IMG/VR virus record: IMGVR_UViG_2718218136_000008 | Location: 1 to 48,802 of that record | Direction: 5' to 3' (one strand) | Source of the DNA: a virus | Lineage: Duplodnaviria > Heunggongvirae > Uroviricota > Caudoviricetes | DNA length: 48,802 nucleotides | The notes under the pieces: generated by a model | Database searches by the model: none | Told to the model about the DNA's origin: nothing | Seen by the model: the letters and a program-made list of their open reading frames with translations, nothing else | Program-made: the position numbers and the translations under genes | In this document: positions 1 through 48,802 of the stretch, piece by piece | Position numbering within the stretch: the stretch's first letter is position 1 | Layout of the letters: the number at the start of each line of letters is the position of its first letter

Positions 1-165
1 AAGAAATAGGGCTTCCACCTGGGAAGCCCTTTCTTTTTATAGTTCGGCTGTATGTAGGGTACAGCACGATGAATCTGTTAGAGGCGCAATAGTGACAGAT
101 TTGATTATCAATTCCTATTTTGTTCTAAGGATAAAACCTTAGGTTGTGATCATCCGCACAATCCC

Positions 166-408
166 TTAGTAACGCCAGCGGTCATAACGCTGATATTTCG
201 GCACTTTTGGTGCTTTAATCGCCTTAATAACCCACACCACCGCAATCGCCAGTAGTAACCACGGCAGCAACTTAATCATCAATGCCAGCATACCGCCGAG
301 GAACATAATGGCCGTCGCCACAACCAGCGCGGCGATAATGCCCAGCAACGAAACGCCGGTGACCATCAGCATGACAAAAAAGCCAATCACAAAAAGTAGT
401 TCCAGCAT
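166..408 (-). CDS. pspG: phage shock protein G, small inner-membrane protein
   Basis: 80-aa hydrophobic ORF from ATG at 406..408 (MLELLFVIGFF...KYQRYDRWRY) within the longer 166..618 frame; size, sequence and position next to dusA match recalled E. coli PspG. Confidence 0.75.
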   Translation of the reverse strand: MLELLFVIGFFVMLMVTGVSLLGIIAALVVATAIMFLGGMLALMIKLLPWLLLAIAVVWVIKAIKAPKVPKYQRYDRWRY

Positions 409-541
409 GATGCTCTCCCAAATATGAAATCTCTTGCTGGCATTACAAGAATCATGCCAAAAATAATCTATTGATTTAACAGCAAAACGCCCCGCGACGG
501 TGCGCAGGGCGTGGTGAATTTGACTACTTTTTGGTGAAAAG

Positions 542-1579
542 TTAACGCTTATCCGCCACCAGTTTGAGCGCGTGTTCCAGCACATTAATGTCTGCACCCG
601 CTTTATGGGCATTTTCACTTAAATAACGCCGCCACTGCCGCGCGCCAGGAATACCCTGGAACAAGCCCAACATATGCCGGGTAATATGGCCGAGATACGT
701 CCCCTGGCTGAGTTCACGCTCAATGTACGGATACATGGCGCGCACTACCGCCACCGGATCGGCATCGGTATCCGAGGAACCAAAGATCTCCCGGTCTACT
801 GCCGCCAGAATACCCGGATTCTGATACGCCTCGCGCCCGACCATCACGCCATCCATATGTTGCAGGTGTGCTTTGGCCTCTTCCAGCGACTTGATACCAC
901 CGTTAATCGACATTGTCAGATGCGGAAAGTCACGCTTCAGTTGATACACACGCGGATAATCGAGCGGCGGGATTTCACGGTTTTCTTTCGGGCTTAACCC
1001 CGAAAGCCAGGCTTTACGTGCGTGGATGATAAACATCTCACACTCGCCTTTGCCGGAAACAGTGTTGATGAAATCGCAGAGAAATTCATAGCTGTCCTGG
1101 TCATCGATGCCAATACGCGTTTTCACCGTCACTGGAATCGACACCACATCGCGCATCGCTTTCACACAGTCGGCAACCAGCTGCGCATTACCCATCAGAC
1201 ACGCACCAAACATGCCGTTCTGCACCCGGTCAGACGGGCAGCCGACATTCAGGTTGATCTCATCATATCCACGCGCTTCTGCCAGCTTCGCACACTGTGC
1301 CAGCGCCGCCGGATCGCTACCGCCGAGTTGCAACGCTACCGGATGTTCTTCTTCACTGTACGCCAGGTAATCACCTTTACCGTGAATAATCGCCCCTGTG
1401 GTCACCATTTCGGTATACAGCAACGTATTGCGGGAAAGCAGACGCAAGAAATAGCGGCAATGTCTGTCCGTCCAGTCGAGCATAGGAGCAATGCTAAACC
1501 GAGAACTCCAGTAAGCGCCAGTTTTTTCAGGCATCACGCTGGTTTGATTAGTTTTCTGTGTTTCAGGATTATCGTGCAT
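542..1579 (-). CDS. dusA: tRNA-dihydrouridine synthase A; first ~32 codons are supplied by the prophage
   Basis: 345-aa ORF with Dus-family sequence ([14 protein letters not shown]...NVGCPS...); attL core lies inside its 5' end. Confidence 0.9.
1476..1483. other. attL core TCGAGCAT (prophage/chromosome junction inside dusA)
   Basis: Identical 8-mer recurs at 47589..47596; flanks on both sides encode homologous but non-identical DusA N-termini. Confidence 0.6.
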
Positions 1580-1611
1580 TTTTGAACATTTCAGGCTATT
1601 TTTCTCGCGTT

Positions 1612-1647
1612 AGGTTCCCGCACAGGTTCCCACGCTTTATGGGAACC
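1612..1647. promoter_or_regulatory. GGTTCCC repeats (two direct, one inverted) upstream of int; possible arm-type or operator sites
   Basis: AGGTTCCC at 1612..1619 and 1624..1631, GGGAACC at 1641..1647, just upstream of the int start. Confidence 0.3.
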
Positions 1648-1667
1648 CGAAATAACGAGGTCGTGTA

Positions 1668-2765
1668 ATGGCGTACTATAACATAGAGAAACGACTAAAA
1701 TCCGATGGCACACCACGCTATCGCTGTAATGTGATTATCAAAGAAAAAGGTGTTATCACTTACAGGGAAAGCAAAACATTCCCTAAACATGCTCATGCCA
1801 AAACATGGGGCGCACAGAAAGTGATGGAATTAGATCTATATGGCATTCCATCATCAAATGCTGTTGACGGACTTACAGTCCGTGACTTACTACACAAATA
1901 TTTAAATGACCCAAATGCCGGAGGTAAAGCAGGCCGTACTAAAAGATATGTGCTGGAACTGCTTATGGATAGTGACATCTCCGCGATCAAACTATCTGAA
2001 CTGACAGAAAATGACGTAATTGAACATTGCAGGCTAAGAAACAACGCTGGTGCAGGCCCAGCAACAGTCAGCCACGATGTTAGTTATCTTGGCAGTGTTC
2101 TGGATGCGGCAAAACCTGTATACGGAATCAATTACACATCAAACCCGGCGAAAAGCGCTCGTCCATATCTACTTAAACTCGGTTTGATTGGTAAATCAAA
2201 CCGTCGTAATCGTAGACCAGCATCTGATGAACTGAACATGCTCATTGAAGGCCTTCAACAACGATCTACTCATAAATGCTCAAAAATTCCGTTCGTTGAT
2301 ATCCTCAAATTTTCTGTGTGGTCCTGTATGCGAATCGGAGAAGTATGCCGGTTACGATGGGAAGATCTCGACCAGGAACAAAAATCTATACTAGTAAGAG
2401 ACAGGAAAGATCCACGTAAAAAGGAAGGCAACCATATGAAAGTTGCCTTGCTTGGGGAAGCCTGGGATATCGTCCAGCGACAACCCAAAAAATCAGAATT
2501 CATTTTTCCATATAACAGCACTTCTGTTACCGCAGGATTTCAGAGGGTAAGAAGCAAATTAGGTATTAAAGATCTGAGATACCATGATTTGCGTAGAGAA
2601 GGGGCAAGTCGCTTATTTGAGGCTGGTTTTAGTATTGAGGAAGTCGCTCAGGTTACAGGGCATCGTTCATTAAACGTGCTATGGCAGGTATATACCGAAC
2701 TGTATCCGAAATCTTTACATAATCGTTTTGAAGAACTCCAAAGGAGCAGAAATAAGACCTCTTGA
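1668..2765 (+). CDS. int: tyrosine-type integrase (dusA-targeting)
   Basis: 365-aa ORF with C-terminal tyrosine recombinase region (RYHDLRREGASR...HRSLNVLWQVY); GAGG RBS; adjacent to att site. Confidence 0.9.
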   Translation: MAYYNIEKRLKSDGTPRYRCNVIIKEKGVITYRESKTFPKHAHAKTWGAQKVMELDLYGIPSSNAVDGLTVRDLLHKYLNDPNAGGKAGRTKRYVLELLMDSDISAIKLSELTENDVIEHCRLRNNAGAGPATVSHDVSYLGSVLDAAKPVYGINYTSNPAKSARPYLLKLGLIGKSNRRNRRPASDELNMLIEGLQQRSTHKCSKIPFVDILKFSVWSCMRIGEVCRLRWEDLDQEQKSILVRDRKDPRKKEGNHMKVALLGEAWDIVQRQPKKSEFIFPYNSTSVTAGFQRVRSKLGIKDLRYHDLRREGASRLFEAGFSIEEVAQVTGHRSLNVLWQVYTELYPKSLHNRFEELQRSRNKTS

Positions 2766-2793
2766 CACTGTTTATCCATACAGTTAAAAATAA

Positions 2794-2813
2794 TACTGTA
2801 TACAAATACAGTG
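2794..2813. promoter_or_regulatory. LexA (SOS) box overlapping the dinI-like promoter
   Basis: TACTGTATACAAATACAGTG fits CTGT-N8-ACAG; TTGACA at 2762..2767 upstream. Confidence 0.5.
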
Positions 2814-2825
2814 TAGGGGACTTTT

Positions 2826-3074
2826 ATGCGTATTGAAATCTGCATAGCCAAAGAAAAAATGACTAAAATGCCAACCGGTGCTGTGGATGCGTTAAAGGAA
2901 GAATTAACCCGACGCATCAGTAAACGTTATGACGATGTAGAAGTGATCGTAAAAGCCACCAGCAACGATGGCCTTTCTGTTACGCGCACCGCTGATAAAG
3001 ATTCAGCTAAAACTTTTGTTCAGGAGACTCTGAAAGATACCTGGGAGTCTGCTGACGAGTGGTTTGTTCATTAA
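2826..3074 (+). CDS. dinI: DinI-family DNA-damage-inducible protein
   Basis: 82-aa [13 protein letters not shown]...[16 protein letters not shown], resembles DinI (~81 aa) especially at the C-terminus; LexA box upstream; GGGGA RBS. Confidence 0.8.
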
Positions 3075-3105
3075 GTTCATCATCTCTGGACACCATTCAC
3101 TTGTA

Positions 3106-3135
3106 TTGACTTTAAGATCATTAAATTGTAATAAT
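3106..3135 (+). promoter_or_regulatory. sigma70-like promoter for the leader/SLATT-like/RT operon
   Basis: TTGACT (3106..3111), 18-bp spacer, AATAAT (3130..3135); predicted start just before GGGGCAGG at 3146. Confidence 0.4.
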
Positions 3136-3142
3136 TCAAAGG

Positions 3143-3296
3143 GATGGGGCAGGTTTTTCCTCTTGCGCATGCAAGGGCGGCTCTGATAATGAACAGTAAT
3201 ATTTTACTGTTGAGCTTATGCTCACTGATCCTGCCGGGCAGGATGTTCAACGGTTCCAATATATCCTGCCCCTTCCGCTTTTAAAAAGGATCTTTT
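3143..3296 (+). ncRNA. structured 5' leader / candidate non-coding RNA of the RT module
   Basis: GGGGCAGG (3146..3153) is the inverted repeat of CCTGCCCC (3265..3272); hairpins at 3164..3177, 3192..3211 (8-bp stem), 3211..3222; palindrome ATCCTGCC-G-GGCAGGAT at 3228..3244; no ORF. Confidence 0.3.
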
Positions 3297-3848
3297 ATGC
3301 ATGACAATATTTGGTTTACATATAAAGCACGTATCCAAGCGCACCATCGACTAGAATGGCTTGAAAAACACTCTCAATTTATCCTCGTTTGGTATGCTAT
3401 ATTGAGTGCGGTACTTTCAATTGTAACGTTGCGATTTCCAAAGGTTCTAGGAGATAATACAGATGTCGTTGCGGCGATACTTTCAGTGGCTCTACTGGGT
3501 ATTTCTCTGATCGTATCTAACCTAGATTTTCGTGGTCGAGCAATAGCCATGAGAAGGAATTATATTGCACTACAGCGACTCTATTTTGACATTACCACCA
3601 GTCAACAGTTATCTCTTGAACAGAAAGAAAAATATTTTAATTTGCTCAATGAGGTTGAGAATCACCGTGACATAGATGATAAAATTTCAAGGGTAACTCA
3701 AGTTGGACTTAAGACGAGGATCCCCACACAAAAAGAAAAAATAATTGTTATTTTATGGATATTACTTCGAATATTTATTACTGCCGCACTTTATATACTC
3801 CCATTAATATATCTTTGGATTGACTATGACTGCAAGCAGAATTTTTAA
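3297..3848 (+). CDS. small membrane protein, SLATT-like (N-terminal helix, two TM helices, helical region, C-terminal hydrophobic helix)
   Basis: 183-aa ORF, AAGGA RBS; hydrophobic segments FILVWYAILSAVLSIVTL, VVAAILSVALLGISLIVSNL, IIVILWILLRIFITAALYILPLIYLWI; 3' end overlaps the RT gene by 23 nt; low GC. Confidence 0.6.
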   Translation: MHDNIWFTYKARIQAHHRLEWLEKHSQFILVWYAILSAVLSIVTLRFPKVLGDNTDVVAAILSVALLGISLIVSNLDFRGRAIAMRRNYIALQRLYFDITTSQQLSLEQKEKYFNLLNEVENHRDIDDKISRVTQVGLKTRIPTQKEKIIVILWILLRIFITAALYILPLIYLWIDYDCKQNF

Positions 3849-5196
3849 AAAGTCATTCTCGAAAAAAAATCTTCTAAAAGTATACTCTGAAAAAATCAAA
3901 GAATCAGGAGCGATTGGCATAGATCGGATTCGCCCATCAAAACTTGATTTGACAATAAAAAATGAGATCACTTTCATTTTTGAAAAGGTTAATTCTGGCA
4001 ATTACAAATTTACAGCATATAAAGAAAAATTAATATCTAAAGGCGCTAACTCTACACCCAGACAGATTTCCATACCAACTGCTAGGGACAGAATTACTCT
4101 TAGAGCTCTCTGTGAATGCCTTACGGAAATATATCCTAAGTCCAGATTAAAACTACCACATACAGTAATTGACTCATTGAAAGAAGCATTAAACAACAGT
4201 CTATATGCTGAATATGCAAAAATAGATCTTAAAAGTTTCTATCCTTCAATTGAACATAAATTGATAATTAATGCAATAAAAAATAAAATTAGAAAAAAAG
4301 AAATTAGACAGTTAATAACATCATCATTAATCGTGCCTACTGTAAGTGGAACCACAGGAAGCAAAGGTATCCCTAATAATACCAGAGGAGTACCTCAGGG
4401 ATTAGCGATATCAAACATTTTAGCTGAAATATCACTATCTAATTTCGATGATGAAATCAATAAAATGCATGACATATGGTACATGCGATACGTTGATGAC
4501 ATTCTTATTTTAACACCAAAATATCAAGCAACAAAAATAGCTTCTCATATCATTGATAAGCTTCAATCATTAAATTTAAACCCACATCCATTAAATGAAG
4601 AGAACTCAAAATCCAAAGTAGGCAGCTTGGATGAAAGTTTCAACTTTTTGGGCTACCACATAAAAAATCGAGAATTATTGATAAAACATGAGAGCATTCT
4701 TAGATTTGAGTCATCCTTAGCAAAAATTTTTACTGCATATAGACACGCTCTACTACAAGCTAAAAATAAGCGCGATAAAGAACGAGCTGTTGCATATTGT
4801 CAGTGGAAACTAAATCTTAGAATTACGGGATGTGTGTTTGAAGGTAAACGATTGGGATGGGTATCGTACTTCTCACAAATAACGTCAACAGCTCAACTTC
4901 GAGCTGTTAATCATACGATCAATAATCTTATCCGCCGATTCGGCCTTTCATCAGAAATAAAACCAAAGTCTTTGATTAAAACTTTCTATGAACTCCGCAG
5001 GGGTAGAGCGGAGACTTTTAAATACATACCTAACTTTGACAATCTACATATATCTCAGAAACGAGAAATTGTTTCTATGTGGATAGGGAAAGAGAATGAA
5101 AAAAAACTTAGCAATAGTGAAATAGAGAGAAAATTTAAATTTAAAATTGCGAAATCAGTAAAAGAGCTTGAAGAGGACATTTCAGGGATATCATAG
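3826..5196 (+). CDS. reverse transcriptase (retron/UG-DRT-like prokaryotic RT)
   Basis: 456 aa from ATG 3826; RT motifs RQISIPTARDRITLRAL, DLKSFYPSI, GVPQGLAISNILAEISL, YMRYVDDILIL (YVDD), FNFLGYHI; ~180-aa C-terminal extension; low GC. Confidence 0.85.
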   Translation: MTASRIFKKSFSKKNLLKVYSEKIKESGAIGIDRIRPSKLDLTIKNEITFIFEKVNSGNYKFTAYKEKLISKGANSTPRQISIPTARDRITLRALCECLTEIYPKSRLKLPHTVIDSLKEALNNSLYAEYAKIDLKSFYPSIEHKLIINAIKNKIRKKEIRQLITSSLIVPTVSGTTGSKGIPNNTRGVPQGLAISNILAEISLSNFDDEINKMHDIWYMRYVDDILILTPKYQATKIASHIIDKLQSLNLNPHPLNEENSKSKVGSLDESFNFLGYHIKNRELLIKHESILRFESSLAKIFTAYRHALLQAKNKRDKERAVAYCQWKLNLRITGCVFEGKRLGWVSYFSQITSTAQLRAVNHTINNLIRRFGLSSEIKPKSLIKTFYELRRGRAETFKYIPNFDNLHISQKREIVSMWIGKENEKKLSNSEIERKFKFKIAKSVKELEEDISGIS

Positions 5197-5249
5197 ATAT
5201 GTAATCCATTAAATCCTTTATATATAAAGCAATAAACACACTATTTAAA

Positions 5250-5294
5250 TTCACAAATCAGCCGCAGTATCCTGCCATGACAAGTTGCTGCGGC
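5250..5294 (-). terminator. hairpin downstream of tfa (late-operon terminator candidate)
   Basis: GCCGCAG/CTGCGGC stem (5261..5267 / 5288..5294) with 20-nt loop, followed on the minus strand by a U-rich tract. Confidence 0.3.
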
Positions 5295-5308
5295 ATATCA
5301 CAAAACGA

Positions 5309-5893
5309 TTACTCCATAACAGGGACCGCAGGCCACTCAATATCAGGTGCAGTTGATGTATCAACACGGTTCAGCAACACCCGATACTTCTTCCAGGCTT
5401 CCAGCAACGAGTTTTCTTCCTCCGTTGCGATCTCCAGATCTACAGCATCCTGAAGTGGCGCTATATGCTCACTGGCTACCTGCATCAGGCTGTTTTTTGT
5501 TTCTTCCGCCTCCCGGATCCGGAACAGTTTTTCTGCTTCCGTATCCTTCACCCAGGCTGTGCCGTTCCACTTCTGAAACTCCCCTTCCGGGGATAACCAG
5601 GTAACATTTTCCGGTAACGGACCGAGTTCAGAAATAAATAACGCGTCCCCTGACGCTACGTCATAAACCGTTTTACCCCGATGGTCTTCAACGAGATGCC
5701 ACGATGCCTCATCACTGTTGAAAACAGCCACAAAGCCAGCCGGAATATCTGGCGGTGCAATATAGGTACTGTTTGCTGGCAGACCTGTATGAGGCGGAAT
5801 ATATGCGTCACCTTCACCAATAAATTCATTAGTTCCGGTCAGCAGATTATAAATTTTTATGGTCCGTGGTTGTTCACTCATTCTGAATGCCAT
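5309..5893 (-). CDS. tfa: tail fiber assembly protein
   Basis: 194-aa [21 protein letters not shown]..., closely matches recalled lambda Tfa; TAATG overlap with stf stop. Confidence 0.9.
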
Positions 5894-8800
5894 TATGCAA
5901 GCCTCACAATATAGTTAAATGCGATGTTTTTGACGGTGTTTTCCGCGTTACCCGCAGCGTTAACGGTGATGGTATGTCCATGTGAACCAATCGCAACGGA
6001 GTGCGTATGAGCACCAATACCGACAGTATGCGCGTGTGCACCTGCAGATGCTGCTGTGCCGGACAGTGAGTGGCTATGATTACCATCTGTACTGGTATTC
6101 GCTAACCACCCCGTAGACATACCTACTGAGCCTTGTACACCCCAGGTATTTTGACCTGAGCTTGTATAACCATATTGATAAGTATCTTTAAAAACACTGG
6201 GGTTAAATCGACGGCCATCTCTATGGCTGTGATTACCAGCTGCATTCGTGCTGCCACTTAAACTATGGGTATGCGCACCAGTGTTATTCGTGGATTTAGT
6301 GCCGTAATCAAACGACGATGTGGTTTTCGTCCCCAAATCAGTACTGGATGCGCTGGCGCTGTGGGTATGCGATTTTATGCCGTCCTGTTCCTGAGACAAT
6401 ACGGCACGACCACTGGCGGGCTTGCCCTTAATCGTCCAGCCACGCATATCAGGGATCACGCCTGACGGATAAGCGGCTGCAAGTTTCGGGTAGGCAGATT
6501 TGTCAAAAGTCTGCCCCTGCATCAGGGCATAACCAGACGGAACGGTATCTGATGGCCACGGGATTGGTGCGCCGACTGGGTAGCTTTCTGGTGGAAGATT
6601 TTTCGAGGTATAAACTTCTGCCCAGTCTTCCTCAAAACCATAACCGTCTCTTGAAGAACGGTAGAACAGACCACCATTTCTGTAATGCGCCTTCATCTGC
6701 AAGGTCCGGCAACTTCCGACTCCGGTATAGAAGTTAACCAGAATATAGCTGTCGCCAGAGCGGGTGACATTATAAGCGCCTGATTCGGCATTCCAGGGAA
6801 CGCCACCATCCGCATCGGCATATGTATCCGTTGCCCTTCTGGCAAAAGCAGCCACATGCGCGGCGGTTAAAGTAATATCTTTGGAACCATCAAACTCAAC
6901 ACCAGAAACCCGTCTTGGCGTTTGCAGCTTTGTTGCTGTTAATGCATTACCGTTCAGACTTGCGGACAGTTTGGTTCCAATAACCAGTTCGCCGGTTGCG
7001 TTATCAATAGCAAACGGTCTTAATGTATTCCATCCACCATAAACATCACCTTGATTGGTAAGCAGCAGGTAAGTTTTAGCGCCATCATTACGCCATAATG
7101 CCCCATACTCCCCACCTATCATTCGAATCTGATTACCACCACGCGCTACAATTTCGTCTGTGGCAAAAAGTTTTTTGCACGACAAGTTATCGTTAACGAT
7201 TAACGAATGAGACTCATAAAAACCACGCCCACTCTTAAAATCAAGGATAACGTCCGCCGCGATACATTCAGTCGCTGGATTTGTTGCCCCAAACTTATAG
7301 GTCGTATCATTAACAACGAGATCAGCACCAGGTGCGGATATTGACAGGCCATCTTCGATAAACGCAAAAACAGGGAAAGCAGCGCCATCAACATAGAACA
7401 CAGAGCGCAAATCATCGCCCTTATTACTCATCATTATTGAGTGGATGGCTCGTTCATTGTTTTGATATTGCCAGAACATTCCATAAGCATAACGCCCCCT
7501 GTCAGTCCAGCCACCAGGCATAACAAATCCGTTAAACTCGCAGTTATTCATCGGATCGCCTGCGGTTCGCGTTGCCGTGGTGATAATGACCCTTGATGCC
7601 AGTTCGCTTACTGAGCCAGCAGAACGCATAACAACAACAGGGTAATATTTTCCAGATGTTGCACCTGCAGGAGCGTTAACCCGCACATAACGCATACCAC
7701 GCTTATCAGCAAAGTCTGTTTTACTGACCGCGTTAATGTTGTTCAGGAAGCGTCCCTTATCGGGTATATCAGCGCCGTTCTGGTCTTTCTGCAGACGTTT
7801 CTCTGCATTGTCATAGGCTGATTTTACTGCCTTTGGCGTTGCCGCCAGCGTTTCAGACGTACTGTTGGTCGCACTGCTGAGCTGTACTATCCCCTTTTTC
7901 GTCGTACTTGCATCCTCAAGCGCCACGGCGGATGCAATATCCTCTGCCCGTTTTGCCGCTGTCTCGGCGCGCGTTGCCGCGGATTCCGCCGTACTTTTGC
8001 TCTGTGCTGCCGCCGTCGCACTGCCAGCTGCCTCTGTCGCCTTCGTGGATGCTGTCGTGGCGCTGCCCTTCGCTGCGGACGCTTGTCTGGTCGCCTCATC
8101 TTTTGAAGCAGACGCCGATGATGCCGATGACGCCGCCGAACTGGCGGACGATGCGGCAGCCGTTTTTGAGGATTCTGCGCTGGTTTCCGACGCTTTCGCG
8201 TTCGTCTCGGATGTCTTCGCTGCGGAAGCAGACCTTGCTGCTGCGCTGGCCTGTTCAGTGGCTTCGCCAGCCTTCGTTGTGGCTGTTGAAGCAGACGATG
8301 CGGCACTTTCTGCCGATTTTCCGGCGGCGGTGGCACTGGCTGAGGCCTGCCCGGCACTTGTTGACGCGGCACTGGCAGACGACGCAGCCGCTGTTTTTGA
8401 GCCTGCCGCAGCCGAGGCGCTCTGTCCCGCTGCCGTTTCAGAAGACCTGGCGTTTGTCTCAGACGTCTTTGCCGCCTTCGCGGAATTGCCTGCCGCCGTT
8501 GCCGAGGAAGCGGCACTACTGGCGCTTGATGATGCGTTCGTTTCTGATGATTTCGCTGCCTCTTTTGAGGCCGCCGCATCCCGGGCTGAGGTGGCTGCTT
8601 CTGACGCCTTCGTGGTCGCGGCGGATGCAGAAGTGGCTGCTGATTGTTGTGACGCTGCCGCATTCGTTTCTGACGTTTTCGCCGCACCGGCACTGGTAGC
8701 TGCCGCGCTTTTTGAGGACTCTGCAGCAGCAGCACTTTTCGATGCTTCACTGGCCTTTGTTGATGCCGTTCCTGCGCTGGAAGATGCTGACTGAGCCGAC

Positions 8801-9297
8801 GACGCGGCCTGTCCGGCTGACGTGCTGGCTGCGCGTGCTGAGCCTGCAGCATCAGTCGCATGGGTTGCCGCCTCACGGGCTGATGTGCTGGCATCGCTGG
8901 CTGACTTCTTCGCGGCTGCCGTGTTCTGTGCCACCGCGGACGCGTTACGCGCCACCTCTTCCACCATCAGTTCAAAACGGCGCAGTGCCTCAGGACGGGC
9001 ATCATCCTCCGTCATGGCACCGAGAAAATCATTCAGCGTACCGGGTCGGGAATCTTCATACACGGTGATGGTCCCGGCATGTGACGGCGGGAATCCTTCC
9101 ACCAACAGAATAACGCTGTACTGACCGTACTCAACGTCCATGCTGTAACGCCCGGCTTCATCCGGATTTTCTGAGGCCAGCGTGTTCACCACCACCGTGG
9201 TGCTGTTACGTTTTGCTTTCAGCTGGATTGTGCAGTTCTGTACCGGTTTTCCTGTGCCGTCTTTCAGTACACCTGAAATCTTTACTGCCATATTCAC
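5893..9297 (-). CDS. stf: side tail fiber protein with long Ala/Ser/Thr-rich repeat region
   Basis: 1134-aa ORF; low-complexity fibre repeats; His-rich C-terminal receptor-binding region; followed by tfa. Confidence 0.85.
7865..8900. repeat. low-complexity coding repeats within stf
   Basis: Degenerate GC-rich repeats encoding A/S/T-rich protein; generate long spurious ORFs in other frames. Confidence 0.5.
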
Positions 9298-9301
9298 CCC
9301 A

Positions 9302-9329
9302 CAAAAAAGCCCGCCTGAACCGGCGGGCT
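9302..9329 (-). terminator. intrinsic terminator downstream of lom
   Basis: AGCCCGCC/GGCGGGCT stem followed on the minus strand by a T6 tract (A-run 9303..9308). Confidence 0.5.
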
Positions 9330-9355
9330 GTCATAACACTGTGTTACCTGGCTAA

Positions 9356-9955
9356 TCAGAATTTATAACCGACACCCACGATGAAACCGTCAGTGCGCCA
9401 GTCGCCACTGCCGGAGCCTTCATAAGCAATATCAATGGCCACGGATTCGGTCGGGTTAAACTGCACGCCAGCTCCCCACGCCAGAGACGTGTTGCTGTGG
9501 CGACCGTCATCACTTCCGGTCAGCACATCGTGCGTTTTCCCCTTGTTGTCAGTTACGCGGAGATAATCCCCGGAGAAAGTCGACACACGGCTGTAAGCCA
9601 CACCCGCCATCGCATACGCGCTGAACCATTCATTCACGCGCACAGACGGCCCCGCCATTACGCTGAACCAGCGGTTACGAACGGAATCTTCATGCCAGCG
9701 GGTATCGCTGTAACGGGTCAGCTGGCGATTCTTGTCTCCTGCATAGCTGAATGACGTCACCAGCCCCAGTGTGTCCGTAAACTCATAACGGTATTTCACG
9801 TTAATCCCGTTCAGATCATCACTGCCGGGGACGTTCGTCGAGGCATGAAGATACCCCGCGCTCAGCGTGGACTGATGTTCAGACGCCCATGCAGGCGCAC
9901 CGGATACGGCCAGACAAATGGCTGCGGACAAAATTGCTGCACAAACTTTACGCAT
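9356..9955 (-). CDS. lom: outer-membrane protein Lom (Ail/Lom family)
   Basis: 199-aa ORF with signal peptide and beta-barrel-like alternating pattern ending ...GVGYKF; sits between J and stf as in lambda. Confidence 0.85.
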   Translation of the reverse strand: MRKVCAAILSAAICLAVSGAPAWASEHQSTLSAGYLHASTNVPGSDDLNGINVKYRYEFTDTLGLVTSFSYAGDKNRQLTRYSDTRWHEDSVRNRWFSVMAGPSVRVNEWFSAYAMAGVAYSRVSTFSGDYLRVTDNKGKTHDVLTGSDDGRHSNTSLAWGAGVQFNPTESVAIDIAYEGSGSGDWRTDGFIVGVGYKF

Positions 9956-9979
9956 AATTACCTCTCGCTTTTCTGCAAT

Positions 9980-10003
9980 AAAAAAGGCGTCATTCCTGAC
10001 GCC
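9980..10003 (-). terminator. hairpin plus T-tract downstream of J
   Basis: GGCGTCA/TGACGCC stem (9986..10003) followed on the minus strand by T6. Confidence 0.4.
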
Positions 10004-10025
10004 CTTTATTGGGGTTATAAATATT

Positions 10026-13000
10026 TCAACGAATACTGATGCCGGAAGCGGCTTTTTTGGTCACAATCACCGTACAGTCGGTGATATTGCCTGCCCCCTG
10101 ATTGCCTTTCTGGAAAATCTTAAACTCCAGAGTGACGCTTCCCCTGCCACTCGGCATATCAATAACTGCACTGTAACTACCGGGAATGGCCCCTTTAGTT
10201 TCTCTGGATGCGATTAATACGCCGTTTTTGCGAACTTCAAAACCATAACCCGTGTATCGCGTGCCTCCTGGGTTATTTCCGCTCCCCGGATCGTCATACG
10301 CTATACCGTTAAAAATAATGGGCGGAATAATAATCTGGCGGTCAAAGTTATGATCATCGCTGATGGTGACTGTAACCGTACCGTTTGGTGTTTCCGTGTT
10401 ACCCCACGTACCGACTTTTTTCGGGAAGGCTTTTGATACAGCTTTAACGAAATCTCCTCTGACCTGGGTCGCCTCCAGCATGCCCTTAATCGTACAGTTC
10501 TGGTTAATCGTGACATTGTTGAGCGTTCCTGAGTTCGCATTCACACTGCCACTGATATCCGCATTTTTCGCCGTCAGTCTCCCGTCTGATGTCAGGGAAA
10601 ATGCCGGAGGATTACCGCCGCTGGTAATGGTGGGGGCCGTAAGGCGTTTCAGGAACACTTCATTCATGAATATCTGATCGCCCTGACCAACAAACATCGG
10701 CTTTGTGTTGCCATTCGCAGGATTAATCATCGCAATCCTGTCTGCTGCCAGCAGCACCTGACTCTGCATGCCGTCAGGGGTGTTCTCAATACCGGCACCG
10801 ATACCCGCAATATAAAGGCGTCCGTCCTGCATCTGCTGCAGCTTCACTGCCCACATGCTGTTCAGGTTATTATTTGTATCAACCTGAACCTTCTGTATCT
10901 GCTGGATCGCTGCACTCTGGTCTTCCAGTTTCTTATTGACGGTCTGTGTTATTTCATTGCTGACATCCGTTATGGACGTCCTGATTTCAGTCAGGTCAGG
11001 CGCAAGCTGACCGTTATCAATCTGCGTCCACAGCTCCTGAGCCAGATGGGTTTTCCCTATCTCGCCTTTGAAAAAATCCAGATAGCCTGATGCATCATCA
11101 CTCGGCTGACCGACAGCCTCCACGAATGCCGATTTGCCAACGGTGTTCACACTGCGAACGTAAAAATAATAATCATGGCCCGGTTTGATATTGATACTGG
11201 CGGCTATCCAGTACAGTGCCGTACCAAGATAACGCGCGCTGGTTTCAACCTGCCTGATATCCGCAATCCGTTTTTCCGAGAACCAGAACTCAAACTGTAC
11301 CGTCGGGTCATAAACCGCAAGATGCGGCGTGGCGGTTATCTGAAAATAGCCCGGCGTCAGCTCAATCCGCGACGGCGCTGCCGGTGCGGCAATCCGGAAC
11401 GATACCGACGCCGGATCGCCCTGCTGCCCCCACGCATTTACTGCCCGGACTGTCAGCCTGTAGTTCCCCAGCGCCAGTTGTGTGAAGCGGTAAGTGGTTT
11501 CCGTCGTCCGGGCCGTGCTGACCAGCCGCTCACGGCCGTCATCCGCTGCCACGGTCAGGCGAAGCAGGAAGCTCACGCCCTTCACCACCTTCGGCGTGTC
11601 CCAGCGGGCCAGCACCTGGTATTCCCCGCTGTCTGCGGTGACTTCTGCGGTCAGGTGCTGCACCGCTGGCGGCGTGACACCATTCACCGTGCCGCTCTGG
11701 TCGCCGTCAAAGTGCGCCCCGTTATCCACGATGGCTTCTTTTTCCGGTACATGCTGCACGGCGGTGATGGCATACGTGCCGTCGTCGTTCTCACGGATAC
11801 TCACGCAGCGGAACAGGCGCTGGCGCAGCGTCGGCAGCTTCAGCCCCCACACGCTGTATTCAGCAACGCCGTCAGGAACACGGCTCACTTTCACCTTCAC
11901 GCCGTCGGTGACGGACTGGACCTCCACGCTCACCGGATTACCCTGCCCGTCAACCAGGCTTATCAGCGTGGTGCCGGAGGATGGCAGCGTGATTTCACGG
12001 TCGAGCGTCAGCGTCCGGGTCTGGCTGTTTACCGCCAGCACGCGCCCGCCGATGCTGATACCGGCATAGTCATCATCACAGATTTCAATGACATCGCCCG
12101 GCACATGGCGAAGCCCTTCTGCGCCCACGCTGAAGTCCACGGTCTGCGTTTCCAGCAGTTCTGTTTTAATCAGCCACAGCCCGGCGCGATGTGCCTGCCC
12201 CCGGCTGGTACAGCCAAAGGCATCCATCTTCGTGACGTTACGACCGTAACGGGCAATGGCCTGCGTGTCCTCCACAAGCTCTGTCGCCGTCTCCCAGCCG
12301 TTATTCGGGTCAATCCAGTTCACCTCAACGGCATTATGGCGGTCCTTCAGGGCGCTGAAGCTGTAGCGGAACGGCGCGCCATCATCCGGCATCACCACAT
12401 TACTGCGGTTATAGGTCCACACCTTATCTGATGGTCGGTCCTGCACGAACGTCAGCGTCTGCCCGTTCCATACCGGCATACAGCGCATCGCCGAGCAGAA
12501 ATCACTGAGCACATCCCACGCCTTGCGCTGTGTGGTCAGGTACGCATTACAGGTGATGCGCGGCTCCGTGCCGCCAAAGCCGTCCGGCACTGACTGGTCG
12601 CAGTACTGGCCGATGACATACAGCGCCCATTTATCCACATCCGCCGCACCAAGACGTTTCCCCATGCCGTAGCGCGGATGGGTCAGCATATCCCACAGAC
12701 ACCAGGCCATGTTGTTGCTGTATGCCGGTTTAAACGTTCCGTCCCAGATACCGCTGTATTGCCGCGTCTGCGGGTTATAGTTCGACGGCACCTGCAGAAT
12801 GCGCCCGCGCAGATGATAATTACGGCTCACCTGCTGGCTGCCGAACTGCTCCGAATCCACCTGCACGCCGACCAGTGCCGTGTTCGGGTAGCCCTGTTTC
12901 ACATCGATGATTTCGGTGTATGACGACCAGAGCGTTTTGTTCTGCAGCTGGTCTGTGGTGCTGTCCCGCGTCATCCTGCGCATCCGTATATTGAACGGGC

Positions 13001-13523
13001 GCAGCGGCAGGTTACCCACCACCACCGAGGCCAGATACTGCGAGGTGGTTTTGCCCTTAATGGTGATGTCTTTTTCCGTCACCCAGCCACCATTACGCTG
13101 GATCTGAACCAGCAGGCGGACTTCCGACGGATTCCGGTCCCCCTTTGAGGTGGTTTCCACCAGTGCCTGCACGCCGAAGGTAAAGCGCAGACGGTCGATG
13201 TTTGCAGACGTAATGGTGCGGGTGATCGGCGTGTCATATTTCACTTCCGTACCCAGCACCGTCTCGGAGCCGGAGGATTCAAACCCCTCCGGCGGTGTCT
13301 GCTCCTGCTCACCTGCCCGGAACACCACCGTGACACCGGAGATGTTGGTATTCCCCTCAGTGTCCAGCACCGGCGTACTGTTCAGCAGCACGCTTTTTAA
13401 TCCATCCACCGGACCTTCAACCGGCCCTTCGCTGATGGCATCGATCACACTCAGCAGCTGCGTGGACTTCAGGTTGTCCTTCGCTTCGCGCGGGGTATGC
13501 CCCTTACTGCTGCCTTTACCCAT
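10026..13523 (-). CDS. J: host-specificity / central tail fibre protein J
   Basis: 1165-aa ORF in lambda J position and size. Confidence 0.9.
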
Positions 13524-13583
13524 TCCTCACGCTCCATAAATGACAAAACCGCCCGCAGGCGGTTTCACATAAAAAATTTTGCA

Positions 13584-14231
13584 TCAGCGACCAATCACCA
13601 CAACCTGACCACCGTCCCCTTCGTCTGCCGTGCTGATCTCCTGAGAAACCACGCGAGACCCCACGCGCATTTCACCGTACAGAACAGGCAGAACATTGCC
13701 CTGGGCAACCATGTTATCCAGTGAGGAGAAATAGGTGTTCTGTTTGCCGTTATCTGTACTGGCTGCCGTGGGCGTCCTGGCTTTCGGTGCCAGCATCTGC
13801 GCCACTCCGCCCAGGATCATACTGGCCCCTGCCGCATACATGCCCGATACAGCCGCGGCCCCCAGCCAGCCCACAGGGTTCCACCATGCCACCGCAATCA
13901 GCGCCGCCCCAAGCACCACCTGAAACACACCGCCACTTTTAGCTCCCGCCAGACGCGGCACGATGTGGATCACGGCACCATTTGCCAGCGGCTCATTAAG
14001 ACGGGCAGATAATTCATTTTCGCCTGCATCACGCCCGGCAATGCGCACCTGATACCAGCCCTCATTCAGTTTCTGACGAAACGCCGGGATCTGCATGGCC
14101 AGCGCCCGGATGGCTTCGGACCCCGTTTTCACTCGAAGGTCGATGCGGCGGCCAAATCGTTGTAAATCCCCGTAAAGGCAGATGCGTGCCATGCCCGGTG
14201 ACGCCAGAGGGAGTGTGTGCGTCGCTGCCAT
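13584..14231 (-). CDS. I: tail assembly protein I
   Basis: 215-aa ORF in lambda I position, overlapping the K 3' end. Confidence 0.8.
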   Translation of the reverse strand: MAATHTLPLASPGMARICLYGDLQRFGRRIDLRVKTGSEAIRALAMQIPAFRQKLNEGWYQVRIAGRDAGENELSARLNEPLANGAVIHIVPRLAGAKSGGVFQVVLGAALIAVAWWNPVGWLGAAAVSGMYAAGASMILGGVAQMLAPKARTPTAASTDNGKQNTYFSSLDNMVAQGNVLPVLYGEMRVGSRVVSQEISTADEGDGGQVVVIGR

Positions 14232-14872
14232 TTGTCGGTATACCTCTCTCGTTTGCTCAGTTGTTCAGGAATATGGTGCAGCAGCTCGCCGTCACCACAG
14301 TAAATGGCGGCATGATTCGGCACCGATGAACCAAAACAGCACAGCAGCACATCGCCCGGCTGCGCCGCTGACAACGGCACCTGATACAGCCCTGTAGCCT
14401 CCAGATTATCCAGATAGAGATTCTGACCGTGACGCCACCAGTCATCCCCGCGATGAAAATCCGGCATCTCAATCCCCGCCAGATGGTAAGCATCCCGGAA
14501 CAGCGTGTAACAGTCCGTCACCCCGTGCTCAAAGCGCCGCCCGGTAAGATGTGGCACACAGCGGAACTTGTGAATCGCCCCCCGGCAGACCAGCCACCAC
14601 GGCAAATCACTCTGCACCTGCAGCCGCCGGTCGGCCTCACTCAGCCAGGGCAGACCACCGGGGTGGCTGTGGACCAGCGCCACAATCTCACCCTGCATCT
14701 CTGCCCGCAGCCAGTCCTCCGGCGACATCCGGAAATACTCCTCCGGCTCACCGGAGATATTCACGCAGGGAAAATATCTTTCCCCCTCCGGTGTTCTCAC
14801 CACGAAGCCGCACGACTCCGCTGGCGCACATCGCCGGGCGTGCGCCAGAATCGCTGATTCTGTCTCTGTCAT
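14129..14872 (-). CDS. K: tail assembly protein K (JAB/MPN plus NlpC/P60-like)
   Basis: 247-aa ORF MTETESAILAHARRCAPAESCGFVV...HSHP...; lambda K-like. Confidence 0.85.
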   Translation of the reverse strand: MTETESAILAHARRCAPAESCGFVVRTPEGERYFPCVNISGEPEEYFRMSPEDWLRAEMQGEIVALVHSHPGGLPWLSEADRRLQVQSDLPWWLVCRGAIHKFRCVPHLTGRRFEHGVTDCYTLFRDAYHLAGIEMPDFHRGDDWWRHGQNLYLDNLEATGLYQVPLSAAQPGDVLLCCFGSSVPNHAAIYCGDGELLHHIPEQLSKRERYTDKWQRRTHSLWRHRAWHASAFTGIYNDLAAASTFE

Positions 14873-14877
14873 GGGAT

Positions 14878-15576
14878 TTACTGCGAAAGTTTGTTAATGG
14901 AAAGGAAGCCGCCAAAGTTGCCGACGTTATTGCGAAACTTACAACCACTCAGGCATTTGCTGCATTTATCCTTCGTGATATCGGACGTCGGCTGGTCATA
15001 TTCATCCGCGACAGCCGGACCGTGATAACCGCACTCATCACCGCGATAGGTCCAGGTGCAGGTATTAGCCAGCATGATGCGCCCCGGAAAAACAGCACCG
15101 TCCGTTTCCGTCGGCGTGGACAGTACAAAAGAGGCACTGACCGCGCTCAGTTCGCTGCACTGCTCGATGCGCCAGCGGCTGATCACCTCCTGCTCCGGAT
15201 CGGCGTCACTGTTTCCGTTGACGAAGTTCACCGCATCCAGAAAACGGGCGTAAACCTTACGCCTGACCACCGTTCCGCCGACCAGACTCTGCAGGTCTTC
15301 CGCCATCCCGGTGACCATTCCGTGCAGGTTAGAAACCGTCAGTGTCGGACGGGCAGCACTGCCCTTGCCGTTCAGTTCAAATCCCGTCCCCTGAATGGGG
15401 TATGCCTGATACTGCCGCCCCTGCCAGGTAACCGGCTCACCTTTTTCGTTCTGCTCATTACAGAAAAAATAACGTTCACCACCGACCTCTGTCAGATCGA
15501 TTTCCCAGAGCACCGCCTGGGCTGACTGAGTGAGGCGTGTCGTCTCATGATGTGTTTCCTGTGGAATATCCTGCAT
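14878..15576 (-). CDS. L: tail tip protein L
   Basis: 232-aa ORF, same size and position as lambda L. Confidence 0.9.
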   Translation of the reverse strand: MQDIPQETHHETTRLTQSAQAVLWEIDLTEVGGERYFFCNEQNEKGEPVTWQGRQYQAYPIQGTGFELNGKGSAARPTLTVSNLHGMVTGMAEDLQSLVGGTVVRRKVYARFLDAVNFVNGNSDADPEQEVISRWRIEQCSELSAVSASFVLSTPTETDGAVFPGRIMLANTCTWTYRGDECGYHGPAVADEYDQPTSDITKDKCSKCLSGCKFRNNVGNFGGFLSINKLSQ

Positions 15577-15585
15577 CAGAGCCTC

Positions 15586-15915
15586 CTATGCCACGACCTG
15601 TTCAAAATCTGCCGTTATGGTTACCCACAACGCCCCCACGCTTGCCGACCATTTACGACAAACCACCCTGATCGGCTTCCAGTCATAAGGTGGCGTCCAC
15701 TGAAATGCGCGGACGCCACCGTGCCGTTCCAGAAAGGATTTTAAAGATGGGTGTTCACATTTACGAACACGTATCGTCACGCTGTAAGTCGACAACTGGT
15801 TATTCAGTCCCGCCGCACGACGCTGTTCATAACCATCGCCCAGCTTCACTGTCACCACTTTCGGCTCTGATACCACATTCATATCCGGGCGCACTTTCCA
15901 GTGAAACGTCTCCAT
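15586..15915 (-). CDS. M: tail tip protein M
   Basis: 109-aa ORF, same size and position as lambda M. Confidence 0.85.
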   Translation of the reverse strand: METFHWKVRPDMNVVSEPKVVTVKLGDGYEQRRAAGLNNQLSTYSVTIRVRKCEHPSLKSFLERHGGVRAFQWTPPYDWKPIRVVCRKWSASVGALWVTITADFEQVVA

Positions 15916-18900
15916 TACCGATATGCTCCACTTAACCGACCACCATCACGGGCCTGCTGTTGCATAAAGTCCGCTGCCGCTTTTTTCCCAAGGTCATAAA
16001 CCACCTTCAGGGCAGCAGGACCTATCTGCCCGTTCGTGCCATCGTTATTGATCTCGATGTTGTACTGCGGGGCAAACATCGCCATACCTGAACCACCAAT
16101 ATCCGCCACAACCCCCAGCTTACCGTCAGCACCACGACGCAGTGGCAGAATGGCTTCAGGTCCAGCTTCCCCCATCACACCCGCGCCTTTTGCAAAAGCA
16201 AAAAACGTCGGACGGTTAACCACCGTGCCACTGTAGCGACTCAAATCAGCCGACTGATAAACACCGCCATCAGCATTGGCTACAAAATCAAAAGGCAGCG
16301 CGGAAGCAATGCCTTTTACCGCTTTCATTAAAGCTATCTGAGCCATGATTCTGGACATATCTGACAGCACAGAAGAGGTGAAGGATTTGAAATTGAGTTT
16401 GCCTGTAGTACAGAATGTCGCCAGCCAGTCACTCATGCTACTGAACGCAGACGTGAACAACTGTTCCACTGTCCCGGCTGTGTTATCCGCATTCTCAGTG
16501 ACATTCTGGAGTGCACGCAGGACTCCGTTTTTCCAATTACCCTGAGCAATTTCAAGCCGTTGCCAGTAACGGCGATTCTCATTCAGTTGTCGGTTCAGAC
16601 TCTCCGTCAGCGCCTGCTCGGCCTTTCTGTAGTCATCCGTGTTATATGTCCCTTTCTGCTCACTATCCCGCCTCAACTGCTCCAGCTGTTGCTGGTATTT
16701 CTGGCGAAGACTCAGTTGTACCTGATATCGCTGCCGCTGCTGATCACCCATACCCACCGTGGCGATATCCAGGTCATGTTGCTGACGCTGAGCGCGCTCT
16801 TCTTCAGCCAGTTGACTGGTCAGCTGAATTGTTTTTTTCTTCAGATCGTTGAGTGCCGTCTGTTTCTGAAGCTCCTGCTGTTTTACATCCAGCAGCGTCA
16901 GTGCCTGAATCAGTTCATCTTTACGGGCCAGCACACTCTTTTCATCTGCCGTCAGTTTTTTCCCGTCCAGATCGCTGATGCGCTGCTGCAGAGCCAGAAG
17001 CTGTTTATGCGCTTCTGTCATCTTTTCAGTGGCAATGCCTGCTGACTGTCTTGCAGCAGCAATCTGTCCTTCCACCTGTGCCTGTTGCTGACTGTACTGC
17101 AGCAATAACCGGGTGGCCTCATCATTACGGGTTTCGCGTGTTTTTTTCTTACCGGATGCCAGGGCTTTCTCGTAACGTTCATTTTCACGTTGTATCGCCG
17201 CATCCCTGACAGCCTGATCGGCGTACTGCATGGCATTAATACGCGCAATTTCACGCTGATGTCGTGCAGCTTCCGTTTCATTCATCCGGTTCAGTGCAGC
17301 ATTTTCAGCATTACGGCGTTTCTGTTGCTCCTGATAATTCCGCTCTGCCTGCTCTTTTGCATCCTGCAAATCCTTCTGGCGTTTTTTCTCCTGAAGATCG
17401 TTAAGACGCTGCTGATCGTATTCAACCTGAGAAGATGATGCCGTCCAGGGGAGTCTTTTCGCCCGCGACACTTTCTCCTGCAAAGTGGCAATCTGCGCAT
17501 CCAGCGAATCTTCACGACCAATATTCATGGCCGCATCCCAGAACTGCTTCCACCAGTCAGACAAAGTTTGCAGCGTACTGCCCAGCGCATTGAGGTTATT
17601 ATCAATATCCGCAGTACGCCGACCGGTTTCCTCTGCCAGTGCAGACATGGCTATCCGTGCCGCATCACTGGACCGCCCCTGCTCTCCAAGGACGCGTATC
17701 TGCTCAAGCTGAGTGGCAGTAAGAAAATGCAGCTCATTGTCCAGAGACTTCGCGGCATTTACAGGATCATCCTTCAGCCGCTTAAACTGATTTATGGTAT
17801 CGCTGACCGACTGGCCAACCGATCGCTCCATCTGTGCGGCAGCTCTCGCCACCATACCGATATCGTTTCCACGAAATGCACCACTCCCCACCACCTGAGC
17901 CAGCGCACCGGCTGCAGCATGTTGCGTGATACCATTCCCGGAAATAGCACGACTGAGCGTCCACAGCTGCCCGGCAGTGACTCCGGCATAATGCCCCGTC
18001 AGCGACAGCTGGCGGTTAAATTCTTCCCCCTCCTTCTGACCGTCATACCAGGCTTTACCCAGGCCATAGACAGCCGCGGCAATACCGCCAATAACCCCGC
18101 CAAGCATCATGCCTTTCGGTGACATCAATGTGTCTATCCACCCGGCACGGTTAGCCAGCGTTATTCCGGATCCCCTCAGCGCACCTAAATTTCCGCGGGC
18201 CAGTTCACCTATCAGAACGCCTATCTCCTGACGGGCCGCTGCACTTTTCAGCCCCAGCGAATGCGTGGCTTTTCCTGCCTGCTCCATTTTGCGGATATAC
18301 ACTTCTGCAGCACTGCTTACCCCCAGCTGGGCAGCCTTGGCACGAAGCAACTCAGAAGAAGAAAGATTCTGGCGGGTTGCCTGCTCTTTAAGCTGACGGA
18401 TAAACGCCACTTTCTGTCGGGTAGCCTCTTCCTCAGCCTGTGTAAGAACACGGGTTTTCGCCGTAACCTCAGAAATCAGCGCCAGATAATCCTGCTGACC
18501 AATCCCGCCACTGTTTCTGGCCTGTCGGATCTGCTGCTGAATACGCTGTAATTCCTGCAGACCCGCACTGGCCTGTTTCACACTGTCAATCTGACGATAA
18601 AACGCAGCAGCCGCTTTATCCTGAGCCTCCGCCAGAGCCATGGCCTGCGCCTGTTCCTCGCGCATTTTCTGGCTCAGCGCCTCCATACGCTGGCGGGTTT
18701 TCTCCACCTCGCGGGCCATGCGTTCATGAGCCTGTGCGTTCTTCTCCACCGTCTGCGCATGGACGGATGCGGCTGTTGCAGCCGAAGACGCCGCCTGCGT
18801 TGTCTGCCGGGCGGCCTGAGTCTGACGCTCCATAAAACGCTGCATACGGGCAGAAGACCGTTCTGCATCGCTGGCTGCACCATTCAGAAGGTTTTTGATA

Positions 18901-18971
18901 CGGGGGATTTCATTTTTAAACTCTGCCGCATCAATCCCCAAATCAATGACCAGGTTGGCTATCTGGTCCAT
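15915..18971 (-). CDS. H: tail tape-measure protein H
   Basis: ~1018 aa from ATG 18971 (MDQIANLVIDLGIDAAEF...), coiled-coil rich; C-terminus resembles lambda H. Confidence 0.9.
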   Translation of the reverse strand: MDQIANLVIDLGIDAAEFKNEIPRIKNLLNGAASDAERSSARMQRFMERQTQAARQTTQAASSAATAASVHAQTVEKNAQAHERMAREVEKTRQRMEALSQKMREEQAQAMALAEAQDKAAAAFYRQIDSVKQASAGLQELQRIQQQIRQARNSGGIGQQDYLALISEVTAKTRVLTQAEEEATRQKVAFIRQLKEQATRQNLSSSELLRAKAAQLGVSSAAEVYIRKMEQAGKATHSLGLKSAAARQEIGVLIGELARGNLGALRGSGITLANRAGWIDTLMSPKGMMLGGVIGGIAAAVYGLGKAWYDGQKEGEEFNRQLSLTGHYAGVTAGQLWTLSRAISGNGITQHAAAGALAQVVGSGAFRGNDIGMVARAAAQMERSVGQSVSDTINQFKRLKDDPVNAAKSLDNELHFLTATQLEQIRVLGEQGRSSDAARIAMSALAEETGRRTADIDNNLNALGSTLQTLSDWWKQFWDAAMNIGREDSLDAQIATLQEKVSRAKRLPWTASSSQVEYDQQRLNDLQEKKRQKDLQDAKEQAERNYQEQQKRRNAENAALNRMNETEAARHQREIARINAMQYADQAVRDAAIQRENERYEKALASGKKKTRETRNDEATRLLLQYSQQQAQVEGQIAAARQSAGIATEKMTEAHKQLLALQQRISDLDGKKLTADEKSVLARKDELIQALTLLDVKQQELQKQTALNDLKKKTIQLTSQLAEEERAQRQQHDLDIATVGMGDQQRQRYQVQLSLRQKYQQQLEQLRRDSEQKGTYNTDDYRKAEQALTESLNRQLNENRRYWQRLEIAQGNWKNGVLRALQNVTENADNTAGTVEQLFTSAFSSMSDWLATFCTTGKLNFKSFTSSVLSDMSRIMAQIALMKAVKGIASALPFDFVANADGGVYQSADLSRYSGTVVNRPTFFAFAKGAGVMGEAGPEAILPLRRGADGKLGVVADIGGSGMAMFAPQYNIEINNDGTNGQIGPAALKVVYDLGKKAAADFMQQQARDGGRLSGAYR

Positions 18972-19305
18972 AACGCACACCTCCGGAAATACCTTCCCCA
19001 AGATGCATCAGTTCTTCGTCCGTTCGCTCCGGTATCCCGTTCTCTTCCGGTAAAAGGCTGAAATCAGCCACCGCAGCATCACTGCTGCCGGACACCATTC
19101 TCACGATCAATGCCTTCAGCGAGGCAAACTGCGCATCCATCCACACATCACTGAAGCTCTGCATCCGGAAATAATCGCCCCACTCACCAAGCTCAGTGGC
19201 CGACATTTCCGACAGCATCCGCCGCCAGTCTGCCCGCCGGAACTCCCGGGCAAGCCGCATGACAAACTGCATTTCCCGCGTCAGGACTTTTCCGGCGTCA
19301 GCGCC
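18943..19305 (-). CDS. T: T portion of the G-T tail assembly chaperone, reached by -1 frameshift from G
   Basis: -1 frame relative to G is open from 19305 to 18943; overlaps G 3' end; slippery-like GGAAAAG near 19288..19294. Confidence 0.6.
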   Translation of the reverse strand, partial: GADAGKVLTREMQFVMRLAREFRRADWRRMLSEMSATELGEWGDYFRMQSFSDVWMDAQFASLKALIVRMVSGSSDAAVADFSLLPEENGIPERTDEELMHLGEGISGGVRYGPDSQPGH

Positions 19306-19670
19306 TCATGCTCATCATCCCCGGCATTATCAATGGCCCCCATACCGCTCAGCGACAGAACCATCTCCGCCCCCGCACCCAGGGCATCATACGACCATGT
19401 TGTAATAACGGATGCGCAAAGCGTCTCTACATCCTTAGACTGATCCGCATTCCACAGTGAGCGGGAAACCAGCCAGGCATTGATATCCATCCCCATCCGC
19501 AGAAAAGCAATCTGTCGTTCAGCCTCCGGCAGTTCTCCCTCACCGGCATCAAACTTTGCCGTTCGCTGCTGAACAAACGCCAGATATTCAATTCTCTGCA
19601 ACCCGGACAGCTCACTGAGCACCACGGACTGTTTTTCATAATTAAACGTGCCCTGTTTCAGAAACATCAT
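19281..19670 (-). CDS. G: tail assembly chaperone G
   Basis: ORF from ATG 19670 (MMFLKQGTF...), GGAG RBS; lambda G-like. Confidence 0.8.
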   Translation of the reverse strand: MMFLKQGTFNYEKQSVVLSELSGLQRIEYLAFVQQRTAKFDAGEGELPEAERQIAFLRMGMDINAWLVSRSLWNADQSKDVETLCASVITTWSYDALGAGAEMVLSLSGMGAIDNAGDDEHEALTPEKS

Positions 19671-19682
19671 GTTCTCCACCTG

Positions 19683-19707
19683 CAAAAAAGCCCCGGATAA
19701 CCGGGGC
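19683..19707 (-). terminator. hairpin plus T-tract between V and G (attenuator/terminator candidate)
   Basis: GCCCCGG-ATAA-CCGGGGC followed on the minus strand by T6. Confidence 0.35.
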
Positions 19708-19727
19708 AAATGATGAGTATCGTCCTG

Positions 19728-20471
19728 TTAACCTGCGGCGCTGACAGTCACCGCAGCCACAGCCACAAAATTCCCGTCAGCGGTCATGCCCACAATGCTG
19801 ACACTGCCCTGCTTCACGCCTTTCACCGTGGCCACAAGCCCGTTCAGGGTCACCGTGGCAGTCTGTGGATCTGACGAATGCACACTGATCGCTTTGTCAC
19901 TGGCTCCGTCAGGTTTTACTGTAAAGGTCAGCGTGGTGGTTGCTCCCACTTTTACACTGGCAGATGCCGGTGCCACCGTCAGCCCGGTAACGCTCACTGT
20001 TTCAGTGCCTTCCTCTGCCAGATACGGACGCCCCACACCGCTGATTTTCACAGTGCGGGTCATCACGTCTTTTGAGGCAATGGTTTTACCCAGTGAACTC
20101 AGCCAGCCACGGAAAACATCAACAGTACCGTTGGGATATTTGATACGAAACGCGCAGACTTCACCGGAGTCGAACAACTGAACCAGTTTTTTCTGCCCGC
20201 TGTCACCCGGACGCCAGGCCAGCGTCGCCGAAGTATCACCGACTGATTTCTGCCCCTGGGTTGTCGTTTTCCAGTCTGCATCTTCATCATCGAGATAAGT
20301 ATCATCTTCTGCATCAGCGGTCATTTCGCCAGGTTGCAGATCCTTCACCATCGCAAGACGCAGCCAGTCAGTGTCCGACAAAGGGTTCGCAAATGCGTCG
20401 CCGTTGCCGGTATACATCCAGAACGTCGTCCCCGCACCTTTCGTCTTTGCCAGTGGATTTGGTGTGGTCAT
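19728..20471 (-). CDS. V: major tail protein V with C-terminal Ig-like domain
   Basis: 247 aa from ATG 20471 (MTTPNPLAKTKGAGTTFW...), strongly resembles recalled lambda V; AGGAGG RBS. Confidence 0.9.
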   Translation of the reverse strand: MTTPNPLAKTKGAGTTFWMYTGNGDAFANPLSDTDWLRLAMVKDLQPGEMTADAEDDTYLDDEDADWKTTTQGQKSVGDTSATLAWRPGDSGQKKLVQLFDSGEVCAFRIKYPNGTVDVFRGWLSSLGKTIASKDVMTRTVKISGVGRPYLAEEGTETVSVTGLTVAPASASVKVGATTTLTFTVKPDGASDKAISVHSSDPQTATVTLNGLVATVKGVKQGSVSIVGMTADGNFVAVAAVTVSAAG

Positions 20472-20481
20472 TGCCACCTCC

Positions 20482-20895
20482 TTAATTCGTGTACGTGATC
20501 TGGTACGTGATTTCCGCCATCGCCCAGGTGGCCATCTCATTATCACGTTGATAGTTAAAACCGAGTGGGATCAGGGTGTCGATGAGTCCGGAAAGTGCCG
20601 GTACATCATTCAGGGCCGGGAAAATGGTGCTCTCCATCCACATATCCAGCTCTGAATCCGGTGCCTGTGCCCGGATGAAGACAGCAATATGCAGAACAGC
20701 CTGCCAGTCATCTTCATCCGTCATTTTTCCGGTGTACTGAGCATCACTCAGCCACACCGCCACGGCAGGCAGTTCCTGCGCATCAACAAATGCCGGAAGC
20801 CCGTCAAAAAACGTGGCGCTGTCTCCACACTGTTCCCGAAGGCGTGCCAGTACGACCTGGCGGATTTGTGTATGTCGGTTCATCGGGTCAGCCAT
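20482..20895 (-). CDS. U: tail terminator protein U
   Basis: 137-aa ORF, lambda U-like (…ATFFDG…PAVAVWL…ELHI…). Confidence 0.85.
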   Translation of the reverse strand: MADPMNRHTQIRQVVLARLREQCGDSATFFDGLPAFVDAQELPAVAVWLSDAQYTGKMTDEDDWQAVLHIAVFIRAQAPDSELDMWMESTIFPALNDVPALSGLIDTLIPLGFNYQRDNEMATWAMAEITYQITYTN

Positions 20896-21458
20896 AACCT
20901 CAGTTGTTGTTTCAGTGCATACCCCAGCTGTTTCGGCATTTCCGCAGCAATGATGCGGTCGCGGGCATCTTCAAATGCCTGTGTCAGCGGTCCGGACAGC
21001 GGGATTTTCACCACATCAATGGGGTAACGATTTTTGCCATCAATACGCCGCATCACATGCCAGCGACCATTCGCCAGTTGCTGAATAAACGCATCCCGGA
21101 AAAGATATTTACCCACCTTCAGCACACTGCCACGGTACTGCAGTTTTCCACCACGCCGGGCCAGTCTGACCCGGGCTGTCCCCAGCTTAATGGCGGGCAG
21201 ATTGCCCCGGTTAACGCGGATCCTGGCCGTCATTTTTCCTGACGGACTGGCTTTAAACACCCGGACACGCTGACGTACCAGTTTCAGGGGGATCCCTTTC
21301 ACCTGGTTATCTCCCGCAACGGTATTCCCGGCAACCTGCCGGGTGGCAACCGAGACCGCTTTCTGTGCCACACGGTTTATCGCCCATGCGCTGGCCTGTG
21401 GCACCATACGGGTATCAAGGCTGTTCAGATTGCGGATGGCATTCTCAAGCCCCTTCAT
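20880..21458 (-). CDS. Z: tail completion protein Z
   Basis: 192-aa ORF MKGLENAIRNLNSLD..., near-colinear with recalled lambda Z. Confidence 0.85.
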   Translation of the reverse strand: MKGLENAIRNLNSLDTRMVPQASAWAINRVAQKAVSVATRQVAGNTVAGDNQVKGIPLKLVRQRVRVFKASPSGKMTARIRVNRGNLPAIKLGTARVRLARRGGKLQYRGSVLKVGKYLFRDAFIQQLANGRWHVMRRIDGKNRYPIDVVKIPLSGPLTQAFEDARDRIIAAEMPKQLGYALKQQLRLWLTR

Positions 21459-21469
21459 CCCACACCTCT

Positions 21470-21745
21470 TTACTCAATAAAGATCATTGGCTTACCGTTA
21501 AAGCGTTCATGCCGTGTGACCGTCCATTGTTGTCCGTCATAAACAACGCGATCCCCGCGCCGTGGGCGGTATCCCGAAGAAAACACCACCAGAGAGACCG
21601 CAGGTCCGGACAGAGCATTCAGCTCTGCCAGTGTTTCTCCCAGGATCACAGCCATATCGACATCATTAATCGAGGCTGTCTTTCCCATCTTTCTGACCGT
21701 GATCGCATCCATACGCGCTGCCAACCGGGAAAAGGGATCAGACAT
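21470..21745 (-). CDS. head-tail attachment protein (FII-like)
   Basis: 91-aa ORF MSDPFSRLAARMDAITVRKMG...RRGD..., pattern resembles lambda FII N-terminus. Confidence 0.6.
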   Translation of the reverse strand: MSDPFSRLAARMDAITVRKMGKTASINDVDMAVILGETLAELNALSGPAVSLVVFSSGYRPRRGDRVVYDGQQWTVTRHERFNGKPMIFIE

Positions 21746-22061
21746 TGAGTTTTACCGGCACTTCTTCTGCACTGGTTCCGGCATCTGCCCAGACAACCCC
21801 GACCAGCGGATCAGAGCCGCTGTTAGTCAGCTGAACTTTTCCGGACTTCAGATAAACCTTCTTACCCGTTTTCATGTCATCCGTTTTCAGCTTAGGCAGC
21901 ATAAACACACCTTCGGTCATGCCGTCGCCTGTTTCACCCTGTGGAATATCGGTCAGCGCCACCGCAAAAACATCGCCCACCTGCACCAGATCTCCGCTGC
22001 TGATGGCTGCACTGGCAACAATCGCCACCGTTTTTCCTTCTTCTACAAAATTCTTTGCCAT
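21738..22061 (-). CDS. putative head decoration/cement protein (DUF2190-like)
   Basis: 107 aa from ATG 22061 (MAKNFVEEGKTV...), GGAGA RBS, immediately downstream of the capsid gene. Confidence 0.5.
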   Translation of the reverse strand: MAKNFVEEGKTVAIVASAAISSGDLVQVGDVFAVALTDIPQGETGDGMTEGVFMLPKLKTDDMKTGKKVYLKSGKVQLTNSGSDPLVGVVWADAGTSAEEVPVKLNV

Positions 22062-22147
22062 AACTGTCTCCGCACAGCCCCGTTCAGGGGCTGATTTCAG
22101 GTACAAAAAAAGCCCTTACGGGCCATCAGAGTTGTTGTCTGCGACGT

Positions 22148-24106
22148 TTACGCCGTACATTTCACCAGACCGCGGTGATCAACTGGCGCGACACCGGCGT
22201 CAATACGCACTTTCGTTGTCACGCCATCCACACTGAAGCCCTCCATCTGATCAATATATGGCGTATCCACACCGTTGAGATAAGCCACTTCAATCGTATC
22301 GGAGCCTTTGGACGCAGCCAGGTAGAAAGTGGTCTGGCTGTTATCATCAAGACGAGGCTCTGCAATAACGGTCGCAAAATCTTTCACCGGGTTAATAATA
22401 CCGGCGTTAATGTCAGCCCCCTTGACACTTGAGGAGCGAATGACCTGGTTAGCAACAGACTCCATCGCCGTCGGTACCAGTACGAACGCAGGACGAATAT
22501 TCAGATGACGCTCCCCCTCTTTCTGAACGCGCATCAACTGGCGGGCTTTATCCAGCGATGCCACGTCCATTGCAGCGCTCTCCAGTACGTTTGCATGTTT
22601 CGCTTTATCGAACAGACTTACATTATCTGTGGAGATTTTCGGGTTAGACGTCAGAATGGCATAAACCAGATCGGCAATAGTGGATTTCGCCGCACGGCCC
22701 AGTTTCATCGGGACATCGGTCAGCATATTCAGATCATCATTGATAATGGCCTGACGGGTGATACTGAACAGCTCGCCATAGGTCGCCAGTGCAATAGTGG
22801 CCTGTTTATCTCCGGTGGTGACGTATTTATATTCCGCCCCTTCACGCACCTTACGCAGAGCACTGAAGCCCCCCATACCCACACGATGGGCAATTTTAAA
22901 ATCAGACAACTGACCTTTCCGCGTCCACTGTTCATAGGTTTCAGGGGCATCTTCCCAGCCCTGCAGAATGGCTTTGTTCGCAACATCCAGCAGAATATTA
23001 CCGAAGTCAGACGTACTGTGTGTGAACGCCGCACCGACCATCTGCATCGGGTTATAACTGGAAACACCAATACCCCGTTCAGTCAGTGACATACGGGCAT
23101 ATTCACGCAGAGTCATCCCGTTGTAGACATTATCACGTTCGGTTTTTTCAAATCCGGCACGCGCCATCAGCGCCTGGCGGATCCCGTCCCCCACAAAATT
23201 ACCGTTACCGGCATAAATATGAGCCGGGGTATTTTTATTGGATGGCGTGGACTCGCGCCCCATCTCGTTCAACAGCTTTTCGCGGGCCTGCTCCAGCGAA
23301 CATTCAGGATCGGCAAGGCACTGAGCCTGCAGCGTCTGATAACGCCCGCCAAACATGGCAAACAGATCATTAATACCGTTTACACGCGCTTTTTGCTCTG
23401 CCAGTACCTGCGCACGGATACTGTTTTCATCCAGCACGGGTGCTGCTGCCTGCACTGGCGTCCGGGAGGCTGCAGGTTCATTATCCTGTACGCGTGGAGC
23501 ACTGTTACGTGGCGGAGTAATCATGTTTCGAATGGATTCCGGCATCTTTTTAAATTCCTCTGTACGTTTTGACTGAATACATGCCATTGCCTTAACGGCT
23601 GGCGTCACCTGATCAGCAAATCCCTGTGCCAGACATTCGGCACCGGACATCCAGGTCTCATCCGCCAGCATGGCAGCAATTTCATCGGTGGTTTTCCCGG
23701 TTTTCTGTGCATAAGCGGGTAACAGAACCGCCTCAACTTTATCGAGCAGGTCGGCATAGGTGCGCATGTCCTCCGCATCACCGCCCGTAAAGCCAAATGG
23801 TTTATGAATCATCATGAAGGTGTTTTCCGGCATAATGACCGGGTTTCCCACCATCGCAATGACCGACGCCATTGACGCCGCCACACCGTCGACATAAACG
23901 GTAATGGACGCACCATGTGTTTTCAGTGCATTAAAAATGGCGATGCCTTCAAAGACATCGCCACCCGGTGAATTGATATGGAGATTAATGTGGGTGATAT
24001 CGCCCAGTGCATTCAGATCACTGATAAACTGCTTCGCCGTAACACCCCAGAAACCAATCTCGTCATAAATATAAATATCCGCATCACTCTGGTGACCAGC
24101 CTGCAT
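22148..24106 (-). CDS. prohead protease (ClpP/S49-like) fused to HK97-fold major capsid protein
   Basis: Protease-like N-terminal region (INSPGGDVFEG...) and capsid-like C-terminal region; start assigned to ATG 24106 just after portal stop; the 739-aa frame would overlap portal. Confidence 0.75.
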   Translation of the reverse strand: MQAGHQSDADIYIYDEIGFWGVTAKQFISDLNALGDITHINLHINSPGGDVFEGIAIFNALKTHGASITVYVDGVAASMASVIAMVGNPVIMPENTFMMIHKPFGFTGGDAEDMRTYADLLDKVEAVLLPAYAQKTGKTTDEIAAMLADETWMSGAECLAQGFADQVTPAVKAMACIQSKRTEEFKKMPESIRNMITPPRNSAPRVQDNEPAASRTPVQAAAPVLDENSIRAQVLAEQKARVNGINDLFAMFGGRYQTLQAQCLADPECSLEQAREKLLNEMGRESTPSNKNTPAHIYAGNGNFVGDGIRQALMARAGFEKTERDNVYNGMTLREYARMSLTERGIGVSSYNPMQMVGAAFTHSTSDFGNILLDVANKAILQGWEDAPETYEQWTRKGQLSDFKIAHRVGMGGFSALRKVREGAEYKYVTTGDKQATIALATYGELFSITRQAIINDDLNMLTDVPMKLGRAAKSTIADLVYAILTSNPKISTDNVSLFDKAKHANVLESAAMDVASLDKARQLMRVQKEGERHLNIRPAFVLVPTAMESVANQVIRSSSVKGADINAGIINPVKDFATVIAEPRLDDNSQTTFYLAASKGSDTIEVAYLNGVDTPYIDQMEGFSVDGVTTKVRIDAGVAPVDHRGLVKCTA

Positions 24107-24119
24107 CCTGAACCAGGAA

Positions 24120-25628
24120 TTATTCTTCGGACTGGTTGTTGGTGTGCTGCGGCTCCTGTCGTTTCGTTGCGGCACTGCTGCCTCCTTTATCACTGGCCGG
24201 ATCGGTATCAAATACCAGATCCAGCTTGCGGTTTTCATCAATTTCGGCCTTGCGCCGACGTTTGACATCATCCGGATTACGACCACCAGCACGTACCCAG
24301 TCTGATTCTGTCGCCGCTCCACCACGAATCTGGATTTTCCAGGCCTCAGCCTCCTTAACAGGGTCAATCCACGGCATCACCGGTCCGGAATACACCGCGG
24401 TATACAGTGAAGAACGGTCAAGATCGCGGGGTAGCCTGATAACACCGGATGCCACAGCCTGTTTCAGCCAGGCACGGTACATCGGGCGGGTGACGGCACC
24501 AATAAACCAGTCCTGCAGGATCAGGTAGCCATCAGTGGATTCAACCAGCTCCTGACGCTGGGCGCTGTAAGTGCCGTTATAGTTGCGCGCTGTACTGGAA
24601 AAACTCAGACGACTGCCAGCCGCCACGGCACGCAACTGACCATTACGAAAAGTTTCAAGGTTAGGATTGGGACGATCCGACTTCACCATTCCGATTTCTT
24701 CGCCGGGTTTCAGATCGTCGTAAATAATGCCTGGCTGAATGGTAAGCTCGCGTTCATTCTCCTTGCTGTCATTACCATCCGTTTCATAGCTCTGTCCGTC
24801 GCCTTTCCGGATGTACATCCCCAGAGCAGCGGCGATCCTTGCTGCAGTCAGCTCAGAATCTTCATACTCTTTCAGGGCGCTGAGGCGGATCAGCACACCG
24901 GACAATAAAGACGTCCCGCGCATCTGGTGCAGACGGCGAACAAATTTAAGATGCAGCATTCGCTCTGCATCCACTTCTTTGGTTTCCATCTGCCGTCCGG
25001 ATACAGGACGACTTTTATACACCAGATATTTTTCGGGACGCCCCCAGTCATCAACAAACACGCCCTGATTCAGCCTGTTGCTCTCATCACTGGTCATGGG
25101 AATAAAGTCCGGCTCGAGCGCCTCCAGCCAGAAATGAACACCGGCAGAAGGCGTCAGGCTGTTTATGCGCCCGGAAACCATCTGGGCAAACACCTCACCA
25201 TCGCGCAGCCAGGTACGCAGCATCAGACGTTCCAGCATCGGACGGGTAAACTGCCCGGTGACTTCCGGACTGACAGACCATTCACTCCATCGGGTACGTA
25301 TCTCCGCTGCCAGGTCACGGGCAATGGCACCATTGCGTAATACCGGATGTGGCTCGACAATAATCCCGTTTTTCCCCACCACCCGTTCTTCCAGCTTGTC
25401 AAATACACCAATGACCAGATCGTGGTTGTTATCAAGGTAACGGGCCTGCTCACGTAACGACACGGCCCCGTACTGGCTTAACTGGTCGGCAGTTCGGTTC
25501 TCCCGTCGGGCTTTGTGTGTCCGCGTCGTTTTTACGGCCTCATAAGCCTGGATCACCGCTCGGGAACGCAGCCTTGCCGCTTTCCATCCTGGTGAAAAAA
25601 CGCCAATCACATCATCAAGAATTGCCAT
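24120..25628 (-). CDS. portal protein
   Basis: 502 aa from ATG 25628 (MAILDDVIG...), lambda B-like; start overlaps W stop (TGATG). Confidence 0.85.
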   Translation of the reverse strand: MAILDDVIGVFSPGWKAARLRSRAVIQAYEAVKTTRTHKARRENRTADQLSQYGAVSLREQARYLDNNHDLVIGVFDKLEERVVGKNGIIVEPHPVLRNGAIARDLAAEIRTRWSEWSVSPEVTGQFTRPMLERLMLRTWLRDGEVFAQMVSGRINSLTPSAGVHFWLEALEPDFIPMTSDESNRLNQGVFVDDWGRPEKYLVYKSRPVSGRQMETKEVDAERMLHLKFVRRLHQMRGTSLLSGVLIRLSALKEYEDSELTAARIAAALGMYIRKGDGQSYETDGNDSKENERELTIQPGIIYDDLKPGEEIGMVKSDRPNPNLETFRNGQLRAVAAGSRLSFSSTARNYNGTYSAQRQELVESTDGYLILQDWFIGAVTRPMYRAWLKQAVASGVIRLPRDLDRSSLYTAVYSGPVMPWIDPVKEAEAWKIQIRGGAATESDWVRAGGRNPDDVKRRRKAEIDENRKLDLVFDTDPASDKGGSSAATKRQEPQHTNNQSEE

Positions 25629-25846
25629 CAGAACCTCGCCAGCCGGTACCCGGGATGCCCCCGTCGTCGTGTAATCAGAGCCGCAAGGCGGCGCTCCCAC
25701 TCCTGCCGCCCCTGCCGGATCTCAGATAAGTTTTCCATGGTCATCTGCTGACCATTAAAAGTGACGGATTTTCCGTCCAGCACTGCCATTTCAGCTTCCG
25801 TATAACGCTGAATCATGGCTTCAATATCATTCTGATTCATAACCAT
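25628..25846 (-). CDS. W: head-tail joining protein W-like
   Basis: 72-aa ORF between terminase large subunit and portal, lambda W-like size and C-terminus (…RRRGHPGYRLARF). Confidence 0.65.
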   Translation of the reverse strand: MVMNQNDIEAMIQRYTEAEMAVLDGKSVTFNGQQMTMENLSEIRQGRQEWERRLAALITRRRGHPGYRLARF

Positions 25847-27939
25847 CCTCCGGAAGTCAGCCAGGGGTTAACATCGTCAGTTACTGTTTTCTTCCGTTTT
25901 TGTTTTTTAACAGGCGTGGATACCGGTTCCGGTGTGGGTGACGGTTCGGTACTGTCCGGGACACACTCCAGCCAGGTTTCCCGGCTCGCCCACTCCGGTG
26001 CATCCGGCCAGCGGATCTTTTCGTATCCATGCAGAATGACCAGAGCCTCGGCATACACCATCAGGTCAAAAGCTTCGTTGGCACCGCGACCCGGCTTACT
26101 CCATTTCCCGTCACTGCTCCGCTCTTCATACGTCAGTTCGTCGTAAAACCAGCTCCCCAGCCAGTCAGGGAAATGCACATAGCCGGGACCTGGCGAGTCA
26201 CGCCATAACGCGTTATTCACCCGGTCTTTCAGGGCATCCGTCTGAAGAAGCCAGAGCGGTACATCACCTGCGGCCTGCGCCCGTCGGCCCGTTCGTCCGG
26301 TGTTATCAGGGAATGTACGGGTGATCAGTTTTGCGCGCCGGATGCTGTCGCCCTTAAACAGGTAAATACGTTTACCAAGGCCATCACGACGGCAACGACG
26401 CCAGAATTTATAGGCATTATCAGTGACCCCGTCTTCACCGCCGGAGTCCACCGCCATTGCCATCAGTCGCATTTGTTGAGAAGGATCGGAGGCCAGCGGC
26501 CAGCTTTTATGAAAAACATCCGTCAGCAGGACATCCCAGTCTTCCGGATAGCTGGCCGGATCAATTCGCTGGCTCTCCCCGTCGCTGTCACCGCGCAATG
26601 ACTGCGTGATGTTGTAACGATCAATAATCCAGCGTTCGCCACGGCTGCCATAGCCCGTTACCTGAACCACAAAACGGCGATGACGTCCCGCCTGCACATC
26701 CACTGTCGCCACAAGGAAATTAACGCCATCCGGAACACTGCGGGAAGGAACTGGCTCTGCCCGCTGCTCAAGCAATTCACTTTTTCGTTGCTCCATGCTG
26801 GCGCGGGGAAGATAAGGTAATCCCCAGTCGGTATTGATAACCGTCTTGAGTGTCTCTTCACTTCCGGTTGTCTCGTATTCCTGTTCTGCAGTAAGCAGTT
26901 TGTAAACGAGTTGCGAGAGTGTCTGATAAGCAGCTGCCGGCCCCTCCATCCAGAATGACGCAATACGTGAACGCCGGGGATCACCATAACGACTGCCATC
27001 CGCATTGATGGATTCACCATCCCGTAACCAGACCCCACGTCCGTTCAGCTCGCGTTTTTGTTCAGGCAAAATCCGTCCTGAACAGGAAGGACACTGAATA
27101 TAAGCCGCCTCACTTGCCAGCACAGGATCGGCAATATCACGGAAACCAGCAACCACATCGCCGCAGGGCTGAAAATACTCACCACAGTGTGGACAGGGCC
27201 AGTACCAGCGACGGCGATCGCCACGGTTATAGAGCGACAGGATCCCCGTGGTTGGTGGAGCCTCATGCGGTGAAGTCCGTCGCCATTTCACATCCTTCAC
27301 ATCCCTGCCGGGGGAACTCTCCACCAGCGTCATACCACTGGACATAAATGTGGTGGTACGTTTTGAGGCAAGAGAGAAGGCATCCCCCTCACCATCAATA
27401 TCTTCCGGAAAACGGTCATAATCCGTCAGCGCCACGCATTTATAATCTGATGAAGACATGATATTGACTGACGGCCAGCCGATTTTCAGGTAGTTGCCAG
27501 CAAGGAATGTTCTGTCATAAACGTTGTTGTCATTTTTGTTCGGACTCAGGCGACTGACCACTTCCGGGCTGACGCGAAACGTTCTGGCGAGTCGTTTTTT
27601 GGAGTGTTCGCGGGCTTTTTCCTCCGTCATCTGAATGATCAGCATATCAGCAGGATCGCAAATCACGTTGTAAATCACCCAGCCGTCAATCAGGCCGATA
27701 GTCTTGCCGGTTCGTGCCGGGCCAACAAATATCACTGCGTCGTATTCACGCGAGGCCAGGCAGTTCATAGGCTCAATAACATACGGTGCCACCAGCGGAT
27801 CCCACGGGACTGAGTTCCCTGCCCCCATGGGCACCCGCATATACTGAGCAACGGCATCAGCAACCCGCATTCGTCTCGGTGCGCGAAGGATATAACCTGA
27901 ATCGGTTCGTGCTGCCTTTGCGGTTTCCTGATTCAGCAT
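25837..27939 (-). CDS. terminase large subunit (lambda A-like)
   Basis: 700-aa ORF with Walker A-like GPARTGKT, zinc-finger-like CPHCG…CPSC, C-terminal nuclease region. Confidence 0.9.
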   Translation of the reverse strand: MLNQETAKAARTDSGYILRAPRRMRVADAVAQYMRVPMGAGNSVPWDPLVAPYVIEPMNCLASREYDAVIFVGPARTGKTIGLIDGWVIYNVICDPADMLIIQMTEEKAREHSKKRLARTFRVSPEVVSRLSPNKNDNNVYDRTFLAGNYLKIGWPSVNIMSSSDYKCVALTDYDRFPEDIDGEGDAFSLASKRTTTFMSSGMTLVESSPGRDVKDVKWRRTSPHEAPPTTGILSLYNRGDRRRWYWPCPHCGEYFQPCGDVVAGFRDIADPVLASEAAYIQCPSCSGRILPEQKRELNGRGVWLRDGESINADGSRYGDPRRSRIASFWMEGPAAAYQTLSQLVYKLLTAEQEYETTGSEETLKTVINTDWGLPYLPRASMEQRKSELLEQRAEPVPSRSVPDGVNFLVATVDVQAGRHRRFVVQVTGYGSRGERWIIDRYNITQSLRGDSDGESQRIDPASYPEDWDVLLTDVFHKSWPLASDPSQQMRLMAMAVDSGGEDGVTDNAYKFWRRCRRDGLGKRIYLFKGDSIRRAKLITRTFPDNTGRTGRRAQAAGDVPLWLLQTDALKDRVNNALWRDSPGPGYVHFPDWLGSWFYDELTYEERSSDGKWSKPGRGANEAFDLMVYAEALVILHGYEKIRWPDAPEWASRETWLECVPDSTEPSPTPEPVSTPVKKQKRKKTVTDDVNPWLTSGGWL

Positions 27940-28430
27940 TACTCCTCCTGCTGTAATTCCTCCTCATCATCCGCACCTGCTTCGGTCACCCGCAGGGCTA
28001 TCTGATCGCGCAGATCATCAATAATGGACTGAACACGGCTCACAGCGGCAGGCTGCAGGCCGCAGTCACGTTCCAGAATATCCGGTAATGTCTCCAGCAC
28101 CTGCACGACCGCTTTTGCCCAGATGGCAAACTCCCGTCTGACATCACTGGCCGGAATGAGTTGTGCCGTTTCCTGTTCGAACTTAAGACGCTCACGTTCA
28201 GACTGATACCAGGCTTTGCGTTCATGTGGATCCATTTCGCCCTCAGCAACCGGCGGTGGTAACCCCATAAATTCAGTCAGAATATCGGTCAACCGGTATA
28301 GCTTGAGTTTGTCATGTCCACCAGCGGGACGAATGTTTTTCAGTCTTGCCACGACAGTCTGGCGGTGCAGACCAGATAAAGCCGCCAGTTGATTAATATT
28401 CAGCACCAGGTTTTTCAACTCATGATCCAT
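27939..28430 (-). CDS. terminase small subunit (Nu1-like)
   Basis: 163-aa ORF with N-terminal HTH-like region (INQLAALSGLHRQTV), acidic C-terminus, directly upstream of the large subunit. Confidence 0.7.
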   Translation of the reverse strand: MDHELKNLVLNINQLAALSGLHRQTVVARLKNIRPAGGHDKLKLYRLTDILTEFMGLPPPVAEGEMDPHERKAWYQSERERLKFEQETAQLIPASDVRREFAIWAKAVVQVLETLPDILERDCGLQPAAVSRVQSIIDDLRDQIALRVTEAGADDEEELQQEE

Positions 28431-28594
28431 ATATCCTCCGGAGAGCTTTAAACATGCATCGTGCGAACAACTTTAAGAAAACGCGTTCGATGTCGAACAA
28501 AAAACACTCAATTCGACATACAAAAAACAAACAACCATTAATAATCAATAAGATGCAAAGATGATGGTGGCCGATAAAAATGCAAAAACTAGCC

Positions 28595-28625
28595 TTTTTC
28601 CGCGACGCTCCCGCCCCGTGGCAGG
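28595..28625 (-). other. candidate cos site (cosN-like)
   Basis: Minus-strand reading ACGGGGCGGGAGCGTCGCGG resembles lambda cosN ACGGGGCGGCGACCTCGCGG; palindromic GTTCGA-TG-TCGAAC element at ~28485..28498 between it and Nu1. Confidence 0.35.
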
Positions 28626-29012
28626 CCACTCCACCGGGAGGACCCGTCAGCCTGACAGACATGACGAACGTCTGATACAGCGCCTTGCATGAATGGCATC
28701 GGGATAATCCAGAAAGGAATAGCATCGTGCCCACAAGAATCTGTGTGAGTATCCTGTTTCTTCCACCCCCGCACAGGACTGGCGAGCATGAGGGACAAAC
28801 CCGCGAACCATAAACGCGGTAAAAACCCGGTGTGCATCGTTTTTGATTATTCCCGCACACTCTCGCAGAAGGAGTTCCCCGTCGGGCTACGGTCTCTGTT
28901 AATACGGGAATACGGCGACGATACAGCGCATGATGTGTCAGGCTTGAATACCTTTATCCGTTAAAAGGGATATCAGTTAAGTTATCCCGTGTAGGGTATA
29001 AGCCATTATCAA

Positions 29013-29038
29013 AGCCACTCTGTAGGGAGTGGCTTTTG
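29013..29038 (+). terminator. intrinsic terminator (plus strand)
   Basis: AGCCACTC/GAGTGGCT stem with 6-nt loop followed by TTTT. Confidence 0.4.
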
Positions 29039-29245
29039 TAATGGCAATAAAAAGCCCCGCGAATGCGAGGCTAAATCCAGGTATTTTTAATGACTGGCTC
29101 TTATTTCAACGCAGCCCCTTACCGCGCGCCAGATGCTCAACTTCAAGCATCAGCAATGAGATGTTTAATCTGGATTCACTCCAGAAGTGATCACCACCCT
29201 GTCTACAGAGCCAAATGTGAAGGATGATGAGTAAAATTATCGCTA

Positions 29246-29713
29246 TCATCGAAGGCATTGCGTCCTGATATATTCCTGAAGCGTTCTCAGTGCTGTCTGG
29301 TCTCTGATGATTCCGTCCCGGATACCGAGAACGTTTCGTCCAGCAACTGGAGAGAGTTCGACGGTGGCATCATTGCCCATGCCGGAGGCGCTGGAGGTTT
29401 CGGCTGAGGATGGCACAGAGCATTTTCCTTTGACGAGCACCCGACCACCATTATCAAGCTTGCGCCGAAGAGCATCATTTTCAGCTTTCGCATCAGCCAA
29501 CTCCTTCGTGTATTTAGCATCGAGTACATCAGCAGCACGCTGGCGTTGCTGCATGTCAGTAATGGTGGCGGTCGCCTGCTTCAGCTCACTGACTTTTTTA
29601 TCACGCTGTTCTTTGTAGGCGATGGCGTTATCACGGTAATGATTGACCGCCCACGACAGGCAGACGATGATGCAGATAACCAGAGCATAAATAATCGCGG
29701 CGACTCTGCTCAC
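29246..29713 (-). CDS. Rz: i-spanin Rz
   Basis: ~155 aa from GTG 29713 ([31 protein letters not shown]...), resembles lambda Rz; N-terminal TM, coiled-coil. Confidence 0.85.
29287..29493 (-). CDS. Rz1: o-spanin Rz1 (lipoprotein embedded in Rz in another frame)
   Basis: Embedded ORF from ATG 29493: [21 protein letters not shown]... with lipobox and Pro-rich segment. Confidence 0.6.
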
Positions 29714-30243
29714 TGATCTATCCCCCAACAGGCTAATGCGCTTTCCTGGTCACGACGAATAACCTGTCCATAGCAGTTATTTGAACGTATGCGGCAATCG
29801 CGCCCACCATCTTTTATCCACCAGCGAATCGCCTCGCATGCACCTTTACGATCACCAGCATTCAGCCGCTTATAAAACGTCGACGGAAAACACTTACCGG
29901 GGCCAATGTTATAGGGACAAAATGACGCGATACCCGCTTTTTGTGGCTCGGTCAGTGGTACTTTAATATTGCGCTCCACCCATGCCAGCGCCTTATCACG
30001 CTCAATGGCGTTGACCTGGTCGCATTTTTCCTTCGACAGTTTCATACCGGGAAAAACGGGTTTTCCATCCACCATCGTGGCACCCCGACAGATGGTCCAG
30101 ATGCCGGACCCATCGCGGTATGCCGTTGTGTGGTTACCTTCTTTTTCATCCAGAAACTGGTCGAGAATATCAGGCGCGGGCGCACCGACGGCAATCAGTG
30201 CCAGAACGGCAGCCGACAGGCCGTATCTGATTTTTGCGTTCAT
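29710..30243 (-). CDS. SAR endolysin (T4-lysozyme-like)
   Basis: 177-aa ORF with N-terminal signal-anchor-release helix and E...D...T catalytic-like spacing; pairs with pinholin. Confidence 0.85.
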
Positions 30244-30306
30244 GGATATTTATCAGGATTTATCGGTTTCTGCCCACGGACAGGTTTATCTGTTCCGGTC
30301 AGTGAC

Positions 30307-30657
30307 TTAAGGTTGTGATTCCGGAGGAGTCTTCAGAGAACCAGTAATTCTTCCTGGTAGCTTTCCTTTGTAGGTTATCCAAACATTCTGCGCATCTAAA
30401 ATTACGGGGCGCTTTTCCGGCGACTGCTCATCCCCTTCACATAACCCGGCAGCAACATCCAGGAAGACCTGTCTGATGCTCCTTCTGGCTGCTGCCTCAT
30501 AAAACTCCAGCGCGGCACCTTCAACACGGTCCAGCGAGATGTCCAGGTCAAAAATTTCACCGTCAAAGCGTTTTTTGTCCCGTAACGCTAAAGTTACCGT
30601 AACTTTATTCTCAAAATTGCGGATCCCTTTCACAATCAGTTCATAGTTTTGAGTCAT
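30307..30657 (-). CDS. hypothetical lysis-cassette protein (possibly DUF1327-like)
   Basis: 116-aa ORF between holin and endolysin; no recognisable motif. Confidence 0.5.
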   Translation of the reverse strand: MTQNYELIVKGIRNFENKVTVTLALRDKKRFDGEIFDLDISLDRVEGAALEFYEAAARRSIRQVFLDVAAGLCEGDEQSPEKRPVILDAQNVWITYKGKLPGRITGSLKTPPESQP

Positions 30658-30661
30658 TGAA

Positions 30662-30877
30662 TTACTCTCCCCGTGCAGCCTTACGCTTGTCTTCTTTAAT
30701 CTTGAAATAAAGGTTTGTCAGATACGTCAGCAAGCCAAATACCAGACTACCCAGCACACCTATTGCCGCCCACTGTGAGGGCGTGACTTTATCGAGCAAC
30801 TGTAAAAACCAGTACCCGGCACTACCTGCTGAGGTGCCATAGGCGACACCCGTTGTTAACTTATCCATGGATTTCAT
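30662..30877 (-). CDS. pinholin (phage 21 S21-like), dual-start motif MKSM
   Basis: 71 aa from ATG 30877 ([29 protein letters not shown]...[11 protein letters not shown]), near-identical to recalled S21. Confidence 0.8.
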
Positions 30878-30944
30878 AACCCCACCTCGCAGATGCGGGT
30901 GCTGTGTAATGGAAATAAAAAGGCCACCTGACGTGGCCACCAGA

Positions 30945-31997
30945 TTATTTCCCCACCAGCTCGTTTATCTCTTTCACTGTCTGATTAAACCGCTCTGACT
31001 CAAGCTCAACACCTAAGGCCCGACGCCCCAGCGCCATTGCTGCTTTTATTGTGGAACCGGATCCCATAAAAAAATCAGCAACCAGATCACCTGGTCGACT
31101 ACTGGCATTGATTATTTGCCTGAGCATATCCGCCGGTTTCTCACACGGATGTTTCCCCGGGTAGAACTGAACGGGTTTATGCATCCAGACATCGGTATAA
31201 GGCACGGAGACTGATACGGAGAAATAGCGCCGGAGAGATTTAAACTCATCCAGCAATTCAGAATATTTGCGATTCAGTGAATCATAAGATGCCACCAGCT
31301 GGTGGTGTGGTTGTTCCAGTTGTTGTTCCTGAAACTTCTCTGCCGCTATACGGGAAAACAGTGCCTGTAACTTCCGATAGTCAGCCTCATTCGGCAACTG
31401 CCACTGACTGGCACCAAACCAGTGGGAAACCATATTTTTCTTACCTGTGGCTTCGGCAATTTGTTTTGCCGTTATACCCAGTTCGGCACGAGCATCCCTG
31501 AAATACGATATCAGCGGTGCCATTATGTGCTGTTTGAGTTCCCTTTCTTTTGCCGCATAGCCGTCACTTTTGCCGCGATATGGCCCCTGGTAATGTTCAG
31601 CAAACAGAACGCGCTCTGTGGCAGGAAAATATGCGCGCAGACTTTCTTTATTACACCCATTCCAACGTCCGGACGGCTTCGCCCAGATGATATGGTTAAG
31701 CACGTTGAAACGTTCACGCATCATGATCTCAATATCAGATGCCAGGCGATGCCCACAGAACAGGTAAAGGCTTCCGGCAGGTTTTAACACCCGCCAGAAC
31801 TGGGCCAGACAGTGGTCCAGCCACTTAAGGTAATCTTCGTCCCCTTTCCACTGATTGTCCCAGCCGTTGGGTTTCACCTTGAAGTACGGCGGATCGGTAA
31901 CAATCAGGTCAATGGAATCATCAGGCAGGGACTGAATAAAATGCAGGCAATCAGCGTTGATTAAATCAACACTGTTTATTTTTACAGTATTTTTCAT
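30945..31997 (-). CDS. DNA N6-adenine/N4-cytosine methyltransferase (DPPY motif), orphan
   Basis: 350-aa ORF with IVTDPPYF catalytic motif and C-terminal AdoMet-binding FFMGSGST; no adjacent restriction gene. Confidence 0.85.
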
Positions 31998-32147
31998 GGA
32001 TCAGTAAGCGTAACTCTGGTAGGCTCACTCTGCTTTTGCGCTAAAGCAGTGGGCCGTGGTTCGCTTGTGACCAGTAAGCATGAGCGAATGGCTGGCAGGT
32101 GCTACCAACACCCACCAGCCGCCCATTTTCACAGCAGGAAACCGCCA

Positions 32148-32375
32148 TTACTGGCAGCGTCTGAATTTATTCCCGTATCCGCCGTTATCCTTCGCCAGAC
32201 CCGCCAGAACTAACTGAGTCAGTATTAACTGGCACCGGGCTTCGCTTACTCCGGTAGTTCTCGTCATCATGCGTGGCGTTACCCACTTGTCAGCAGGTAA
32301 GAAATGAAGGACTGCGGCGGCGGTTTCTGTCATATCTTGCTGTTTTAGCATGTCTTTTTCCCTTCTGGTTAACAT
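32148..32375 (-). CDS. hypothetical protein
   Basis: 75-aa ORF between the MTase and the lipoprotein gene; unrecognised. Confidence 0.35.
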   Translation of the reverse strand: MLTRREKDMLKQQDMTETAAAVLHFLPADKWVTPRMMTRTTGVSEARCQLILTQLVLAGLAKDNGGYGNKFRRCQ

Positions 32376-32473
32376 GACATACCAATAACTCTTGTCTAAA
32401 AAGCCAGCAAGATAAAAGGTCAGTATTCACGACCACCAGCGTGTTTACTGTACTGCACCAAGTTTACAGGTAC

Positions 32474-32497
32474 AAAAAAACCGCTCAGCGGCGGGTT
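32474..32497 (-). terminator. intrinsic terminator (possible tR'-like late terminator)
   Basis: Minus-strand CCGCCGCTGAGCGG hairpin followed by T7; promoter-like TTGGAG-N17-TACAAT upstream on the minus strand (~32545..32575). Confidence 0.5.
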
Positions 32498-32621
32498 TAA
32501 GTTGTGTGGCGAAGTAACCACTCTTAACAGCATATTTGATTTTTTACGATTGTAAACGGTTGATTATTCATCTCCAATAAAAATAATTGTGTAGGTATGC
32601 CCTTAACAATGGATAAGAAAC

Positions 32622-33067
32622 ATGAATAAAATGACTGTACTATTACTTAGCGCAACTATCATTTCAGGTTGTACTTCTTCCGTACCATTGATAAAAAAAC
32701 TCAATCAGGAAAACCTGAGGGGGTTTATCAAAATACGACAAAAGATAAAGTCAAAGATGCCCTTGTGAATTACTGCAATAGTAGAGGGTTGATAATTTAC
32801 AACGCTGATAACAGCAGTGTTATATGTGGTAAAGAACTGGAAGGCGGGTCTGCTGTTTTTGGACAAATGTTAATCGGCAATGCCTATTCAACAACCCCGG
32901 TATCAAAAGTCAGATTTACTATCGCTCAAGTTAATAACGATACAAAAGTGTGGGCCGATATGTGGATGGAAACTCAAATGGCAATGGGGCAAGTACAACA
33001 AATGGCTATAACAGACAACGCAAGCAAAAACACTATCCAACAACGTCTTGATGAATTAAAACCTTAA
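32622..33067 (+). pseudogene. lipoprotein gene interrupted by a frameshift at an A7 run
   Basis: ATG 32622 frame encodes lipobox signal MNKMTVLLLSATIISGC... and stops at ~32767; 132-aa mature-part ORF continues from 32669 in another frame; frames meet at AAAAAAA 32693..32699, one extra A restores a ~149-aa lipoprotein. Confidence 0.5.
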
Positions 33068-33151
33068 GTAAATTAATTAAATAAAATGGGGAGAATAAAT
33101 CGACTCCCCACACATTAAACTGATTCAATTACCCCCTCAATAAGAGGTCTT

Positions 33152-33517
33152 CTAACGATCCATCTCTAGCTCAATTTCTAACATCATTAACATGCCATCA
33201 ACTACACCTTCAGCCTTTTGCAATAAACGCCCAACCCAGCAATCAGAACGCCCATGTTTACGGGCAAGCGCCATAAACGTCATACCACCTACATAATAAT
33301 CCACTAATAAATCGTGCAAATCGCTGTTGTTCTTTTTCAGGCGAGCCATGCACCCACAAATGATCATCGCATCATCGTCACAACATTGCGGGCGGGATTT
33401 TACTTTTGAAGGGATTAGTCCTTTAAATCCTGCAGCAATAGACGACCAGGTGACATCCTCGTGATTATTTGCCACCCATGCCCCCCAACGTTCAAGAACC
33501 ATTTGAATATCACGCAT
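33152..33517 (-). CDS. late-gene antiterminator Q (QuuD-like)
   Basis: 121 aa from ATG 33517 ([14 protein letters not shown]...[16 protein letters not shown]...), matches recalled E. coli prophage Q. Confidence 0.8.
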
Positions 33518-33534
33518 CAACGTTCTCCACAAAA

Positions 33535-34530
33535 TCAGGCCAGCACGCCAATTGCCAGCGCACGATCGATAAAACGAAATATCAGCTCCAGCTGGGAGCC
33601 ATACTTCTCTTCAAATGCCACGGTATCCGCATGCAGCTCGTCGTGATGCTTTCTGCACAAAGGCAACACAAAGAGGTCATGCGCTTTTGTACCCATTCCC
33701 CCCTGACCGTGGCCTATCAGGTGGTGGGGATCATCAGCAGACTTTCCACAACATGCACACGGCTGTGTCTTAACCCAGCGCGTGTACTTTTCGTTAACCC
33801 AGCGGCGACGTTTGGGGCGTAACATAAAAGACTCCGGCGACTCCGGATCCACTTTCAGCGCCAGCACCTTTTTCGCTTTATCCTGGATGATGCTGGTGGC
33901 AGGAACCGAAGGCACAAGGTCACTTTCCCGGGTGACAGATGGCACAACAGGCTTCGGTAATCTCAGTGCCTTACGGGCTGCGCTTTCCGGTAAGGCATCC
34001 GCCAGATCATTACGAACCAGCCACCAGCACAGTTCCGGCATTGTCACAACGTGACTGTCATCAAAACCGAGATCCCGACGCACGACAGACAACACCCAGC
34101 GGGCACAGTTATCCGTTGCCATTGATTCCAGCCGTTCCGTGAACTGGTCACGCAGCTGGTTATCGCAGTGCCAGCACAGACGAATTGCTCCCGGAGCGTG
34201 CCGCATTGTGGTCATGTTCTCGCTGTGCCAGTCAGAATGAGGCCACTGACAGCCCTTTTCACGAAGTAACCAGCTTTCAAGACATTCCACGCCACCAGCA
34301 CGACGGATCACTGCCTCATTGCGGAACACGGTCCGAACGGCAGGATCATCCGCCAGCGGTTGTGATGCCGCCGGAACGGCACCACTGGCGAAAGATGAAT
34401 AACGTTCCGGCTCTGGCTCCAGCAGGACACGCCCCTGCATAAACAGGGGCATCAGCTCTGAACCTGGCCTGAACAATACGATCCCCATACGCGGGGCAAT
34501 TTCAGGGGTCAGTAGTGCTCTCACGGTCAC
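33535..34530 (-). CDS. prophage protein with C-terminal Cys/His nuclease-like motif (DUF968-like)
   Basis: 331-aa ORF; C-terminal [18 protein letters not shown]...CRKHHDELH cluster. Confidence 0.6.
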
Positions 34531-34531
34531 C

Positions 34532-35341
34532 TCAATGAACGGTATCGAGTAGCTTTAACAGCTCAGGGAATCGGGATTCGAAGAAATGCGGCTGCGTCTC
34601 GCGCGGATTTGCGGGACTGGTGATGTTCTTGCCGAACATGCAGCCTTTCGCCGTCAGCGACCAGAATTTTTTGATGTTGTTAATCGCGGTACGGCTGTAT
34701 CGTTCACGTTGTTCAACGATCCCCAGCTTCGCCATCTGGTGATATGCCTGATTAGCTGTCAGGCGGATACCATACTGCTTCAGCAGTGCACTCAGTGACA
34801 GTGTCGGGCGGCTTGAGCCATCAGGCGCGTCAGCAGGAGCATCAATGGCATAGCGCGGTGCCAGATTCGGTAAGCCAACAGCCTCCTGGAGTTTCTGACA
34901 GGCACCAAGCACTGAAGAGTTAGACAGATTTAACTCCCGGCGCATAAAGTCCAGCAGGATCACGCCAGCCTGCATCTTGTCAGCAGCCTGTCCGGATAAC
35001 TTTTCCGGCGCGCTGGTTACCATATCGAAAGTACGGATCACCTTCAGATGGAATGACGGGCTGATCCACATTGCATAGGCATACACCAGTTCCTTACAGA
35101 CATACGTTCCCCGTTCATTTCCCCCATGAATCACACTCACCGGGTCAACACCCAAATTCTGGGTGTTGGTTAATTCATGAACAAGCTCAACAGTTTGTTG
35201 GCTGGAAAGAAACTTTCCTGGCTCCTTGGTTCTGGCATTTGCACCAGATGCTACTGCTGCGCGATGCAGATCGTTCAGGCTGTAACGCCCATAAGCATCA
35301 CGACGAACTTCAATACCATCAATGACCATCAGATTATTCAT
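34532..35341 (-). CDS. KilA-N domain protein (antirepressor-like)
   Basis: 269-aa ORF; N-terminal MNNLMVIDGIEVRRDAYGRYSLNDLHRAA typical of KilA-N. Confidence 0.65.
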   Translation of the reverse strand: MNNLMVIDGIEVRRDAYGRYSLNDLHRAAVASGANARTKEPGKFLSSQQTVELVHELTNTQNLGVDPVSVIHGGNERGTYVCKELVYAYAMWISPSFHLKVIRTFDMVTSAPEKLSGQAADKMQAGVILLDFMRRELNLSNSSVLGACQKLQEAVGLPNLAPRYAIDAPADAPDGSSRPTLSLSALLKQYGIRLTANQAYHQMAKLGIVEQRERYSRTAINNIKKFWSLTAKGCMFGKNITSPANPRETQPHFFESRFPELLKLLDTVH

Positions 35342-35360
35342 ACTTCGTTTCTCCTCTTAA

Positions 35361-35749
35361 TCAGGCAGCTGCACCCGCCGTTTTCTCGTACTTACTGATA
35401 GTGATCTCGACCTTCCCTTCCGGGATAACCGGTCCCCACTCCACCAGCATTCTTTTCACCTGACTGTCGTCTTCCCACCCCCCGCGTGGGTCAGGGCGTC
35501 AAACAGCGCCTTGTTATAGTTGTCCAGATCGCGGATCCTGTTATCCGGAGGAAACAACACGATCTCCACTGAAGCAGGTGCCGACGTTGGTTTCGGCAGA
35601 CGACGTAACTGCTCAACTATTGCTGCGCACGCCGCGCTCTGGAATTTTCGCCCCGCCGCGCTTATCAGGCTCTTACCAGCAAACGCCCCTTTGTTGGGGT
35701 GTCGCCAGTACGTGTTCACGCTGGGCGGAAAAGGCAGGATCAGCTTCAT
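35361..35749 (-). pseudogene. rusA: Holliday-junction resolvase RusA with frameshift at a G6/C6 run
   Basis: N-terminal 97-aa ORF (…RDLDNYNKALFDALTHAG) stops early; adjacent frame continues WEDDSQVKRMLVEWGPVIPEGKVEITISKYEKTAGAAA; frames meet at CCCCCC 35478..35483. Confidence 0.6.
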
Positions 35750-36072
35750 ACTTTCAGGCTCCTCTCATGTAACCAGTGGGTTGCACGCAGCCTTGCGTTT
35801 TCCTCACCGGCAAGCAGTGAGCGGATAATCCCGACCGCCTCGCTGTCGTCGTCCTTCACCGCGGTATGAAGCTTTATCCCCCGGGCCACGCCACGCTTTA
35901 TCGTGATGACGCCTTTTTTCTCCAGTGCGCGAAGATGCTCCACCGCTGCATTCACCGAACGGTATCCCAGCATGGTTGCCACCTCCTGATTGGTTGGCGG
36001 GAAGCCACGTTCTTTCTGGTAAGAAATCAGCATATCCAGCACCTGCTGCTGGCATTGAGTTAACGTCGTCAT
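35746..36072 (-). CDS. winged-helix DNA-binding protein (LexA N-terminal-domain-like)
   Basis: ~108 aa from ATG 36072 (MTTLTQCQQQVLDMLISYQKERGFPPTNQEVATMLGYRSVNAAVEHLRALEKKGVI); TAATG coupling with upstream gene. Confidence 0.55.
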   Translation of the reverse strand: MTTLTQCQQQVLDMLISYQKERGFPPTNQEVATMLGYRSVNAAVEHLRALEKKGVITIKRGVARGIKLHTAVKDDDSEAVGIIRSLLAGEENARLRATHWLHERSLKV

Positions 36073-36560
36073 TACGCCCCCACGTAATTCCCTGACAGAT
36101 ACCACTCATCACTCGATACAGCGCGCTTGCTGCTTTTCCGTAAACACTGCTCACGACGCGCCAGAAAATTGTTTCGTTCTGGCTGGGAATGGCTTTCACG
36201 GAATGCCGCCATCCACACCGTTGCAGCACGACGGTATAAGCCCCTGGACTCCAGTTCTTCAGCCTGGCGGGTCAGGCACAAAATCTCCCGCGGGTCGTTA
36301 GTGCCGACATAGAAATTGCGCACAGGTCTGGTTTCACGAACTGGTTGCGGTTCCGCCTCCTGCGCTCTCTCAGTCAGGCGCGGGAAATGTCTGCGTGTAT
36401 CCCCTTCACAACGGTGAGCCACACGACCACTCTGACGTAACTTGCTTGCTGACTGCAGAACGCGCTGCCGTGAGTAACCTGCAAAAGCATCCGCAATGTC
36501 TCCGGAAGTACACCCCGGATGGGCTTCAATGAATTTCTGAACGTCATTCAAAAGACTCAT
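36072..36560 (-). CDS. PerC-like regulatory protein
   Basis: ~162 aa; C-terminal EELESRGLYRRAATVWMAAF recalls PerC-family motif. Confidence 0.4.
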   Translation of the reverse strand: MSLLNDVQKFIEAHPGCTSGDIADAFAGYSRQRVLQSASKLRQSGRVAHRCEGDTRRHFPRLTERAQEAEPQPVRETRPVRNFYVGTNDPREILCLTRQAEELESRGLYRRAATVWMAAFRESHSQPERNNFLARREQCLRKSSKRAVSSDEWYLSGNYVGA

Positions 36561-36562
36561 AA

Positions 36563-37555
36563 TCACCCCCTGAATCCTGCCGGGATCTGGCTGTAGTCCA
36601 CGTTGTCGTAACTGGCTTTGAAGTACGGGTCTTCGCGTTTTTCGGTGTACGTGCTGACGGACGGCGATAAGCGCAGGGAAAGCTCATCCCATTTTTCCCG
36701 CAGCTTCGACGGGCTGAGCACGTTACGGCACCAGAACGGATCGCGACTGACGCGGCTGTACATCTCGCAGATTTGTTTATGAGTACGACCATCCTGCACA
36801 CACATCAGGCGAATTTCGTTTGCCCAGGCTGTCCAGTTCGGTTCTTTGGGACGAACCACCTCGCCGTCACATTCGGCGGCATGCTCGTACAGGGCGATGA
36901 TTTTTTTCCAGAGCCACTGTGCGCAGGTCAAATCATCCTGCGTTCCCCACTGGCGCTTTTTAGGGCTGAATACAACCGCATCAGGATGGCGAGTTAAAAA
37001 CTCCTGTTCAGCCGTCTGCGTGTCCGGTTGCGAAGCGTCCGGACGAGAAGAGGTTTTATTCTCTGTAGTAATCTCTGTTGTATTCTCTGTAAGATCATTG
37101 GGCCATTTTGACCCGATGACAGCGTGTCGTTTTGAACCAATGGATCGTGTCATTTTGCGCCCATCCATCAGGTCACTTTGACCCGATGGAGAAGTGCATT
37201 TTGACCTGATGGATTCGTTCACTTTGACCTCTTCTAAAAGCTCACTTTCATAGTTGATCGTGTAGAAGTTGGTCATGTCACGCTTCGATTTATTGAGTTG
37301 CTCGCGACGCAAAACCCCAAGTGATTTCAGGCTTGCAAATGTGCGTTTCAGAGTGGACTCTGACCAGAACGGAAACTGCTCCAGCCACTGTTCTGTCGTG
37401 TTATAAACCCAGCGAATTCCGCCATGCTCAGTGCCTGAATTCGTTTCATTCAGCCAGTAATGAAGCTGCTGCAACACAATTGCCTCATTCAGACCAATAC
37501 GGCATGCAAGATCACGATTTATCACAATGGGCTGGGATGTCATTAACAGGCTCAT
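36563..37555 (-). CDS. replication initiator (lambda O-like) with origin iterons inside the gene
   Basis: 330-aa ORF; N-terminal HTH-like region; internal ~23-bp iterons and AT-rich repeats; position after cII-like gene. Confidence 0.7.
   Translation of the reverse strand: MSLLMTSQPIVINRDLACRIGLNEAIVLQQLHYWLNETNSGTEHGGIRWVYNTTEQWLEQFPFWSESTLKRTFASLKSLGVLRREQLNKSKRDMTNFYTINYESELLEEVKVNESIRSKCTSPSGQSDLMDGRKMTRSIGSKRHAVIGSKWPNDLTENTTEITTENKTSSRPDASQPDTQTAEQEFLTRHPDAVVFSPKKRQWGTQDDLTCAQWLWKKIIALYEHAAECDGEVVRPKEPNWTAWANEIRLMCVQDGRTHKQICEMYSRVSRDPFWCRNVLSPSKLREKWDELSLRLSPSVSTYTEKREDPYFKASYDNVDYSQIPAGFRG
37104..37235. repeat. replication-origin iterons: six ~23-bp direct repeats (CAYTTTGACCYGATGG-like)
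   Basis: Repeat starts at 37104, 37128, 37151, 37174, 37197, 37220; flanked at 37045..37095 by AT-rich TCTCTGT repeats. Confidence 0.65.
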
Positions 37556-37724
37556 GACCGACCTCTATTTCCCTGAATTTACGACGAAACTGTTCGAGCG
37601 GACTGAAGCATTCATGTTCATAGCCTTCACGGAGGTAGATAACCCGTTGTGTTTCCGGCTCCCAACGAATGACTCTGACGGGCACTCCGTAGTGATCTTT
37701 GAACCAGCGGTTAACTTGTCGCAA
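37512..37724 (-). CDS. hypothetical small protein
   Basis: 70-aa ORF; overlaps the alternative 37565..37903 frame and the O-like start; only one is likely fully real. Confidence 0.3.
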
Positions 37725-37903
37725 AGGACTGTCTCCTTCTGCCGGTTGAAATCACCCACAGCCCACTCTGCAAAGCTGTGGGTTACAATTTCCCTGTCAC
37801 CTGGTACATTCACTGCATAGCAATACTCCACCTTCGCTTTTCCACCCGGTACAGGAAGCGCAATCAGTTGCGAGCGACGGTAGTGTGTTGTTAAACTGTT
37901 CAT
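37565..37903 (-). CDS. hypothetical protein (N-terminal half plausible, C-terminal half low complexity)
   Basis: 112-aa ORF directly after the cII-like gene. Confidence 0.3.
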
Positions 37904-38541
37904 GCGTTAGTTTCTCCACAACCAGAAGCAATCGACGCCACGACGCCCGGAGCTGCACACTCGCGGGCGTTACTCTTTTCCGGCGCACAAAAAACACGAA
38001 ATAACAGTGTTAAATGCTCCTGCCACTTCGCCATTACTTGGTAGCTGTTCTCTTCGATTTGCTCACGCTCAGCTTGGTCAATAACTCCATCAGCAGTTGC
38101 CTTGCGTAAGTACTGGGAATGCTTGCCAATCCATTCTATTGACTCCATCAGCCGCTGATTAATGTCACCATTGTCAATGTCATCAATGACCACCAGCGGC
38201 ACAAACACCCCATTACTACGACGGGCTATTGCATCCGTTACATGCCTGGTACCACTGGCATCCTGTAAAACCATGGCCCACTCAAGTGGAAAAATTTGAT
38301 CCCCACCGCTACGCAGTCTGTTATGCAATTGATCTTTTGCTGGGGTGATATCATCAGATTTATACAAACCAAGAATTTCTGCTGCTTCCTCATAGCCATG
38401 AGGTAAATCAGCAATCGTTCTTCGTATTGCTGCCACCAGCCATGCTGGTTGCTTATCAACTTTCCATTCAGGTTCTTTACCCACGTTTAAGCCCTCATAT
38501 CTGTGGTTTCTGTAAATCGATTTATCCATTAGATTTTTCAT
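37900..38541 (-). CDS. CII-like regulatory protein (possibly phage 186 CII/CP76 family)
   Basis: ~213 aa from ATG 38541; segment [23 protein letters not shown] resembles recalled CII-family pattern; immediately after cro. Confidence 0.5.
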
Positions 38542-38722
38542 AAAGCTCAGGTTTAAATGGCAACCGTCCGCAAGTTCTATATGCAGCCTCTGCTGCACGT
38601 CCTTTTGGAATTAACTGGCCAGGACGGTTTCGCCACTGATAAACGGCTTCAGTTGTTATGCCGAAAAAAGCAGCAACTTTCTCAATGCTGCCGAAGTAGC
38701 TTTCGATATCGTCAGTCGTCAT
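38522..38722 (-). CDS. cro: Cro-like HTH repressor
   Basis: 66-aa ORF with HTH (KVAAFFGITTEAVYQWRNR), divergent from cI across an operator region. Confidence 0.75.
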   Translation of the reverse strand: MTTDDIESYFGSIEKVAAFFGITTEAVYQWRNRPGQLIPKGRAAEAAYRTCGRLPFKPELYEKSNG

Positions 38723-38819
38723 ATGCCCTCCAAACTAAGTTTTATTAGATGTTAATTATCAATCTATCTTAGGTCAATAAAAACTAAGATTACTTAGTAA
38801 TTAAAGAAATGGTGCTCCT
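38723..38819. promoter_or_regulatory. cI-cro intergenic operator/promoter region (OR-like)
   Basis: Perfect palindrome CTAAG-ATTA-CTTAG (38784..38797) and related CTAAG-N5-TTAG (38735..38748). Confidence 0.5.
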
Positions 38820-39446
38820 ATGGAAACGGTTGGTCAGCGTATAAAAGCTCTGAGAAGAGTTACCAGAACGTCCCAGAAAGAATTGGGTAAATTTTGTGGA
38901 GTAAGTGACGTTGCTGTGGGGTACTGGGAGAAAGACATCAATGTCCCTGGTGGGGAAGCACTTTCAAAATTAGCGAAGTTCTTCAATACGTCAATAGATT
39001 ACATTCTTTATGGTGCGGAGTTTGAAGGCAAACTCGTCACAAACATGCGCAGAGTTCCTGTAATCTCGTGGGTTCAGGCTGGGCAGTTTACTGAGTGCAG
39101 GACAGCAGAAGTGTTTAGTGAAGTAGACAAGTGGGTAGATACATCATTAAAGATTGGTGATAACTCATTTGCATTGGAGGTTAAAGGCGACTCCATGACT
39201 AACCCTAACGGCCTCCCAACAATACCAGAAGGCGCAACAGTGATTGTAGATCCTGATGCAGAACCCCGGCATGGAAAAATAGTCATCGCTAGACTTGATG
39301 GAACAAACGAAGCCACAGTAAAAAAATTAGTTATCGATGGCCCTCAAAAGTTTTTAGTGCCATTAAATCCCCGGTACCCCAACATCCCGATCAATGGTAA
39401 TTGCCTCATCATTGGTGTAGTCAAAGGAGTTCAATACGAACTCTAG
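38820..39446 (+). CDS. cI: CI-type repressor (HTH plus S24 LexA-like autopeptidase)
   Basis: 208-aa ORF; N-terminal HTH (QKELGKFCGVSDVAVGYWEKD), C-terminal GDSM…K peptidase motif. Confidence 0.9.
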   Translation: METVGQRIKALRRVTRTSQKELGKFCGVSDVAVGYWEKDINVPGGEALSKLAKFFNTSIDYILYGAEFEGKLVTNMRRVPVISWVQAGQFTECRTAEVFSEVDKWVDTSLKIGDNSFALEVKGDSMTNPNGLPTIPEGATVIVDPDAEPRHGKIVIARLDGTNEATVKKLVIDGPQKFLVPLNPRYPNIPINGNCLIIGVVKGVQYEL

Positions 39447-39469
39447 CCCCCCTTTTCTCTAACCAAAAC

Positions 39470-39530
39470 ACCGAACTAAGAAAAGTTTGGTGTTTTCTCT
39501 TGCCATCAAAACTAAGTTAAGTTAGATTTT
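39470..39530. promoter_or_regulatory. candidate OL-like operator region downstream of cI
   Basis: CTAAG half-sites at 39476..39480 and 39512..39525 (CTAA-GTTAAG-TTAG); inverted repeat AAAACACCGAACT/AGTTTGGTGTTTT. Confidence 0.3.
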
Positions 39531-39680
39531 ATATCAAAGATAACGAACAGGCAGGACGCCCACGAAGTAGCCGCCTGGGGCATATGAAGTCCAGGATGAT
39601 TCGTTAGCAACAAAAAAAGCGCCCTATAGGACGCTTCGCTCTTTAACAATCCTGGTATCCCCGTAACAAAAGAGGGTTCT

Positions 39681-39974
39681 ATGGTCATATTCTGTGCTTA
39701 CGTTCATCCTAATGGATTTTTTATCAGCACCAACCAACAAGACGAATTCTGGATTCTACTTAGTAAGCAGATCGGATGGGGACGATTCTGTCTAATCCGA
39801 CCAGAATCAGAATTTACAGAGAATGGAGGGCTTTTTGAATTACGTGAAATACGTCCGGCAGATGGTCAAGCCCCTGACCAAGTAATCGAATCGTCAGCTG
39901 TTTTATGGCGTCGGCAGGAAGCGTTCGAAGCTGAGAAAGTAATTTCTTCTTATCTTCAGTCGTGGCAGAAGTAG
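39681..39974 (+). CDS. hypothetical protein (uncertain; overlaps convergent 167-aa ORF)
   Basis: 97-aa ORF with AGAGGG RBS; no arginine-rich N-like motif. Confidence 0.25.
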   Translation: MVIFCAYVHPNGFFISTNQQDEFWILLSKQIGWGRFCLIRPESEFTENGGLFELREIRPADGQAPDQVIESSAVLWRRQEAFEAEKVISSYLQSWQK

Positions 39975-40317
39975 AACTATTGATGATACGTTCAAGTTCA
40001 CAGAGAGTCTCATCATGCAATCTTATTGTCATAATCCCAAGAATAGCTTTAAGACCTCCATCATCACGAATGAAATCAATTCCATCTTTAGTAATTCTTA
40101 ATTCAGGAATATTTATATTTATGCCATCCAAGTAATAATCAAGAGCATTCTTAATCAAGCCATGTTCTTCGAGATAAATTAAGTTCGAAATTAGGACATT
40201 ATCATCTCCAAATGCGTCACGAACAGACTGCAACGCATCATCAGAAATTTCATAAGGATGAGCATCATACAGTATTTGTAACAACTGCCTTTGTGCACTT
40301 CTATCAAATTTGTCCAT
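39814..40317 (-). CDS. hypothetical low-GC accessory protein in the immunity region
   Basis: 167-aa ORF; low GC relative to flanks; opposite orientation to cI and early-left genes; no recognised motif. Confidence 0.45.
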   Translation of the reverse strand: MDKFDRSAQRQLLQILYDAHPYEISDDALQSVRDAFGDDNVLISNLIYLEEHGLIKNALDYYLDGININIPELRITKDGIDFIRDDGGLKAILGIMTIRLHDETLCELERIINSSTSATTEDKKKLLSQLRTLPADAIKQLTIRLLGQGLDHLPDVFHVIQKALHSL

Positions 40318-40595
40318 CTTAAATAATCACCATGTTATTGGGGGTATCAAGATTAACCGAATCCTTGTTGTTGGGGAATAACCAGGTCCACCTCGCCTGA
40401 TGTGGCTAAAAGCAGGCACATAACAGCTAAGTATTTTCAACCAGAGAGAATCCTTAGCGTTGTGGTGAATGCGGCTCAGCGCACGCGGGTTAAGGTTGAG
40501 GCTGACAGTCGACCTTCTGTGGATACCCACCCGCCTGGTGTGCAACCTTCGCCAGGCACCGGGAGGCACCCGGCACCACAACAGCCACTGCTTTG

Positions 40596-40641
40596 GCGGT
40601 ACCAGTTTGTACACTTGCTTCCGGCTGGTACCGCTCTTTTT
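40596..40641 (+). terminator. intrinsic terminator upstream of the yfdP-like gene
   Basis: Perfect 10-bp inverted repeat GCGGTACCAG/CTGGTACCGC with 19-nt loop followed by TCTTTTT. Confidence 0.5.
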
Positions 40642-40730
40642 ACAAAACAGAGAAGAGCATCACCGGACGACGGGCTCATAACCCAATCCATCCGGGCGGC
40701 TGCCACCGCAGGTGTTCTTCTCTGTTTTGT
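40642..40730. repeat. 15-bp perfect inverted repeat with 59-nt GC-rich loop
   Basis: ACAAAACAGAGAAGA (40642..40656) and TCTTCTCTGTTTTGT (40716..40730). Confidence 0.5.
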
Positions 40731-40778
40731 GGAGAAACCAACCGACCTTGCAGGGTCGATATGATGAGGAGCAGCAAA

Positions 40779-41141
40779 ATGGCTAGCGAACGCAGTACTG
40801 ATGTGCAGGCATTTATCGGGGAGCTGGACGGCGGCGTATTTGAAACCAAAATCGGCGCAGTTCTCAGTGAAGTCGCTTCCGGTGTGATGAACACGAAAAC
40901 CAAAGGTAAGGTCTCGCTCAACCTGGAAATCGAACCGTTTGATGAGAACCGTGTGAAAATCAAACACAAACTCTCATATGTTCGCCCGACTAACCGCGGG
41001 AAAATTTCCGAAGAAGACACCACCGAAACGCCGATGTATGTCAATCGCGGTGGTCGCCTGACTATTCTGCAGGAAGACCAGGGACAATTACTGACTCTTG
41101 CCGGTGAACCTGACGGAAAACTCCGCGCAGCAGGTCGTTAA
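40779..41141 (+). CDS. yfdP: YfdP-like prophage protein
   Basis: 120 aa from ATG 40779 (MASERSTDVQAF...), GAGGAG RBS; size and order match recalled KpLE1 yfdP-T cluster. Confidence 0.7.
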   Translation: MASERSTDVQAFIGELDGGVFETKIGAVLSEVASGVMNTKTKGKVSLNLEIEPFDENRVKIKHKLSYVRPTNRGKISEEDTTETPMYVNRGGRLTILQEDQGQLLTLAGEPDGKLRAAGR

Positions 41142-41207
41142 TATCGTTTTTAATAAACTAATTATTCATCTTATCACTGAATATCTTTAATATAGTGAGG
41201 ACTTATT

Positions 41208-42032
41208 ATGTCTCAGAACTTAGACGCAACCGCAATTAATCAAATCCATGCCCTTATTTCTGCTCAGGGTGTTAATGAAATTATCAGTAAGATTGGTGCC
41301 GATGCTGTGGCATTGCCTGAGAATTTCCGCATTCATGATCTGGAAAAATTTAATTTAAATCGCTTCCGTTTCCGTGGTGCACTTTCCACTGCCAGCATCG
41401 ATGACTTTACCCGTTATTCTAAAGATCTTGCAGATGAAGGCACCCGCTGCTTTATCGATGCCGATAATATGCGAGCCGTCAGTGTGCTTAACCTGGGTAC
41501 TATTGGTGAACCAGGTCACGCAGATAACACCGCCACACTCAAACTGAAAAAGACAGCACCGTTCTCTGCTCTGTTGTCTGTTAATGGCGAGCGTAACTCC
41601 CAGAAGTCACTGGCAGAATGGATTGAAGACTGGGCCGACTACCTTGTGGGCTTTGATGCTAATGGTGACGCTATTCAGGCAACAAAAGCGGCTGCGGCGG
41701 TCCGTAAAATCACGATTGAAGCAAACCAGACCGCTGATTTTGAAGATAATGACTTCAGCGGCAAACGCTCCCTGATGGAGTCTGTCGAAGCGAAGACCAA
41801 AGACATTATGCCAGTAGCATTTGAGTTTAAATGCGTTCCGTTTGAAGGTCTGAAAGAACGTCCATTTAAATTACGCCTCAGCATTATCACTGGCGATCGT
41901 CCTGTACTGGTTCTGCGCATTATTCAGCTGGAAGCAGTGCAGGAAGAAATGGCTAACGAATTTCGTGATCTGCTTGTTGAGAAATTCAAAGACAGCAAAG
42001 TAGAAACCTTTATTGGTACTTTCACCGCCTGA
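41208..42032 (+). CDS. yfdQ: YfdQ-like prophage protein (DUF2303-like)
   Basis: 274-aa ORF, same length and order as recalled yfdQ. Confidence 0.75.
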
Positions 42033-42160
42033 TTTCATTACTGCAAATGCCCCTGCGGGGGCATTTATGGAAACGTAATTAACTCAATAATCGCCGGATG
42101 GTGAGGGCTTCCTTTTACCAGAATTCAGCGCGGTGCAGCGCATATAACGTGGAGAACAAA

Positions 42161-42697
42161 ATGTCATTTATTAAAACTTTTTCCGGGAAGCATTTTTATT
42201 ATGACAGGATAAATAAAGACGACATCGTTATTAACGATATCGCGGTTTCTCTTTCAAATATCTGTCGCTTTGCAGGACATCTTTCACATTTCTACAGCGT
42301 CGCCCAACATGCGGTGCTTTGCAGCCAGCTGGTACCGCAGGAATTTGCTTTTGAAGCATTAATGCATGATGCAACAGAAGCGTATTGCCAGGACATCCCC
42401 GCGCCACTGAAACGCCTTCTTCCTGACTATAAACGGATGGAAGAAAAAATAGACGCCGTAATCCGTGAGAAATACGGGTTACCCCCGGTTATGAGCACGC
42501 CCGTGAAATATGCCGATCTCATCATGCTGGCAACCGAACGCCGCGATCTCGGGCTTGATGATGGCTCTTTCTGGCCTGTACTGGAAGGTATCCCGGCAAC
42601 AGAGATGTTCAAAGTTATTCCACTGTCGCCAGGCCATGCCTATGGGATGTTTATGGAACGTTTTAACGAGTTATCGGAGTTACGCAAATGCGCATGA
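42161..42697 (+). CDS. yfdR: HD-domain phosphohydrolase (YfdR-like)
   Basis: 178 aa from ATG 42161 (MSFIKTF...); HD-like motif HFYSVAQHAV...MHDATEAY. Confidence 0.75.
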   Translation: MSFIKTFSGKHFYYDRINKDDIVINDIAVSLSNICRFAGHLSHFYSVAQHAVLCSQLVPQEFAFEALMHDATEAYCQDIPAPLKRLLPDYKRMEEKIDAVIREKYGLPPVMSTPVKYADLIMLATERRDLGLDDGSFWPVLEGIPATEMFKVIPLSPGHAYGMFMERFNELSELRKCA

Positions 42698-43050
42698 ATG
42701 TTTTCGAAATGGAAGGGTTTCTTCGCGGGAAATGTGTACCACGAGATCTGAAAGTGAATGAAACAAATGCTGAGTACCTGGTGCGTAAATTTGATGCGCT
42801 TGAAGCTAAATGTGCAGCACTGGAAAACAAAGTAATACCAGTGTCAGCTGAACTGCCGCCAGCGAATGAAAGTATTCTGTTATTTGATGCTAATGGAGAA
42901 GGCTGGCTGATTGGCTGGCGTTCTCTCTGGTATACATGGGGGCAAAAAGAAACCGGAGAATGGCAGTGGACATTTCAGGTCGGGGACCTTGAAAACGTCA
43001 ATATCACTCACTGGGCAGTAATGCCAAAAGCACCGGAGGCTGGAGCATAA
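42688..43050 (+). CDS. yfdS: YfdS-like prophage protein
   Basis: 120-aa ORF, same length and order as recalled yfdS. Confidence 0.7.
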   Translation: MRMNVFEMEGFLRGKCVPRDLKVNETNAEYLVRKFDALEAKCAALENKVIPVSAELPPANESILLFDANGEGWLIGWRSLWYTWGQKETGEWQWTFQVGDLENVNITHWAVMPKAPEAGA

Positions 43051-43652
43051 TGACCACATTTACCGATAAAGAACTGATTAAAGAAATCAAAGAACGAATC
43101 AGCAGCATGGACGTGCGAGACAATGTTGAGCGCCGTGCTTATGAAATTGCTCTGGCATCGCTGGAAGAGGATCCGGTGGCATGGCTGCATTCAGACAATG
43201 GCTTAGGTATTCCGGCAATAACTAGGAGTAAAAACATTGCTGACAGTTGGTTATCAAAGGGCTGGTATGTTCAGCCGCTATATATAGCCAAGCCAGTGCC
43301 GGTGGTGCCAGATGCTCGTCCATCTTTAAATAATGGCATAGTCGGTTTTGATGAAGGCTGGAACGCCTGCCGAGCTGCCATGCTCTATGGTGCCGTACCT
43401 GCAAGCCAGGCTTACAAGTTGCCACAAACGCAGTTTAAACAGGTTGCTGACCTCTACGAAATGCAATTTGATGACGGTCGCACTTGTACCTTTCACACTG
43501 ATGCGCAAAAGGCTGTGCAATGGCTTCAGGCGTGCGACGGAAACAGGGTTCAGGAATACGTTAAGCTGGAACGATTGCAGAACGCACTGTCTGGCAACTC
43601 TCCGGTAACTCCGGATGGTTGGGTTATGGTGCCGAAGAGACTAACAGCCGAG

Positions 43653-43657
43653 AACGG
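43653..43657. repeat. IS2 target-site duplication AACGG (left copy)
   Basis: Same 5-mer directly flanks the other IS2 end at 44989..44993. Confidence 0.7.
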
Positions 43658-43668
43658 TGGATTTGCCC

Positions 43669-44574
43669 CTATATTTCCAGACACCTGTTATCACTTAACC
43701 CATTACTGGCTTGCTGCCGTAGATATTCCCGTGGCGAGCGATAACCCAGTGCACTATGCGGATGCCATTCGTTATAATGCTCGAATGCCTCTGCAAGGTT
43801 CTTTGCTGCCGTTAACCCGTCTGGTTTGGGCATGACACTGATGTAGTCACGCTTTATCGTTTTCACGAAGCTCTCTGCTATGCCGTTACTCTCCGGACTC
43901 CGCACCGCCGTGTTCTTCGGTTCAAGCCCCAACATCCGGGCAAACTGCCGTGTTTCATTAGCCCGGTAGCATGAACCATTATCCGTCAGCCACTCTACTG
44001 GAGACGCCGGAAGCTCGTTGCCGAAACGGCGTTCCACCGCTCCCAGCATGACGTCCTGTACTGTTTCACTGTTGAAGCCGCCCGTAGTGACCGCCCAGTG
44101 CAGTGCCTCACGGTCACAGCAGTCCAGCGCGAACGTGACTCGCAGTTTTTCTCCGTTATCACAGCGGAACTCGAACCCGTCAGAGCACCATCGCTGATTA
44201 CTTTCTTTCACAGCCACTCTGCCGGTATGTGCCCGTTTCGATGGCGGTACAGCGGGTTTTCGCTCAAGCAACAGCGCATTCTGGCGCATGATCCGGTAAA
44301 TACGTTTGGCATTGATCGCAGGCATACCATCAAGTTCGGCCTGTCTGCGAAGCAGCGCCCATACCCGACGATAACCATATGTGGGCAGCTCTCCGATAAC
44401 ATGGTGTATACGGAGAAGCACATCCGTATCATCTGAGTGACGGCTGCGGCGACCATCTTTCCAGTCATCGGTTCGTCTGAGAATGACGTGCAACTGCGCA
44501 CGCGACACCCGGAGACAACGGCTGACTAAGCTTACTCCCCATCCCCGGGCAATAAGGGCGCGTGCGCTATCCAC
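43669..44574 (-). CDS. insD: IS2 transposase InsD (orfB)
   Basis: 301-aa ORF matching recalled IS2 InsD (…DDE integrase region). Confidence 0.9.
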
Positions 44575-44897
44575 TTTTTTGCACGCCCGTATTCAACGGC
44601 TTCTTTAAGGAGTTCATTTTCCATCGTTTTTTTGCCGAGCAGGCGCTGGAGTTCTTTAATCTGCTTCATGGCGGCAGCAAGTTCAGAGGCAGGAACGACC
44701 TGTTCTCCTGCGGCCACAGCAGTAAGACTTCCCTCCTGGTATTGCTTGCGCCAGAGAAATAACTGGCTGGCTGCCACACCGTGTTGCCGGGCAACAAGGG
44801 AGACTGTCATTCCCGGTTCAAAACTCTGCTGAACAATAGCGATCTTTTCCTGTGTAGTACGCCGTCTGCGTTTCTCCGGTCCTAAGACATCAATCAT
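44532..44897 (-). CDS. insC: IS2 InsC (orfA), HTH
   Basis: 121 aa from ATG 44897 ([26 protein letters not shown]...). Confidence 0.85.
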
Positions 44898-44988
44898 CTG
44901 CTCTCCAATGACTAGTCTAAAAACTAGTATTAAGACTATCACTTAAATAAGTGATATTGGTTGTCTGGAGATTCAGGGGGCCAGTCTA

Positions 44989-44993
44989 AACGG
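44989..44993. repeat. IS2 target-site duplication AACGG (right copy)
   Basis: Direct repeat of 43653..43657. Confidence 0.7.
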
Positions 44994-45194
44994 CGCTAAG
45001 GGGGCGCTATCCGGTGAATTTTCAGAAACTACGTTTATAAGCTGCCTGGAATGCTTTGGCGATGATGATTGCGATACCTGTGACGGGAGCGGACGTATTG
45101 AAATTAAAGTGCCAGTCACGTGGTCGACCATAAAATCTATCTGGGATAAAGGTATCGAGTATTTTGCAGCAAAACCATCACAAGAGGTGAAGTG

Positions 45195-45767
45195 ATGAAC
45201 AACTTAATGATCGACCTTGAGACGATGGGGAAAAATAAGGATGCACCGATCGTTTCCATTGGCGCGGTGTTCTTCACTCCAGAAACCGGAGACATCGGAC
45301 AAGAATTCTATACGGTTGTTAGCCTGGACAGTGCTATGAAGCTAGGAGCTACACCTGACGGCGATACCATCCTGTGGTGGTTGAAACAAAGCCCTGAAGC
45401 ACGAGCTGCAATCTGTATTGATGATACTTTGTCGATCAGCGATGCTCTCTCAGAACTAAATCATTTCATTAACCGGCACGCAGACAATACGAAATATTTA
45501 AAAGTCTGGGGTAACGGAGCCACCTTCGACAACGTAATTTTACGTGGAGCTTATGAGCGAGCAGGACAAATCTGCCCGTGGGCATACTGGAATGACCACG
45601 ATGTACGCACGATCGTTACGCTTGGGCGTTCCATCGGATTCGACCCCAAAATGGACATGCCTTTCGATGGCGAACGGCACAACGCCCTGGCTGATGCCCG
45701 TCATCAGGCAAAATATGTTTCCGCTATCTGGCAGAAATTAATTCCTGCCACCAGCACAGAATTATGA
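45195..45767 (+). CDS. DnaQ-like 3'-5' exonuclease (DEDD family)
   Basis: 190 aa from ATG 45195; motifs MIDLETMG, WGNGATFD, HNALADA. Confidence 0.8.
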   Translation: MNNLMIDLETMGKNKDAPIVSIGAVFFTPETGDIGQEFYTVVSLDSAMKLGATPDGDTILWWLKQSPEARAAICIDDTLSISDALSELNHFINRHADNTKYLKVWGNGATFDNVILRGAYERAGQICPWAYWNDHDVRTIVTLGRSIGFDPKMDMPFDGERHNALADARHQAKYVSAIWQKLIPATSTEL

Positions 45768-45776
45768 TTTTCCCGG

Positions 45777-46085
45777 GTGCAGCCGGTTTTGATGGAGAAA
45801 ATTATGAACACCTTGTTTTTACTGATGGCTGAATTCAATACCCCTAACATTGAACTCTCAGCAGTTAGCCAAAAGTACTTTGGCATGAGTCCAGCCACGG
45901 CAGAAGCAAAAGCAAACGCTTGTAAGTTGCCCGTTCCAACATATCGCATCGGCACATCACAAAAAGCAAAACGTTGCATCAATATTCAGGATCTTGCGGA
46001 ATACATAGACAAAAGACGAGAAGAAGGACGTATCGAGTGGGAACAGGTCAGAACAGGCAAACAGAAGGGCAAAGAACATCACTAA
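45777..46085 (+). CDS. excisionase/PrtN-like DNA-binding protein
   Basis: 102-aa ORF; segment LPVPTYRIGTSQKAKRCINIQDLAEYI resembles excisionase-like wHTH; near the att-distal end. Confidence 0.45.
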   Translation: MQPVLMEKIMNTLFLLMAEFNTPNIELSAVSQKYFGMSPATAEAKANACKLPVPTYRIGTSQKAKRCINIQDLAEYIDKRREEGRIEWEQVRTGKQKGKEHH

Positions 46086-46087
46086 AG

Positions 46088-46114
46088 AAAAAACCCGCCT
46101 AAAGGCGGGTTTTC
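46088..46114. terminator. bidirectional intrinsic terminator
   Basis: AACCCGCC-TAAA-GGCGGGTT flanked by A6 upstream and T4 downstream (T6 on the minus strand). Confidence 0.55.
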
Positions 46115-46132
46115 AAAAAGCACCAGCTATGA

Positions 46133-46306
46133 TCATGCTGCTTTGCGACGACGAAGCTTACCCTGCTGCTCTTTACCAGAGACAGTAGCGTGAGTGAACG
46201 CATTAGGAGCAGCCTTCATCAGAACTTCAACAGCAGCACCCATACCTGCGAATGCTTTCATTGTGTCGAACTTAACCTGTGGCTTGGTTGCTTTTTGATC
46301 TTCCAT
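46133..46306 (-). CDS. small hypothetical protein (57 aa), third gene of the attR-proximal operon
   Basis: ATG 46306 with GGAG RBS; MEDQKATKPQVKFDTMKAFAGMGAAVEVLMKAAPNAFTHATVSGKEQQGKLRRRKAA; followed by the terminator; below the ORF-track size cut-off. Confidence 0.3.
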   Translation of the reverse strand: MEDQKATKPQVKFDTMKAFAGMGAAVEVLMKAAPNAFTHATVSGKEQQGKLRRRKAA

Positions 46307-46345
46307 AGAAAACTCCAGAAGCTATACCGAAAAAATTCCTGTTGT

Positions 46346-46765
46346 TTACTCATCATCAATAGATGATACGCAATATTTATTTTTAAATTTAAGGTTCTTT
46401 GGCGTAACTTCATCAGATATATCAAAACCGTCCAGAATTCTATTGAATGTAGCTTCTGGCATATCATCATGAACGGAAATCTCACCCGATCGCTGCTTTC
46501 TAACCATGTTATCCACTCGCCAAATTATAGCTTCAGCGTAAACAACATAACTTGGATGCTTGATAAAGCGATGATCACCAGAATTCAAGACGCAAGACGG
46601 ATCGTGGGGGACACCATCCTTGATACTAGAAATATTAACAACTAAAACACAATAACAATCGTTAACGGGGTAATAAACAGGATCATTACAAATCACATGA
46701 AGATGATTGCATGGCCCAGTTGGGGCAAGCACAGTTCCTTTCCTGTATGGCTGATAATCCGTCAT
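46346..46765 (-). CDS. hypothetical protein, candidate toxin/effector partner of the Panacea-like gene
   Basis: 139-aa ORF; start overlaps upstream gene stop (ATGA); no recognised motif; low GC. Confidence 0.5.
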   Translation of the reverse strand: MTDYQPYRKGTVLAPTGPCNHLHVICNDPVYYPVNDCYCVLVVNISSIKDGVPHDPSCVLNSGDHRFIKHPSYVVYAEAIIWRVDNMVRKQRSGEISVHDDMPEATFNRILDGFDISDEVTPKNLKFKNKYCVSSIDDE

Positions 46766-47334
46766 GATAATTGCAAAGAAAATTCCTTAAGTTTCTGAGA
46801 TTCTTCCATTTTGCCAATTATACGATTAGCCTCATCCTCGCTTTTACCCTCACTGATCAGCATTTCTTTCAGGTCTATAGGCTTACGAGAATTGCCAGGA
46901 TTGTGCCACTCTGGACAAACGCTTTCTAAATGCGTCATGTTTGCGAGATCAAATCGGTTCATATGCCCATACAGAGAATAGATTTCATCTAAAATCCGGA
47001 TATCTGCACGGCTCAACTCATCAAAGACCTCGTCTGCATCCATTTCCCTCGGATCTGAACGCAACAACACATCATGCCCGTTCGTCTCTATCAAGTTGTA
47101 CCAGTAGTCACCAATGCCTTCAGCCTTACCACGAATCAAGTTCAGCGTATTCGACATGACTGGACCAAATTTCATAGAGTAAAGGCTATCTTCGCCGATC
47201 ATCCTGCCATGCTTCAAAATCGACTTGCGGTTAGACAGATAGAGCAGCTTCATCAATTTCAGATATGCCATGCGCCCACCTCGCTTAAGAAGTAGGTATG
47301 CAGCCATTTGAGCTACTTTTTCTTCGCAAAACAT
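46762..47334 (-). CDS. Panacea-domain (DUF4065)-like protein, candidate antitoxin
   Basis: 190-aa ORF with KLMKLLYLSNR...FGPV pattern recalled for Panacea/SocA-like proteins; GAGG RBS; low GC. Confidence 0.5.
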   Translation of the reverse strand: MFCEEKVAQMAAYLLLKRGGRMAYLKLMKLLYLSNRKSILKHGRMIGEDSLYSMKFGPVMSNTLNLIRGKAEGIGDYWYNLIETNGHDVLLRSDPREMDADEVFDELSRADIRILDEIYSLYGHMNRFDLANMTHLESVCPEWHNPGNSRKPIDLKEMLISEGKSEDEANRIIGKMEESQKLKEFSLQLS

Positions 47335-47588
47335 ATAAGAAACCTCAAAGATAGTGAACTTTGTAATTATTCTCGATACTTCATGGGTTGCTTCATCACC
47401 AACATGAGCTTCTTATGGTGTGCCCACTTAGGCCTAAGCAACTAGTTACCTTGTTTGTCAAGTTTATAGCTGGCTTTAATCATGGTCAATTGAAGTGATG
47501 AGCAAATGATGCTTTCTAAGAATAACAGGTTCCCAATAGGCTCCCACAAAGTGTATAACTAGTTGTTTTTCAAAAACGGTACATCCTA

Positions 47589-47596
47589 TCGAGCAT
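47589..47596. other. attR core TCGAGCAT
   Basis: Identical to 1476..1483. Confidence 0.6.
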
Positions 47597-47692
47597 TGGT
47601 GCAACGCTAAACCGACCACTCCAGTGAACGTCAGTTTTTTCAGGCATTGCGCTGGTTTGGTTGATTTTTTGCATTTCAGAATTACCGTGCAT
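47589..47692 (-). pseudogene. dusA: displaced native 5' end of dusA
   Basis: Minus-strand reading from ATG 47692 encodes MHGNSEMQKINQTSAMPEKTDVHWSGRFSVAPMLD then diverges at the core. Confidence 0.65.
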
Positions 47693-47989
47693 TTTCAAAT
47701 GTAGAGATTATTTTATCGATATATCATTGGGTTATGTTATTCAGCATCACTGTTCAGGAGGCTCAATAGCGGGGTACTATACCATAACAACAGGAAGCGC
47801 CTGTCTCATTGCAAAAGAAAATTGAGATCAAATCAAGGCATGAAGCTCTCACGAAGTGATGGAAATAATCTTATTAGCCGTTAGCCTTGTTAAGGACAAT
47901 GATAAACAATCCAGGTTCGACGATAAATAAAAAATCACACATTAAACTCCGGTGATATCTCTTCCTGCTAATGGCACTGATAGAAGAAA

Positions 47990-48020
47990 AAAGAACCCAA
48001 TAAGTATTAGGTTCTTTTAT
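47990..48020 (-). terminator. hairpin plus T-tract downstream of the yjbM-like gene
   Basis: AGAACC…GGTTCT stem followed on the minus strand by T6. Confidence 0.35.
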
Positions 48021-48055
48021 GTAATGCCTTCCATACCATCGAAGAACTTCACATA

Positions 48056-48802
48056 TTATTTCGCCGATTTAACCCCGAATAAATCATAAATTAAATTAGA
48101 AGTATCTGTAAGTATTTTAATCTTTTCCTTTGAGTTTGGGTCAAACGACTTAGCAAAGTCAATTAATTTCGGTGCAGCATCTCGCATTTTGCTTAAAATA
48201 TCAGGTTCGAGCTTTCCTTCATTCACCAGAAGTGACATTTTATCCAGATAGTCATCAAATTTCATCCCCCCCCGGTCCGCCAGATGCTTCATCTCTCCCA
48301 GGTACTTCTTCATATCACGTTGAGATAATTCTTCAAACTGAGCTGTCAGATAGTTCTCATTATATTCATTAATATTCACTTTTTCTGCTCCGGCTAAATC
48401 TGTGTAGGCACTAGAATATGAAAGTGAAATTAACAGCGAAGCAAATAATTTTAAGCTGTTGTCATCATGTTCCTGGCAGGCATTAACAAACGTTAAAAAA
48501 CCAGAACCTATTGCTTGAAAATGTATATTCGCTAAAGGTTCATTATCCTTAGATTCCTCATAAAATAGCTGAACCGTGGAGGGAAGGCCATTCTTAGTTT
48601 CTACATCAAAAGTACATCGTTCAATGGGAGTCGCATCTTTATTATCCCCAGGATTACATATACTATTAATCGCGAAATGAAAAATAGCCCGGTCAACAAC
48701 TGATGCAATAAAGTCACGATCGTTTAAATCCTCATCAGTGCAATCGTCAATATACTTATTGACCCACACTTTGAGATTAGTTATTTGCTCAATTAAAAAC
48801 AC
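48056..48802 (-). CDS. yjbM: YjbM-like chromosomal protein (5' end beyond window)
   Basis: 248-aa ORF open to the window edge; located where yjbM neighbours dusA in E. coli. Confidence 0.6.
   Translation of the reverse strand: MFLIEQITNLKVWVNKYIDDCTDEDLNDRDFIASVVDRAIFHFAINSICNPGDNKDATPIERCTFDVETKNGLPSTVQLFYEESKDNEPLANIHFQAIGSGFLTFVNACQEHDDNSLKLFASLLISLSYSSAYTDLAGAEKVNINEYNENYLTAQFEELSQRDMKKYLGEMKHLADRGGMKFDDYLDKMSLLVNEGKLEPDILSKMRDAAPKLIDFAKSFDPNSKEKIKILTDTSNLIYDLFGVKSAK

Follow-up and report, generated by a model that had tools for sequence, protein, structure and literature searches.

We found that the GC-rich region directly upstream of yfdP in this virus is built of four sense-strand RNA modules (A–D) and forms the leader of a repressor-controlled early-left operon. 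The explanation that we favor, at a probability of about 60%, is that of a non-coding, structured pL-operon leader in which module A and the terminator T1 (module B) yield a small RNA (sRNA) by attenuation, and in which modules C and D serve as cis elements on the read-through mRNA. Judged by its sequence, module A is a divergent relative of the STnc100/PasD small RNAs. The present analysis established the anatomy and strand of the modules, their conservation and covariation, the pseudoknot of module A and its family relationship.

Organization of the leader

Positions refer to the window, by which we mean the whole 48.8-kb stretch of DNA that was analyzed. The modules and the signals next to them are as follows:

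40388–40417, plus strand: upstream box, conserved; CCACC-UC-GCCUG-AU-GUGG-CUAAAAG-CAGGC, whose two helices are interleaved
40459–40582, plus strand: module A, STnc100/PasD-class pseudoknotted RNA domain
40583–40594, plus strand: linker AGCCACUGCUUU between module A and T1, unpaired in the minimum free energy (MFE) fold
40595–40641, plus strand: module B, predicted intrinsic terminator T1; 13-bp stem (40595–40607 / 40623–40635) and UCUUUUU tail
40642–40730, plus strand: module C, conserved three-way-junction RNA, from its fold, covariation and a covariance model
40743–40758, plus strand: module D, small GC-rich hairpin CGACCU-UGCA-GGGUCG seen in the fold, between module C and the ribosome-binding site
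40766–40771 and 40779–40781, plus strand: yfdP Shine-Dalgarno sequence GAGGAG and start codon ATG, from the sequence and the RefSeq annotation of an identical locus

An earlier note on this DNA had singled out positions 40330–40778 as GC-rich, and the GC content is indeed 0.57–0.60 over 40400–40699 versus 0.32–0.45 in the flanks. The yfdP Shine-Dalgarno sequence lies near the 3′ end of that interval, just 3′ of the inverted repeat as the note had it, and the ATG directly follows the interval. Its proposed extent holds except for the 5′ 58 nt: positions 40330–40387 fall outside the element and belong to the promoter region of a minus-strand moron, with a promoter-like site at 40350–40323. In BLAST comparisons, the similarity to many phages begins only at about 40388. 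The upstream box sits at these joints, where the conserved leader begins 3′ of the moron insertion. It is identical in Cronobacter phage phiES15 and is retained by loci that have no module A (L133, L149). The box is a possible small H-type pseudoknot, and since its stems are invariant, its helices offer no covariation test.

The position in an early-left operon, also part of the earlier proposal, is borne out by OR/OL operator repeats and a pL-like promoter at 39474–39528, after a cI-like gene, and by a leader start homologous to that of phage ST64B. In phiES15 a homologous module precedes kil, and in ST64B it precedes sb37. We detected no sigma-70 promoter for module A or yfdP itself on the plus strand of 40330–40778, and the TATGAT at 40760 has no usable -35 element. 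Module D homologues keep the place and a GCAG-containing loop with a different stem sequence (UGGCGGUGGCAACCCGCCA in ST64B, GGCGGUGGCAGCCGCC elsewhere). At least 80% of the whole region is carried by approximately 1600 E. coli genomes. The prophage also occurs in NCTC86 and AR_0085 at 99.8–100% identity, and Stx2c phages of O157 strains have the part 40566–40790 in common with it. The element has been lost from CPS-53 of K-12 MG1655, which has only the last 31 nt before yfdP in common, and K-12 transcriptomics is therefore uninformative for the leader.

Module A is a divergent STnc100/PasD-class domain with a pseudoknot

The Rfam/covariance search that the earlier note had called for recovered the STnc100 family (RF02076) over module A. 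The match is full-length (model positions 1–206) and scores 36.0 bits, below the gathering score of 47 bits, with E = 1.6e-5 in a 3-kb search and 2.6e-4 over the whole window. Other Rfam families at E <= 5 within 39000–42000 were limited to chance-level Phe_leader and ftsZ-DE matches. The helices assigned to module A are these:

40459–40467 / 40574–40582, plus strand: P1, stable 9-bp closing helix, supported by covariation
about 40471–40486, plus strand: H1, whose register is approximate because the MAFFT alignment is inconsistent here
40492–40498 with 40543–40549, plus strand: pseudoknot, AAGGUUG with the H4 loop CAACCUU, from complementarity
40533–40540 / 40550–40557, plus strand: H4
40559–40573, plus strand: H5, supported by covariation

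A further helix may pair CGGG at 40486–40489 with CCCG at 40530–40533; MAFFT aligns the inner helices inconsistently.

The family relationship is also seen in the primary sequence. Both STnc100 sequence blocks, GGUGAAU after the closing helix and CACCGGGAGGCACCCGGCACCA, are present, and so are all the elements of the STnc100 secondary structure (closing helix, H1, H4, H5 and a 3′ terminator). The second block is an exact 22-mer on the 3′ side of module A (40557–40578; chance expectation 0) that is common to at least 120 viral contigs, most of which carry bona fide STnc100 at 54–132 bits. The pseudoknot is supported family-wide by many different complementary pairs: complementarity between the two segments scores 211 for the sequences' own partners versus 147 ± 6.4 for permuted ones, and 0 of 2000 permutations were as high. 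In phiES15 the pair AAGGUUG/CAACCUU has become AAGGCUG/CAGCCUU, a compensatory change. Apart from the pseudoknot, P1 and H5 likewise carry compensatory substitutions.

PasD1 and PasD2 of enteropathogenic E. coli (EPEC) resemble module A in the closing helix, GGUGAAU, first hairpin, H4/H5, linker and intrinsic terminator, and PasD1 has the pseudoknot in common, with the H4 loop pairing to the segment 3′ of H1. Both PasD RNAs are prophage-encoded, Northern-verified and Hfq-associated sRNAs, and PasD stability depends on Hfq (PMC8550237); one STnc100 copy of EDL933 is likewise a Northern-verified, Hfq-associated sRNA (PMC5331693). STnc100/PasD RNAs and module A also have in common their location in prophage operon leaders. 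They differ in the first hairpin (GCGGCUCAGCGCACGCGG in module A, CCCCCUGUGCGGAGGGG in STnc100), in the central insert and in the operon, as module A lies in the early-left leader and STnc100 in the late (Q to lysis) leader. Moreover, the RNA of the canonical STnc100 locus L007, in a late-operon leader, begins at P1 from a consensus promoter, whereas module A has no detected promoter of its own.

Module A belongs to a subtype that scores 33–41 bits in ST64B, phiES15, P1 and the dicF–dicB spacer of Qin, and that is missed by the Rfam threshold in all four. Subtype members in the dicF–dicB spacer, the P1 tciA leader and Enterobacter have no terminator and end approximately 30 nt before the start codon, so the structured domain may function apart from being an sRNA body. 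No second copy was found in the early-right operon by the Rfam E-value scan or by a search of the window for the 22-mer with 3 mismatches.

The linker and the terminator T1

T1 is predicted to be an intrinsic (Rho-independent) terminator, a stable GC-rich hairpin followed by a U-tract, in agreement with the terminator reported earlier. It folds at -21.2 kcal/mol (z = -4.3), a stability matched by 0 of 200 shuffles. The 15-nt loop is atypically large for an intrinsic terminator, and a simple terminator scanner missed T1 because its loop exceeds 8 nt. The stem sequence differs among relatives yet pairing is maintained, as in ST64B (GUCGGCGUC/GACGCCGAC followed by U5) and phiES15, and a U-tract lies directly 5′ of module C in 102 of the 107 distinct upstream contexts. 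The preceding linker is likely the base-pairing (seed) segment of the putative sRNA, given that RIL-seq placed the PasD1 seed, UGUGAG, in the equivalent linker.

Module C is a three-way junction

The perfect inverted repeat described in the earlier note is present, with two 15-nt arms (ACAAAACAGAGAAGA at 40642–40656 and TCTTCTCTGTTTTGT at 40716–40730) and 59 nt between them; extended to 25 nt, the arms are still 84% complementary. All other inverted repeats of such length in the window are A/T-rich palindromes with overlapping arms. The simple hairpin with which the repeat was first equated gives way to a conserved three-way junction, with these parts:

40642–40664 / 40709–40730, plus strand: outer stem, with weak pairs extending to 40638/40734
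40665–40697, plus strand: inner arm, containing the anticodon stem-loop-like CGACGGGCUCAUAACCC at 40668–40684
40698–40707, plus strand: third hairpin, variable

The MFE of module C is -49.7 kcal/mol (z = -7.2). RNAalifold assigned it 34 pairs from 17 diverse sequences, 8 of them with compensatory changes, and compensatory substitutions are found in all three helices. In the alignment 97.8% of cells are paired, compared with 34–50% when the partners are slid by 1–3 columns. On the plus strand a covariance model reaches 109 bits, compared with 37.5 bits on the minus strand. Module C occurs in at least 120 viral contigs, and no Rfam family matches it. We also considered a Pas sRNA and rejected it: the PasA seed region and the E2348/69 PasB locus do not match module C, and PasC is reported to be a PasA variant.

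An RNase III substrate is near-perfect duplex RNA of ~20 bp, roughly two helical turns; the outer stem comprises 20–23 pairs, 15 of them perfect. In Klebsiella phages the stem has only ~6 bp, so the long duplex is not universal. The lambda N leader contains an RNase III-sensitive hairpin, and module C resembles that site in that its long duplex follows the leader signals and precedes the first ribosome-binding site of the pL operon. Another precedent is the operator of thrS, a mimic of the tRNA-Thr anticodon arm in a 5′ UTR, with which module C shares an anticodon-arm look-alike in a 5′ UTR. Module C has no sequence relationship to the lambda N-leader hairpin or to the thrS operator, and it is a three-way junction.

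Likeness of module C to the initiator-tRNA anticodon arm

The segment CGACGGGCUCAUAACCC is identical to E. coli metY at 16 of 17 positions over CGNCGGGCUCAUAACCC, a score reached by 0 of 3000 shuffles, and its best match among 124 tRNAs predicted in the compared loci is the initiator tRNA. Within it, GGG-CUCAUAA-CCC (40672–40684) has the three G-C pairs, 7-nt loop, U33, CAU and purine 37 of an fMet arm. A tRNA-fMet gene was rejected, as neither ARAGORN nor the Rfam tRNA model detected a cloverleaf; ARAGORN predicted 0 tRNA or tmRNA genes in the window, and Rfam tRNA had no match there.

Module C, and perhaps module A, could act as a functional mimic of the initiator anticodon stem-loop, read by the 30S P site with IF3, by MetRS or by an anticodon-loop nuclease such as the VapC toxins of Shigella and Salmonella, and so control initiation on the early-left mRNA or serve as a decoy. 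VapC cleaves tRNA-fMet in the anticodon loop, as Winther and Gerdes reportedly described in 2011. We think such mimicry unlikely, although it can coexist with the leader model that we favor. It draws on the identity to metY and on the arm being the best-conserved part of module C: all variants, among them those of P1 (GGGUUCAUAUCCC, GGGGUCAUAUCCC) and of Klebsiella and Pantoea phages, retain the GGG stem, 7-nt loop and UCAU, and the CCC partner strand is kept except in the Klebsiella and Pantoea copies (UCC). The modules also adjoin real tRNA genes in late leaders. However, the match is confined to the loop and the three G-C pairs, with both outer pairs of the anticodon stem mismatched (C-A, A-A), ST64B has a U at position 37, and no tRNA is predicted by ARAGORN. 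In addition, most homologues were retrieved by a pattern or similarity that included the arm, and the conservation is thus partly ascertainment. We know of no mRNA mimic of initiator tRNA that has been described, and our literature search returned nothing on such a mimic in prophages. Pairing in cis between the CAU loop and the yfdP start was rejected: complements of the AUGA type are short, have no fixed place and occur near most starts.

A broader and equally doubtful extension is that temperate enterobacterial phages carry modular, tRNA-related structured RNAs in their early-left and late leaders, with module C a dedicated initiator anticodon-arm mimic (for the 30S P site/IF3, MetRS or an anticodon-loop nuclease such as VapC) and the STnc100-type domain functional in its own right and more than a base-pairing sRNA body. 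The STnc100-type domain is often fused to module C, for example in P1 and Pantoea PA-1. If the idea were true, module C would represent a new class of cis-regulatory or anti-defence RNA.

Antitermination, ligand sensing and DNA-level readings

The earlier note had raised both attenuation and antitermination. Attenuation and a small RNA gain support from homology, the part 5′ of the terminator being, by sequence, an RNA of the divergent STnc100/PasD class; antitermination does not. In the latter case module A would be a cis-acting processive antiterminator of the HK022 put or EAR type, a nascent RNA that modifies RNA polymerase to read T1 and later terminators with no N-like protein. HK022 put is ~70 nt long with two stem-loops, is present in one copy downstream of each early promoter, and its read-through depends on the zinc-binding domain of the RNA polymerase beta′ subunit. 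Like putL and putR, module A is a cis-folded RNA that precedes terminators in the early-operon leader of a lambdoid phage that apparently lacks N. Its family is found in early-left (the window, ST64B, phiES15) and late leaders (L007, Stx phages), invariably in sense and mostly immediately 5′ of a terminator; its conserved, elaborate structure exceeds what a typical sRNA body needs; and the ST64B downstream genes are expressed on induction despite two leader terminators. Membership in the put class was nevertheless rejected. Module A is ~125 nt long, multi-helix and pseudoknotted, matches put in neither sequence nor architecture, and is present in a single copy with none in the early-right operon. 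When the leader was compared by BLAST with the HK022 putL and putR regions (taken from NC_002166), which match each other, the best hit had E = 0.066 over 14 nt on the wrong strand. Natural leaders that have no module A (L149, L140) keep T1 and module C, the Qin module lies downstream of the DicF terminator directly before dicB, and abundance falls stepwise along the ST64B operon. Family members also accumulate as terminated, Hfq-bound sRNAs (PMC8550237). Antitermination by module A is, in our judgment, quite improbable.

A lambda nut site (boxA, CGCUCUUA-like, plus boxB) was rejected as well. Two strings resemble boxA, CGCUCUUUUUA within the tail of T1 and UGCUCUU within the 3′ arm of module C, but neither is conserved as such; strings in homologues read GUCCUUUUUA and GACCUUUUUA, and UGCCCUU and UGUUCUU. 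The UGCUCUU of module C is base-paired.

That module A might be an aptamer sensing a ligand or factor and controlling termination at T1, as in a riboswitch-like attenuator, is a slimmer prospect still. The order of pseudoknotted domain, intrinsic terminator and genes is the classic riboswitch layout, and the junction nucleotides GGUGAAU, the GCG of the H1 loop and the H5 loop are invariant. Yet even at E <= 5 there was no hit to a riboswitch family, P1 forms a stable helix of 9 bp, and we saw no alternative pairing in competition with T1. In many members the domain is not followed by a terminator or expression platform, and the linker and T1 are exchanged independently of it, with a recombination joint inside the 3′ strand of P1.

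The least credible reading places the function at the DNA or protein level, with the inverted repeat as an operator or recombination site or with a real small gene (for example 40402–40764, plus strand, 120 aa): mechanical ORFs of 70–182 aa are open on both strands, several GenBank phage records annotate a 'hypothetical protein' over the region, and mosaic joints coincide with conserved blocks, but no frame is open across the homologues, their indels are not multiples of three, and RefSeq annotates no gene here. The earlier description of the region as ORF-poor is thus to be qualified, though no frame stays open throughout the homologous leaders. Coding potential was rejected; similarity among homologous leaders occurs in several frames at once, none of which is kept open, as expected of conserved non-coding DNA. 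The protein-binding site suggested earlier is likewise not supported, as the repeat closes an RNA fold that fits the plus strand only: many helix G-U pairs would be A-C on the other strand, the covariance model favors the plus strand, and compensatory substitutions are spread over all three module C helices and, in module A, over P1, H5 and the pseudoknot.

Proposed mechanism and expression in relatives

The attenuated-leader model runs as follows. Transcription would proceed from left to right on the plus strand from the repressor-controlled early-left (pL) promoter. The leader would contain a gene within it, in which the ~125-nt pseudoknotted module A, the linker and T1 together make up an STnc100/PasD-class sRNA. 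A stop at T1 would release a discrete, U-tailed RNA of ~185 nt, a type of transcript that Hfq binds and that probably acts in trans via the linker, and T1 would simultaneously attenuate transcription into yfdP–yfdQ–yfdR. Read-through transcripts would carry module C, with its ~20-bp duplex, and hairpin D before the yfdP ribosome-binding site. These two most likely act in cis, as an element for RNase III-type processing, stability or translation of the early-left mRNA. We infer sRNA production and Hfq binding from the relatives, and the role of module C from its shape and its position at the site of the RNase III hairpin in the lambda N leader. With no convincing promoter directly 5′ of module A, the 5′ end of the sRNA would need processing, or the RNA would appear only after induction.

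Data from ST64B are compatible with partial termination. Induction raises STnc1310, the leader RNA, along with the two genes downstream of it, with abundances that step down from about 2300 to 1200 and 200 TPM (leader RNA, then the two genes). The Salmonella annotation contains only STnc1310, upstream of the homologous module, and no sRNA covering the module itself.

There are precedents in lambda, in which the early-left sRNA LPR1/PreS is made by termination at tL2a (bioRxiv 10.1101/2024.10.31.621285). LPR1/PreS, 6S RNA (from tR′) and StxS of Stx phages are all sRNAs derived from a phage operon via an attenuating intrinsic terminator (bioRxiv 10.1101/2024.10.31.621285). The proposed likeness would extend to expression on induction and to Hfq binding. 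In contrast to our leader, the lambda leader sRNAs have no large pseudoknotted domain, and N or Q antitermination explains the read-through in lambda; we saw no sequence similarity between them and the leader. Our literature search found nothing on a structured dicF–dicB element or on yfdP leader RNAs.

Significance

STnc100/PasD RNAs are among the most abundant prophage RNA families of pathogenic E. coli, and to our knowledge they have no known function. The locus reveals a divergent STnc100/PasD subfamily below the Rfam threshold, which is present in the dicF–dicB spacer of Qin in 4632 of 5426 complete E. coli genomes and in the ban operon of phage P1. The STnc100 pseudoknot is absent from the consensus structure printed by Rfam, and we did not find it in published RNAalifold models. 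As a family-wide feature it changes the design of seed, processing and structure–function experiments on STnc100/PasD RNAs. For annotation, the 'hypothetical proteins' placed over the leader in several GenBank phage records are spurious. Module C is an undescribed, widespread and conserved motif, and its resemblance to the initiator-tRNA anticodon arm provides a concrete hypothesis that can be tested cheaply.

The early-left leader and its setting

The prophage in the window is lambdoid, of the SfV / ST64B / CPS-53 type, and its region leading to yfdP is arranged as follows.

38522-38722, minus strand: Cro-like gene
38820-39446, plus strand: LexA/cI-like repressor gene
Between these two genes, and again at 39474-39527: palindromic operator repeats ACTAAG...CTTAGT
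39500-39528: pL-like promoter TTGCCA-17-TAGATT
39814-40317, minus strand: 167-aa gene with no Pfam match, with its own promoter-like site (40350-40323) and terminator (39637-39616)
40743-40758: hairpin D, small and GC-rich, with a GCAG-containing loop
40779-41141, plus strand: yfdP, followed by yfdQ and yfdR

The operators, the pL-like promoter and the gene layout place early-left transcription on the plus strand towards yfdP, yfdQ and yfdR. The 167-aa gene is a moron that separates pL from the conserved leader RNA: it is inserted antisense in the early-left leader, and transcription from pL must therefore cross it head-on. The leader start (39540-39567) is homologous to that of ST64B, and the conserved leader resumes at about 40388, the point at which many phages begin to match. 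A conserved box at 40388-40417, CCACC-UC-GCCUG-AU-GUGG-CUAAAAG-CAGGC, holds two interleaved complementary pairs and possibly forms a small pseudoknot; Cronobacter phage phiES15 has the identical box, and leaders without module A, the pseudoknotted domain described below, keep it.

RefSeq leaves the stretch from the moron to yfdP without annotation. All features named in an earlier note on this region were recovered at their positions, including its high GC content (0.57-0.60 versus 0.32-0.45 in the flanks) and a terminator, here T1, with a hairpin at 40595-40635 followed by UCUUUUU (-21.2 kcal/mol, z = -4.3). Its description of the region as ORF-poor needs qualifying: mechanical ORFs exist, but no frame is open throughout the homologous leaders, whose similarity is spread over several frames simultaneously. 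Several GenBank records place 'hypothetical protein' CDSs over the homologous leader (mEp460, L124 2498-2641, minus; Ayreon, L125 2439-2633, minus; PhiR49_1, SfIV and others), and these look spurious, since the RNA covaries and no reading frame is conserved.

Elsewhere in the window, Rfam family IS009 matches strongly at 5352-5550 on the minus strand, with 224.6 bits for a cut-off of 117, and the plus strand at 8328-8707 holds two isrG-like matches, both weak and partial (22-23 bits); IS009 and isrG are the two families that the Pas preprint reported around PasB loci. C4 antisense RNA and isrK family RNAs occur in the early-right regions of ST64B (L002 409-597), Ayreon (L125 46-122) and mEp460 (L124 1-39), all on the minus strand, and neither family was detected in the window.

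Module A is a pseudoknotted STnc100/PasD-class domain

Module A (40459-40582) matches the STnc100 family RF02076 over its full length at 36 bits (E = 1.6e-5), below the gathering score of 47, and this is its only meaningful match in the Rfam search. At least 120 viral contigs of IMG/VR contain an exact copy of the 22-mer CACCGGGAGGCACCCGGCACCA (40557-40578), and most of those sampled carry bona fide STnc100 (54-132 bits), often in tandem and adjoining tRNA genes. An alignment of 32 diverse members gives a common plan of closing helix P1, an invariant GGUGAAU, hairpin H1, a variable insert, hairpins H4 and H5, and the 3' strand of P1. Covariation is seen in P1 and H5, where 8 of 14 pairs are changed on both sides, and the observed score was reached in 0 of 500 shuffles.

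In nearly every member the H4 loop has its complement in a segment 3-5 nt beyond H1, with a different sequence each time: AAGGUUG/CAACCUU in the window, AAGGCUG/CAGCCUU in phiES15, and AGACUGACAAA/UUUGUCAGUCU, CCAGUC/GACUGG and CUGGUG/CACCGG in other members. Complementarity between own partners sums to 211, versus 147 +/- 6.4 after loops were exchanged at random between members (0 of 2000 permutations as high); this control leaves the relatedness among sequences in place. Since many unrelated complementary pairs occupy a fixed position, a pseudoknot is the natural reading suggested by the sequences across the whole family. The printed RF02076 consensus line shows none, and the preprint structures of PasD/STnc100 came from RNAalifold, which is unable to predict pseudoknots.

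The module A of the window belongs to a subtype defined by H1 = GCGGCUNAGCGCACGCGG, whose tested members all score 33-41 bits, under the Rfam cut-off. Members occur in ST64B, in Cronobacter phiES15 upstream of kil, in the phage P1 ban operon upstream of tciA, in Enterobacter, and in the Qin prophage between dicF and dicB (L250 2936-3194; 34.5 bits, below threshold). The pseudoknotted Qin copy directly follows DicF and stops about 30 nt short of the dicB start codon; of 5426 complete E. coli genomes, 4632 have it. In mEp460 and Ayreon, different structured cassettes lie between the same P1 strands, and the recombination joint falls inside the P1 3' strand.

Eleven expressed copies of STnc100 are reported in EDL933, one verified by Northern blot (PMC5331693). 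PasD1 and PasD2 of EPEC are abundant sRNAs with Hfq-dependent stability and RIL-seq partners (PMC8550237), and a 2026 preprint ties PasD to STnc100 by structure. Like module A, the PasD1 locus has the same pseudoknot, there AAUGAUCG/UGAUCAUU, and the single-stranded linker that joins core and terminator contains the published PasD1 seed, UGUGAG. At the canonical STnc100 locus (L007), the RNA begins precisely at P1, driven by a consensus promoter, TTGACA-17-TAAATT; L007 has the Q-position gene on one side and holin/lysozyme on the other, and its RNA is therefore the late-leader transcript. By analogy, module A, the linker 40583-40594 and T1 should yield an sRNA of about 185 nt. In ST64B and phiES15 the structure of T1 is kept and its sequence is not.

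Module C is a plus-strand RNA junction

The perfect 15-bp inverted repeat (40642-40656 / 40716-40730) is the sole one of its length in the 48.8 kb besides two A/T-rich overlapping-arm palindromes near 5.1-5.2 kb. It forms the outer stem of a three-way junction, module C (40642-40730; -49.7 kcal/mol, z = -7.2). A pattern search gave 72 distinct variants, and RNAalifold on 17 diverse sequences gave 34 pairs, 8 of them still paired after changes on both sides, with all three helices represented. In the alignment 97.8% of cells are paired, versus 34-50% with partners slid by 1-3 columns. Because G-U pairs are frequent and a covariance model scores 109 bits on the plus strand versus 37.5 on the minus, the sequence evidence identifies module C as a plus-strand RNA and not as a DNA site, such as the protein binding site that the earlier note gave as one option. 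Module C matched no family in the Rfam search. Comparison with PasA and PasB gave no match, and both assignments were rejected.

Of 107 distinct upstream contexts, 102 place a terminator U-tract directly before module C, and about 82 of these 102 also carry a module A cassette closed by P1; module A is wholly absent from some leaders. The module C core also occurs in late leaders of Klebsiella phages, after Q and directly after tRNA genes, and in Pantoea PA-1, as twice in phage P1, it is fused upstream of a module A start, which in PA-1 reads GUUGUGGUGAAU. This core, its CUCAUAA loop included, is seen in Klebsiella/Pantoea phage late-operon leaders (L253 2009-2074, L254 2009-2074, L255 1994-2103). 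The phage P1 ban operon (L123 2148-2627) has two tandem plus-strand units of module C then module A between tRNA-Thr and tciA; two genes annotated on the minus strand, plp and upl, overlap these units. Nearly every variant of module C has a hairpin D behind it, with a GCAG-containing loop and a stem that differs in sequence, ahead of the Shine-Dalgarno of whichever gene is next.

Within module C the best-conserved arm, CGACGGGCUCAUAACCC (40668-40684), lies in a stretch towards which retrieval was partly biased, and is identical at 16 of 17 positions to the E. coli initiator tRNA anticodon stem-loop (real metY sequence as reference; alignment score reached in 0 of 3000 shuffles). Its best match among the 124 predicted tRNAs of the fetched loci is the initiator tRNA. 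The E. coli, Salmonella and P1 variants keep the three initiator-marking G-C pairs and a 7-nt loop with UCAU; in Klebsiella and Pantoea variants one of the three is G-U. The two outer stem pairs are mismatched, and ST64B has U at position 37. We treat this apparent resemblance as a lead, not a finding.

Transcription of the ST64B leader

In Salmonella D23580 the annotated ncRNA STnc1310 lies inside the ST64B leader (L002 ~2874-2947) and ends at a terminator upstream of module A; the ST64B early-left leader thus has two terminators. Shock with peroxide or nitric oxide induces the ST64B prophage and raises STnc1310 and the two genes downstream of it in concert, which shows that induction brings about transcription of the leader from the early-left promoter. 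The step-down from STnc1310 through the two genes (~2300, ~1200 and ~200 TPM) is compatible with partial termination. What these data demonstrate does not include a discrete module A RNA.

A model for the leader

For all of the leader modules, function is what we infer. In the best-supported reading (probability about 0.6), termination at T1 would release a leader-embedded STnc100/PasD-class sRNA and at the same time attenuate the operon, and the read-through mRNA would carry modules C and D as a separate cis-acting 5'-UTR element. The earlier note is partly right: homology supports its options of a small RNA and of attenuation, and its inverted repeat is recast as an RNA junction stem. That module C works as an initiator-tRNA mimic, as the CGACGGGCUCAUAACCC arm might suggest, is compatible with this reading and unlikely. 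Antitermination of the put type is rather less probable, given no similarity to put, a single copy, natural leaders without module A, and copies downstream of terminators. A riboswitch-like attenuator is very improbable: P1 is stable, no competing structure is seen, and some members have no expression platform. Strand asymmetry, covariation and unconserved frames leave hardly any room for a DNA-level site or a coding ORF.

In the preferred reading, a terminated leader sRNA followed by a distinct read-through element, modules C and D would plausibly act as a site of RNase III processing or translation control, which we liken to the lambda N-leader hairpin. Relative to the databases and to the papers we could read, the family-wide pseudoknot is new, as is module C, a second widespread structured motif outside Rfam. 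Equally new is the sub-threshold STnc100/PasD subtype to which the leader belongs, and which also covers the dicF-dicB spacer and the phage P1 ban operon.

Follow-up and report, generated by a model that had tools for sequence, protein, structure and literature searches.

Two genes at the attR end of a lambdoid prophage of Escherichia coli, panA and panT, probably form a type II toxin–antitoxin module, in which the antitoxin PanA would bind and inhibit the toxin PanT, the latter blocking translation when it is free. We favour this reading because the pair is homologous to one tested relative and because its architecture is conserved. The stretch of DNA that was analysed (the window, 48,802 nucleotides) is a lambdoid prophage of E. 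coli that has integrated at the 5' end of dusA. This prophage would carry PanAT, with a toxin of cluster T6, as exchangeable cargo. In the scenario that we propose, PanA is made first from a common mRNA, while translation of panT is coupled to that of panA through an ATGA overlap; PanT, a protein with the fold of MazF, would then arrest growth through a block of translation, and PanA would neutralize it by forming a direct protein complex.

Both genes are on the minus strand, panA (190 aa) at 46762-47334 and panT (139 aa) at 46346-46765. Direct reading of the sequence shows that the stop codon of panA and the start codon of panT share an ATGA at 46762-46765 (−); the junction reads …CAATTATCATGACGG… / …CAA TTA TCA TGA CGG…, and homologous loci display the same −4 or −1 overlaps. 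A GAGG motif stands 9 nt upstream of the panA ATG. Downstream of panT comes a gene for a basic protein of 57 aa (46133-46306, minus strand; pI 10.2; phrog_2741, function unknown), whose ATG is preceded by GGAG at a distance of 7-10 nt. On its 3' side is an intrinsic terminator hairpin (46089-46114, minus strand) with an 11-bp stem, six GC pairs and a T-run. This hairpin, at 46114-46089, sits between the 57-aa gene and a convergent prtN-like gene of the plus strand, which it also ends; since A/T runs are present on both sides, it should be able to act in both directions. An earlier, sequence-only reading of this region had listed the three open reading frames, the ATGA overlap of the 190-aa and 139-aa genes, and a 57-aa frame with its own ribosome binding site and a strong terminator, and all of these are present as it claimed; the three frames are on the minus strand. 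Public annotation gives a shorter toxin: RefSeq WP_014640052.1 has 128 aa and starts 11 codons late (window 46733-46765), which hides the overlap. The N-terminus of PanT, MTxYxPYRKGT, is conserved in homologues, and this supports the 139-aa form and, with it, the ATGA coupling.

In the lysogen, the pair could be transcribed from a promoter of the cassette, by read-through at attR from the dusA promoter of the host, or in both ways. A consensus scan proposed, within the cassette, a weak candidate for a sigma-70 promoter (TTGACC-17-TAAACT, 47461-47489, minus strand, 9/12 matches), the number of promoter-like sites in the region as a whole being not above shuffle expectation. A second weak promoter-like site (47893-47865) precedes the dusA remnant, and no terminator was detected between this site and panA, so that read-through from the host promoter would be possible. 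A search for operator-like inverted repeats upstream of panA gave short, unconvincing matches only, and between 46 and 48 kb no structured RNA matched Rfam at the gathering threshold. The sole Rfam match of the window at that threshold is IS009 (RF02111, 224.6 bits) at 5352-5550 (−), inside the tail-fibre-assembly gene region 5309-5893.

The family to which PanT belongs carries much of the argument. The 139-aa protein had been described from its sequence as matching nothing recognizable, and as possibly an uncharacterized toxin. Neither part of this statement is supported: the protein belongs to a large family (T6-type toxins count 2676 representatives at 50% identity), which has been catalogued and tested once (Kurata et al., 2022, PNAS, PMC8832971). 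In that work the partners of PanA are grouped into clusters, and cluster T6 includes a toxin of Pseudomonas moraviensis related by HHpred to EndoA/PemK/MazF. This protein is toxic in E. coli, is rescued by its own PanA, with which it co-purifies, and specifically inhibits the incorporation of 35S-methionine (PMC8832971). For eight PanTs the same study reports no toxicity in E. coli, and for five no rescue by their PanA (PMC8832971), which speaks against our reading of the E. coli pair, as does its identity of only ~37% to a Pseudomonas relative. The link between the E. coli protein and T6 goes through T6-listed genomes, and through a P. reinekei/P. fluorescens relative, in the part of the published dataset available to us, and not through the tested P. 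moraviensis toxin itself (WP_083201923.1). On the one hand, the T6 rows in that part of Dataset S1 include the pair of Pantoea septica LMG 5345, with an overlap of −4, and that of 'Yersiniaceae bacterium 2016Iso4', with one of −1. A genome scan with the 139-aa protein recovered both loci (L008 and L007, respectively) with overlaps equal to those of these rows; the protein is 56% identical to the product of the panA-adjacent gene of Pantoea septica LMG 5345 and 55% identical to that of Chimaeribacter '2016-Iso4'. On the other hand, a P. fluorescens PanA (P0368) starts with MIFSEQKVAQ, which is the reported N-terminus of P. moraviensis PanA, and it falls in the same 90% cluster as P. reinekei WP_092267218.1, listed under T6. 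Downstream of the P0368 gene, and overlapping it (−1), is one for a 133-aa protein that has 37% identity (E 2e-30) to the 139-aa PanT. Because it falls in cluster T6, one member of which has been validated experimentally as a type II toxin (PMC8832971), the 139-aa protein is very probably the cognate toxin of PanA, in line with the partnership suspected at the outset. The E. coli rows in the available part of Dataset S1 come under T1 and T3 only, none of them under T6, and, with respect to these rows, the prophage copy is an unlisted new member of the published PanAT family.

The antitoxin is more easily recognized. A Panacea/DUF4065-like character had been proposed for the 190-aa protein, and an HMM search bore this out, with a match to Pfam PF13274 (SocA_Panacea) over residues 27-137 (E 1.8e-18; 67.9 bits, for a gathering cutoff of 25.7). 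The domain is present in 120/120 PanA homologues among the matches listed, and RefSeq names the protein 'Panacea domain-containing protein' (WP_000458583.1). In the AF2 model (pLDDT 92.6), helices 155-161 and 166-189 lie beyond the Pfam match and make up a C-terminal helical extension of approximately residues 155-189. Ernits et al. (2023, PMC10440598) showed that a Panacea domain standing alone can neutralize directly, whereas other PanAs neutralize through appended elements. In the present pair the toxin might be contacted by the Panacea core or by the conserved C-terminal helices, which are a candidate contact. It has to be asked whether PanA might instead work indirectly, in the way of SocA, as a protease adaptor that hands the toxin to ClpXP (type VI) with no stoichiometric inhibition. 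The PF13274 domain common to PanA and SocA would fit such a mode, which we nevertheless find very unlikely: PanA scores 13.5 bits with the SocA equivalog model (NCBIfam NF047745), far from its cutoff of 190, the toxin is unrelated to SocB, and in the T6 relative pull-downs revealed a stable PanA:PanT complex; a type II mode is favoured by the authors (PMC8832971). Orthology of PanA with SocA was rejected as well, the equivalog cutoff being missed and the partner having a MazF-like fold, not that of SocB. Direct inhibition in a type II pair is the mode that we retain.

What PanT would do to translation is less easily stated. Structure prediction, which had been suggested for the 139-aa protein, gave an SH3-like β-barrel of the MazF/Kid/CcdB type followed by C-terminal helices. 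With this fold its chemistry is probably RNA cleavage of the MazF kind, for which it would use a different residue set, H21/D55/C58/H65. MazF has an Arg/Thr catalytic centre, and a long β1-β2 loop covers its active site. The Arg/Thr residues are not evidently conserved in PanT, and as a consequence it is the fold alone that suggests an RNase activity. The residues that are conserved among 127 representatives of the family (median identity to the query 33%) are H21, D55, C58, H65 and Y76, at 98-99%, together with S72, at 94%; the Pseudomonas homologue keeps the entire set, which looks like a metal or a Cys/His catalytic site, not like the MazF centre. At the level of sequence, no Pfam family, PF02452 (PemK_toxin) included, matched PanT or any of 41 homologues at E up to 10, a profile search of PDB sequences with PanT returned no MazF, and hhalign against MazF sequences gave a probability below 1%. 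A collinear alignment, non-significant, places H21 beside MazF H28/R29 and S46/S47 beside T51/T52. With no support from Pfam, PDB profiles or hhalign, membership of PanT in the PemK/MazF family at the sequence level was rejected.

These observations lend some weight to an alternative in which the toxin–antitoxin pair is the same and PanT is not a MazF-type endoribonuclease. H21-D55-C58-H65 would then bind a metal or serve as a Cys/His catalytic centre, and the toxin would block translation by another chemistry, for example by modifying or cleaving one particular tRNA, rRNA or translation factor. Besides the strong conservation of the polar set, down to Pseudomonas, and the lack of significant alignment with MazF-family profiles, the model itself argues in this direction: its β1-β2 turn (strands 10-16 and 19-25) is too tight for the long loop of MazF. 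The fold is what speaks for RNA cleavage, and we see the alternative as a serious one, if less likely than not. The MazF-like reading, with its own residue set, is the one kept below.

The second pillar of the type II reading is the architecture of the locus. In 24/24 checkable loci a panA homologue is found directly upstream of a panT homologue, on the same strand; these loci were found through the toxin and had enough upstream DNA, two others (L017 and L027) being too short and left out. The pair is conserved across Gamma-, Beta- and Alphaproteobacteria. The features by which Kurata et al. selected loci with FlaGs, namely a two-gene locus, a gap of at most 100 nt and a partner conserved across species, are found in all 24 loci, over several proteobacterial classes, and the identities of PanA and PanT fall in parallel from locus to locus. 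Relative to their orthologues in Kosakonia and Pluralibacter, panA and panT alike have a dN of ~0.08-0.11, and their dN/dS is bounded only, dS being saturated at synonymous sites. Since the pair is conserved across three proteobacterial classes and dN is low where dS is saturated, panA and panT are, to judge from their sequences, more than chance open reading frames.

The genomic setting is that of a lambdoid prophage with clear borders. An intact dusA (542-1579, minus strand) is found with a tyrosine integrase gene (1668-2765, plus strand), and a 5' stretch of dusA of ~150 nt is duplicated at ~1470-1600 (attL) and ~47580-47700 (attR). The attR copy (47580-47700, minus strand), which aligns with the attL region 1470-1600, is the displaced 5' remnant of dusA and marks the junction between prophage and chromosome; in RefSeq genomes it is annotated as a partial tRNA-dihydrouridine synthase pseudogene. 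The start of panA is ~250 nt from this junction, panA and panT being the last prophage genes on that side. Just outside attR is a chromosomal DUF2713 gene (48056-48802, minus strand), whose reading frame runs off the end of the window; of the four RefSeq loci inspected, three (L001/L032/L033) have it annotated with a frameshift, and in E. coli O157:H7 NE122 it is intact. Further inside the prophage, an IS2-like element of the IS3 family, whose orfA has 136 aa and whose orfB has 301 aa, occupies 43669-44942 (−), inserted upstream of a 3'-5' exonuclease gene (45192-45767); the otherwise identical locus of strain CUVET18-1475 is without it.

Comparison with related loci delimits the module. In phage mEp460 and in O157:H7 NE122, similarity to the window ends at 46319 and restarts at 47528. 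The interval in the window, 46320-47527, holds panAT and a 193-bp upstream region, and has a GC content of 0.404, against ~0.52 for the prophage interior. The low-GC module at the prophage edge that the sequence-only reading had perceived is thus real, and the duplication of dusA confirms that this edge is the attR end. In place of panAT, mEp460 and O157:H7 NE122 have a cassette of ~800 bp with a gene for a 177-aa protein (WP_000956557.1 / mEp460_023; L031 3727-4260 in O157:H7 and L002 3504-4037 in mEp460), which has no Pfam or PADLOC match. Their prtN-like and 57-aa genes are 98% identical to those of the window. Of 5426 complete E. coli genomes, 205 (~4%) have panAT, always on the chromosome, and 549 have the prtN-57-aa backbone, a frequency 2.7 times as high.

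This comparison bears on the number of genes in the system, initially taken to be three. In favour of the 57-aa protein being a required third component, for instance a regulator or a chaperone, its gene has strand and terminal hairpin in common with panT, from whose 3' end a mere 39 nt separate it, and no terminator was detected between the two. Yet this gene lies beyond the cassette boundary (46319/46320), keeps company with the other cargo gene in mEp460 and O157:H7, is 2.7 times commoner than panAT in E. coli, and is next to panAT in 0/24 other loci examined. A true three-gene system is therefore extremely improbable, and the three-gene operon was ruled out as a functional unit on the strength of the boundary, the mEp460 and O157:H7 loci, the genome counts and the 24 loci. 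The boundary, together with the separate spread of the 57-aa gene, leaves as the unit a cassette of two genes, 46320-47527. A neighbour belonging to the phage backbone, the 57-aa gene is outside the toxin–antitoxin module and may be co-transcribed with panT.

The benefit to the carrier could be prophage stabilization, defence of the abortive-infection type, or both. Many toxin–antitoxin systems defend against phage. A defence role is plausible for panAT, and a role in prophage stabilization or addiction is equally possible. One may go further, in line with the defence role that the sequence-only reading had proposed, and take abortive infection against phage as the main function of the pair, PanA being the sensor and PanT the effector, so that it would be no mere addiction module. 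The pair is low-GC exchangeable cargo directly beside attR, and the other end of the prophage has, beside int, a DRT-type reverse transcriptase with its SLATT partner. However, this position fits prophage stabilization or selfish persistence equally well, PADLOC-DB v2 models gave no match at E up to 1 with any of the three proteins, and a search of the literature found no phage-challenge or later mechanistic work on T6. We take a primary role in defence as a real possibility, short of the likelier outcome. Adding to it the proposal that T6 PanT is a MazF scaffold in which a His/Asp/Cys/His site (metal-dependent or with a Cys nucleophile) has taken the place of the MazF catalytic centre, attacking a translation component by a chemistry so far undescribed for this fold, while the E. 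coli copy defends by abortive infection and PanA senses the infecting phage, results in a combination that we regard as improbable. The type II pair, with either benefit, is the reading to which we return.

The neighbour at the attL/integrase end is an overlapping gene pair at 3297-5196 (+), with a GC content of 0.34. One gene codes for a SLATT_5 protein with two transmembrane segments (PF18160, E 1e-28; PADLOC 'RTasSLATT', E 1.5e-56) and the other for a reverse transcriptase (RVT_1; PADLOC RT_UG17, E 1e-158), so that the pair looks like a DRT-type candidate defence system. A second co-location of panAT with a reverse transcriptase is seen in P. fluorescens (L029 4174-5211), where panAT lies ~0.7 kb upstream of an RVT_1 gene.

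To be sure, panAT is real, yet as an accessory module it is of a rather common kind, from a family whose toxin–antitoxin behaviour was published in 2022 (PMC8832971), and current understanding is not overturned by what we report. Two genes labelled 'hypothetical' or by their domain, in ~4% of complete E. coli genomes, now have a named and testable function, and the start codon of the toxin gene in public annotation is corrected. The slot adjoining attR in dusA-integrating lambdoid prophages emerges as a site of cargo exchange. As for the widespread T6 toxins (over 2600 clusters at 50% identity), they have a MazF-like fold with different, strongly conserved polar residues, so that their mechanism need not be that of MazF.

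Among known systems, MazEF and Kis-Kid (PemIK) have PF02452-type toxins without detectable sequence similarity to PanT, and their toxin centre is Arg/Thr, whereas the conserved polar residues of PanT are H, D, C and H; PanT has, in addition, ~40 extra C-terminal helical residues. Their antitoxin is a DNA-binding protein of the AbrB/MazE type, while PanA is a Panacea protein without an evident DNA-binding domain. With SocAB of Caulobacter, a type VI system, the likeness is on the antitoxin side, SocA having the same Pfam domain as PanA; PanT is unrelated to SocB, PanA misses the SocA equivalog model, and the mode of SocAB is delivery to ClpXP, where direct binding is expected for PanAT. The P. 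moraviensis PanAT is closer in kind, although diverged (the PanAs are ~41-43% identical), and it is marked 'NotPhage' in the published dataset, whereas the E. coli copy sits in a lambdoid prophage at attR(dusA). Finally, the corresponding slot of mEp460 and O157:H7, between the 57-aa gene and attP/attR, likewise holds low-GC cassettes, with a 177-aa cargo of no matched family there and a toxin–antitoxin pair in the present prophage.
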